The position numbers and the translations under genes are program-made. The notes beneath the pieces are model-generated. The model made no database searches and was not told where the DNA came from. It saw only the letters and a program-made list of their open reading frames with translations. Shown one piece after another: positions 1-64,000 of a DNA stretch of 64,000 nucleotides. How positions within the stretch are numbered: the first letter of the stretch is position 1; each line of letters starts with the position of its first letter. Source of the stretch: Escherichia coli (GTDB lineage Bacteria; Pseudomonadota; Gammaproteobacteria; Enterobacterales; Enterobacteriaceae); NCBI RefSeq assembly GCF_965641715.1, contig NZ_OZ282453.1. One strand, 5' to 3'.

Positions 1-1
1 C

Positions 2-115
2 TTTTGCCGAGAAGATGGCACGACTGACGGCGCAGCTGAAAGATCAGCTGGAAGAGAGCGCGAAGCTGGAAGCACAGATTAAGGCGAATCTGGGGGGGCT
101 GGGTTATGAGTTCTA
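2..115 (+). CDS. hsdM: Type I R-M methyltransferase subunit HsdM, C-terminal fragment (gene starts upstream of window)
   Basis: Open frame from window edge ending ...KLEAQIKANLGGLGYEF*, a typical HsdM C-terminus; stop overlaps the hsdS start (ATGAGTTCTAA). Confidence 0.7.
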
Positions 116-1461
116 AGTTTCGGAAAGTAAAACTATGTGAAATCCTCTCATTTAAGACAGGTAAACTCGACTCGAATGCAGCAGTAGATAATGGTTGTTA
201 TCCTTTTTTTACTTGCTCGCCAGTTACACTTTCGATTAATACGCATGCTTTTGACACTGAAGCAGTATTATTAGCTGGTAATAACGCAAATGGGGTATTT
301 TCAGTAAAATACCACAATGGTAAGTTTAATGCTTACCAAAGAACATATGTTATTACTCCTCTGGATAATTCAGCGGTCAATGTGAAATGGCTTTATTTTA
401 GAATAAAATATGTTACGTCAGAATTACAATCAATGTCAGTTGGCACTGCAACAAAATTCTTAACAAAAAAGATTTTGGATTCATTTGAGATTGAACTGCC
501 AACTTTTGAAGAGCAAACATATCAAGCTCAGATTTTATGGGCGTTACAGGATAAATTAGCTAATAATGAAGCTATAAACCAAACTCTCGAACAAATGGCG
601 CAAGCCCTGTTCAAAAGCTGGTTTGTCGATTTTGAACCGGTAAAAGCCAAAATGGCAGCGTTGGAAGCGGGCGGTTCGCAGGAAGACGCGACACGTGCCG
701 CCATGACGGCAATTTCCGGGAAAGATGCTGATGCGTTGGTGGTTTTTGCGCGTGAACATCCTGAGCAATATGCCGAGTTAAAAGCCACGGCAGAACTGTT
801 TCCGTCTGCGGTGCAGGAAAGTGAGTTGGGGGCGATTCCTAAAGGATGGGGGGTGGCGTCAATTAGTGAGATGGGGAAGATTACTTGTGGCAAAACTCCG
901 TCAAAAAAAGAACCAAAGTATTACGGTGGTGATGTTCCATTCATAAAGATACCAGATATGCATGGGCAACTCTTTGTGCTTAAAACTAATGAATATTTAA
1001 GCGAAGTCGGTTCAAAGTCGCAACTAAAAAAACTTGTGCCCGCTAACTCTATCTGTGTTAGTTGTATAGCTACTATTGGTGTTGTTTCTATCACCAATGA
1101 ACCATCTCATACCAATCAGCAAATAAATTCGGTTACACCTTATAAGAGTTCATTACTTTATTATCTTTATTTTTGTATATTGGGATTGAAAGATCATCTT
1201 CACGTTTTAGGTAGCGCAGGTAGTGCAACCTTAAATGTCAATACGTCTACTTTCTCAGGAATTAAAATCGCTCAGCCTGATGCTAAAGTATTGGAGTTAT
1301 TTCATGCCAAATGTACACAATTATTTAATGAGATTAAATCGCTCTGTGTACAAACTGAATCACTTGCACAACTACGAGACACCCTCCTCCCCAAACTCCT
1401 CTCCGGAGAAATTACGTTACCGGATGCCGAGGAAATAGCCAAGGAAGCTGACTATGTTTAA
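106..1461 (+). CDS. hsdS: Type I R-M specificity subunit HsdS
   Basis: 451 aa; two AT-rich variable target-recognition regions flank a conserved central block (LEQMAQALFKSWFVDFEP) and C-terminal block (LRDTLLPKLLSGEI); start coupled to the hsdM stop. Confidence 0.9.
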   Translation: MSSKFRKVKLCEILSFKTGKLDSNAAVDNGCYPFFTCSPVTLSINTHAFDTEAVLLAGNNANGVFSVKYHNGKFNAYQRTYVITPLDNSAVNVKWLYFRIKYVTSELQSMSVGTATKFLTKKILDSFEIELPTFEEQTYQAQILWALQDKLANNEAINQTLEQMAQALFKSWFVDFEPVKAKMAALEAGGSQEDATRAAMTAISGKDADALVVFAREHPEQYAELKATAELFPSAVQESELGAIPKGWGVASISEMGKITCGKTPSKKEPKYYGGDVPFIKIPDMHGQLFVLKTNEYLSEVGSKSQLKKLVPANSICVSCIATIGVVSITNEPSHTNQQINSVTPYKSSLLYYLYFCILGLKDHLHVLGSAGSATLNVNTSTFSGIKIAQPDAKVLELFHAKCTQLFNEIKSLCVQTESLAQLRDTLLPKLLSGEITLPDAEEIAKEADYV

Positions 1462-2647
1462 AGTCGATCAGCCCAGTAATAGCCTGCAACCGCTTCAGGA
1501 AACCACCTTCACTAACGCGGGTTTCACCGAGCGCTACCACTTACAGGAGTGGCTGGCAAAGCATCCGCAAGCATTGACTCGCAACAGCGATGACGAACTA
1601 CTTATCATCCAGAAAGAGTTTGCCGGGTTTGACGACACCAAAGAGCGGTTAGATCTGCTGGCGATCGACAAAGACGGCAATCTGGTGATCATCGAGAACA
1701 AGCTCGATGATTCCGGGCGTGATGTCGTATGGCAGGCGCTGAAGTACGCGGGCTACTGCGCGAATCTACGCAAAGAACATATTGTTGAGATCTTCCAGCG
1801 TTACCTCGATCAGAACGATCCAGAAGAAACACGCCCAGCCTCTGATGTGCTCGCAGAATTCCTCGAACATGAAAGCCTGGATGAAGTGCAAATTAACCAA
1901 AGCCGTTCCCAGCGTGTGATGATGGTTGCGGCAAATTTCCGCAAGGAAGTTACCAATACTGCGCTCTGGCTGATGCAGTTCAACATCCGTGTCCAATGCT
2001 TTAAGGTCACGCCTTACCGTTATGGAAATGATGTATTCATCGACATCCGCCAGGTTATTCCCACACCGGAAGCCGAATCCTACATGATCGGTATGGCGCA
2101 GAAGGAAGCAGAAGAACAATCAACCAGCGGTGAACTGAAACAGAGCCAACGCCTGCGCAAGGCGTTCTGGACGCAGATGCTGGAGAAATTTCATGCCAGC
2201 GACTGTACGCTGTATAACAACATCAGCCCGTCTATGGATCACTGGTTATGTGCAGGCTCTGGCATAAGTGGTATGCCTTATAGCCTAATATTCAGCAAGA
2301 AGGAAATCCGCGTAGAATTATGGATTTCGCGAGCATCGGCAGACATCAACACCATGGCGTTGAACTGGCTTGAACAACACCGCACATCTGTCGAAGAGGT
2401 ATTCGGCAACCCACTGGAGTGGCTATCGCTACCTGGTAAAAAAGCCTGCCGTATTCAATACCGCCAAAAAATAGATGGCTTCCAGCAGGAAAATTGGCCG
2501 CAAATGATCGACTGGCTGGTGGAACATATGACCCGTTTTGAGAATGCGCTTTCGCCGTATCTGCCACAGCTTAACCAGTTGATCAAGCAGACCTTTAACG
2601 GGCATGATGAAGCTGAAAATACAACAGAAGAAGCCGAACACGTATAA
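1454..2647 (+). CDS. Hypothetical protein embedded between hsdS and hsdR; N-terminal PD-(D/E)XK-like nuclease motif
   Basis: 397 aa; ATG overlaps the hsdS stop by 8 nt with an AAGGAAG RBS; motif ERLDLLAIDKDGNLVIIENK resembles the D...ExK core of Hjc/NucS/RecB-type nucleases; no P-loop. Confidence 0.6.
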   Translation: MFKVDQPSNSLQPLQETTFTNAGFTERYHLQEWLAKHPQALTRNSDDELLIIQKEFAGFDDTKERLDLLAIDKDGNLVIIENKLDDSGRDVVWQALKYAGYCANLRKEHIVEIFQRYLDQNDPEETRPASDVLAEFLEHESLDEVQINQSRSQRVMMVAANFRKEVTNTALWLMQFNIRVQCFKVTPYRYGNDVFIDIRQVIPTPEAESYMIGMAQKEAEEQSTSGELKQSQRLRKAFWTQMLEKFHASDCTLYNNISPSMDHWLCAGSGISGMPYSLIFSKKEIRVELWISRASADINTMALNWLEQHRTSVEEVFGNPLEWLSLPGKKACRIQYRQKIDGFQQENWPQMIDWLVEHMTRFENALSPYLPQLNQLIKQTFNGHDEAENTTEEAEHV

Positions 2648-2662
2648 CACAGGACGTTACCG

Positions 2663-5600
2663 ATGCTTACCGAAGACGACTTAGAACAGCTTTGCCAGGG
2701 CTGGTTTGCCGAACAAGGTTGGGAAATCCATCATGGGCCAGATATTGCCCCCGATGGCTGTAACCCGCAACGCGCCAGCTATCATGATGTATTCCTGACG
2801 CCCGTGTTGAACGCCTGCCTGCAAAAAATCAACCCGCACCTGCCCACTGACGTCTTCGAACAGGTCATCTCCCGTATTACTCGCGCTGAAAGCCCGGATC
2901 TGATTGCCAGTAACAAAGCCTTTCATCACTGGTTGCTGGAAGGGGTTCCGGTACAGTACCGTCGCGACGAAGAACTTATCCACGACCACGCCCTGCTGGT
3001 GGATTTTAGCCAGCCGCAAAACAACCGTTTTATGGTGGTCAATCAAATGACTATCAGCGGAACGAAACAGCCTCGCCGCCCGGATATCATCTGCTTTATT
3101 AACGGAATACCACTGGCGGTTGTGGAACTAAAAAGCCCTGTCGATGACAAGGTAGATATCTGGGATGCGTACCACCAGTTACAGACCTATAAAGATGAAA
3201 TACGCGACCTGTTTATCAGCAATGAAGCGTTGATTGTCAGTGATGGTTATCTGGCGCGTGTGGGGTCCCTGACCGCCACGGAAGAACGTTTTATGCCGTG
3301 GAAGACCATCAGCAATGAAAATGACAAGCCGTTGCTGGAATGGCAACTGGAAACTATGGTACGGGGTTTCTTCAACCGGGAATTGCTGCTCGACTATATC
3401 CGCTATTTCGTTCTGTTTGAAAATAACGATGAAAGGCTAATTAAGAAAATAGCTGGTTATCACCAGTTCCACGCGGTGCGTGAGGCCGTGCAGGCGACGA
3501 TCGTTGCTTCGACCGGTAAGCAACTGGTACTGCACAGTAATATTCAGCCAGGCAGTAAGAAAGCAGGCGTGGTCTGGCATACGCAGGGTTCCGGTAAAAG
3601 CATCTCCATGTGTTGCTATGTCGGCAAACTGTTGCAACAGCCGGAGATGGGCAACCCGACGATTGTTGTTGTGACCGATCGTAACGATCTGGACGGCCAG
3701 CTTTATGGTACATTCTGCCAGGCACAGGAGCTGCTCAAGCAAATGCCGGTACAGGCAGATGATCGTGAAACATTGCGTGATCTGCTTGCAACTCGCGATG
3801 CTGGCGGCATTATCTTTACCACCGTGCAGAAATTCTCCCCGGAAGAAGGGGAAAACGCCCATCCGATTCTCAATGGACGCAGCAATATCGTTGTTATTTC
3901 CGATGAAGCGCACCGCAGCCAGTACGGCATGAAAGCCAACCTGGATCGTAAAACCGGCGTCTATAAATACGGTTACGCTAAACATATGCGCGACGCGCTA
4001 CCTAACGCCTCGTTTCTGGGATTTACCGGTACACCGGTTTCGGCAGAGGATCGCGATACTCGCGCTGTATTTGGCGATTACGTCTCAATTTATGATATTC
4101 AGGACGCTGTGGACGATGGCGCAACGGTGCCTATTCACTATGAATCCCGGCTGGCAAAACTCGATCTCAATCATGAAGAGCTGGCGGCGCTGTCCGATCA
4201 GGTTGAAGAACTGATTGAGGACGATGAGCTGGATCAGAGAGAAAAAACCAAAGGTGAATGGAGCCGTCTGGAGAAACTAGTTGGTGCTAAACCACGTCTT
4301 CAGCAGATCGCTGCCGATCTGATTTCTCACTTTGAGAAGCGCAATACCGTAATGGACGGCAAGGCGATGATTGTCGCCATGAGCCGTGAAATCTGCGTCC
4401 ATCTTTACGATGAAATTATTGCGTTGCGTCCGGAGTGGCACGATGACGATCCTGAAAAAGGGCAAATCAAAATCGTGATGACCGGTACAGCATCTGATAA
4501 GGCAATGCTGCAACCGCATATCTACAACAAACGGACTAAAAAACGGCTGGAATCCCGCTTCAAGAATGTGAACGACCCGCTGAAGCTGGTGATAGTGCGT
4601 GATATGTGGCTGACCGGCTTTGATGCCCCATGCTGTCACACTATGTATATCGACAAACCGATGCGCGGCCATAACCTGATGCAGGCTATTGCCCGTGTCA
4701 ACCGGGTATTCAAAGACAAGCCCGGCGGGCTGGTGGTGGATTATATTGGTATCGCCAATGAGCTGAAACTGGCGCTGAAAACTTATACCGATGCAAACGG
4801 TAAAGGTGATGCGACCGTCAACGCTGAAGAAGCACTGGCAATCATGCTGGAAAAGCTGGACATCATCCACGGTATGTTTGCCAAAACGGCAACGTCAGCG
4901 GGTTTTGATTACACCGGCTTTGAAGCTCATGCGCAGAAGTTGCTAGTACCAGTTGCAAACTATGTGCTCGGCCTTGAAGACGGTAAGAAGCGTTTTCTCG
5001 ATAACGTACTGGCAATTACTAAAGCCTGGTCGCTTTGCTGTACGCTGGATGCGGCGCAGCCTTATAAACTAGAGATTGCTTTCTTGTCGGCGGTAAAAGC
5101 TGCTATCAGCAAATTCACCAGTGTGGACAAAAAAATAAGCCAGGCTGAGAAGAACTCCGCGCTGAAACAGATTCTGGATAATGCCGTAATTGCTAACGGC
5201 GTGGATGATATTTTCACGCTGGCTGGTCTGGATAAACCGAATATTGGCTTGCTTTCAGATGAATTCTTGCAGGAAGTCCGCGATATGCCATATCGAAATC
5301 TGGCGGTAGAGCTGCTGGAAAAACTGATTAATGACGGTATCCAGTCCCGTACAAAAAACAATGTAGTGCAGGAGAGGAAATATTCAGAACGTCTTCAGGC
5401 TGTATTGATTAAATACAACAACCGGGCTATTGAGACGGCGCAGGTGATTGAAGAGCTGATCCAGATGGCGAAGGATTTTCAGTCTGCAATGGCGCGTGAT
5501 GATGCGCTTGGCCTGAATCCTGACGAGATCGCTTTCTACGATGCACTGGCAGAAAACGAAAGCGCCGTCCGGGAGTTAGGAGATGAGGTACTTAAGAAAC

Positions 5601-5797
5601 TGGCGATAGAAGTGACGCTGAAGCTGCGCCAATCCACTACCGTTGACTGGCAGGTACGGGAAAGCGTTCGTGCAAGGCTGCGTATCCTGGTTCGCCAGAC
5701 TCTGCGTCGGTATAAGTATCCGCCAGATAAAACGCCGGGTGCGGTGGAGTTAATTTTGAAACAAGCGGAAGTTATTTCGAATCATTGGACGATGTGA
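2663..5797 (+). CDS. hsdR: Type I R-M restriction subunit HsdR
   Basis: 1044 aa; N-terminal nuclease motif ([18 protein letters not shown]), helicase motif I ([11 protein letters not shown]), DEAH box ([12 protein letters not shown]), motif III (GFTGTP). Confidence 0.92.
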
Positions 5798-5803
5798 ATT
5801 TTA

Positions 5804-5833
5804 GGCTGGCTGTATCAACTGCCAGCCATATTT
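5804..5833 (+). terminator. Hairpin downstream of hsdR (GGCTGGC-N10-GCCAGCC followed by ATATTT)
   Basis: Perfect 7-bp inverted repeat read directly from sequence, 7 nt after the hsdR stop; T-tract is weak. Confidence 0.45.
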
Positions 5834-5861
5834 AAATTATCATCAGTTAAAAGGCACAATT

Positions 5862-7604
5862 GTGAGTAAATATAGCGAAATACAACGTCAATTAGATGAA
5901 GTAAGCCCAATACCGAAAGGTATTCCTAAAGTATACCTTTTAGGGGACACTGGAGCAGGAAAGACGACTTTTATTCGAAAAATATTAGGAACTGAAAATA
6001 CCAAATTCCCTACCACCAGACAAAGTAGAACAACCGTTGCACCAACTGAGTATGTAATATGTAAATCATCCAATTATGAATTAACGATTCTGTTAAAATC
6101 TTTTGATGAGATTAATGGATATGTCAGAGAAATTCTAAAAGAAGCATTAGAGAAATCATTGAAAGGTGAAGATGTTAAAAGAAGCTTACGTCAAACAAAT
6201 GATCAGCGGTTTCGTTTATACTATCTTCTTGACGTCAGTGATATTGCAAATTTTGCTGAAGAAGTTATCTCTCTTACACCTCTTCTTTCCGAAAAAATTG
6301 ACGAATTAAAAGAAATTTTTACCGATGATATAACGGATCAAGATGAGTATATTAGTTTTGCTATTGATGAATTAAATGATAAAGTTGAATGTATCCAAAA
6401 TAAGATTATGGACTCCATTCAGAGTAATGTAATGTCCATTTGTAATGGAAGTATGTTAAGTAATGAATCACAGATATTTAAATACATTTCAACCGAAAAA
6501 GAAGACTTTATCAAAAAATGTAAAAAAATATTATCAAGTGATAAAGAGTCTATATCACCTGTTGTCGAGTATGCGAGACTGAGTGGAGAACTCAAATCAG
6601 AATGGGTGAATAGTTGTGCAGAAATAGTTATTATTGATGGTGAAGGTATTGGGCATAATACAAAAGAAACGGCACAACTAGACTCCAGGCATTATGATTT
6701 CTTTTATGATGTTAACTCAATCTTGCTTATCGAAGAGTCAAAAAAACCTTTTATTGCTGGGGGCAAAAATGCATTAAAAAGTATTTTTCAGCGTGGATAT
6801 GGTGATAAATTAAAACTAATCTTCACTAAGCTGGATGAAGTTATACCTTATGATTCAGACGAATCAACAGATGAAGATAGAATTGATTATGTAAAAGATG
6901 GTCTCAATAATGTTCTGGATGCATTAAAAAAAGAAGAGGTGAAGTGTAACATTGATATCGAGGATATTTATTTCATCGGAGATCTTGATAAACCTGAGCA
7001 TAACGCAAGACTTGAATTGGCTTTTAATTCCATATATGAAAACACAGTTTCCATGATAAATAATGATGAGGTTTTCATTGAGCCTAAGTATGACTTTGAG
7101 TTATTGGCCTTGCATATAAATTCTACTTCTAATGATTTTAAAACATACTATAGAAAATTATTAGATAGAGAACATTGGAAAACAATAGAAGCATTTAATC
7201 GACGGATGTATTCAAATATAGATGGGTTTAGGATGTTTATGCCTATTACCGATTTTGAGGAAACTGTGAGTAAATATATTGGTGGTTTTTTGACCTCGCC
7301 AATGGATTGGAAATATGAAGCGGTTGATAACTTGAAGCAAAAAAGTATTAATAAAATCAAGAGGGAATTCAACAAGCTTATTCTTAGCTTTATTCGCAAT
7401 AAGTTAATTATGGAACCATATGAAAAATGGAAAGAATCCTATTTCTTAGCTGGCACTGGTTCAACGATTAGTAGAAAACGTGAGATAACTACTATTTTTA
7501 GTGACACAATTATTGATGCCTCCCAAACTGAACGCTTTAAGGTGTTCAAGGATCAAATTAAAGAGATTGTTGTCAAGTCAATAGAGAACTGTAAGTCAAT
7601 ATAA
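5862..7604 (+). CDS. AT-rich P-loop NTPase of unknown function (GTPase-like or ABC-like)
   Basis: 580 aa, GTG start with AAAGG RBS; Walker A/G1 GDTGAGKTT (aa 28-36); far downstream VIIDGEG (DxxG or Walker B-like) and FTKLD ([N/T]KxD-like); LSGE ~15 aa before VIIDGEG could be an ABC signature; GC roughly one third by eye. Confidence 0.6.
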   Translation: MSKYSEIQRQLDEVSPIPKGIPKVYLLGDTGAGKTTFIRKILGTENTKFPTTRQSRTTVAPTEYVICKSSNYELTILLKSFDEINGYVREILKEALEKSLKGEDVKRSLRQTNDQRFRLYYLLDVSDIANFAEEVISLTPLLSEKIDELKEIFTDDITDQDEYISFAIDELNDKVECIQNKIMDSIQSNVMSICNGSMLSNESQIFKYISTEKEDFIKKCKKILSSDKESISPVVEYARLSGELKSEWVNSCAEIVIIDGEGIGHNTKETAQLDSRHYDFFYDVNSILLIEESKKPFIAGGKNALKSIFQRGYGDKLKLIFTKLDEVIPYDSDESTDEDRIDYVKDGLNNVLDALKKEEVKCNIDIEDIYFIGDLDKPEHNARLELAFNSIYENTVSMINNDEVFIEPKYDFELLALHINSTSNDFKTYYRKLLDREHWKTIEAFNRRMYSNIDGFRMFMPITDFEETVSKYIGGFLTSPMDWKYEAVDNLKQKSINKIKREFNKLILSFIRNKLIMEPYEKWKESYFLAGTGSTISRKREITTIFSDTIIDASQTERFKVFKDQIKEIVVKSIENCKSI

Positions 7605-7615
7605 TAAGATAGAAC

Positions 7616-7638
7616 AGTCCCGGATAATATTCGGGACT
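7616..7638 (+). other. Hairpin after NTPase gene (AGTCCCG-N9-CGGGACT)
   Basis: Perfect 7-bp stem 12 nt after the stop codon; no U-tract, so may be an RNA-stability or processing element rather than a terminator. Confidence 0.35.
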
Positions 7639-7706
7639 CATACACTTACAGATGGAGCTATGAATTTAGCAGTAAGAGTATTTGTGATTATTTAAGGAAA
7701 GTAACA

Positions 7707-8672
7707 ATGCCTTTAGATTTAAGTAACACTTTAGTTATTGGCATTAGCGCGACTGCGCTTTTTGACATGAGCGAATCCGACCATATGTTTCGGGAAACCT
7801 TTGCGACTGATCCTGATAGCGCCATTGAAAAATACCGCGCTTATATGCTAGAACACGAAAACCAACCTTTACAGCCCGGAACAGGCTACCCCTTAGTCAA
7901 AGCGTTGCTGGGTCTGAACCAGTACCGTCAACCGGATGATAAATCGCCGTTGGTTGAGGTTGTTGTGATGTCACGTAACAGCCCTGATACAGGTATCCGC
8001 GTTCTCAATACCATTCGCCATGACAAACTCGATATTACACGTTCAGCTTTTACCGCAGGCGAAACCGTTGCCGATTACCTTGATGCCTTTGATGTGGATC
8101 TGTTTTTAACGACCAACGTTGAAGATGCGCAAAAGGTGATTGATTCCCGATTCTGCGCCGCTGCAATCCTGAAAGATCCACCTTCTGACGCATCTGATAT
8201 CCCAGAAGGGCAAGTGCGCATTGCTTTTGATGGCGACGCGGTACTTTTTTCCGATCAAAGCGAACTGGTTTATAAGACCCAAGGAATGGCTGCCTTCCAT
8301 GCTCAGGAAGACGCGCAGCAGGATATCCCTATGGAAGAGGGGCCTTATGCCACTTTGCTAAAAAAAATAGCCAAGCTTCAGGAACGATTGCCGACCCGCG
8401 TTGAGTATTCTCCTGTTCGTATTGCGCTGGTGACAGCCCGAAATAGCCCTTCGGAAATGCGCGTTATTAAAACGCTAAGAAGCTGGGGGGTATATGTCGA
8501 TGAAGCTTTTTTTCTTGGCGGTGTAGAGAAAACAAAAGTTCTGAAGGCGTTTAGGCCACACATTTTCTTTGACGATCAGGATGTGCATTTGATCGCGGCT
8601 GCAAAGGTAGTACCTTCTGGTAAAGTACCTTATGCCAGTAACTCCGAACTTGCAGAACGTGAAGCATCGTGA
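7707..8672 (+). CDS. HAD-superfamily phosphatase, cytosolic 5'-nucleotidase-like
   Basis: 321 aa; RBS AAGGAAAG; C-terminal half carries HAD-like motifs I (IAFDGDAVLF), II (IALVTARN), a conserved Lys and IV (HIFFDDQDVH); N-terminal ~170 aa is a separate domain. Assignment is from motifs, not a search. Confidence 0.55.
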   Translation: MPLDLSNTLVIGISATALFDMSESDHMFRETFATDPDSAIEKYRAYMLEHENQPLQPGTGYPLVKALLGLNQYRQPDDKSPLVEVVVMSRNSPDTGIRVLNTIRHDKLDITRSAFTAGETVADYLDAFDVDLFLTTNVEDAQKVIDSRFCAAAILKDPPSDASDIPEGQVRIAFDGDAVLFSDQSELVYKTQGMAAFHAQEDAQQDIPMEEGPYATLLKKIAKLQERLPTRVEYSPVRIALVTARNSPSEMRVIKTLRSWGVYVDEAFFLGGVEKTKVLKAFRPHIFFDDQDVHLIAAAKVVPSGKVPYASNSELAEREAS

Positions 8673-8680
8673 TTATCGCT

Positions 8681-8715
8681 GACAAACCATTTAGTCATTA
8701 AGACTGAATGGTTTG
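8681..8715. other. Hairpin between convergent genes (ACAAACCATT-N15-AATGGTTTGT)
   Basis: Perfect 10-bp inverted repeat in the 77-bp gap between the nucleotidase-like gene and the HNH gene; possible bidirectional terminator. Confidence 0.4.
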
Positions 8716-8749
8716 TATGCCACTCGCAAAATATCTGCCCTACCTCAAA

Positions 8750-9625
8750 TCAATGCTCTCCTCTGAACACCTCTTTTCTGTGCCATTCCACAAACTGCTC
8801 GCCCGGATAATTTTCTTTAACCGGTGGCAACGCAATCGCCTTTCCCGCAAAATCCCAGAACAGTCGCTGTACCACTCCACCACCATTTACCGCGCCGGAA
8901 ACCACCACACGCATATTTTCATCCAAGCCAATCGAACCGCGATCAAACGCTTTATGATGGATTGCGCACAATGCCAGGCCATTAGGTACTTCACAAGGGC
9001 CATGGTGCTGCTTCCATCTGATATGAGCAGCTTCCAGAGCAATTGGCGCATTGTCGTGGCGCATGTTGAAGCCGCAGATCGCACACTGATAATTGTAAGC
9101 ACGTAGCACCATCTGGCGGAACTTCGGATCGCGTTGACGGAGAGAGGTGCGAATATCAAAACCCATCTCGTCAGCTATCTCTTCCTGAATACTGGCCGGG
9201 AAATGCGCCTCCAGGAGCTGCTGCGCCAGCGTATCAATTAACCTGTGATTTTTTGCCACCAACGCAAAATTATCGGCATCAAATCCACCAGCGACATTAT
9301 ATTCAATGAGTTCACGTCGGGGCGGCTGGCGGCTACCACTGGTTGAGCACAGTTGTGCGTTTTGTAGTTCCCAGAAGCCATCGCCCTTCAGACGCCAGAA
9401 CGGCATGTCCGGGCGCTGGTCACGGCGCTGCGGTCCATAACGTTCCAGAAGATCCAACAGGGGCTCGTAGATTTCAGAACCATAGTTAAACAGGCGACCA
9501 TGACCCTGCCGATAGTGTGAGAGGACGTGCAGCAGCAATAATGGCTTATGTGGCGCACGTTGTTCGCCTTTGCGCCAGATGGTGATATTTGATATCGCTT
9601 GCTTTAGGGCTTTGTCAGAGGTCAT
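8750..9625 (-). CDS. HNH endonuclease with N-terminal putative DNA-recognition domain (candidate Type IV restriction enzyme)
   Basis: C-terminal HNH motif YQCAICGF...AAHIRWKQHHGPCEVPNGLALCAIHHKAFDRG (CxxC, H, N, CxxHH); ~190-aa N-terminal domain unidentified. Start set at ATG (MTSDKAL); the track ORF extends to a TTG at 9670. Confidence 0.6.
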   Translation of the reverse strand: MTSDKALKQAISNITIWRKGEQRAPHKPLLLLHVLSHYRQGHGRLFNYGSEIYEPLLDLLERYGPQRRDQRPDMPFWRLKGDGFWELQNAQLCSTSGSRQPPRRELIEYNVAGGFDADNFALVAKNHRLIDTLAQQLLEAHFPASIQEEIADEMGFDIRTSLRQRDPKFRQMVLRAYNYQCAICGFNMRHDNAPIALEAAHIRWKQHHGPCEVPNGLALCAIHHKAFDRGSIGLDENMRVVVSGAVNGGGVVQRLFWDFAGKAIALPPVKENYPGEQFVEWHRKEVFRGEH

Positions 9626-9769
9626 TGCGTTGAAGAATCCATGAGCACATATTTGCGATGATGCTCGCAACTATATGTACATTCAAGGCATTATTGCAGA
9701 CATCCTTTTTGCCTGACTGCTCTGTACCTGGCAGATGAAATTCTGATAACAACGGTAAAAAATACAGCG

Positions 9770-9804
9770 ACCAACCAGTCCTAAGCGGGCTGGTTGGTCT
9801 TTTA
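9770..9804. terminator. Rho-independent-type hairpin downstream of integrase gene
   Basis: GACCAACCAG-N11-CTGGTTGGTC with A-run before and TTTT after on the + strand (bidirectional form). Confidence 0.55.
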
Positions 9805-9840
9805 AATTTAAACATCAGCCGAGGAATAACGGCATTCAAC

Positions 9841-11109
9841 TCACTCGCCATTACCCCGATTGATCTTCGCATAGTCAAACGGCGTAATCGCTCTCTCCCG
9901 ATTGGCATCCAGAAAATCAGCCCACCACTGCAACATCAGCTTGCGCTCATCCAGGTGTTCCGCTTTATGGATATACGCCGCCCTCACCGAGCTGCGTTCC
10001 ATATGGCTCATCTGCCTTTCCACCGCATCCTTCGACCATAACCCTGACTCAATCAATGAGCTACAGGCCATTGTGCGGAAGCCGTGGCCGCAAACTTCAA
10101 CCTTAGTGTCATAACCCATCACCCGTAGCGCACTGTTTACCGTGTTCTCGCTCATGGGCTTACGCGGATCGTGATCGCCAATAAAAATCAGCTCATGTTC
10201 GCCACAGAACTGTTTTATCTGCTTCAGGATCGCCAGCGCCTGCTTTGAAAGCGGCACCAGATGCGGTGTACGCATCTTTGAACCTCGCTGAGAATGTTTC
10301 ACACCGGGAATCGGTTCTCGCTCAGGCGGGATGGTCCACATTGACGTTTCAAAATCGATTTCTGACCAGCGAGCAAAACGTAGCTCACTGGATCGAATAA
10401 AGATAAGCAGAGTGAGTTCTGTCGCCCAGCGGGTTAGCGGCCTGCCTGTATAGCTATCTATTTTCTCAAGTAACTCAGGGATACGCTTTAATTCCAGCGC
10501 CGGGCGATGCTGTCGATTGCCAGAGGCGACTGCTCCAGCCATCTCCTGCGCTGGGTTGTAATCAATCAGCCCACTTTGCACTGCATAACGCATAATGGCC
10601 GTGGTACGCTGTTGGAGACGAGAAGCCACCTCAAGACGTCCAGACAGTTCCACCGCTTTAATGGGTGCCAGTAAGTCACGAGTGCCCAATTCGGCAATAT
10701 TGCGAGAACCAATTGCCGGGAAGATATTGTCCTCCAGGCTCTTTTTTACACGATTAGCATGATCTTCTGACCATTTTTGGTTGGTTACGAGCCACTCTCT
10801 GGCAACCTTCTCGAAAGTAATAATCTCTTTCGCCTGCTCTTCTTTCACAGCACGCTTATGCTCACGAGGATCGATACCAGCAGCTACCAGCTTTCTGGCC
10901 TCTTCCCTTTTCTTCCTGGCATCTGCCAGCGAAACATCCGGGTAAACGCCGAACGCCATCAAATGTTGTTTACCGCCAAAACGGAAACGAAATCGCCAAT
11001 ACTTTGAACCGCCAGGTTTTACAAGTAAGGACATGCCATCGCCGTCAACAAGTGAATACTCTTTCTCCTCAGGTTTCGCAGAGCGAACTTTAGTATCCGT
11101 TAGGGCCAT
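9841..11109 (-). CDS. intB: P4-type tyrosine integrase (IntB-like) adjacent to leuX
   Basis: Begins MALTDTKVRSAKP..., ends ...AITPFDYAKINRGNGE; C-terminal catalytic region with R...HxxR...Y pattern; start trimmed from the track ORF (448 aa) to the conserved MALTD start (422 aa). Confidence 0.85.
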   Translation of the reverse strand: MALTDTKVRSAKPEEKEYSLVDGDGMSLLVKPGGSKYWRFRFRFGGKQHLMAFGVYPDVSLADARKKREEARKLVAAGIDPREHKRAVKEEQAKEIITFEKVAREWLVTNQKWSEDHANRVKKSLEDNIFPAIGSRNIAELGTRDLLAPIKAVELSGRLEVASRLQQRTTAIMRYAVQSGLIDYNPAQEMAGAVASGNRQHRPALELKRIPELLEKIDSYTGRPLTRWATELTLLIFIRSSELRFARWSEIDFETSMWTIPPEREPIPGVKHSQRGSKMRTPHLVPLSKQALAILKQIKQFCGEHELIFIGDHDPRKPMSENTVNSALRVMGYDTKVEVCGHGFRTMACSSLIESGLWSKDAVERQMSHMERSSVRAAYIHKAEHLDERKLMLQWWADFLDANRERAITPFDYAKINRGNGE

Positions 11110-11280
11110 AATGGTCTTCCTTCCATTGGTATCTCGTGAGTATACAAGCAATATCGAATCGGCAAATATACTCATTAGTATACTCACAAGCCTGTTGATG
11201 TGGGTTGGTTCAGGTTGACTTCAGTTGAGGAGAAAAGCTGGAAAAGCCTTGCGTGGCGCGGATTTCAGGCATAAAAAAAG

Positions 11281-11306
11281 ACCTCAGTTGAGGTCTATTT
11301 ACATAC
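11281..11306 (-). terminator. leuX terminator
   Basis: On the minus strand AGACCTCAACTGAGGTCT hairpin followed by TTTTTT, immediately 3' of the tRNA. Confidence 0.7.
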
Positions 11307-11309
11307 TTT

Positions 11310-11394
11310 TGGTGCCGAAGGCCGGACTCGAACCGGCACGTATTTCTACGGTTGATTTTGAATCAACTGCGTCTACCGATTTCGCCACTTCGGC
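11310..11394 (-). tRNA. leuX: tRNA-Leu (anticodon CAA)
   Basis: Reverse complement reads GCCGAAGTGGCGAAATCGGTAGACGCAGTTGATTCAAAATCAACCGTAGAAATACGTGCCGGTTCGAGTCCGGCCTTCGGCACCA: cloverleaf with CAA anticodon and CCA end. Confidence 0.95.
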
Positions 11395-11589
11395 ACTGAA
11401 GAGGTATGCGGAAAACGTTGTGGATTATACCTGTCGCACGCCACCATGCAAGCGCCAGCTTGCTCGCACCTCGCTAAGTGCTGAAATTTTCAGCATTGCA
11501 TACAGCGATGTGTAACCTTTGTCACACTCCAGGCACCCCGCCCTGCCATGCTCTACACTTCCCAGACAACACCAGAGAAGGACCAAAAA

Positions 11590-12609
11590 ATGTCGATGAT
11601 AAGAAGCTATGCCGCAAAAGAAGCGGGCGGCGAACTGGAAGTTTATGAGTACGATCCCGGTGAGCTGAAGCCACAAGATGTTGAAGTGCAGGTGGATTAC
11701 TGCGGGATCTGCCATTCCGATCTGACGATGATCGATAACGAATGGGGATTTTCACAATATCCGCTGGTTGCCGGGCATGAGGTGATTGGGCGCGTGGTGG
11801 CACTCGGGAGCGCCGCGCAGGATAAAGGTTTGCAGGTCGGTCAGCGTGTCGGGATTGGCTGGACGGCGCGTAGCTGTGGTCACTGCGACGCCTGTATTAG
11901 CGGTAATCAGATCAACTGCGAGCAAGGTGCGGTGCCGACGATTATGAATCGCGGCGGTTTTGCCGAGAAGTTGCGTGCAGACTGGCAATGGGTGATTCCA
12001 CTGCCAGAAAATATTGATATCGAGTCCGCCGGGCCGCTGCTGTGTGGTGGTATCACGGTCTTTAAACCACTGTTGATGCACCATATCACTGCTACCAGCC
12101 GCGTTGGGGTAATTGGTATTGGCGGGCTGGGGCATATCGCTATAAAACTTCTGCACGCAATGGGATGCGAGGTGACAGCCTTTAGTTCTAATCCGGCGAA
12201 AGAGCAGGAAGTACTGGCGATGGGTGCCGATAAAGTGGTGAATAGCCGCGATCCGCAGGCACTGAAAGCCCTGTCGGGGCAGTTTGATCTCATTATCAAT
12301 ACTGTGAACGTCAGCCTCGACTGGCAGCCTTATTTTGAGGCGCTGGCCTATGGCGGTAATTTCCATACGGTCGGTGCGGTTCTCACGCCGCTATCTGTTC
12401 CGGCCTTTACGTTAATTGCGGGCGACCGCAGCATCTCTGGTTCTGCTACCGGCACGCCTTATGAGCTGCGAAAGCTGATGCGCTTTGCCGCCCGTAGCAA
12501 GGTTGCGCCGACCACCGAACTGTTCCCGATGTCGAAAATTAACGACGCCATCCAGCATGTGCGCGACGGTAAGGCGCGTTACCGCGTGGTGTTGAAAGCC
12601 GATTTTTGA
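11590..12609 (+). CDS. ahr: NADPH-dependent aldehyde reductase, Zn-dependent alcohol dehydrogenase family
   Basis: 339 aa starting [21 protein letters not shown] zinc-ADH motif; start trimmed from the track ORF to the ATG with GAAGGA RBS. Confidence 0.9.
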
Positions 12610-12612
12610 AAA

Positions 12613-13176
12613 TCATTCGCAGCGCTGATCTGAGGCGCTGCCCTCTTTCGCACATATTCTGTTTTGTCGTATCGCCAGCACAGCCTGCCGACATTGTTCG
12701 GTGACATTGGCAATATCATGGTTGATATCAATGCGCACAATATCCTGTTCATCTGCTTGTGGACGCTCCAGCGCCTCAAACTGACTTTTTAGTAACGCTA
12801 CCGGCATAAAATGCCCAGCCCGACGCTGCATTCGCGCGAGGATAGTTTCATAGTCGCCATCTAACCAGAGGAAATGAACATGGGGGCTACCCTTGCGTAA
12901 AATATCACGATACTGTTTTTTTAATGATGAACAGACAATAAATCCTGTTTCATTCTTTTTATAAAGACTGTATGAAGCATCATTTAAGCGTTCCAGCCAG
13001 GGAAGTCGATCTTCATCAGATAATGGAATACCCTGCGACATTTTATCTATATTTTTGGCTGGATGAAGATCGTCACCATCAATAAATTTAGCAGATAATA
13101 ACGCGGCAACCTTGCTACCAATTAATGTTTTACCACTCCCTGAAACGCCCATCAAAATAAAGCTTTCACCCGCCAT
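12613..13176 (-). CDS. idnK: Gluconokinase (thermosensitive, idonate pathway)
   Basis: 187 aa; P-loop GVSGSGKT; convergent with ahr with a 3-nt gap. Confidence 0.9.
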   Translation of the reverse strand: MAGESFILMGVSGSGKTLIGSKVAALLSAKFIDGDDLHPAKNIDKMSQGIPLSDEDRLPWLERLNDASYSLYKKNETGFIVCSSLKKQYRDILRKGSPHVHFLWLDGDYETILARMQRRAGHFMPVALLKSQFEALERPQADEQDIVRIDINHDIANVTEQCRQAVLAIRQNRICAKEGSASDQRCE

Positions 13177-13277
13177 TTAAAATCTCCTGAATCATCTTAC
13201 CTGCTGCGATACTACGCCTGGTGGCATAATAATTTCACGTTTTTTTATTTCTGCTGATAAGAATTACAAGGCACATC

Positions 13278-13293
13278 ACGTTATGCGTAACAT
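13278..13293. promoter_or_regulatory. GntR/IdnR-type operator-like site in idnK-idnD divergent promoter region
   Basis: ACGTTA-TGCG-TAACAT, one mismatch from the ATGTTA-N4-TAACAT consensus as recalled; a second GTAACA half-site lies at 13299-13304. Confidence 0.45.
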
Positions 13294-13392
13294 AGTAATG
13301 TAACAATTTTCTGACGTGATCTTCATCACAAATAATGACAATTAAAACCGCTTAAATGCTTCCGAGGTGTCTACCTGACCAGTGAGGAATTT

Positions 13393-14424
13393 ATGCAAGT
13401 GAAAACACAGTCCTGCGTTGTTGCGGGCAAGAAAACTGTTGCCGTTACCGAGCAGACGATAGATTGGAATAATAATGGAACATTAGTACAAATAACCCGA
13501 GGTGGAATTTGCGGTTCCGATTTACATTATTATCAGGAAGGAAAAGTAGGTAATTTCATGATAAAGGCACCGATGGTGTTAGGTCATGAAGTTATCGGTA
13601 AAGTTATTCATAGCGACTCATCAGAATTACATGAAGGGCAAACGGTAGCCATTAATCCGTCTAAACCGTGCGGTCACTGCAAATACTGCATTGAACATAA
13701 CGAGAATCAGTGTACAGAGATGCGTTTTTTTGGCAGTGCCATGTATTTCCCTCATGTTGATGGTGGCTTTACCCGTTATAAAATGGTCGAAACGTCGCAA
13801 TGTGTCCCTTATCCGGCCAAAGCTGACGAAAAGGTTATGGCTTTTGCCGAACCTTTAGCCGTCGCGATTCATGCCGCACATCAGGCCGGCGAGTTACAGG
13901 GCAAGCGAGTATTTATTTCTGGTGTTGGGCCCATTGGCTGCCTGATTGTCAGTGCTGTGAAAACACTGGGGGCCGCGGAAATTGTCTGTGCCGATGTGAG
14001 TCCCCGTTCCCTTTCGCTGGGCAAAGAGATGGGGGCGGATGTGCTCGTAAACCCACAAAACGACGACATGGATCACTGGAAAGCGGAAAAAGGCTATTTC
14101 GATGTCAGCTTTGAAGTGTCCGGTCATCCTTCATCAGTGAATACCTGTCTGGAGGTCACTCGTGCACGCGGCGTAATGGTGCAGGTAGGTATGGGAGGCG
14201 CGATGGCAGAATTCCCAATGATGGCATTGATTGGTAAGGAGATTTCACTCAAAGGCTCTTTCCGTTTTACCAGCGAATTTAATACCGCAGTGTCATGGCT
14301 GGCGAATGGCGTTATCAATCCACTGCCTTTACTGAGTGCTGAATATCCCTTCACTGACCTGGAAGAGGCGCTACGTTTCGCCGGTGATAAAACCCAGGCA
14401 GCAAAAGTCCAGCTTGTTTTCTAA
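13393..14424 (+). CDS. idnD: L-idonate 5-dehydrogenase
   Basis: 343 aa; Zn-ADH motifs (GICGSDLHYY, GHE). Confidence 0.9.
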   Translation: MQVKTQSCVVAGKKTVAVTEQTIDWNNNGTLVQITRGGICGSDLHYYQEGKVGNFMIKAPMVLGHEVIGKVIHSDSSELHEGQTVAINPSKPCGHCKYCIEHNENQCTEMRFFGSAMYFPHVDGGFTRYKMVETSQCVPYPAKADEKVMAFAEPLAVAIHAAHQAGELQGKRVFISGVGPIGCLIVSAVKTLGAAEIVCADVSPRSLSLGKEMGADVLVNPQNDDMDHWKAEKGYFDVSFEVSGHPSSVNTCLEVTRARGVMVQVGMGGAMAEFPMMALIGKEISLKGSFRFTSEFNTAVSWLANGVINPLPLLSAEYPFTDLEEALRFAGDKTQAAKVQLVF

Positions 14425-14447
14425 GAGATAAATAAAGGAATAATACA

Positions 14448-15212
14448 ATGAACGATCTATTTTCACTGGCAGGAAAAAATATCTTGATTACCGGTTCAGC
14501 ACAGGGCATTGGCTTTTTACTGGCAACCGGCCTGGGTAAATATGGCGCACAAATAATTATTAATGATATTACTGCCGAACGCGCAGAACTTGCTGTAGAA
14601 AAACTCCACCAGGAGGGTATTCAGGCCGTTGCCGCACCTTTTAATGTTACTCATAAACATGAAATTGATGCCGCCGTTGAACATATCGAAAAGGACATCG
14701 GCCCCATTGATGTGCTGGTGAATAACGCCGGTATCCAGCGCCGTCATCCTTTTACTGAGTTCCCTGAACAAGAGTGGAATGATGTGATCGCAGTAAACCA
14801 GACCGCCGTGTTCCTGGTATCGCAAGCGGTAACTCGTCACATGGTTGAACGCAAGGCAGGTAAAGTTATTAATATTTGCTCGATGCAAAGCGAACTGGGA
14901 CGTGACACCATCACCCCTTATGCCGCATCGAAAGGGGCGGTAAAAATGCTCACCCGCGGCATGTGCGTCGAGCTGGCGCGCCACAATATTCAGGTCAACG
15001 GTATTGCGCCGGGCTATTTCAAAACAGAAATGACTAAAGCACTGGTTGAGGACGAAGCCTTCACCGCCTGGTTGTGCAAACGGACCCCCGCCGCACGCTG
15101 GGGAGATCCGCAGGAACTGATTGGTGCTGCGGTGTTCCTTTCTTCAAAAGCCTCTGATTTCGTAAACGGCCACCTGTTGTTTGTTGATGGCGGCATGTTA
15201 GTGGCTGTTTAA
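14448..15212 (+). CDS. idnO: 5-keto-D-gluconate 5-reductase (SDR family)
   Basis: 254 aa; SDR Rossmann motif TGSAQGIG and catalytic YxxxK region. Confidence 0.9.
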   Translation: MNDLFSLAGKNILITGSAQGIGFLLATGLGKYGAQIIINDITAERAELAVEKLHQEGIQAVAAPFNVTHKHEIDAAVEHIEKDIGPIDVLVNNAGIQRRHPFTEFPEQEWNDVIAVNQTAVFLVSQAVTRHMVERKAGKVINICSMQSELGRDTITPYAASKGAVKMLTRGMCVELARHNIQVNGIAPGYFKTEMTKALVEDEAFTAWLCKRTPAARWGDPQELIGAAVFLSSKASDFVNGHLLFVDGGMLVAV

Positions 15213-15274
15213 CAGCCCCCCCTACGTGCAGCGCGAAAGCGCTGCTTTTCTGGCACTAATAAGAGATAAAGACT

Positions 15275-16594
15275 ATGCCATTAATCATTATTGCGGCAGG
15301 CGTCGCGCTGCTTCTTATCCTGATGATCGGCTTTAAAGTTAACGGCTTTATTGCCCTCGTTCTGGTAGCTGCCGTCGTCGGATTTGCCGAAGGGATGGAT
15401 GCACAGGCCGTCCTGCACTCTATACAAAATGGTATCGGCAGCACGCTCGGCGGGCTGGCAATGATCCTCGGTTTCGGGGCCATGTTAGGCAAGCTGATTT
15501 CTGATACGGGTGCGGCACAACGTATCGCCACTACGCTGATTGCTACTTTTGGTAAAAAACGCGTGCAATGGGCGCTAGTGATCACCGGTCTGGTTGTGGG
15601 CCTCGCCATGTTTTTTGAAGTGGGTTTTGTCCTGCTGTTGCCGTTGGTATTTACCATCGTAGCATCATCAGGATTACCCCTGTTGTATGTTGGCGTACCA
15701 ATGGTAGCAGCGCTCTCTGTAACCCACTGTTTTCTGCCGCCACATCCAGGGCCTACTGCCATCGCGACTATCTTTGAGGCTAATCTCGGAACGACTTTAC
15801 TGTATGGATTTATCATTACCATTCCGACAGTTATTGTCGCAGGACCGCTGTTTTCTAAACTGCTAACTCGCTTTGAGAAAGCACCACCGGAAGGCTTATT
15901 TAATCCTCATCTGTTTAGCGAAGAGGAGATGCCCTCCTTCTGGAACAGTATTTTCGCTGCCGTGATCCCGGTCATCCTGATGGCTATCGCCGCCGTTTGT
16001 GAAATTACGTTACCGAAAACTAACACCGTGCGCCTCTTCTTTGAATTTGTCGGTAACCCTGCCGTTGCGCTGTTTATTGCCATTGTTATTGCGATGTTCA
16101 CACTGGGCCGACGTAATGGACGCACCATCGAGCAAATCATGGATATCATTGGGGATTCTATAGGCGCTATCGCGATGATTGTGTTTATTATCGCTGGCGG
16201 CGGCGCGTTTAAGCAGGTATTAGTAGATAGCGGTGTCGGGCACTATATTTCACACTTAATGACCGGAACTACGCTTTCGCCGTTATTGATGTGCTGGACT
16301 GTTGCGGCGCTGTTGCGTATCGCTCTGGGCTCTGCCACCGTCGCGGCCATTACCACCGCGGGTGTGGTGTTGCCGATTATCAACGTTACCCATGCCGATC
16401 CCGCTTTAATGGTACTGGCAACCGGTGCGGGCAGCGTGATCGCGTCACACGTAAACGACCCTGGCTTCTGGCTATTTAAAGGGTATTTTAATCTGACGGT
16501 TGGTGAAACGTTGCGTACCTGGACGGTGATGGAAACCCTTATTTCTATTATGGGTTTGCTGGGCGTGTTAGCCATTAACGCCGTATTGCACTGA
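15275..16594 (+). CDS. idnT: Gluconate/idonate transporter (GntP family)
   Basis: 439 aa, highly hydrophobic polytopic membrane protein. Confidence 0.9.
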   Translation: MPLIIIAAGVALLLILMIGFKVNGFIALVLVAAVVGFAEGMDAQAVLHSIQNGIGSTLGGLAMILGFGAMLGKLISDTGAAQRIATTLIATFGKKRVQWALVITGLVVGLAMFFEVGFVLLLPLVFTIVASSGLPLLYVGVPMVAALSVTHCFLPPHPGPTAIATIFEANLGTTLLYGFIITIPTVIVAGPLFSKLLTRFEKAPPEGLFNPHLFSEEEMPSFWNSIFAAVIPVILMAIAAVCEITLPKTNTVRLFFEFVGNPAVALFIAIVIAMFTLGRRNGRTIEQIMDIIGDSIGAIAMIVFIIAGGGAFKQVLVDSGVGHYISHLMTGTTLSPLLMCWTVAALLRIALGSATVAAITTAGVVLPIINVTHADPALMVLATGAGSVIASHVNDPGFWLFKGYFNLTVGETLRTWTVMETLISIMGLLGVLAINAVLH

Positions 16595-16660
16595 AAGAAT
16601 AAAATATTGTGATGTAGTTTCGGGGGAAGATTGAAGATTCCCCCGACGTTGGGAGAAGTT

Positions 16661-17659
16661 ATGCGCAATCACAGAATTTCTTTACAGGATATCGCTACGC
16701 TGGCTGGCGTAACAAAAATGACCGTGAGTCGTTATATCCGCTCGCCGAAAAAGGTGGCAAAGGAAACAGGCGAGCGCATCGCCAAAATTATGGAAGAGAT
16801 CAATTATATCCCTAATCGCGCTCCCGGCATGTTGTTGAATGCACAAAGTTATACCCTCGGTATCTTGATTCCGTCATTTCAAAATCAACTCTTCGCTGAC
16901 ATTCTCGCGGGAATAGAATCCGTCACCTCTGAGCATAATTATCAGACCCTTATTGCTAATTACAATTACGATCGCGATTCCGAAGAAGAGTCGGTGATTA
17001 ACCTGCTCTCTTATAACATTGACGGGATTATACTTTCGGAAAAATATCACACCATCAGGACGGTGAAATTTCTGCGTTCAGCCACCATTCCGGTCGTGGA
17101 ATTGATGGATGTACAGGGAGAACGGCTGGATATGGAGGTCGGTTTTGATAATCGGCAGGCCGCTTTTGACATGGTGTGTACCATGCTGGAGAAGCGAGTC
17201 AGGCACAAAATTCTGTATCTCGGTTCCAAAGATGACACCCGCGATGAACAGCGTTATCAGGGGTATTGCGATGCGATGATGCTGCATAATCTTTCCCCAT
17301 TACGCATGAATCCACGCGCCATCTCATCCATTCATTTAGGAATGCAGTTAATGCGTGATGCCCTTAGCGCAAACCCGGATTTAGACGGTGTATTTTGCAC
17401 CAATGACGATATTGCGATGGGTGCGCTTCTGCTGTGCCGCGAGCGAAACCTCGCCGTGCCAGAACAAATTTCCATTGCGGGTTTTCATGGGCTGGAGATT
17501 GGCAGGCAAATGATCCCAAGCCTCGCCAGCGTAATTACTCCCCGTTTTGATATTGGTCGGATGGCCGCCCAAATGTTGCTGAGCAAAATTAAAAATAACG
17601 ATCACAACCACAACACTGTTGACCTCGGGTATCAGATTTATCACGGCAACACGCTTTAG
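16661..17659 (+). CDS. idnR: LacI-family transcriptional regulator of the idn operon
   Basis: 332 aa starting [17 protein letters not shown] (HTH); start trimmed to the ATG with GGGAGAAG RBS. Confidence 0.88.
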
Positions 17660-17736
17660 GTTATTTTCTCTTCATTACACGTATTCTCTTTGCCGGACGT
17701 TGCCTATACTCCAGGCAGGAAACTGGAGGATATCTC

Positions 17737-19239
17737 ATGAGCGAACCCCTGTTAATTGCCCGCACGCCGGACACAGAACTATTTTTACTGCCGGGAATGG
17801 CTAACCGTCACGGGCTGATTACTGGCGCAACGGGGACGGGTAAAACTGTCACGCTGCAAAAACTGGCGGAGTCTCTATCGGAAATCGGTGTTCCGGTGTT
17901 TATGGCTGATGTGAAAGGCGATCTGACCGGTATCGCGCAGGCAGGAACGGCGTCGGAAAAACTGCTCACAAGGCTTAAAAATATCGGCGTCAATGACTGG
18001 CAACCGCATGCCAATCCGGTGGTGGTGTGGGATATCTTTGGCGAGAAAGGCCACCCGGTGCGGGCGACGGTTTCGGATCTGGGGCCGCTGTTGCTGGCGC
18101 GGCTGTTGAATCTCAACGATGTGCAATCTGGCGTGCTGAATATCATCTTCCGCATTGCTGACGATCAGGGGCTGTTACTGCTCGACTTTAAAGATCTGCG
18201 GGCAATTACCCAGTACATCGGCGATAACGCCAAATCCTTCCAGAATCAGTACGGAAATATCAGTAGCGCATCGGTTGGTGCCATCCAGCGCGGGCTGTTG
18301 TCGCTGGAACAGCAAGGCGCAGCACACTTCTTTGGTGAGCCGATGCTGGATATCAAAGACTGGATGCGCACCGATGCCAACGGTAAAGGCGTTATCAATA
18401 TCCTCAGCGCCGAGAAACTTTATCAGATGCCGAAACTGTACGCCGCCAGCCTGCTGTGGATGCTTTCAGAGTTGTATGAACAATTGCCGGAAGCGGGCGA
18501 TCTGGAGAAACCAAAACTGGTGTTTTTCTTCGACGAGGCACATCTGCTGTTTAACGATGCCCCGCAGGTACTGCTGGATAAGATTGAGCAGGTGATAAGG
18601 CTTATTCGCTCAAAAGGCGTGGGCGTCTGGTTCGTTTCGCAAAACCCGTCTGATATTCCAGATAATGTGCTCGGCCAGCTCGGTAATCGCGTTCAACACG
18701 CTTTGCGTGCTTTTACGCCCAAAGATCAGAAAGCGGTAAAAGCTGCGGCGCAAACCATGCGCCCCAACCCTGCATTTGATACGGAAAAGGCAATCCAGGA
18801 ACTGGGGACCGGCGAGGCGTTAATCTCGTTTCTCGATGCAAAAGGAAGTCCTTCTGTGGTGGAACGGGCGATGGTGATTGCGCCTTGTTCGCGGATGGGA
18901 CCGGTGACGGAAGATGAGCGTAATGGCTTGATTAATCACTCTCCGGTGTATGGCAAGTACGAGGATGACGTGGACCGGGAATCCGCCTATGAGATGTTGC
19001 AAAAAGGCTTTCAGGCCAGTAACGAGCAGCAAAATAATCCCCCCGCGAAAGGGAAAGAGGTAGCGGTAGATGACGGCATTCTTGGTGGATTGAAGGATAT
19101 TTTGTTCGGCACTACCGGACCACGCGGCGGGAAGAAAGATGGTGTTGTGCAAACAATGGCGAAAAGCGCCGCCCGCCAGGTGACGAATCAGATTGTACGC
19201 GGGATGTTGGGGAGTTTGCTGGGGGGGAGAAAAAGGTAA
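17737..19239 (+). CDS. yjgR: DUF853-family P-loop ATPase
   Basis: 500 aa; Walker A GATGTGKT, Walker B-like FFFDEAH. Confidence 0.85.
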
Positions 19240-19259
19240 GCCAAGTGCGATTTGTCTTT

Positions 19260-19295
19260 GCCTGATGCGACGCTGGCGCGTCTTATCATGCCTAC
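19260..19295. repeat. REP element
   Basis: GCCTGATGCGACGCTGGCGCGTCTTATCATGCCTAC, the classic E. coli REP consensus shape. Confidence 0.8.
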
Positions 19296-19364
19296 ACCAC
19301 TGCAATATATTGGATTTTCATAATTTTTCAGTAATGAACGAAGCACACTTTGCTAATAATAATA

Positions 19365-19384
19365 AAGGGAGCTTTCGCTCCCTT
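19365..19384. terminator. Bidirectional terminator hairpin between yjgR and lptG
   Basis: AAGGGAGC-TTTC-GCTCCCTT flanked by A/T runs. Confidence 0.6.
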
Positions 19385-19399
19385 TATGCGTTCATTAGA

Positions 19400-20482
19400 T
19401 TACGATTTTCTCATTAACAGCCACAGGCTGATTAAGAAGAAGCTGGCGCTTGGCAACAGTGCGCCGATGATCGGCGGGATGCCATAAACCAACGTCAGCG
19501 GGCCGAAGATCTGGTCCAGTACGTAGAAGACAAAACCGAAGCTAATACCGGTGACCACACGCACACCCATCGGTACGCTACGCAGTGGGCCAAAGATGAA
19601 CGACAGCGCCATCAGCATCATCACCGCCACGGATAGCGGCTGGAAGATTTTGCTCCACATGTTGAGCTGATAACGTCCGGCATCCTGACCGCTCGACTTC
19701 AGATACTTCACATAGTTGTGCAAACCGCTGATAGAGAGTGCATCCGGGTCCAGCGCCACCACGCCCAGTTTGTCCGGCGTGAGGTTGGTTTTCCAGGTGC
19801 CGCTCACCGTCTGCGAACCGGTGATCTGTTTCGGATTGGTCAGATCAGATTCATCAACCTGCGACAGACGCCAGACTTTATGTTCCGGGTCAAACTTCGC
19901 GGTAGCGGCATAGCGTACGGATTGCAGACGACGATTCTCGTTAAAGGCATAAATACTGATGCCACCTAACTCTTCGTCACCTTTAACCCGCTCAATGTAG
20001 ACGAAGTTGTTGCCATCTTTCGCCCATAAACCTTGCTGGGTAGAGAGCAACGAGCCGCCGTACATCGCCTGCGCACGGTAGTTACGCGCCATCTGCTCGC
20101 CCTGCGGCGCGACCCATTCACCAATCGCCATCGTCAGTAAGACCAGCGGAATGGCGGTTTTCATCACCGACAGCGCCACCTGCATACGGGTAAAACCAGA
20201 AGCCTGCATCACCACCAGTTCGCTGCGCTGCGCCAGCATCCCAAGACCAAGCAACGCCCCAAGCAGAGCCGCCATCGGGAAGAAGATTTGCACATCTTTC
20301 GGCACGCTCAGCAAGGTATACATTCCTGCGCCTAACGCGTCGTAACTCCCCTGCCCGGCTTTTTTCAGCTGATCGACAAACTTGATAATGCCCGACAGCG
20401 ACACCAGCATGAACAGCGTCATCATGATGGTGGTGAAAATAGTTTTACCGATATAGCGGTCAAGTACGCCAAAAGGTTGCAT
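19400..20482 (-). CDS. lptG: LPS export ABC transporter permease LptG
   Basis: 360 aa starting MQPFGVLDRYIGKT; start overlaps the lptF stop (ATGA). Confidence 0.9.
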   Translation of the reverse strand: MQPFGVLDRYIGKTIFTTIMMTLFMLVSLSGIIKFVDQLKKAGQGSYDALGAGMYTLLSVPKDVQIFFPMAALLGALLGLGMLAQRSELVVMQASGFTRMQVALSVMKTAIPLVLLTMAIGEWVAPQGEQMARNYRAQAMYGGSLLSTQQGLWAKDGNNFVYIERVKGDEELGGISIYAFNENRRLQSVRYAATAKFDPEHKVWRLSQVDESDLTNPKQITGSQTVSGTWKTNLTPDKLGVVALDPDALSISGLHNYVKYLKSSGQDAGRYQLNMWSKIFQPLSVAVMMLMALSFIFGPLRSVPMGVRVVTGISFGFVFYVLDQIFGPLTLVYGIPPIIGALLPSASFFLISLWLLMRKS

Positions 20483-21582
20483 CATACCGCTCCTTTACGC
20501 GAAAAACTGGCGCGCAGGCGGCGGACCGGCACGGTGTCCCAAAGATTGAGAACAATCGCCAAAGCCAGATAAATCAGGTTAACGGTCCACATCCACAGCG
20601 TCGGGTCCAGCTTACCTTTACCGCCGTTCGATTTCAGGGAGGTTTGGATCAGGAAGAAAAGTAGATACAGCAGCATGGCTGGCAGCATCGATAGTACGCG
20701 TCCCTGACGCGGGTTAACCACGCTCAGCGGTACGACCATAAGTGCCATCATAAACACGGTGAATACCAACGTGATACGCCAGTTCAGTTCTGCGCGGGCA
20801 CGATCGGTGTCAGTGTTCCACAATGTACGCATGTCCATCTGGTCGGTATCGTTCGGGTCGAGCGCCACCGCCTGGTGACCAATGATCGCCTGATAATCCT
20901 GGAAGTCCGTAATGCGGAAATCACGTAACAGTGCAGTGCCTTCGAAGCGCGTTCCCTGGTTGAGAGTGACGACCTGGGAGCCGTCGCGCAGCTGGGTTAA
21001 ATGTCCGGAATCGGCCACCACCACAGAAGGACGTGCATTACCTTTTGGTCGAATTTGTGCGAGGAACACATCTTTGAAATCGCTGCCGTCAACGCTTTCG
21101 ATGAACAGCACCGAGCTGCCATTAGTCGCTTGCTGGAATTGCCCTTGCGCCAGCGCCGCCATGCCAGGGTTCGCTTTCGCTTCTGCTAACACTTCATCCT
21201 GATGACGCGATGACCACGGTCCCGCCCACATCACGTTAACCGCCGCGACGATTGCCGTGAATACCGCAAGGATCATTGCCGCTTTCACCAGAACCGCTTT
21301 GCTCAGGCCGCAGGCATGCATTACCGTAATTTCACTTTCGGTATACAGTTTGCCCAGCGTCATCAGCAGCCCGAGGAACAGGCTTAATGGCAGGATAAGC
21401 TGCGCCATTTCCGGCACGCCCAACCCGAGAAGGGAGAGCACCAGATTCGCCGGAATATCGCCGTCAACCGCTGCGCCGAGGATCCTCACTAACTTTTGAC
21501 AGAAGAAGATCAAAAGCAAGATGAAGAGTATCGCCAGCTGGCTTTTGAGCGTCTCCCGCACCAGATATCTTATGATTATCAC
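20482..21582 (-). CDS. lptF: LPS export ABC transporter permease LptF
   Basis: 366 aa starting MIIIRYLVRETLKSQ. Confidence 0.9.
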   Translation of the reverse strand: MIIIRYLVRETLKSQLAILFILLLIFFCQKLVRILGAAVDGDIPANLVLSLLGLGVPEMAQLILPLSLFLGLLMTLGKLYTESEITVMHACGLSKAVLVKAAMILAVFTAIVAAVNVMWAGPWSSRHQDEVLAEAKANPGMAALAQGQFQQATNGSSVLFIESVDGSDFKDVFLAQIRPKGNARPSVVVADSGHLTQLRDGSQVVTLNQGTRFEGTALLRDFRITDFQDYQAIIGHQAVALDPNDTDQMDMRTLWNTDTDRARAELNWRITLVFTVFMMALMVVPLSVVNPRQGRVLSMLPAMLLYLLFFLIQTSLKSNGGKGKLDPTLWMWTVNLIYLALAIVLNLWDTVPVRRLRASFSRKGAV

Positions 21583-21845
21583 TTTAAATACGCCCGTAAA
21601 AACTCGTCTTTTGCAGGATTTTAGCTTGTTTCATGGCTTAAACGTCATTTATTCTCTTGAGTCGTCGAAATCGTCGCTAAGATAATTATACTCAACGGAT
21701 TCACCTCTCAGATTTTGTTCTGACGTGCCAATGCCGTAATAACGTTAAGATTAACACGAAGTCATCGCAACAGCGGACATGAGTTACGAAAGCTTGCAAT
21801 TCTATCTGTAGCCACCGCCGTTGTCTTTAAGATTCAGGAGCGTAG

Positions 21846-23360
<1,515 letters not shown>

Positions 23361-23382
23361 TTGCGTCAGGCAAGGCTGTTAT

Positions 23383-23470
<88 letters not shown>

Positions 23471-23521
23471 CTGCGGTGTATACCTGATGCGTATTTAAAT
23501 CCACCACAAGAAGCCCCATTT

Positions 23522-23965
23522 ATGAAAAACGCGACGTTCTACCTTCTGGACAATGACACCACCGTCGATGGCTTAAGCGCCGTTGAGCAACTGGTGTGTG
23601 AAATTGCCGCAGAACGTTGGCGCAGCGGTAAGCGCGTGCTCATCGCCTGTGAAGATGAAAAGCAGGCTTACCGGCTGGATGAAGCCCTGTGGGCGCGTCC
23701 GGCAGAAAGCTTTGTTCCGCATAATTTAGCGGGAGAAGGACCGCGCGGCGGTGCGCCGGTGGAGATCGCCTGGCCGCAAAAACGCAGCAGCAGCCCGCGC
23801 GATATATTGATTAGTCTGCGAACAAGCTTTGCAGATTTTGCCACCGCTTTCACAGAAGTGGTAGACTTCGTTCCTTATGAAGATTCTCTGAAACAACTGG
23901 CGCGCGAACGCTATAAAGCCTACCGCGTGGCTGGTTTCAACCTGAATACGGCAACCTGGAAATAA
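23522..23965 (+). CDS. holC: DNA polymerase III chi subunit
   Basis: 147 aa starting [14 protein letters not shown]; stop overlaps the valS start. Confidence 0.9.
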
Positions 23966-26820
23966 TGGAAAAGACATATAACCCACAAGATATCGAACAG
24001 CCGCTTTACGAGCACTGGGAAAAGCAGGGCTACTTTAAGCCTAATGGCGATGAAAGCCAGGAAAGTTTCTGCATCATGATCCCGCCGCCGAACGTCACCG
24101 GCAGTTTGCATATGGGTCACGCCTTCCAGCAAACCATCATGGATACCATGATCCGCTATCAGCGCATGCAGGGCAAAAACACCCTGTGGCAGGTCGGTAC
24201 TGACCACGCCGGGATCGCTACCCAGATGGTCGTTGAGCGCAAGATTGCCGCAGAAGAAGGTAAAACCCGTCACGACTACGGCCGCGAAGCTTTCATCGAC
24301 AAAATCTGGGAATGGAAAGCGGAGTCCGGCGGCACCATTACCCGTCAGATGCGCCGTCTCGGCAACTCCGTCGACTGGGAGCGTGAACGCTTCACGATGG
24401 ACGAAGGCCTGTCCAATGCGGTGAAAGAAGTTTTCGTTCGTCTGTATAAAGAAGACCTGATTTACCGTGGCAAACGCCTGGTAAACTGGGATCCGAAACT
24501 GCGCACCGCTATCTCTGACCTGGAAGTGGAAAACCGCGAATCGAAAGGTTCGATGTGGCACATCCGCTATCCGCTGGCTGACGGTGCGAAAACCGCAGAC
24601 GGTAAAGATTATCTGGTGGTCGCGACTACCCGTCCGGAAACCCTGCTGGGCGATACTGGCGTAGCCGTTAACCCGGAAGATCCGCGTTACAAAGATCTGA
24701 TTGGCAAATATGTCATTCTGCCGCTGGTTAACCGTCGTATTCCGATCGTTGGCGACGAACACGCCGACATGGAAAAAGGCACCGGCTGCGTGAAAATCAC
24801 TCCGGCGCACGACTTTAACGACTATGAAGTGGGTAAACGTCACGCGCTGCCGATGATCAACATCCTGACCTTTGACGGCGATATCCGTGAAAGCGCCCAG
24901 GTGTTCGATACCAAAGGTAACGAATCTGACGTTTATTCCAGCGAAATCCCGGCAGAGTTCCAGAAACTCGAGCGTTTTGCTGCACGTAAAGCAGTCGTTG
25001 CTGCGGTTGACGCACTCGGCCTGCTGGAAGAAATTAAACCGCACGACCTGACCGTTCCTTACGGCGACCGTGGCGGCGTGGTTATCGAACCAATGCTGAC
25101 CGACCAGTGGTACGTGCGTGCCGATGTACTGGCGAAACCGGCGGTTGAAGCGGTTGAGAACGGCGACATTCAGTTCGTACCGAAGCAGTACGAAAACATG
25201 TACTTCTCCTGGATGCGCGATATTCAGGACTGGTGTATCTCTCGTCAGCTGTGGTGGGGTCACCGTATCCCGGCATGGTATGACGAAGCGGGTAATGTTT
25301 ATGTTGGCCGCAACGAAGAAGAAGTGCGCAAGGAAAATAACCTCGGTGCCGACGTTGCCCTGCGTCAGGACGAAGACGTTCTCGACACCTGGTTCTCTTC
25401 TGCGCTGTGGACCTTCTCTACCCTAGGCTGGCCGGAAAACACCGACGCACTGCGCCAGTTCCACCCAACCAGCGTGATGGTATCTGGTTTCGACATCATT
25501 TTCTTCTGGATTGCCCGCATGATCATGATGACCATGCACTTCATCAAAGATGAAAATGGCAAACCGCAGGTGCCGTTCCACACCGTTTACATGACCGGCC
25601 TGATTCGTGACGACGAAGGCCAGAAGATGTCCAAATCCAAGGGTAACGTTATTGACCCGCTGGATATGGTTGACGGTATTTCGCTGCCGGAACTGCTGGA
25701 GAAACGTACCGGCAATATGATGCAGCCGCAGCTGGCGGACAAAATCCGTAAGCGCACCGAGAAGCAGTTCCCGAACGGTATTGAGCCACACGGTACTGAC
25801 GCGCTGCGTTTCACCCTGGCGGCACTGGCTTCTACCGGTCGTGACATCAACTGGGATATGAAGCGCCTGGAAGGTTACCGTAACTTCTGTAACAAGCTGT
25901 GGAACGCCAGCCGCTTTGTGCTGATGAACACAGAAGGTCAGGATTGCGGCTTTAACGGCGGTGAAATGACGCTGTCGCTGGCGGATCGCTGGATTCTGGC
26001 GGAGTTCAACCAGACCATCAAAGCGTACCGCGAAGCGCTGGACAGCTTCCGCTTCGATATCGCTGCAGGCATTCTGTATGAGTTCACCTGGAACCAGTTC
26101 TGTGACTGGTATCTGGAGCTGACTAAGCCGGTAATGAACGGTGGCACCGAAGCCGAACTGCGCGGTACTCGCCATACGCTGGTGACTGTACTGGAAGGTC
26201 TGCTGCGCCTCGCGCATCCGATCATTCCGTTCATCACCGAAACCATCTGGCAGCGTGTGAAAGTACTTTGCGGTATCACTGCCGACACCATCATGCTGCA
26301 GCCGTTCCCGCAGTATGATGCGTCTCAGGTTGATGAAGCGGCGCTGGCCGACACCGAGTGGCTGAAACAGGCGATCGTTGCCGTACGTAACATCCGTGCA
26401 GAAATGAATATCGCGCCGGGCAAACCGCTGGAGCTGCTGCTGCGTGGTTGCAGCGCGGATGCAGAACGTCGCGTAAATGAAAACCGTGGCTTCCTGCAAA
26501 CCCTGGCGCGTCTGGAAAGCATCACCGTGCTGCCTGCCGATGACAAAGGTCCGGTTTCCGTTACGAAGATCATCGACGGCGCAGAGCTGCTGATCCCGAT
26601 GGCTGGCCTCATCAACAAAGAAGATGAGCTGGCGCGTCTGGCGAAAGAAGTGGCGAAGATCGAAGGCGAAATCAGCCGTATCGAGAACAAGCTGGCGAAT
26701 GAAGGCTTTGTCGCCCGCGCACCGGAAGCGGTCATCGCGAAAGAGCGTGAGAAGCTGGAAGGCTATGCGGAAGCGAAAGCGAAACTGATTGAACAGCAGG
26801 CTGTTATCGCCGCGCTGTAA
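23965..26820 (+). CDS. valS: Valine--tRNA ligase
   Basis: 951 aa; class I aaRS HIGH (HMGHAF) and KMSKS motifs; C-terminal coiled coil. Confidence 0.95.
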
Positions 26821-26842
26821 TCAAAACACAGTGATGAAAACG

Positions 26843-26870
26843 AAGGCCGGAGCATGCTCCGGCCTTTTTA
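26843..26870. terminator. Bidirectional rho-independent terminator between valS and yjgN
   Basis: GGCCGGAGC-ATG-CTCCGGCC followed by TTTTT. Confidence 0.75.
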
Positions 26871-26874
26871 TCTC

Positions 26875-28071
26875 TTACAGAAATGGTAAAGAAGGCATAA
26901 TTCCCCGTGAAATACTGGCTAAGAAGCCTTTATCTGGTTGTTCTTCTTTATTGATTAAAGGAAGGTCATCCAAATCGCCCAGCAAATACGTATTTTTTGC
27001 CTGCCAGTCAATCATCCATATTTTCAGCAGTGGATAAGCCAGACCGCCCGTAATCCCGGATATCACCACCAACGCACACATGCGATAAAGCATACCGTGG
27101 TATGTTAAAGTTGAGCGAAAACGAATACGCCCATCATTCAGTGACAGGTTGCTCATAAAATGATTTCGCAACGACACCGTTAAATAACTGGTGCTAACAG
27201 CAATCCCAAAATAATAGATTAACTGCGCGATTATCATTTTACGTTGCATTTCCATAAATTGCTGTAAATTCTCAATATCATCATTTGCATACACAGAACT
27301 ATCATACGCATTTAATATTTGATCGAAGATAATATAACCAGCAACAGCGAGAAAAGGTAATAAAGCTAAAAATGCGAGGATGGCATATTTTATACAATAC
27401 GCAGTATCTAATTTCACCTTGAAACGATGTATACCGAAACTGGTATTGCTCCAGAGAAAACTCATTACCAGGCTATATAAAGTACCATTAAAAATACCAA
27501 TGGAAACAATACCAACTATTGCCATCAGAACCACAGATATAATAACACTACTTGAACTATTGGCATGTAGCATCTTTGTCGAGATAAAGAAAACAGTCCC
27601 CATCCCAATGGCCATTAAAATCGGCAAGAAAAAGGTTACCCACCAGAACCTTTTCATAGAGCAATTAAAACTAAATCTTACGCCGTTGAGACTAGTCATC
27701 AAGGCCTGATAACGCAGTCCTTTTGCTGCCATAAATATAAGCAAAACCAACAGTGACAAAGTCAAAACACAGCCAACAAGCGGCATATCTGCTGACACTG
27801 TCATTAAGATTGCGAAATAGAAAAAAACAAAAACAAGACAACTAAAAAAAACATTCCCACCGGTAATCCCATAAGAAAATCGTTGTCCGTTAACTTCCAT
27901 ATTAGCATAGAGATAACGCTTACATTTCATTAATGCCCATGGTAAATAGATACCTAGCGTTATAATCGTTAACAACACATTCACCACACAAATAAGAAAA
28001 TATCTCTCACCTGTACCATGAAAAACAAACGAATGGGACGGAACATCCATTTCATTAATAACTTGAGCCAT
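26875..28071 (-). CDS. yjgN: DUF898-family inner membrane protein
   Basis: 398 aa from MAQVINEMDV; multiple hydrophobic segments; AT-rich. Confidence 0.8.
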   Translation of the reverse strand: MAQVINEMDVPSHSFVFHGTGERYFLICVVNVLLTIITLGIYLPWALMKCKRYLYANMEVNGQRFSYGITGGNVFFSCLVFVFFYFAILMTVSADMPLVGCVLTLSLLVLLIFMAAKGLRYQALMTSLNGVRFSFNCSMKRFWWVTFFLPILMAIGMGTVFFISTKMLHANSSSSVIISVVLMAIVGIVSIGIFNGTLYSLVMSFLWSNTSFGIHRFKVKLDTAYCIKYAILAFLALLPFLAVAGYIIFDQILNAYDSSVYANDDIENLQQFMEMQRKMIIAQLIYYFGIAVSTSYLTVSLRNHFMSNLSLNDGRIRFRSTLTYHGMLYRMCALVVISGITGGLAYPLLKIWMIDWQAKNTYLLGDLDDLPLINKEEQPDKGFLASISRGIMPSLPFL

Positions 28072-28263
28072 AAAAATTCCCTGAATTAAAAAATCCATTG
28101 ATATAATTTATAGATACAGACAGTAAAATGTTCTGCCACGTTACAATACTCTTATCAGTAATAGGCTGGCAAAAACTTTATTGCTTTATAAGACGCTTGC
28201 GCACGTAAGAAGAGAGTGGTATTAAACAAATGTATAATTACTTTATTTTTATTGGGTTAAACT

Positions 28264-28767
28264 ATGAATAACATTGCGCCGCAATCACCTGTAATGCGTC
28301 GCCTGACGCTGCAGGATAATCCTGCTATCGCCCGCGTCATTCGTCAGGTATCCGCCGAATACGGTCTTACCGCTGATAAAGGCTACACCGTCGCCGATCC
28401 GAATCTTGACGAGCTGTATCAAGTGTATAGTCAGCCGGGTCATGCATATTGGGTGGTTGAGTACGAGGGTGAAGTGGTCGGCGGCGGTGGGATTGCGCCA
28501 TTAGCAGGTAGTGAATCGGACATTTGCGAACTGCAAAAGATGTATTTTCTTCCGGCTATTCGCGGTAAAGGGCTGGCAAAAAAACTGGCCTTAAAGGCGA
28601 TGGAGGAGGCAAGAGAAATGGGCTTCAAACGCTGCTATCTGGAAACGACCGCTTTTTTGAAAGAAGCGATTGGTTTGTATGAACATTTAGGTTTTCAACA
28701 TATCGACTATGCACTTGGCTGCACGGGCCATGTTGATTGTGAAGTGCGGATGTTGCGCGAACTCTAA
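28264..28767 (+). CDS. yjgM: GNAT-family N-acetyltransferase
   Basis: 167 aa; acetyl-CoA binding motif region (RGKGLAKKL). Confidence 0.8.
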
Positions 28768-28812
28768 AAAAATGCCCGCTAGTGTGTGCTATCGGGCATT
28801 TTAATCAATTAA

Positions 28813-29229
28813 TTAGTGGCGAACCCCGTCATCGTCTTCATCGACAAAATCTTCATCGTCGCCGTCTTCGCCGTTGGGATCTTCAAAGTAAGTGCCCCAA
28901 CCGTCGTACTCAACGTCAAATTTCTCCGCCAGCGTCATCAGTTGTTCAACCTGGGCATCGATCAGATCGGCATTCAACGCGCACTCGCTGAGGATGTCGC
29001 AGCAAATCACGATATCACCATCTTCAACTTCCAGCTCTTCTGGATCGGTCACTTCGTAACCGAGTTTAAACGCTTCAACTGCTGCTTTTTCCAGGGTTTC
29101 CAGATCGTCTGCGGAAAGATGGTGTTCGATGGTGTACAGCGCGTCCGGATCGCTGCCATCTTCCAGTAATTCTTCAATAATCAAACGTGTTTCTTCACGC
29201 TGTTCTTCCAGTTGTTCCGGGTTTGCCAT
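28813..29229 (-). CDS. rraB: RNase E inhibitor RraB
   Basis: 138 aa starting [15 protein letters not shown] with acidic C-terminal tail. Confidence 0.88.
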
Positions 29230-29325
29230 GGCTCATTCCTCTTAATGTCCTGCCGATACTCATATTGTCACACACCACTGGCATTGCCTCCACCTTTGTG
29301 ACAAAGATTTATGCTTTAGACTTGC

Positions 29326-29364
29326 AAATGAATAATCATACATATAAATTGAATTTTAATTCAT
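29326..29364. promoter_or_regulatory. ArgR operator (two ARG boxes) in argI promoter
   Basis: AATGAATAATCATACATA and ATTGAATTTTAATTCATT, two 18-bp boxes 3 bp apart, ~27 bp upstream of the argI ATG. Confidence 0.8.
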
Positions 29365-29390
29365 TGAGGCGTTAGCCACAGGAGGGATCT

Positions 29391-30395
29391 ATGTCCGGGT
29401 TTTATCATAAGCATTTCCTGAAATTACTCGATTTCACGCCAGCTGAACTCAACAGCCTGCTGCAGTTAGCCGCGAAGCTGAAAGCCGATAAGAAAAGCGG
29501 CAAAGAAGAAGCCAAACTCACTGGTAAAAACATCGCGCTCATCTTCGAAAAAGACTCGACCCGTACCCGATGCTCTTTCGAAGTTGCCGCATATGACCAG
29601 GGTGCTCGCGTTACTTATCTCGGCCCAAGCGGCAGTCAGATTGGTCATAAAGAGTCGATTAAAGACACTGCCCGCGTGCTGGGTCGCATGTATGACGGTA
29701 TTCAGTATCGCGGCTATGGTCAGGAGATTGTCGAAACACTGGCGGAATACGCTGGCGTGCCGGTATGGAACGGCCTGACCAATGAGTTTCACCCCACGCA
29801 GTTGCTGGCGGATCTCCTCACCATGCAGGAGCATTTACCCGGTAAAGCATTCAACGAAATGACGCTGGTCTATGCAGGTGACGCACGTAACAACATGGGC
29901 AATTCGATGCTCGAAGCTGCGGCGCTTACCGGTCTGGATTTGCGTCTGGTCGCGCCACAGGCATGCTGGCCGGAAGCTGCGCTGGTTACGGAATGCCGCG
30001 CCCTGGCACAGCAAAATGGCGGGGATATTACGCTGACGGAAGATGTAGCCAAAGGAGTTGAAGGTGCTGACTTTATCTATACCGATGTATGGGTGTCGAT
30101 GGGTGAAGCAAAAGAGAAATGGGCTGAACGCATTGCATTGCTGCGTGATTATCAGGTGAACAGCAAGATGATGCAGTTGACCGGTAACCCGGAGGTCAAA
30201 TTCCTCCACTGCCTGCCCGCGTTTCATGACGACCAGACGACGCTTGGTAAGAAAATGGCGGAAGAGTTTGGCCTACATGGCGGAATGGAAGTGACTGATG
30301 AGGTCTTCGAATCTGCCGCCAGCATTGTTTTTGATCAGGCGGAAAACCGTATGCATACCATCAAAGCAGTGATGGTCGCGACGCTCAGTAACTAA
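29391..30395 (+). CDS. argI: Ornithine carbamoyltransferase
   Basis: 334 aa; carbamoyl-phosphate motif STRTR and HCLP motif. Confidence 0.93.
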
Positions 30396-30411
30396 TTGAT
30401 ATCGCTATAAA

Positions 30412-30443
30412 GATGCCGGGAAATACAAAACTATCCCGGCATC
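30412..30443. terminator. Bidirectional terminator hairpin between argI and yjgL
   Basis: GATGCCGGGA-N12-TCCCGGCATC, perfect 10-bp stem. Confidence 0.6.
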
Positions 30444-30451
30444 ACATTATT

Positions 30452-41374: not shown

Positions 41375-42796
41375 ATGATGAGCAAAATAAACCAAACGGA
41401 TATCGATCGGTTGATTGAACTGGTCGGCGGGCGCGGCAATATTGCGACGGTGAGCCACTGTATTACTCGCCTGCGCTTTGTCCTCAACCAACCGGCCAAT
41501 GCCAGACCGAAAGAAATTGAGCAACTCCCCATGGTGAAAGGCTGTTTCACCAATGCCGGGCAATTTCAGGTGGTGATTGGCACCAACGTGGGTGATTACT
41601 ATCAAGCACTGATAGCGTCAACCGGACAGGCGCAGGTTGATAAAGAGCAGGTAAAAAAAGCCGCCCGGCAGAATATGAAATGGCATGAGCAGTTGATCTC
41701 TCATTTCGCAGAGATCTTCTTCCCGTTGCTGCCCGCGTTGATTAGCGGCGGTTTGATCCTCGGTTTTCGCAATGTGATCGGCGATTTGCCCATGAGCAAC
41801 GGTCAAACGCTGGCGCAAATGTACCCTTCCCTGCAAACGATCTACGATTTTCTGTGGTTGATCGGTGAAGCGATCTTCTTCTACCTGCCGGTCGGGATTT
41901 GCTGGTCAGCGGTGAAAAAAATGGGCGGCACGCCGATCCTTGGTATCGTACTTGGCGTAACGCTGGTTTCTCCACAGCTGATGAACGCTTATCTGCTCGG
42001 GCAGCAGCTGCCGGAAGTGTGGGACTTTGGCATGTTCAGCATCGCCAAAGTGGGCTATCAGGCGCAGGTGATCCCGGCACTATTAGCCGGGCTGGCGCTG
42101 GGCGTTATTGAAACTCGCCTTAAACGCATCGTGCCAGATTACCTCTATCTGGTGGTGGTGCCCGTCTGTTCGCTGATCCTCGCGGTGTTCCTCGCCCATG
42201 CGCTGATTGGTCCGTTTGGACGCATGATTGGCGATGGCGTTGCCTTTGCGGTACGTCACCTGATGACCGGCAGCTTTGCTCCGATTGGCGCGGCATTGTT
42301 TGGCTTCCTGTACGCCCCGCTGGTGATCACCGGGGTACACCAGACCACGCTTGCTATTGATTTGCAGATGATTCAAAGCATGGGTGGTACGCCAGTGTGG
42401 CCGCTGATTGCGCTGTCGAATATCGCTCAGGGCTCCGCCGTGATAGGCATTATCATTTCCAGCCGCAAGCACAATGAACGCGAGATCTCCGTGCCTGCGG
42501 CGATCTCCGCCTGGCTTGGGGTCACTGAGCCTGCAATGTACGGCATCAACCTGAAATATCGCTTCCCGATGCTGTGCGCGATGATTGGTTCTGGTCTGGC
42601 AGGATTGCTATGCGGCCTGAACGGCGTTATGGCGAATGGCATCGGCGTAGGCGGCCTGCCGGGAATTCTCTCGATTCAACCAAGCTACTGGCAGGTGTTT
42701 GCGCTGGCAATGGCTATCGCCATCATCATCCCGATTGTACTCACCTCGTTTATCTATCAGCGGAAATACCGCCTGGGCACGCTGGACATTGTTTAA
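41375..42796 (+). CDS. treB: PTS trehalose-specific EIIBC component
   Basis: 473 aa; EIIB cysteine motif (VSHCITRLR) plus polytopic EIIC. Confidence 0.92.
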   Translation: MMSKINQTDIDRLIELVGGRGNIATVSHCITRLRFVLNQPANARPKEIEQLPMVKGCFTNAGQFQVVIGTNVGDYYQALIASTGQAQVDKEQVKKAARQNMKWHEQLISHFAEIFFPLLPALISGGLILGFRNVIGDLPMSNGQTLAQMYPSLQTIYDFLWLIGEAIFFYLPVGICWSAVKKMGGTPILGIVLGVTLVSPQLMNAYLLGQQLPEVWDFGMFSIAKVGYQAQVIPALLAGLALGVIETRLKRIVPDYLYLVVVPVCSLILAVFLAHALIGPFGRMIGDGVAFAVRHLMTGSFAPIGAALFGFLYAPLVITGVHQTTLAIDLQMIQSMGGTPVWPLIALSNIAQGSAVIGIIISSRKHNEREISVPAAISAWLGVTEPAMYGINLKYRFPMLCAMIGSGLAGLLCGLNGVMANGIGVGGLPGILSIQPSYWQVFALAMAIAIIIPIVLTSFIYQRKYRLGTLDIV

Positions 42797-42804
42797 TTTT
42801 CTTC

Positions 42805-42822
42805 GGGGCGCAATTGCGCCCC
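42805..42822. other. Perfect 18-bp palindrome between treB and treC (GGGGCGCAATTGCGCCCC)
   Basis: Read directly; 9 nt after the treB stop and 23 nt before the treC ATG. Confidence 0.8.
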
Positions 42823-42845
42823 CTCGCATTCGCAGGAATAACGTA

Positions 42846-44501
42846 ATGACTAATCTTCCCCACTGGTGGCAAAACGGCGTTATCTACCAGATTTATCCAA
42901 AGAGTTTTCAGGACACCACGGGTAGCGGTACCGGCGATTTACGTGGCGTTATCCAACGCCTGGACTATCTGCATAAACTGGGCGTTGATGCCATCTGGCT
43001 AACCCCCTTTTATGTCTCTCCGCAGGTCGATAACGGTTACGACGTAGCGAACTATACAGCGATTGATCCCACCTACGGCACGCTGGACGATTTTGACGAA
43101 CTGGTGACGCAGGCAAAATCGCGCGGGATTCGTATCATTCTCGATATGGTGTTTAACCATACCTCTACCCAACATGCCTGGTTTCGCGAGGCGCTGAACA
43201 AAGAAAGCCCTTACCGCCAGTTTTATATCTGGCGCGATGGAGAACCAGAAACGCCACCGAACAACTGGCGTTCAAAATTTGGCGGTAGTGCGTGGCGCTG
43301 GCATGCGGAAAGCGAACAGTACTATTTGCATCTCTTTGCACCAGAACAGGCGGATCTCAACTGGGAGAATCCAGCGGTACGCGCAGAGCTGAAAAAAGTC
43401 TGTGAGTTCTGGGCCGATCGTGGGGTCGACGGGTTGCGCCTGGATGTGGTGAATCTGATCTCCAAAGACCCGCGTTTCCCTGAAGACCTGGACGGCGACG
43501 GGCGTCGCTTCTACACCGACGGGCCACGAGCACACGAGTTTTTGCACGAGATGAACCGCGATGTGTTTACGCCACGCGGGTTAATGACCGTAGGTGAAAT
43601 GTCCTCCACCAGCCTTGAGCATTGCCAGCGATACGCGGCTCTGACAGGCAGTGAATTGTCGATGACCTTTAATTTTCATCACCTGAAGGTCGATTATCCC
43701 GGTGGTGAAAAATGGACGCTGGCTAAACCTGACTTTGTGGCGTTGAAAACATTGTTCCGCCACTGGCAACAAGGAATGCACAACGTAGCATGGAATGCCT
43801 TGTTCTGGTGTAACCACGATCAGCCGCGCATTGTTTCTCGCTTTGGTGATGAAGGTGAATACCGCGTGCCTGCGGCAAAAATGCTGGCGATGGTGCTGCA
43901 TGGCATGCAGGGAACGCCGTATATCTACCAGGGCGAAGAGATTGGCATGACCAACCCACATTTCACGCGCATTACTGACTATCGCGACGTAGAGAGCCTC
44001 AATATGTTTGCCGAGCTGCGCAACGATGGGCGTGATGCCGACGAGTTATTGGCAATCCTCGCCAGTAAATCCCGTGACAACAGCCGCACGCCCATGCAAT
44101 GGAGCAACGGCGATAATGCCGGGTTTACGGCTGGCGAACCGTGGATTGGCCTGGGCGATAACTATCAACAAATCAACGTAGAAGCCGCGCTGGCCGATGA
44201 TTCCTCGGTGTTTTACACCTACCAAAAGTTAATCGCACTGCGTAAGCAGGAAGCCATCCTGACATGGGGCAATTACCAGGATCTGCTGCCAAACAGCCCT
44301 GTATTGTGGTGCTATCGCCGTGAATGGAAGGGGCAAACCTTGCTGGTCATTGCCAACCTTAGCCGTGAGATCCAACCCTGGCAGCCAGGGCAAATGCGCG
44401 GCAACTGGCAGCTTGTGATGCATAACTACGAAGAAGCCTCACCACAACCCTGTGCCATGAATTTACGGCCTTTTGAGGCTGTCTGGTGGTTACAGAAGTA
44501 A
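42846..44501 (+). CDS. treC: Trehalose-6-phosphate hydrolase
   Basis: 551 aa from MTNLPHWWQNG; GH13 motifs; the track ORF is extended upstream across the treB end. Confidence 0.92.
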   Translation: MTNLPHWWQNGVIYQIYPKSFQDTTGSGTGDLRGVIQRLDYLHKLGVDAIWLTPFYVSPQVDNGYDVANYTAIDPTYGTLDDFDELVTQAKSRGIRIILDMVFNHTSTQHAWFREALNKESPYRQFYIWRDGEPETPPNNWRSKFGGSAWRWHAESEQYYLHLFAPEQADLNWENPAVRAELKKVCEFWADRGVDGLRLDVVNLISKDPRFPEDLDGDGRRFYTDGPRAHEFLHEMNRDVFTPRGLMTVGEMSSTSLEHCQRYAALTGSELSMTFNFHHLKVDYPGGEKWTLAKPDFVALKTLFRHWQQGMHNVAWNALFWCNHDQPRIVSRFGDEGEYRVPAAKMLAMVLHGMQGTPYIYQGEEIGMTNPHFTRITDYRDVESLNMFAELRNDGRDADELLAILASKSRDNSRTPMQWSNGDNAGFTAGEPWIGLGDNYQQINVEAALADDSSVFYTYQKLIALRKQEAILTWGNYQDLLPNSPVLWCYRREWKGQTLLVIANLSREIQPWQPGQMRGNWQLVMHNYEEASPQPCAMNLRPFEAVWWLQK

Positions 44502-44513
44502 ATCTTCGCTAAG

Positions 44514-44544
44514 CCCCGGTAATGCCGGTCATTCCGGGGTTTTG
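44514..44544 (+). terminator. treC terminator
   Basis: CCCCGG...CCGGGG hairpin followed by TTTTG. Confidence 0.6.
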
Positions 44545-44894
44545 TCTGTCAGTATGTTGTTTTTGTTGATTTTTCAACCAGCAAATTCATTAAAAAATTT
44601 ACATAACGCTGTAGCGCCCGTCATCCGTACGCTCTGCTTTTTACTTTGAGCTACATCAAAAAAAGTTCAAACATCCTTGATGCAAAGCACTATATATAGA
44701 CTTTAAAATGCGTCCCAACCCAATATGTTGTATTAATCGACTATAATTGCTACTACAGCTCCCCACGAAAAAGGTGCGGCGTTGTGGATAAGCGGATGGC
44801 GATTGCGGAAAGCACCGGAAAACGAAACGAAAAAACCGGAAAACGCCTTTCCCAATTTCTGTGGATAACCTGTTCTTAAAAATATGGAGCGATC

Positions 44895-47033
44895 ATGACA
44901 CCGCATGTGATGAAACGAGACGGCTGCAAAGTGCCGTTTAAATCAGAGCGCATCAAAGAAGCGATTCTGCGTGCAGCTAAAGCAGCGGAAGTCGATGATG
45001 CCGATTATTGCGCCACTGTTGCTGCAGTTGTCAGCGAGCAGATGCAGGGCCGCAACCAGGTGGATATCAATGAGATCCAGACCGCTGTTGAAAACCAGCT
45101 GATGTCAGGTCCATACAAACAACTGGCTCGTGCTTACATCGAGTACCGTCACGATCGCGACATTGAACGTGAAAAACGCGGTCGCCTGAATCAGGAGATC
45201 CGTGGTCTGGTCGAGCAGACCAACGCCTCGTTACTCAACGAAAACGCCAACAAAGACAGCAAGGTGATTCCAACCCAGCGCGACCTGCTGGCCGGGATCG
45301 TGGCTAAACACTATGCACGTCAGCACCTGCTGCCGCGTGACGTGGTGCAGGCACATGAGCGTGGCGATATTCACTATCACGATCTCGATTACTCGCCGTT
45401 CTTCCCGATGTTCAACTGCATGTTGATCGACCTGAAAGGCATGCTGACCCAGGGCTTTAAGATGGGGAACGCCGAGATTGAACCGCCGAAGTCGATCTCT
45501 ACGGCAACCGCTGTAACTGCGCAGATTATTGCTCAGGTCGCCAGCCATATTTATGGCGGCACCACCATTAACCGTATCGATGAAGTGCTGGCACCGTTTG
45601 TCACCGCCAGCTACAACAAACATCGCAAGACCGCAGAAGAGTGGAACATCCCGGACGCCGAAGGCTACGCTAACTCTCGTACCATTAAAGAGTGCTACGA
45701 TGCCTTCCAGTCGCTGGAGTACGAAGTAAACACCCTGCACACCGCCAACGGTCAGACGCCGTTTGTAACCTTTGGTTTTGGTCTGGGCACCAGCTGGGAA
45801 TCGCGCCTGATTCAGGAATCGATCCTGCGTAACCGTATCGCAGGCCTCGGTAAAAACCGTAAAACTGCGGTGTTCCCGAAACTGGTGTTTGCGATTCGCG
45901 ATGGCCTGAACCATAAAAAAGGCGATCCGAACTACGACATCAAACAGCTGGCGCTGGAGTGCGCAAGCAAGCGCATGTATCCGGATATCCTGAACTACGA
46001 TCAGGTAGTGAAAGTCACCGGTTCGTTTAAAACCCCGATGGGCTGCCGCAGCTTCCTCGGCGTGTGGGAAAATGAAAACGGCGAGCAGATCCACGATGGT
46101 CGTAACAACCTCGGCGTGATCAGCCTGAACCTGCCGCGTATTGCTCTGGAAGCAAAAGGCGATGAAGCCACCTTCTGGAAGCTGCTGGATGAACGTCTGG
46201 TGCTGGCACGTAAGGCGCTGATGACCCGTATCGCTCGTCTCGAAGGCGTGAAAGCGCGCGTGGCCCCGATCCTCTATATGGAAGGTGCTTGTGGCGTGCG
46301 TCTCAATGCTGACGATGATGTTTCTGAAATCTTCAAAAACGGTCGTGCGTCTATTTCGCTGGGTTACATCGGCATCCACGAAACCATTAACGCGCTGTTC
46401 GGCGGCGAACATGTTTACGACAACGAGCAGCTTCGCGCGAAAGGTATCGCCATTGTTGAACGTCTACGTCAGGCAGTGGATCAGTGGAAGGAAGAAACGG
46501 GTTATGGTTTCAGTCTCTACAGCACGCCGAGTGAAAACCTGTGCGACCGCTTCTGCCGTCTCGATACTGCTGAGTTTGGCGTGGTGCCGGGCGTGACCGA
46601 TAAAGGTTACTACACCAACAGTTTCCACCTCGATGTGGAGAAGAAGGTGAACCCGTACGACAAGATCGACTTTGAAGCGCCTTACCCGCCGCTGGCGAAC
46701 GGTGGTTTCATTTGCTACGGCGAGTATCCAAACATTCAGCACAACCTGAAGGCGCTGGAAGATGTCTGGGATTACAGCTATCAGCATGTACCGTATTACG
46801 GCACCAATACACCGATTGATGAGTGCTACGAGTGTGGCTTTACCGGTGAGTTCGAGTGCACCAGCAAAGGCTTCACTTGCCCGAAATGTGGTAACCATGA
46901 CGCCTCCCGTGTGTCGGTAACTCGCCGCGTGTGCGGATATTTAGGTAGCCCGGATGCACGTCCGTTTAACGCTGGTAAGCAGGAAGAAGTTAAGCGCCGC
47001 GTTAAACATTTGGGAAATGGGCAGATAGGTTGA
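44895..47033 (+). CDS. nrdD: Anaerobic ribonucleoside-triphosphate reductase
   Basis: 712 aa; N-terminal ATP-cone; C-terminal glycyl-radical motif and Zn cysteines. Confidence 0.95.
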   Translation: MTPHVMKRDGCKVPFKSERIKEAILRAAKAAEVDDADYCATVAAVVSEQMQGRNQVDINEIQTAVENQLMSGPYKQLARAYIEYRHDRDIEREKRGRLNQEIRGLVEQTNASLLNENANKDSKVIPTQRDLLAGIVAKHYARQHLLPRDVVQAHERGDIHYHDLDYSPFFPMFNCMLIDLKGMLTQGFKMGNAEIEPPKSISTATAVTAQIIAQVASHIYGGTTINRIDEVLAPFVTASYNKHRKTAEEWNIPDAEGYANSRTIKECYDAFQSLEYEVNTLHTANGQTPFVTFGFGLGTSWESRLIQESILRNRIAGLGKNRKTAVFPKLVFAIRDGLNHKKGDPNYDIKQLALECASKRMYPDILNYDQVVKVTGSFKTPMGCRSFLGVWENENGEQIHDGRNNLGVISLNLPRIALEAKGDEATFWKLLDERLVLARKALMTRIARLEGVKARVAPILYMEGACGVRLNADDDVSEIFKNGRASISLGYIGIHETINALFGGEHVYDNEQLRAKGIAIVERLRQAVDQWKEETGYGFSLYSTPSENLCDRFCRLDTAEFGVVPGVTDKGYYTNSFHLDVEKKVNPYDKIDFEAPYPPLANGGFICYGEYPNIQHNLKALEDVWDYSYQHVPYYGTNTPIDECYECGFTGEFECTSKGFTCPKCGNHDASRVSVTRRVCGYLGSPDARPFNAGKQEEVKRRVKHLGNGQIG

Positions 47034-47049
47034 TCTGCACTAAGCAAAT

Positions 47050-47200
<151 letters not shown>

Positions 47201-47222
47201 GACTGATAAGCCAGGCGAAATA

Positions 47223-47687
47223 ATGAATTATCATCAGTACTATCCTGTCGACATCGTCAACGGCCCCGGCACTCGCTGCACCCTGTTTGTCTCCGGGTGT
47301 GTTCATGAATGCCCCGGTTGCTATAACAAAAGCACATGGCGGGTAAATTCCGGTCAGCCATTTACTAAAGCAATGGAAGACCAGATCATTAACGATCTGA
47401 ATGACACTCGTATCAAACGCCAGGGTATTTCCCTCTCCGGCGGCGATCCGCTGCATCCGCAAAACGTGCCGGATATTCTGAAACTGGTACAACGCATCCG
47501 CGCCGAGTGTCCGGGTAAAGACATCTGGGTGTGGACAGGCTATAAACTCGACGAACTCAACGCTGCGCAAATGCAGGTTGTTGATTTGATTAACGTGCTG
47601 GTCGACGGCAAATTTGTGCAGGATTTAAAAGACCCTTCCCTGATCTGGCGCGGCAGCAGCAATCAGGTGGTGCATCATTTGCGATGA
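47223..47687 (+). CDS. nrdG: Anaerobic ribonucleotide reductase activating protein (radical SAM)
   Basis: 154 aa from MNYHQYYPVD; CxxxCxxC-type cluster (CVHECPGC). Confidence 0.92.
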   Translation: MNYHQYYPVDIVNGPGTRCTLFVSGCVHECPGCYNKSTWRVNSGQPFTKAMEDQIINDLNDTRIKRQGISLSGGDPLHPQNVPDILKLVQRIRAECPGKDIWVWTGYKLDELNAAQMQVVDLINVLVDGKFVQDLKDPSLIWRGSSNQVVHHLR

Positions 47688-47731
47688 TAAGTTCCCTGTT
47701 ACCTGAGTGCAGGCAACAGGGAAATGAGGAA

Positions 47732-48121
<390 letters not shown>

Positions 48122-48300
48122 TCACTTCCTTTTTTATTTACACTTCATCCTTCACACTGCCTCATCGACGACTACGCTCATTCGACCGGGTCACGTACTG
48201 CGAGTACGCTCCCCGGCCCTCATTCACTTTCCGTCTCGATGCAGTGCGAATGATTTTGTGTAATTTTTTAGTTTATAGCGCGGCAGGTCGCGCCAGTTTT

Positions 48301-49653
48301 TTACTGCCCGGCGATTTTCATCTCCGGCAACAGCACAGAACCACACTGTATATTACTGCGTGTTTCAATATCGTTACCGACGGTGACAATATTGCGCCAC
48401 ATATCTTTTAAATTACCTGCGATGGTGATTTCGCTCACCGGATACTGAATTTCGCCATTCTCTACCCAGAAGCCCGCTGCACCACGGGAATAATCACCAG
48501 TAATGGCACTCACGCCCTGGCCCATCAGCTCCGTCACCACCAGCCCGGTGCCCATCTCTTTGAGCATTTGTTCGAAGCTTAGCCCTTGTCCGGCAATCCG
48601 CCAGTTGTGAATACCGCCCGCATGTCCGGTGCTTTTCAGCCCCAGTTTCCGCGCCGAGTAGCTGGTCAGCAGCCACTGAGTCAGGATGCCATCTTTAATA
48701 ATATCGCGACGCTCGGTGCGCACACCTTCGCTGTCGAATGGCGTCGACGCCAGCCCTTTCAGCAGATGCGGATGCTCTTCAATGGTCAGCCAGTCCGGCA
48801 GAATTTGTTTACCCAGCGAATCCAGCAGGAAGGTAGATTTACGGTAAACCGATCCACCCGCTATCGCCCCCACCAGATGCCCAAACAGCCCGGTTGCCAC
48901 TTCATTGGCAAAAATGACCGGCGCTTTCATGGTGGAGAGTTTACGCGGTGACAGGCGCGATAAAGTACGGCGAGCACAGTCGGCCCCGACCCACTCTGGC
49001 GTCTGCAGATCGCTCATCGCACGACCAATGGTGTAGGCGTAATCACGCTCCATATCGCCATTTTCTTCGGCAATTACACAGCTGGAGAGCGAATGACGCG
49101 TAGAGCAGTAACCCTGCAACATGCCGTGGCTGTTGCCAAAAACTTTGACACCGTAGTGGCTGTTAAAGCTGCCACCTTCGGTATTGGTGATGCGTTTGTC
49201 CGCCTGCAATGCCGCCTGTTCTGCGCGGGCCGCCAGTTCAATGGCTTCATCCGGGGAAACTTCCGCAGGGTGGAACAAGTCGAGATCTGGTGCGTCAAAG
49301 GCCAGCAGCTCTTTGTCTGCCACGCCGGCACAGGGATCTGGCGAGGTATAACGGGCAATATCCAGCGCCGCCTGTACAGTACGGGCAATGGCCTGCGGGC
49401 TTAAATCGGTGGATGATGCGCTACCTTTGCGGTTCTGGTGATAAACAGTGATCCCCAGCGCGCCATCGCTATTGAATTCAACATTCTCCACTTCACCATA
49501 ACGCGTGCTTACGCTAATGCCGGTGGTCTTGCTGACGGCAACTTCCGCACCGTCCGATTTGCCTGAGGCCAACTCCAGCGCAGTGGAAACTGCTTCTTCC
49601 AGAATCTTGCGCTGCGCTTCAACTTGAGAGATTACTTTCATTGCAAGTGCCAT
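48301..49653 (-). CDS. pmbA: Metalloprotease PmbA (TldE)
   Basis: 450 aa starting [22 protein letters not shown]. Confidence 0.92.
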
Positions 49654-49746
49654 AATGTAGAGAGTTTCTCTGAAGTCTAACAGAGAACCGTTTTTCAGTG
49701 CGCATCTTAACTGGTAACATTAGCCTCTTTTTTTAAGGAGCCTGAG

Positions 49747-50298
49747 ATGACTAAGCAGCCCGAAGACTGGCTCGACGACGTTCCCGGTGATGACATCGAA
49801 GACGAAGACGATGAAATTATCTGGGTCAGTAAAAGTGAAATTAAACGTGATGCCGAGGAGCTAAAACGCCTTGGCGCGGAAATTGTTGATCTGGGGAAAA
49901 ACGCGCTGGATAAGATCCCGTTAGATGCGGATCTGCGCGCGGCTATTGAGCTCGCCCAGCGTATTAAGATGGAAGGTCGCCGCCGCCAGTTGCAGCTCAT
50001 TGGTAAGATGCTGCGCCAGCGCGACGTAGAGCCTATTCGTCAGGCGCTGGATAAGCTGAAAAACCGTCACAACCAGCAGGTGGTGCTGTTCCATAAACTG
50101 GAAAACCTGCGCGATCGTCTGATCGATCAAGGTGATGACGCCATCGCTGAGGTATTAAATCTGTGGCCCGATGCCGATCGTCAGCAACTGCGTACTCTGA
50201 TCCGCAACGCGAAGAAAGAGAAAGAAGGGAATAAGCCGCCGAAATCCGCACGCCAGATTTTCCAGTATCTGCGCGAGTTAGCGGAGAACGAAGGGTAA
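49747..50298 (+). CDS. yjgA: DUF615-family ribosome-associated protein
   Basis: 183 aa, acidic N-terminus and basic helical region. Confidence 0.85.
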
Positions 50299-50323
50299 TT
50301 TTCGTTGTTGATGTGAGTATGGT

Positions 50324-50428
50324 TTGCCGGATACGGTGCACCTGTAGGCCTGATAAGACGCATCAAGCGTCGCATCAGGCACTATGCTCAAATGCCGGAT
50401 GCGGCGTGAACGCCTTATCCGGCCTACG
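50324..50428. repeat. REP/BIME cluster
   Basis: GCCGGATACGG..., GTAGGCCTGATAAGACGCATC..., GCCGGATGCGGCGTGAACGCCTTATCCGGCCTAC. Confidence 0.85.
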
Positions 50429-50453
50429 CACACTATATCTGGCTAAGGCCGAA

Positions 50454-51827
50454 TTACTGCGCGGCTTCCGCCTTCTTCGCCAGCCCATCCAGCAGTTTCT
50501 GATGGATCCCACCAAAACCGCCGTTGCTCATCACCAGAATATGGTCGCCAGGCTGAGCGGTTTTCACCACCATATCTGCCAGCGTATCCACATCGCCACT
50601 CCAGTGTGCAGGCTGAACGCAGGCTTCTGCCACTTCTGCCACCTGCCACGGAATATGCGCCGGTTGCAGCAGGAAGACTTCATCGGCACGACCTAATGAA
50701 GGTGCCAGATCGTCTTTGCAGATCCCCATTTTCATGGTATTCGAGCGCGGTTCCAGCACAGCAATAATGCGCGCCGTACCACCAACTTTGCCACGCAGCG
50801 CCGCCAGTGTTGCCAGAATCGCCGTTGGGTGATGGGCGAAATCGTCATATACCGTGACGCCATTCGCTTCACCACGCAACTCCAGACGGCGGCGAGCGTT
50901 AATAAACGAACCCAGCGCGTTAGCGGCATCTGCCGGCGCTACACCAACATGACGAGCCGCCGCAATCGCCATCAGGCCATTGTGCATATTATGTTCGCCT
51001 ACCAGCGACCATTTCACTTCGCCCACTTTTTCGCCATCCAGCAAGACTTCCCATTCGGAAGCATCGGTGGTCAGCTTTTTCGCCTGCCAGTGGCCCTGCT
51101 CGCCCACCAGCTCCTGCTCGCTCCAGCAGCCCATCGCCATGGTCTGTTTCAGGTTGATGTCGTTTTCCGGCCAGATAATACGGCCCTGCCCCGGAACGAT
51201 ACGCACCAGATGGTGGAACTGTTTCTGGATCGCTTTCAGGTCGTCAAAGATATCGGCGTGATCGAACTCAAGGTTGTTGAGGATCAGCGTACGCGGGCAG
51301 TAATGGACAAATTTAGAGCGTTTGTCGAAGAAGGCGCAGTCATACTCATCCGCTTCGATAACAAAGAAGTCGCTTTCGCCCAGACGAGCCGAAACCTCAA
51401 AGTTCCCCGGCACACCGCCGATCACAAATCCCGGTTTGTAACCGCACTGTTCCAGAATCCAGGTCGCCATTCCCGCGGTGGTAGTTTTGCCGTGTGTACC
51501 GGCAACGGCCAGCACCCAGCGGTCGCGCAGCACAAAATCGTGCAGCCACTGTGGACCTGACATATAAGGGATGTTTTTTTCCAGTACCGCTTCCACACAC
51601 GGATTTCCACGGGTCATGGCGTTGCCAATAATCACCAGATCCGGCTGCGGATCGAGCTGGCTGGCATCGTAACCCTGAATCAGTTCAATGCCTTGCTTCT
51701 CAAGTAAGGTGCTCATCGGCGGATACACATTGGCGTCCGAACCCGTTACTTCATGGCCTAACTGGCGCGCCAGCATCGCCAGACCGCCCATAAACGTGCC
51801 ACAAATTCCTAAAATATGAATGCGCAT
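50454..51827 (-). CDS. mpl: UDP-N-acetylmuramate:L-alanyl-gamma-D-glutamyl-meso-diaminopimelate ligase
   Basis: 457 aa; Mur ligase motifs (GTHGKTTT). Confidence 0.92.
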   Translation of the reverse strand: MRIHILGICGTFMGGLAMLARQLGHEVTGSDANVYPPMSTLLEKQGIELIQGYDASQLDPQPDLVIIGNAMTRGNPCVEAVLEKNIPYMSGPQWLHDFVLRDRWVLAVAGTHGKTTTAGMATWILEQCGYKPGFVIGGVPGNFEVSARLGESDFFVIEADEYDCAFFDKRSKFVHYCPRTLILNNLEFDHADIFDDLKAIQKQFHHLVRIVPGQGRIIWPENDINLKQTMAMGCWSEQELVGEQGHWQAKKLTTDASEWEVLLDGEKVGEVKWSLVGEHNMHNGLMAIAAARHVGVAPADAANALGSFINARRRLELRGEANGVTVYDDFAHHPTAILATLAALRGKVGGTARIIAVLEPRSNTMKMGICKDDLAPSLGRADEVFLLQPAHIPWQVAEVAEACVQPAHWSGDVDTLADMVVKTAQPGDHILVMSNGGFGGIHQKLLDGLAKKAEAAQ

Positions 51828-52002
51828 ACGTCACTATCCTTTTTTAATCTGCCGCTCATTTTACGCATATGTCGGGCAAGTGAGAAACGCATTTCAGGAT
51901 AATCCGTAATTTGCTGGCGCGATTCACCTGAGCGCAACATTGAGATTATTTGTTAAGATTGTTGCGGTCGCTTTACTCCATAAACATTGCAGGGAAAGTT
52001 TT

Positions 52003-53001
52003 ATGAAAACGTTAGGTGAATTTATTGTCGAAAAGCAGCACGAGTTTTCTCATGCTACCGGTGAGCTCACTGCTTTGCTGTCGGCAATAAAACTGGGCGC
52101 CAAGATTATCCATCGCGATATCAACAAAGCAGGACTGGTTGATATCCTGGGTGCCAGCGGTGCTGAGAACGTGCAGGGCGAGGTTCAACAGAAACTCGAC
52201 TTGTTCGCTAATGAAAAACTGAAAGCCGCACTGAAAGCACGCGATATCGTTGCGGGCATTGCCTCTGAAGAAGAAGATGAGATTGTTGTCTTTGAAGGCT
52301 GTGAACATGCAAAATACGTGGTGCTGATGGACCCCCTGGATGGCTCGTCCAACATCGATGTTAACGTCTCTGTCGGTACCATTTTCTCCATCTACCGCCG
52401 CGTTACGCCTGTTGGCACGCCGGTAACGGAAGAAGATTTCCTCCAGCCTGGTAACAAACAGGTTGCGGCAGGTTACGTGGTATACGGCTCCTCTACCATG
52501 CTGGTTTACACTACCGGATGCGGTGTTCACGCCTTTACTTACGATCCTTCGCTCGGCGTTTTCTGCCTGTGCCAGGAACGGATGCGCTTCCCGGAGAAAG
52601 GCAAAACCTACTCCATCAACGAAGGAAACTACATTAAGTTTCCGAACGGGGTGAAGAAGTACATTAAATTCTGCCAGGAAGAAGATAAGTCCACCAACCG
52701 CCCGTATACCTCACGTTATATCGGTTCACTGGTCGCGGATTTCCACCGTAACCTGCTGAAAGGCGGTATTTATCTCTACCCAAGCACCGCCAGCCACCCG
52801 GACGGTAAACTGCGTTTACTGTATGAGTGCAACCCGATGGCATTCCTGGCGGAACAAGCGGGCGGTAAAGCGAGCGATGGCAAAGAGCGTATTCTGGATA
52901 TCATCCCGGAAACCCTGCACCAGCGCCGTTCGTTCTTTGTCGGCAACGACCATATGGTTGAAGATGTCGAACGCTTTATCCGTGAGTTCCCGGACGCGTA
53001 A
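52003..53001 (+). CDS. fbp: Fructose-1,6-bisphosphatase class I
   Basis: 332 aa from [12 protein letters not shown]; the track ORF is extended upstream. Confidence 0.93.
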
Positions 53002-53033
53002 TCTCCTGCGCCTCTCCACACGGAGAGGCGTTT

Positions 53034-64000: not shown

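Follow-up and report, generated by a model that had tools for sequence, protein, structure and literature searches.

The window analyzed here is a stretch of 64,000 nt of Escherichia coli DNA (contig NZ_OZ282453.1) that carries the trehalose genes treB and treC on its plus strand. Based on the list of open reading frames (ORFs) and E. coli annotations, treB (41375-42796, with the stop codon TAA at 42794-42796) encodes the 473-aa trehalose EIIBC of the phosphotransferase system (PTS), and the ORF, annotations, and homologues identify treC (42846-44501) as the gene for a 551-aa trehalose-6-phosphate hydrolase. The two genes are separated by a gap of 49 nt, which contains the treC Shine-Dalgarno sequence AGGA (42834-42837) upstream of the ATG start codon (42846-42848). 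Downstream of treC, CCCCGG..CCGGGG followed by UUUUGU (44514-44545, plus strand) forms the canonical treC/operon terminator, which we used for comparison. The treB sequence is said to have been reported by Klein et al. in 1995. Of 5,426 complete E. coli genomes, 5,424 match the junction at a place annotated as treB and treC, and a 60-nt sequence spanning it occurs at a median of one place per E. coli genome. In the junction stretch, the window is identical to K-12 MG1655, for which treC (4463054-4464709) and treB (4464759-4466180) are both annotated on the minus strand of NC_000913.3; MG1655 positions were converted to window coordinates via this annotation.

Three other features of the window were recorded. 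Between the treR stop codon (41256) and the treB start codon (41375), there is a 14-bp perfect palindrome, CGGGAACGTTCCCG (41296-41309, plus strand), followed by TTTTTAAATT. It has an AACGTT center, which is typical of LacI-family operators, making this site upstream of treB a likely TreR operator; a scan also called it as terminator-like, after treR. The mgtA ORF (37234-39930, minus strand) is divergent from treR and has in its leader a Mg2+ riboswitch (Rfam RF01056, 125.8 bits; 40024-40139, minus strand), which is the only real Rfam match near the junction. Finally, a 24-bp perfect palindrome, AAGGCCGGAGCATGCTCCGGCCTT (26843-26866), followed by TTTTAT and located between the convergent ORFs at 23965-26820 (plus strand) and 26875-28098 (minus strand), looks like an ordinary bidirectional terminator.

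The treB-treC junction encodes a short G/C-rich hairpin

The original prediction placed a perfect 18-bp palindrome in the treB-treC junction, and the palindrome, GGGGCGCAATTGCGCCCC, is located exactly there, at 42805-42822 on the plus strand. It begins 8 nt past the treB stop codon, after a spacer composed only of pyrimidines (UUUUCUUC, 42797-42804), and its end is separated by 11 nt from the AGG in the Shine-Dalgarno sequence of treC. In RNA, the palindrome folds into a hairpin of seven G/C pairs, in which the 5' arm GGGGCGC (42805-42811) pairs with the 3' arm GCGCCCC (42816-42822) around an AAUU tetraloop (42812-42815). The stem is thus 1 bp shorter than the 8 bp originally proposed because the eighth pair, A-U, would leave a loop of only 2 nt and is not formed. 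The isolated hairpin has an energy of -15.0 kcal/mol and a pair probability of ~0.97. It is followed by the tail CUCGCAUUCGC (42823-42833), of which the 9 nt directly 3' of the stem, CUCGCAUUC, include three U; in this strain, the hairpin is therefore without a U-tract, as had been noted from the sequence.

The length of the palindrome is compatible with chance. Perfect palindromes of at least 18 bp were present in 65 of 200 first-order Markov simulations of the 64-kb window, and the window itself contains the longer, 24-bp palindrome described above. Likewise, an 81-nt region around the hairpin folded no better than shuffled sequences (z = -1.1). Searching the window with up to three mismatches allowed returned a single match to the palindrome, Rfam searched with a permissive E-value matched no family at the treB-treC junction, and a consensus promoter/terminator scan did not call the hairpin. 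The case for a functional element consequently depends on its position, on its conservation, and on a mapped RNA 3' end.

The stem is conserved across Enterobacteriaceae

To compare treB-treC junctions across Enterobacteriaceae, as the original prediction had proposed, we scanned genome contigs for TreC and obtained 80 loci from ~20 genera, of which 77 include the junction. The hairpin is neither absent nor unconserved in relatives: 74 of these 77 junctions have it intact, with a GC stem of 6-8 bp, and one more (L020) has it with a single C-A mismatch. In the remaining two, both from Buttiauxella species, an ERIC-like long hairpin replaces the GC hairpin. The hairpin begins 5-15 nt past the treB stop codon; the exception is L014, in which an earlier in-frame treB stop codon places it 40 nt away. 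Throughout the relatives, the 5- to 15-nt spacer between stop codon and stem is nearly devoid of purines and variable in sequence (65-69% column identity).

The commonest stem, GGGGCGC/GCGCCCC, is found at 59 loci. In a hairpin-anchored comparison, the arms were ~95% conserved, on a par with first and second positions of codons, while identity was 70% in the loop, 65-69% in the flanking spacers, and 68-71% at third codon positions in the neighboring parts of treB and treC. In a MAFFT alignment of 72 distinct sequences, 98.4% of the stem cells were paired. Covariation in this alignment was thin, with double changes in one pair only, because the sequence of the stem is almost constant. Changes that preserve pairing nevertheless occur: C-G is replaced by U-A in L008 and L014, Buttiauxella stems read GGGGCCA/UGGCCCC and GGGGCCG/CGGCCCC, the stem of L079 is GGGCGCGG/CCGCGCCC, that of Klebsiella pneumoniae is GGGGCGCC/GGCGCCCC, and three G-U wobble changes retain pairing as well. 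The loop, by contrast, exists in 27 variants of 3-6 nt; 27 loci have AGTT, and only 5 of 75 have AATT. Because both the sequence and the length of the loop vary, the perfect DNA palindrome is not conserved, and what is kept is the RNA stem. Together, these comparisons suggest that the stem is an RNA element under conservation beyond chance.

The same data bear on the proposal that the palindrome could be a protein-binding site. The inverted repeat, perfect over 18 bp in this strain, and its conserved arm sequence would fit recognition by a dimeric protein (for instance, TreR or a different regulator) or, alternatively, a cruciform. However, the center varies in sequence and length, the compensatory changes in the arms preserve pairing and not a fixed motif, and the palindrome is internal to the transcription unit, with the promoter 1.4 kb away. 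Nor does the hairpin resemble CGGGAACGTTCCCG, the LacI-type palindrome found in the promoter region of treB, and the sequence at 42805-42822 lacks the fixed half-site spacing and conserved center of TreR-type, LacI-family operators. The variable arm spacing and center disfavor a DNA-binding site, and of all explanations considered in this work, we regard a function at the DNA level as the most improbable.

Variation within E. coli and in outgroups

O157:H7, a B2 strain, and BL21 share the same hairpin, AATT loop included. What commonly differs among E. coli genomes is a base 3' of the stem, at window position 42831: the window, K-12, and 754 complete genomes have C (AUUCG), while most of the other ~4,650 E. 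coli genomes, judged from sampled strains, apparently have T (AUUUG) as their single difference, which is also the consensus of other genera. The K-12-type C makes the tail after the hairpin even poorer in U.

Two 12-bp direct repeats, GGCACGCTGGAC, are present at 42776-42787, at the end of treB, and at 43077-43088, within treC. In O145:NM genomes (e.g., E. coli O145:NM FWSEC0002), the 301 bp between these repeats are deleted, removing the hairpin and fusing treB and treC in frame into a 941-aa ORF (P0086, P0089, and P0101); RefSeq annotates two pseudogenes instead. In the two Buttiauxella species with a replaced hairpin, B. gaviniae and B. brennerae, the gap measures 118-164 nt and contains an ERIC/IRU-like sequence, …CAGGAGCTTACTAAAGTAAGTGACTGGGGTGAGCG… (L077, 2336-2501; L078, 2382-2501), and these gaps fold to -61 and -32 kcal/mol, respectively.

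Since a protein homologue search returned close relatives only, a deeper set was collected by tblastn against PLSDB records, which yielded Duffyella, Pantoea, Aeromonas, K. pneumoniae, Proteus, and Clostridium. The Proteus junction was set aside as not comparable because treC is not the next gene after treB. Two Erwiniaceae, Duffyella and Pantoea soli, have plasmid-borne treBC operons in which the gap is 16-18 nt and without a hairpin; the element is thus not required for a working treBC operon. In Aeromonas caviae (L084, ~1918-1940), a 9-bp GC hairpin of unrelated sequence, GGCGGAGCC cug GGCUCCGCC, lies 13 nt past the treB stop codon with CUUUAUCGUU as its tail, and Clostridium butyricum (L087, ~3620-3650) has an AU-rich hairpin followed by CUUUUAAAU directly after treP and before treC. 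These unrelated hairpins at trehalose PTS-treC junctions of distant bacteria, both with U-containing tails and with one example of each, suggest a recurring need for structure at this position.

An RNA 3' end maps 5 nt past the stem

Adams et al. (2021; PMC7815308) mapped RNA 3' ends in MG1655 by Term-seq. Their supplemental file 1 lists, for cells in LB at an OD600 of 0.4, a 3' end at 4464728(-) that is classified as "primary" for treB, i.e., at most 50 bp downstream of a gene, and is covered by an average of 425,606 reads. This end corresponds to window position 42827 in the tail, 5 nt past the last base of the stem. The 3' end of the treC terminator in the same file, 4463010(-), has 64,109 reads and is located 6 nt past its own stem. 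The treB end thus has 6.6-fold more reads than that of the treC terminator, keeping in mind that counts of reads at 3' ends are not calibrated to measure ratios between transcripts.

The treB 3' end is listed in one of the three conditions (LB, OD 0.4) and not in the sheets for LB at an OD of 2.0 or for M63, probably because treBC is expressed only in the first. Five more 3' ends, classified as "internal," lie within treB between MG1655 4465154 and 4466176 (minus strand) with 24,000-49,000 reads each in LB at an OD of 0.4 (PMC7815308); these ends are consistent with active decay of the treB mRNA. In supplemental file 2 of the same study, no Rho (bicyclomycin-sensitive) region is called inside treB or treC (4463xxx-4464xxx), with the caveat by the authors that Rho sites may be under-called, and the nearest called Rho region is in nrdD (PMC7815308). 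The TERMITe and enterohemorrhagic E. coli (EHEC) ProQ supplements do not mention treB, and our literature search found no paper that discusses the treB-treC hairpin. The 3' end at the hairpin is therefore already visible in a public data set, apparently undiscussed, at an element that is itself well conserved.

With a mapped 3' end and a conserved stem in hand, the idea that the palindrome is a functionless remnant or a product of chance can be judged. It is true that palindromes of 18 bp arise in about one-third of shuffled windows, that Erwiniaceae treBC operons do without the hairpin, and that one E. coli lineage has deleted it; however, the arms have been conserved over ~20 genera in which loop and flanks have drifted, and the dominant RNA 3' end is tied to the hairpin. 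We consider this explanation very improbable.

Features for and against transcription termination

The main rival explanation for the 3' end in E. coli is a real but weak intrinsic termination, which probably dominates in lineages with U-rich tails. The hairpin would then be a leaky Rho-independent terminator or attenuator within the operon, at which the polymerase releases a fraction of transcripts 7-9 nt past the stem, the released ends are trimmed to +5, and readthrough expresses treC. Several observations point in this direction. A GC stem with a tetraloop is followed by a 3' end a few nucleotides downstream in vivo, as at the treC terminator (+6), and no Rho region is called. The tail in most relatives is UUCGCAUUU, with U at +1, +2, and +7 to +9; most E. 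coli genomes likewise have AUUUG instead of the AUUCG of the window and K-12; and several relatives have true U-tracts, including L060 (UUCUUUUUUG), L061, L064, and L068 (CUUUUUU), and L006 (CCUUUUUUGU).

On the other hand, E. coli RNA polymerase normally requires a U-rich proximal tract, which counts against reading the hairpin as a terminator. Such a tract is lacking in the window, where the tail CUCGCAUUC has U at 3 of 9 positions; in addition, an A-tract is absent from the upstream spacer, and the terminator scan mentioned above passed over the hairpin. To compare hairpins quantitatively, we used a d'Aubenton-Carafa-type discriminant, d, calculated with modern energies and therefore approximate only, which was -24 for the window hairpin (U-tract score T = 0.66), +0.15 for the treC terminator, and -2.5 for the treR terminator. 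Values of d for the relatives spread between -35 and +32. Their median, -4, is near those of the genuine treC and treR terminators, and 15 of 75 scored above 0, favoring actual termination in these lineages. Based on these features, we regard termination as a possible but not the likely source of most of the E. coli ends.

The treC translation signals lie outside the stem

The original prediction also offered modulation of treC translation or of mRNA processing as functions of the stem. Control of treC translation could be exerted if the stem or a larger fold altered ribosome access, be it as an insulator, as a standby site, or through pairing of the spacer with the Shine-Dalgarno sequence. 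In line with such a role, the distance from the end of the stem to the AGG is tightly kept (10-14 nt in 73 of 75 species, with a mode of 11), the block CGCAUUUGCAGGAA 3' of the stem is conserved, and in the minimum-energy fold of the E. coli sequence, UUCUU of the spacer pairs with AGGAA. The CAGGA of the treC Shine-Dalgarno sequence is invariant or nearly so in the alignment (A1).

Nevertheless, the Shine-Dalgarno sequence is located outside the helix, 11 nt beyond the stem, the folding energy of the region is ordinary, and the consensus fold of 76 sequences (RNAalifold) contains the hairpin alone. Over 75 species, the ensemble probability of pairing between the spacer and the Shine-Dalgarno sequence had a median of 0.03 and a mean of 0.09. 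Based on the consensus fold and these ensemble probabilities, we rejected sequestration of the Shine-Dalgarno sequence by the pyrimidine spacer. Moreover, regulation of translation leaves the strong 3' end at 42827 unexplained. Thus, of the two functions originally offered, the one in mRNA processing is supported in that the stem is tied to 3'-end formation or processing by the Term-seq end 5 nt beyond it, while a role in treC translation appears quite unlikely.

A related scenario would couple the hairpin to translation of treB instead. In such a translation-sensitive attenuator, a ribosome finishing treB close behind the polymerase would cover or melt the outer pairs of the stem and allow readthrough into treC, and if translation of TreB lagged, the stem would form and the transcript would end. 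With the hairpin starting only 5-15 nt (here 8 nt) past the treB stop codon, the attenuator would include the spacer, which is conserved as short and purine-free, as well as CGCAUUUGC, the conserved tail. If this were the case, expression of the hydrolase would be tied to successful synthesis of the transporter, the membrane protein TreB. We consider the scenario unlikely, if somewhat less so than control of treC translation.

DISCUSSION

Here, we report that the perfect palindrome between treB and treC corresponds to a conserved RNA stem-loop immediately upstream of a mapped RNA 3' end in E. coli. The explanation we favor, as reasonably probable, is that the palindrome specifies an intercistronic stem-loop in the treBC transcript, located 8 nt past the treB stop codon, by which the 3' end of a treB-only RNA is set and protected; in E. 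coli, it would act mainly as a barrier to exonucleases. The 3'-to-5' exonucleases PNPase and RNase II, degrading the RNA from sites of cleavage or termination further downstream in treC, would stall at the stem, and the trimming products would accumulate as an abundant and stable treB-only RNA. Because the E. coli tail is poor in U, we infer that most ends arise from such stalling; weak factor-independent termination may supply a smaller share, which could be larger in relatives with U-rich tails. As a consequence, the levels of treB and treC mRNA would be uncoupled, giving more message for the transporter than for the hydrolase from one promoter, and RNA that extends into treC would keep an accessible treC ribosome-binding site.

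Intercistronic hairpins with comparable effects are known. Those of the Rhodobacter puf operon are mRNA stabilizers that bring about differential expression within the operon. Similarly, Newbury et al. reportedly described in 1987 REP hairpins between malE and malF as intercistronic mRNA stabilizers that cause differential expression of the operon. The treB hairpin resembles both in that it directly follows the upstream cistron, that RNA comprising the upstream gene only accumulates, and that an excess of upstream message, here predicted for treB, would result. It differs from them in that it is not a REP or BIME element, being single-copy and without the REP consensus, and in that the puf structures are much longer. 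The ERIC-like long hairpin that fills the same gap in B. gaviniae and B. brennerae, recognized by its similarity to an E. coli copy, has no sequence in common with the window hairpin, and the latter measures 18 nt in comparison to ~127 nt for ERIC. With intrinsic terminators, the window element shares the GC-rich 7-bp stem, the tetraloop, the end ~5 nt past the stem, and, in relatives, U-rich tails, but the defining U-tract is missing (3 U in 9; d = -24).

The hairpin matches the stable E. coli stem-loops without U-rich tails that Dar and Sorek (2018; PMC6061677) described at steady-state 3' ends, where they protect against PNPase and RNase II. In common with that class, the treB element has a stable stem-loop, no U-rich sequence, and a precise steady-state 3' end immediately downstream. 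However, that class was defined for Rho-dependent transcripts with rut sites just downstream, while no bicyclomycin-sensitive region is called in treC. Also unlike that class, the treB hairpin is located inside an operon, 11 nt before the Shine-Dalgarno sequence of the next gene.

Differential expression of two genes in one operon is an ordinary strategy, and our data do not indicate a new mechanism. The junction offers a clean, single-copy, and deeply conserved test case, with a tail that is poor in U in E. coli and, at the other extreme, rich in U in Kosakonia, Trabulsiella, and K. michiganensis, and this natural series of tails could be used to apportion 3' ends within operons between termination and exonuclease stalling. 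For trehalose metabolism, the implication concerns a textbook operon: treB and treC are co-transcribed, yet a treB-only species ending at the hairpin appears to dominate the RNA pool, so that the transporter and the hydrolase need not come from equal amounts of message.
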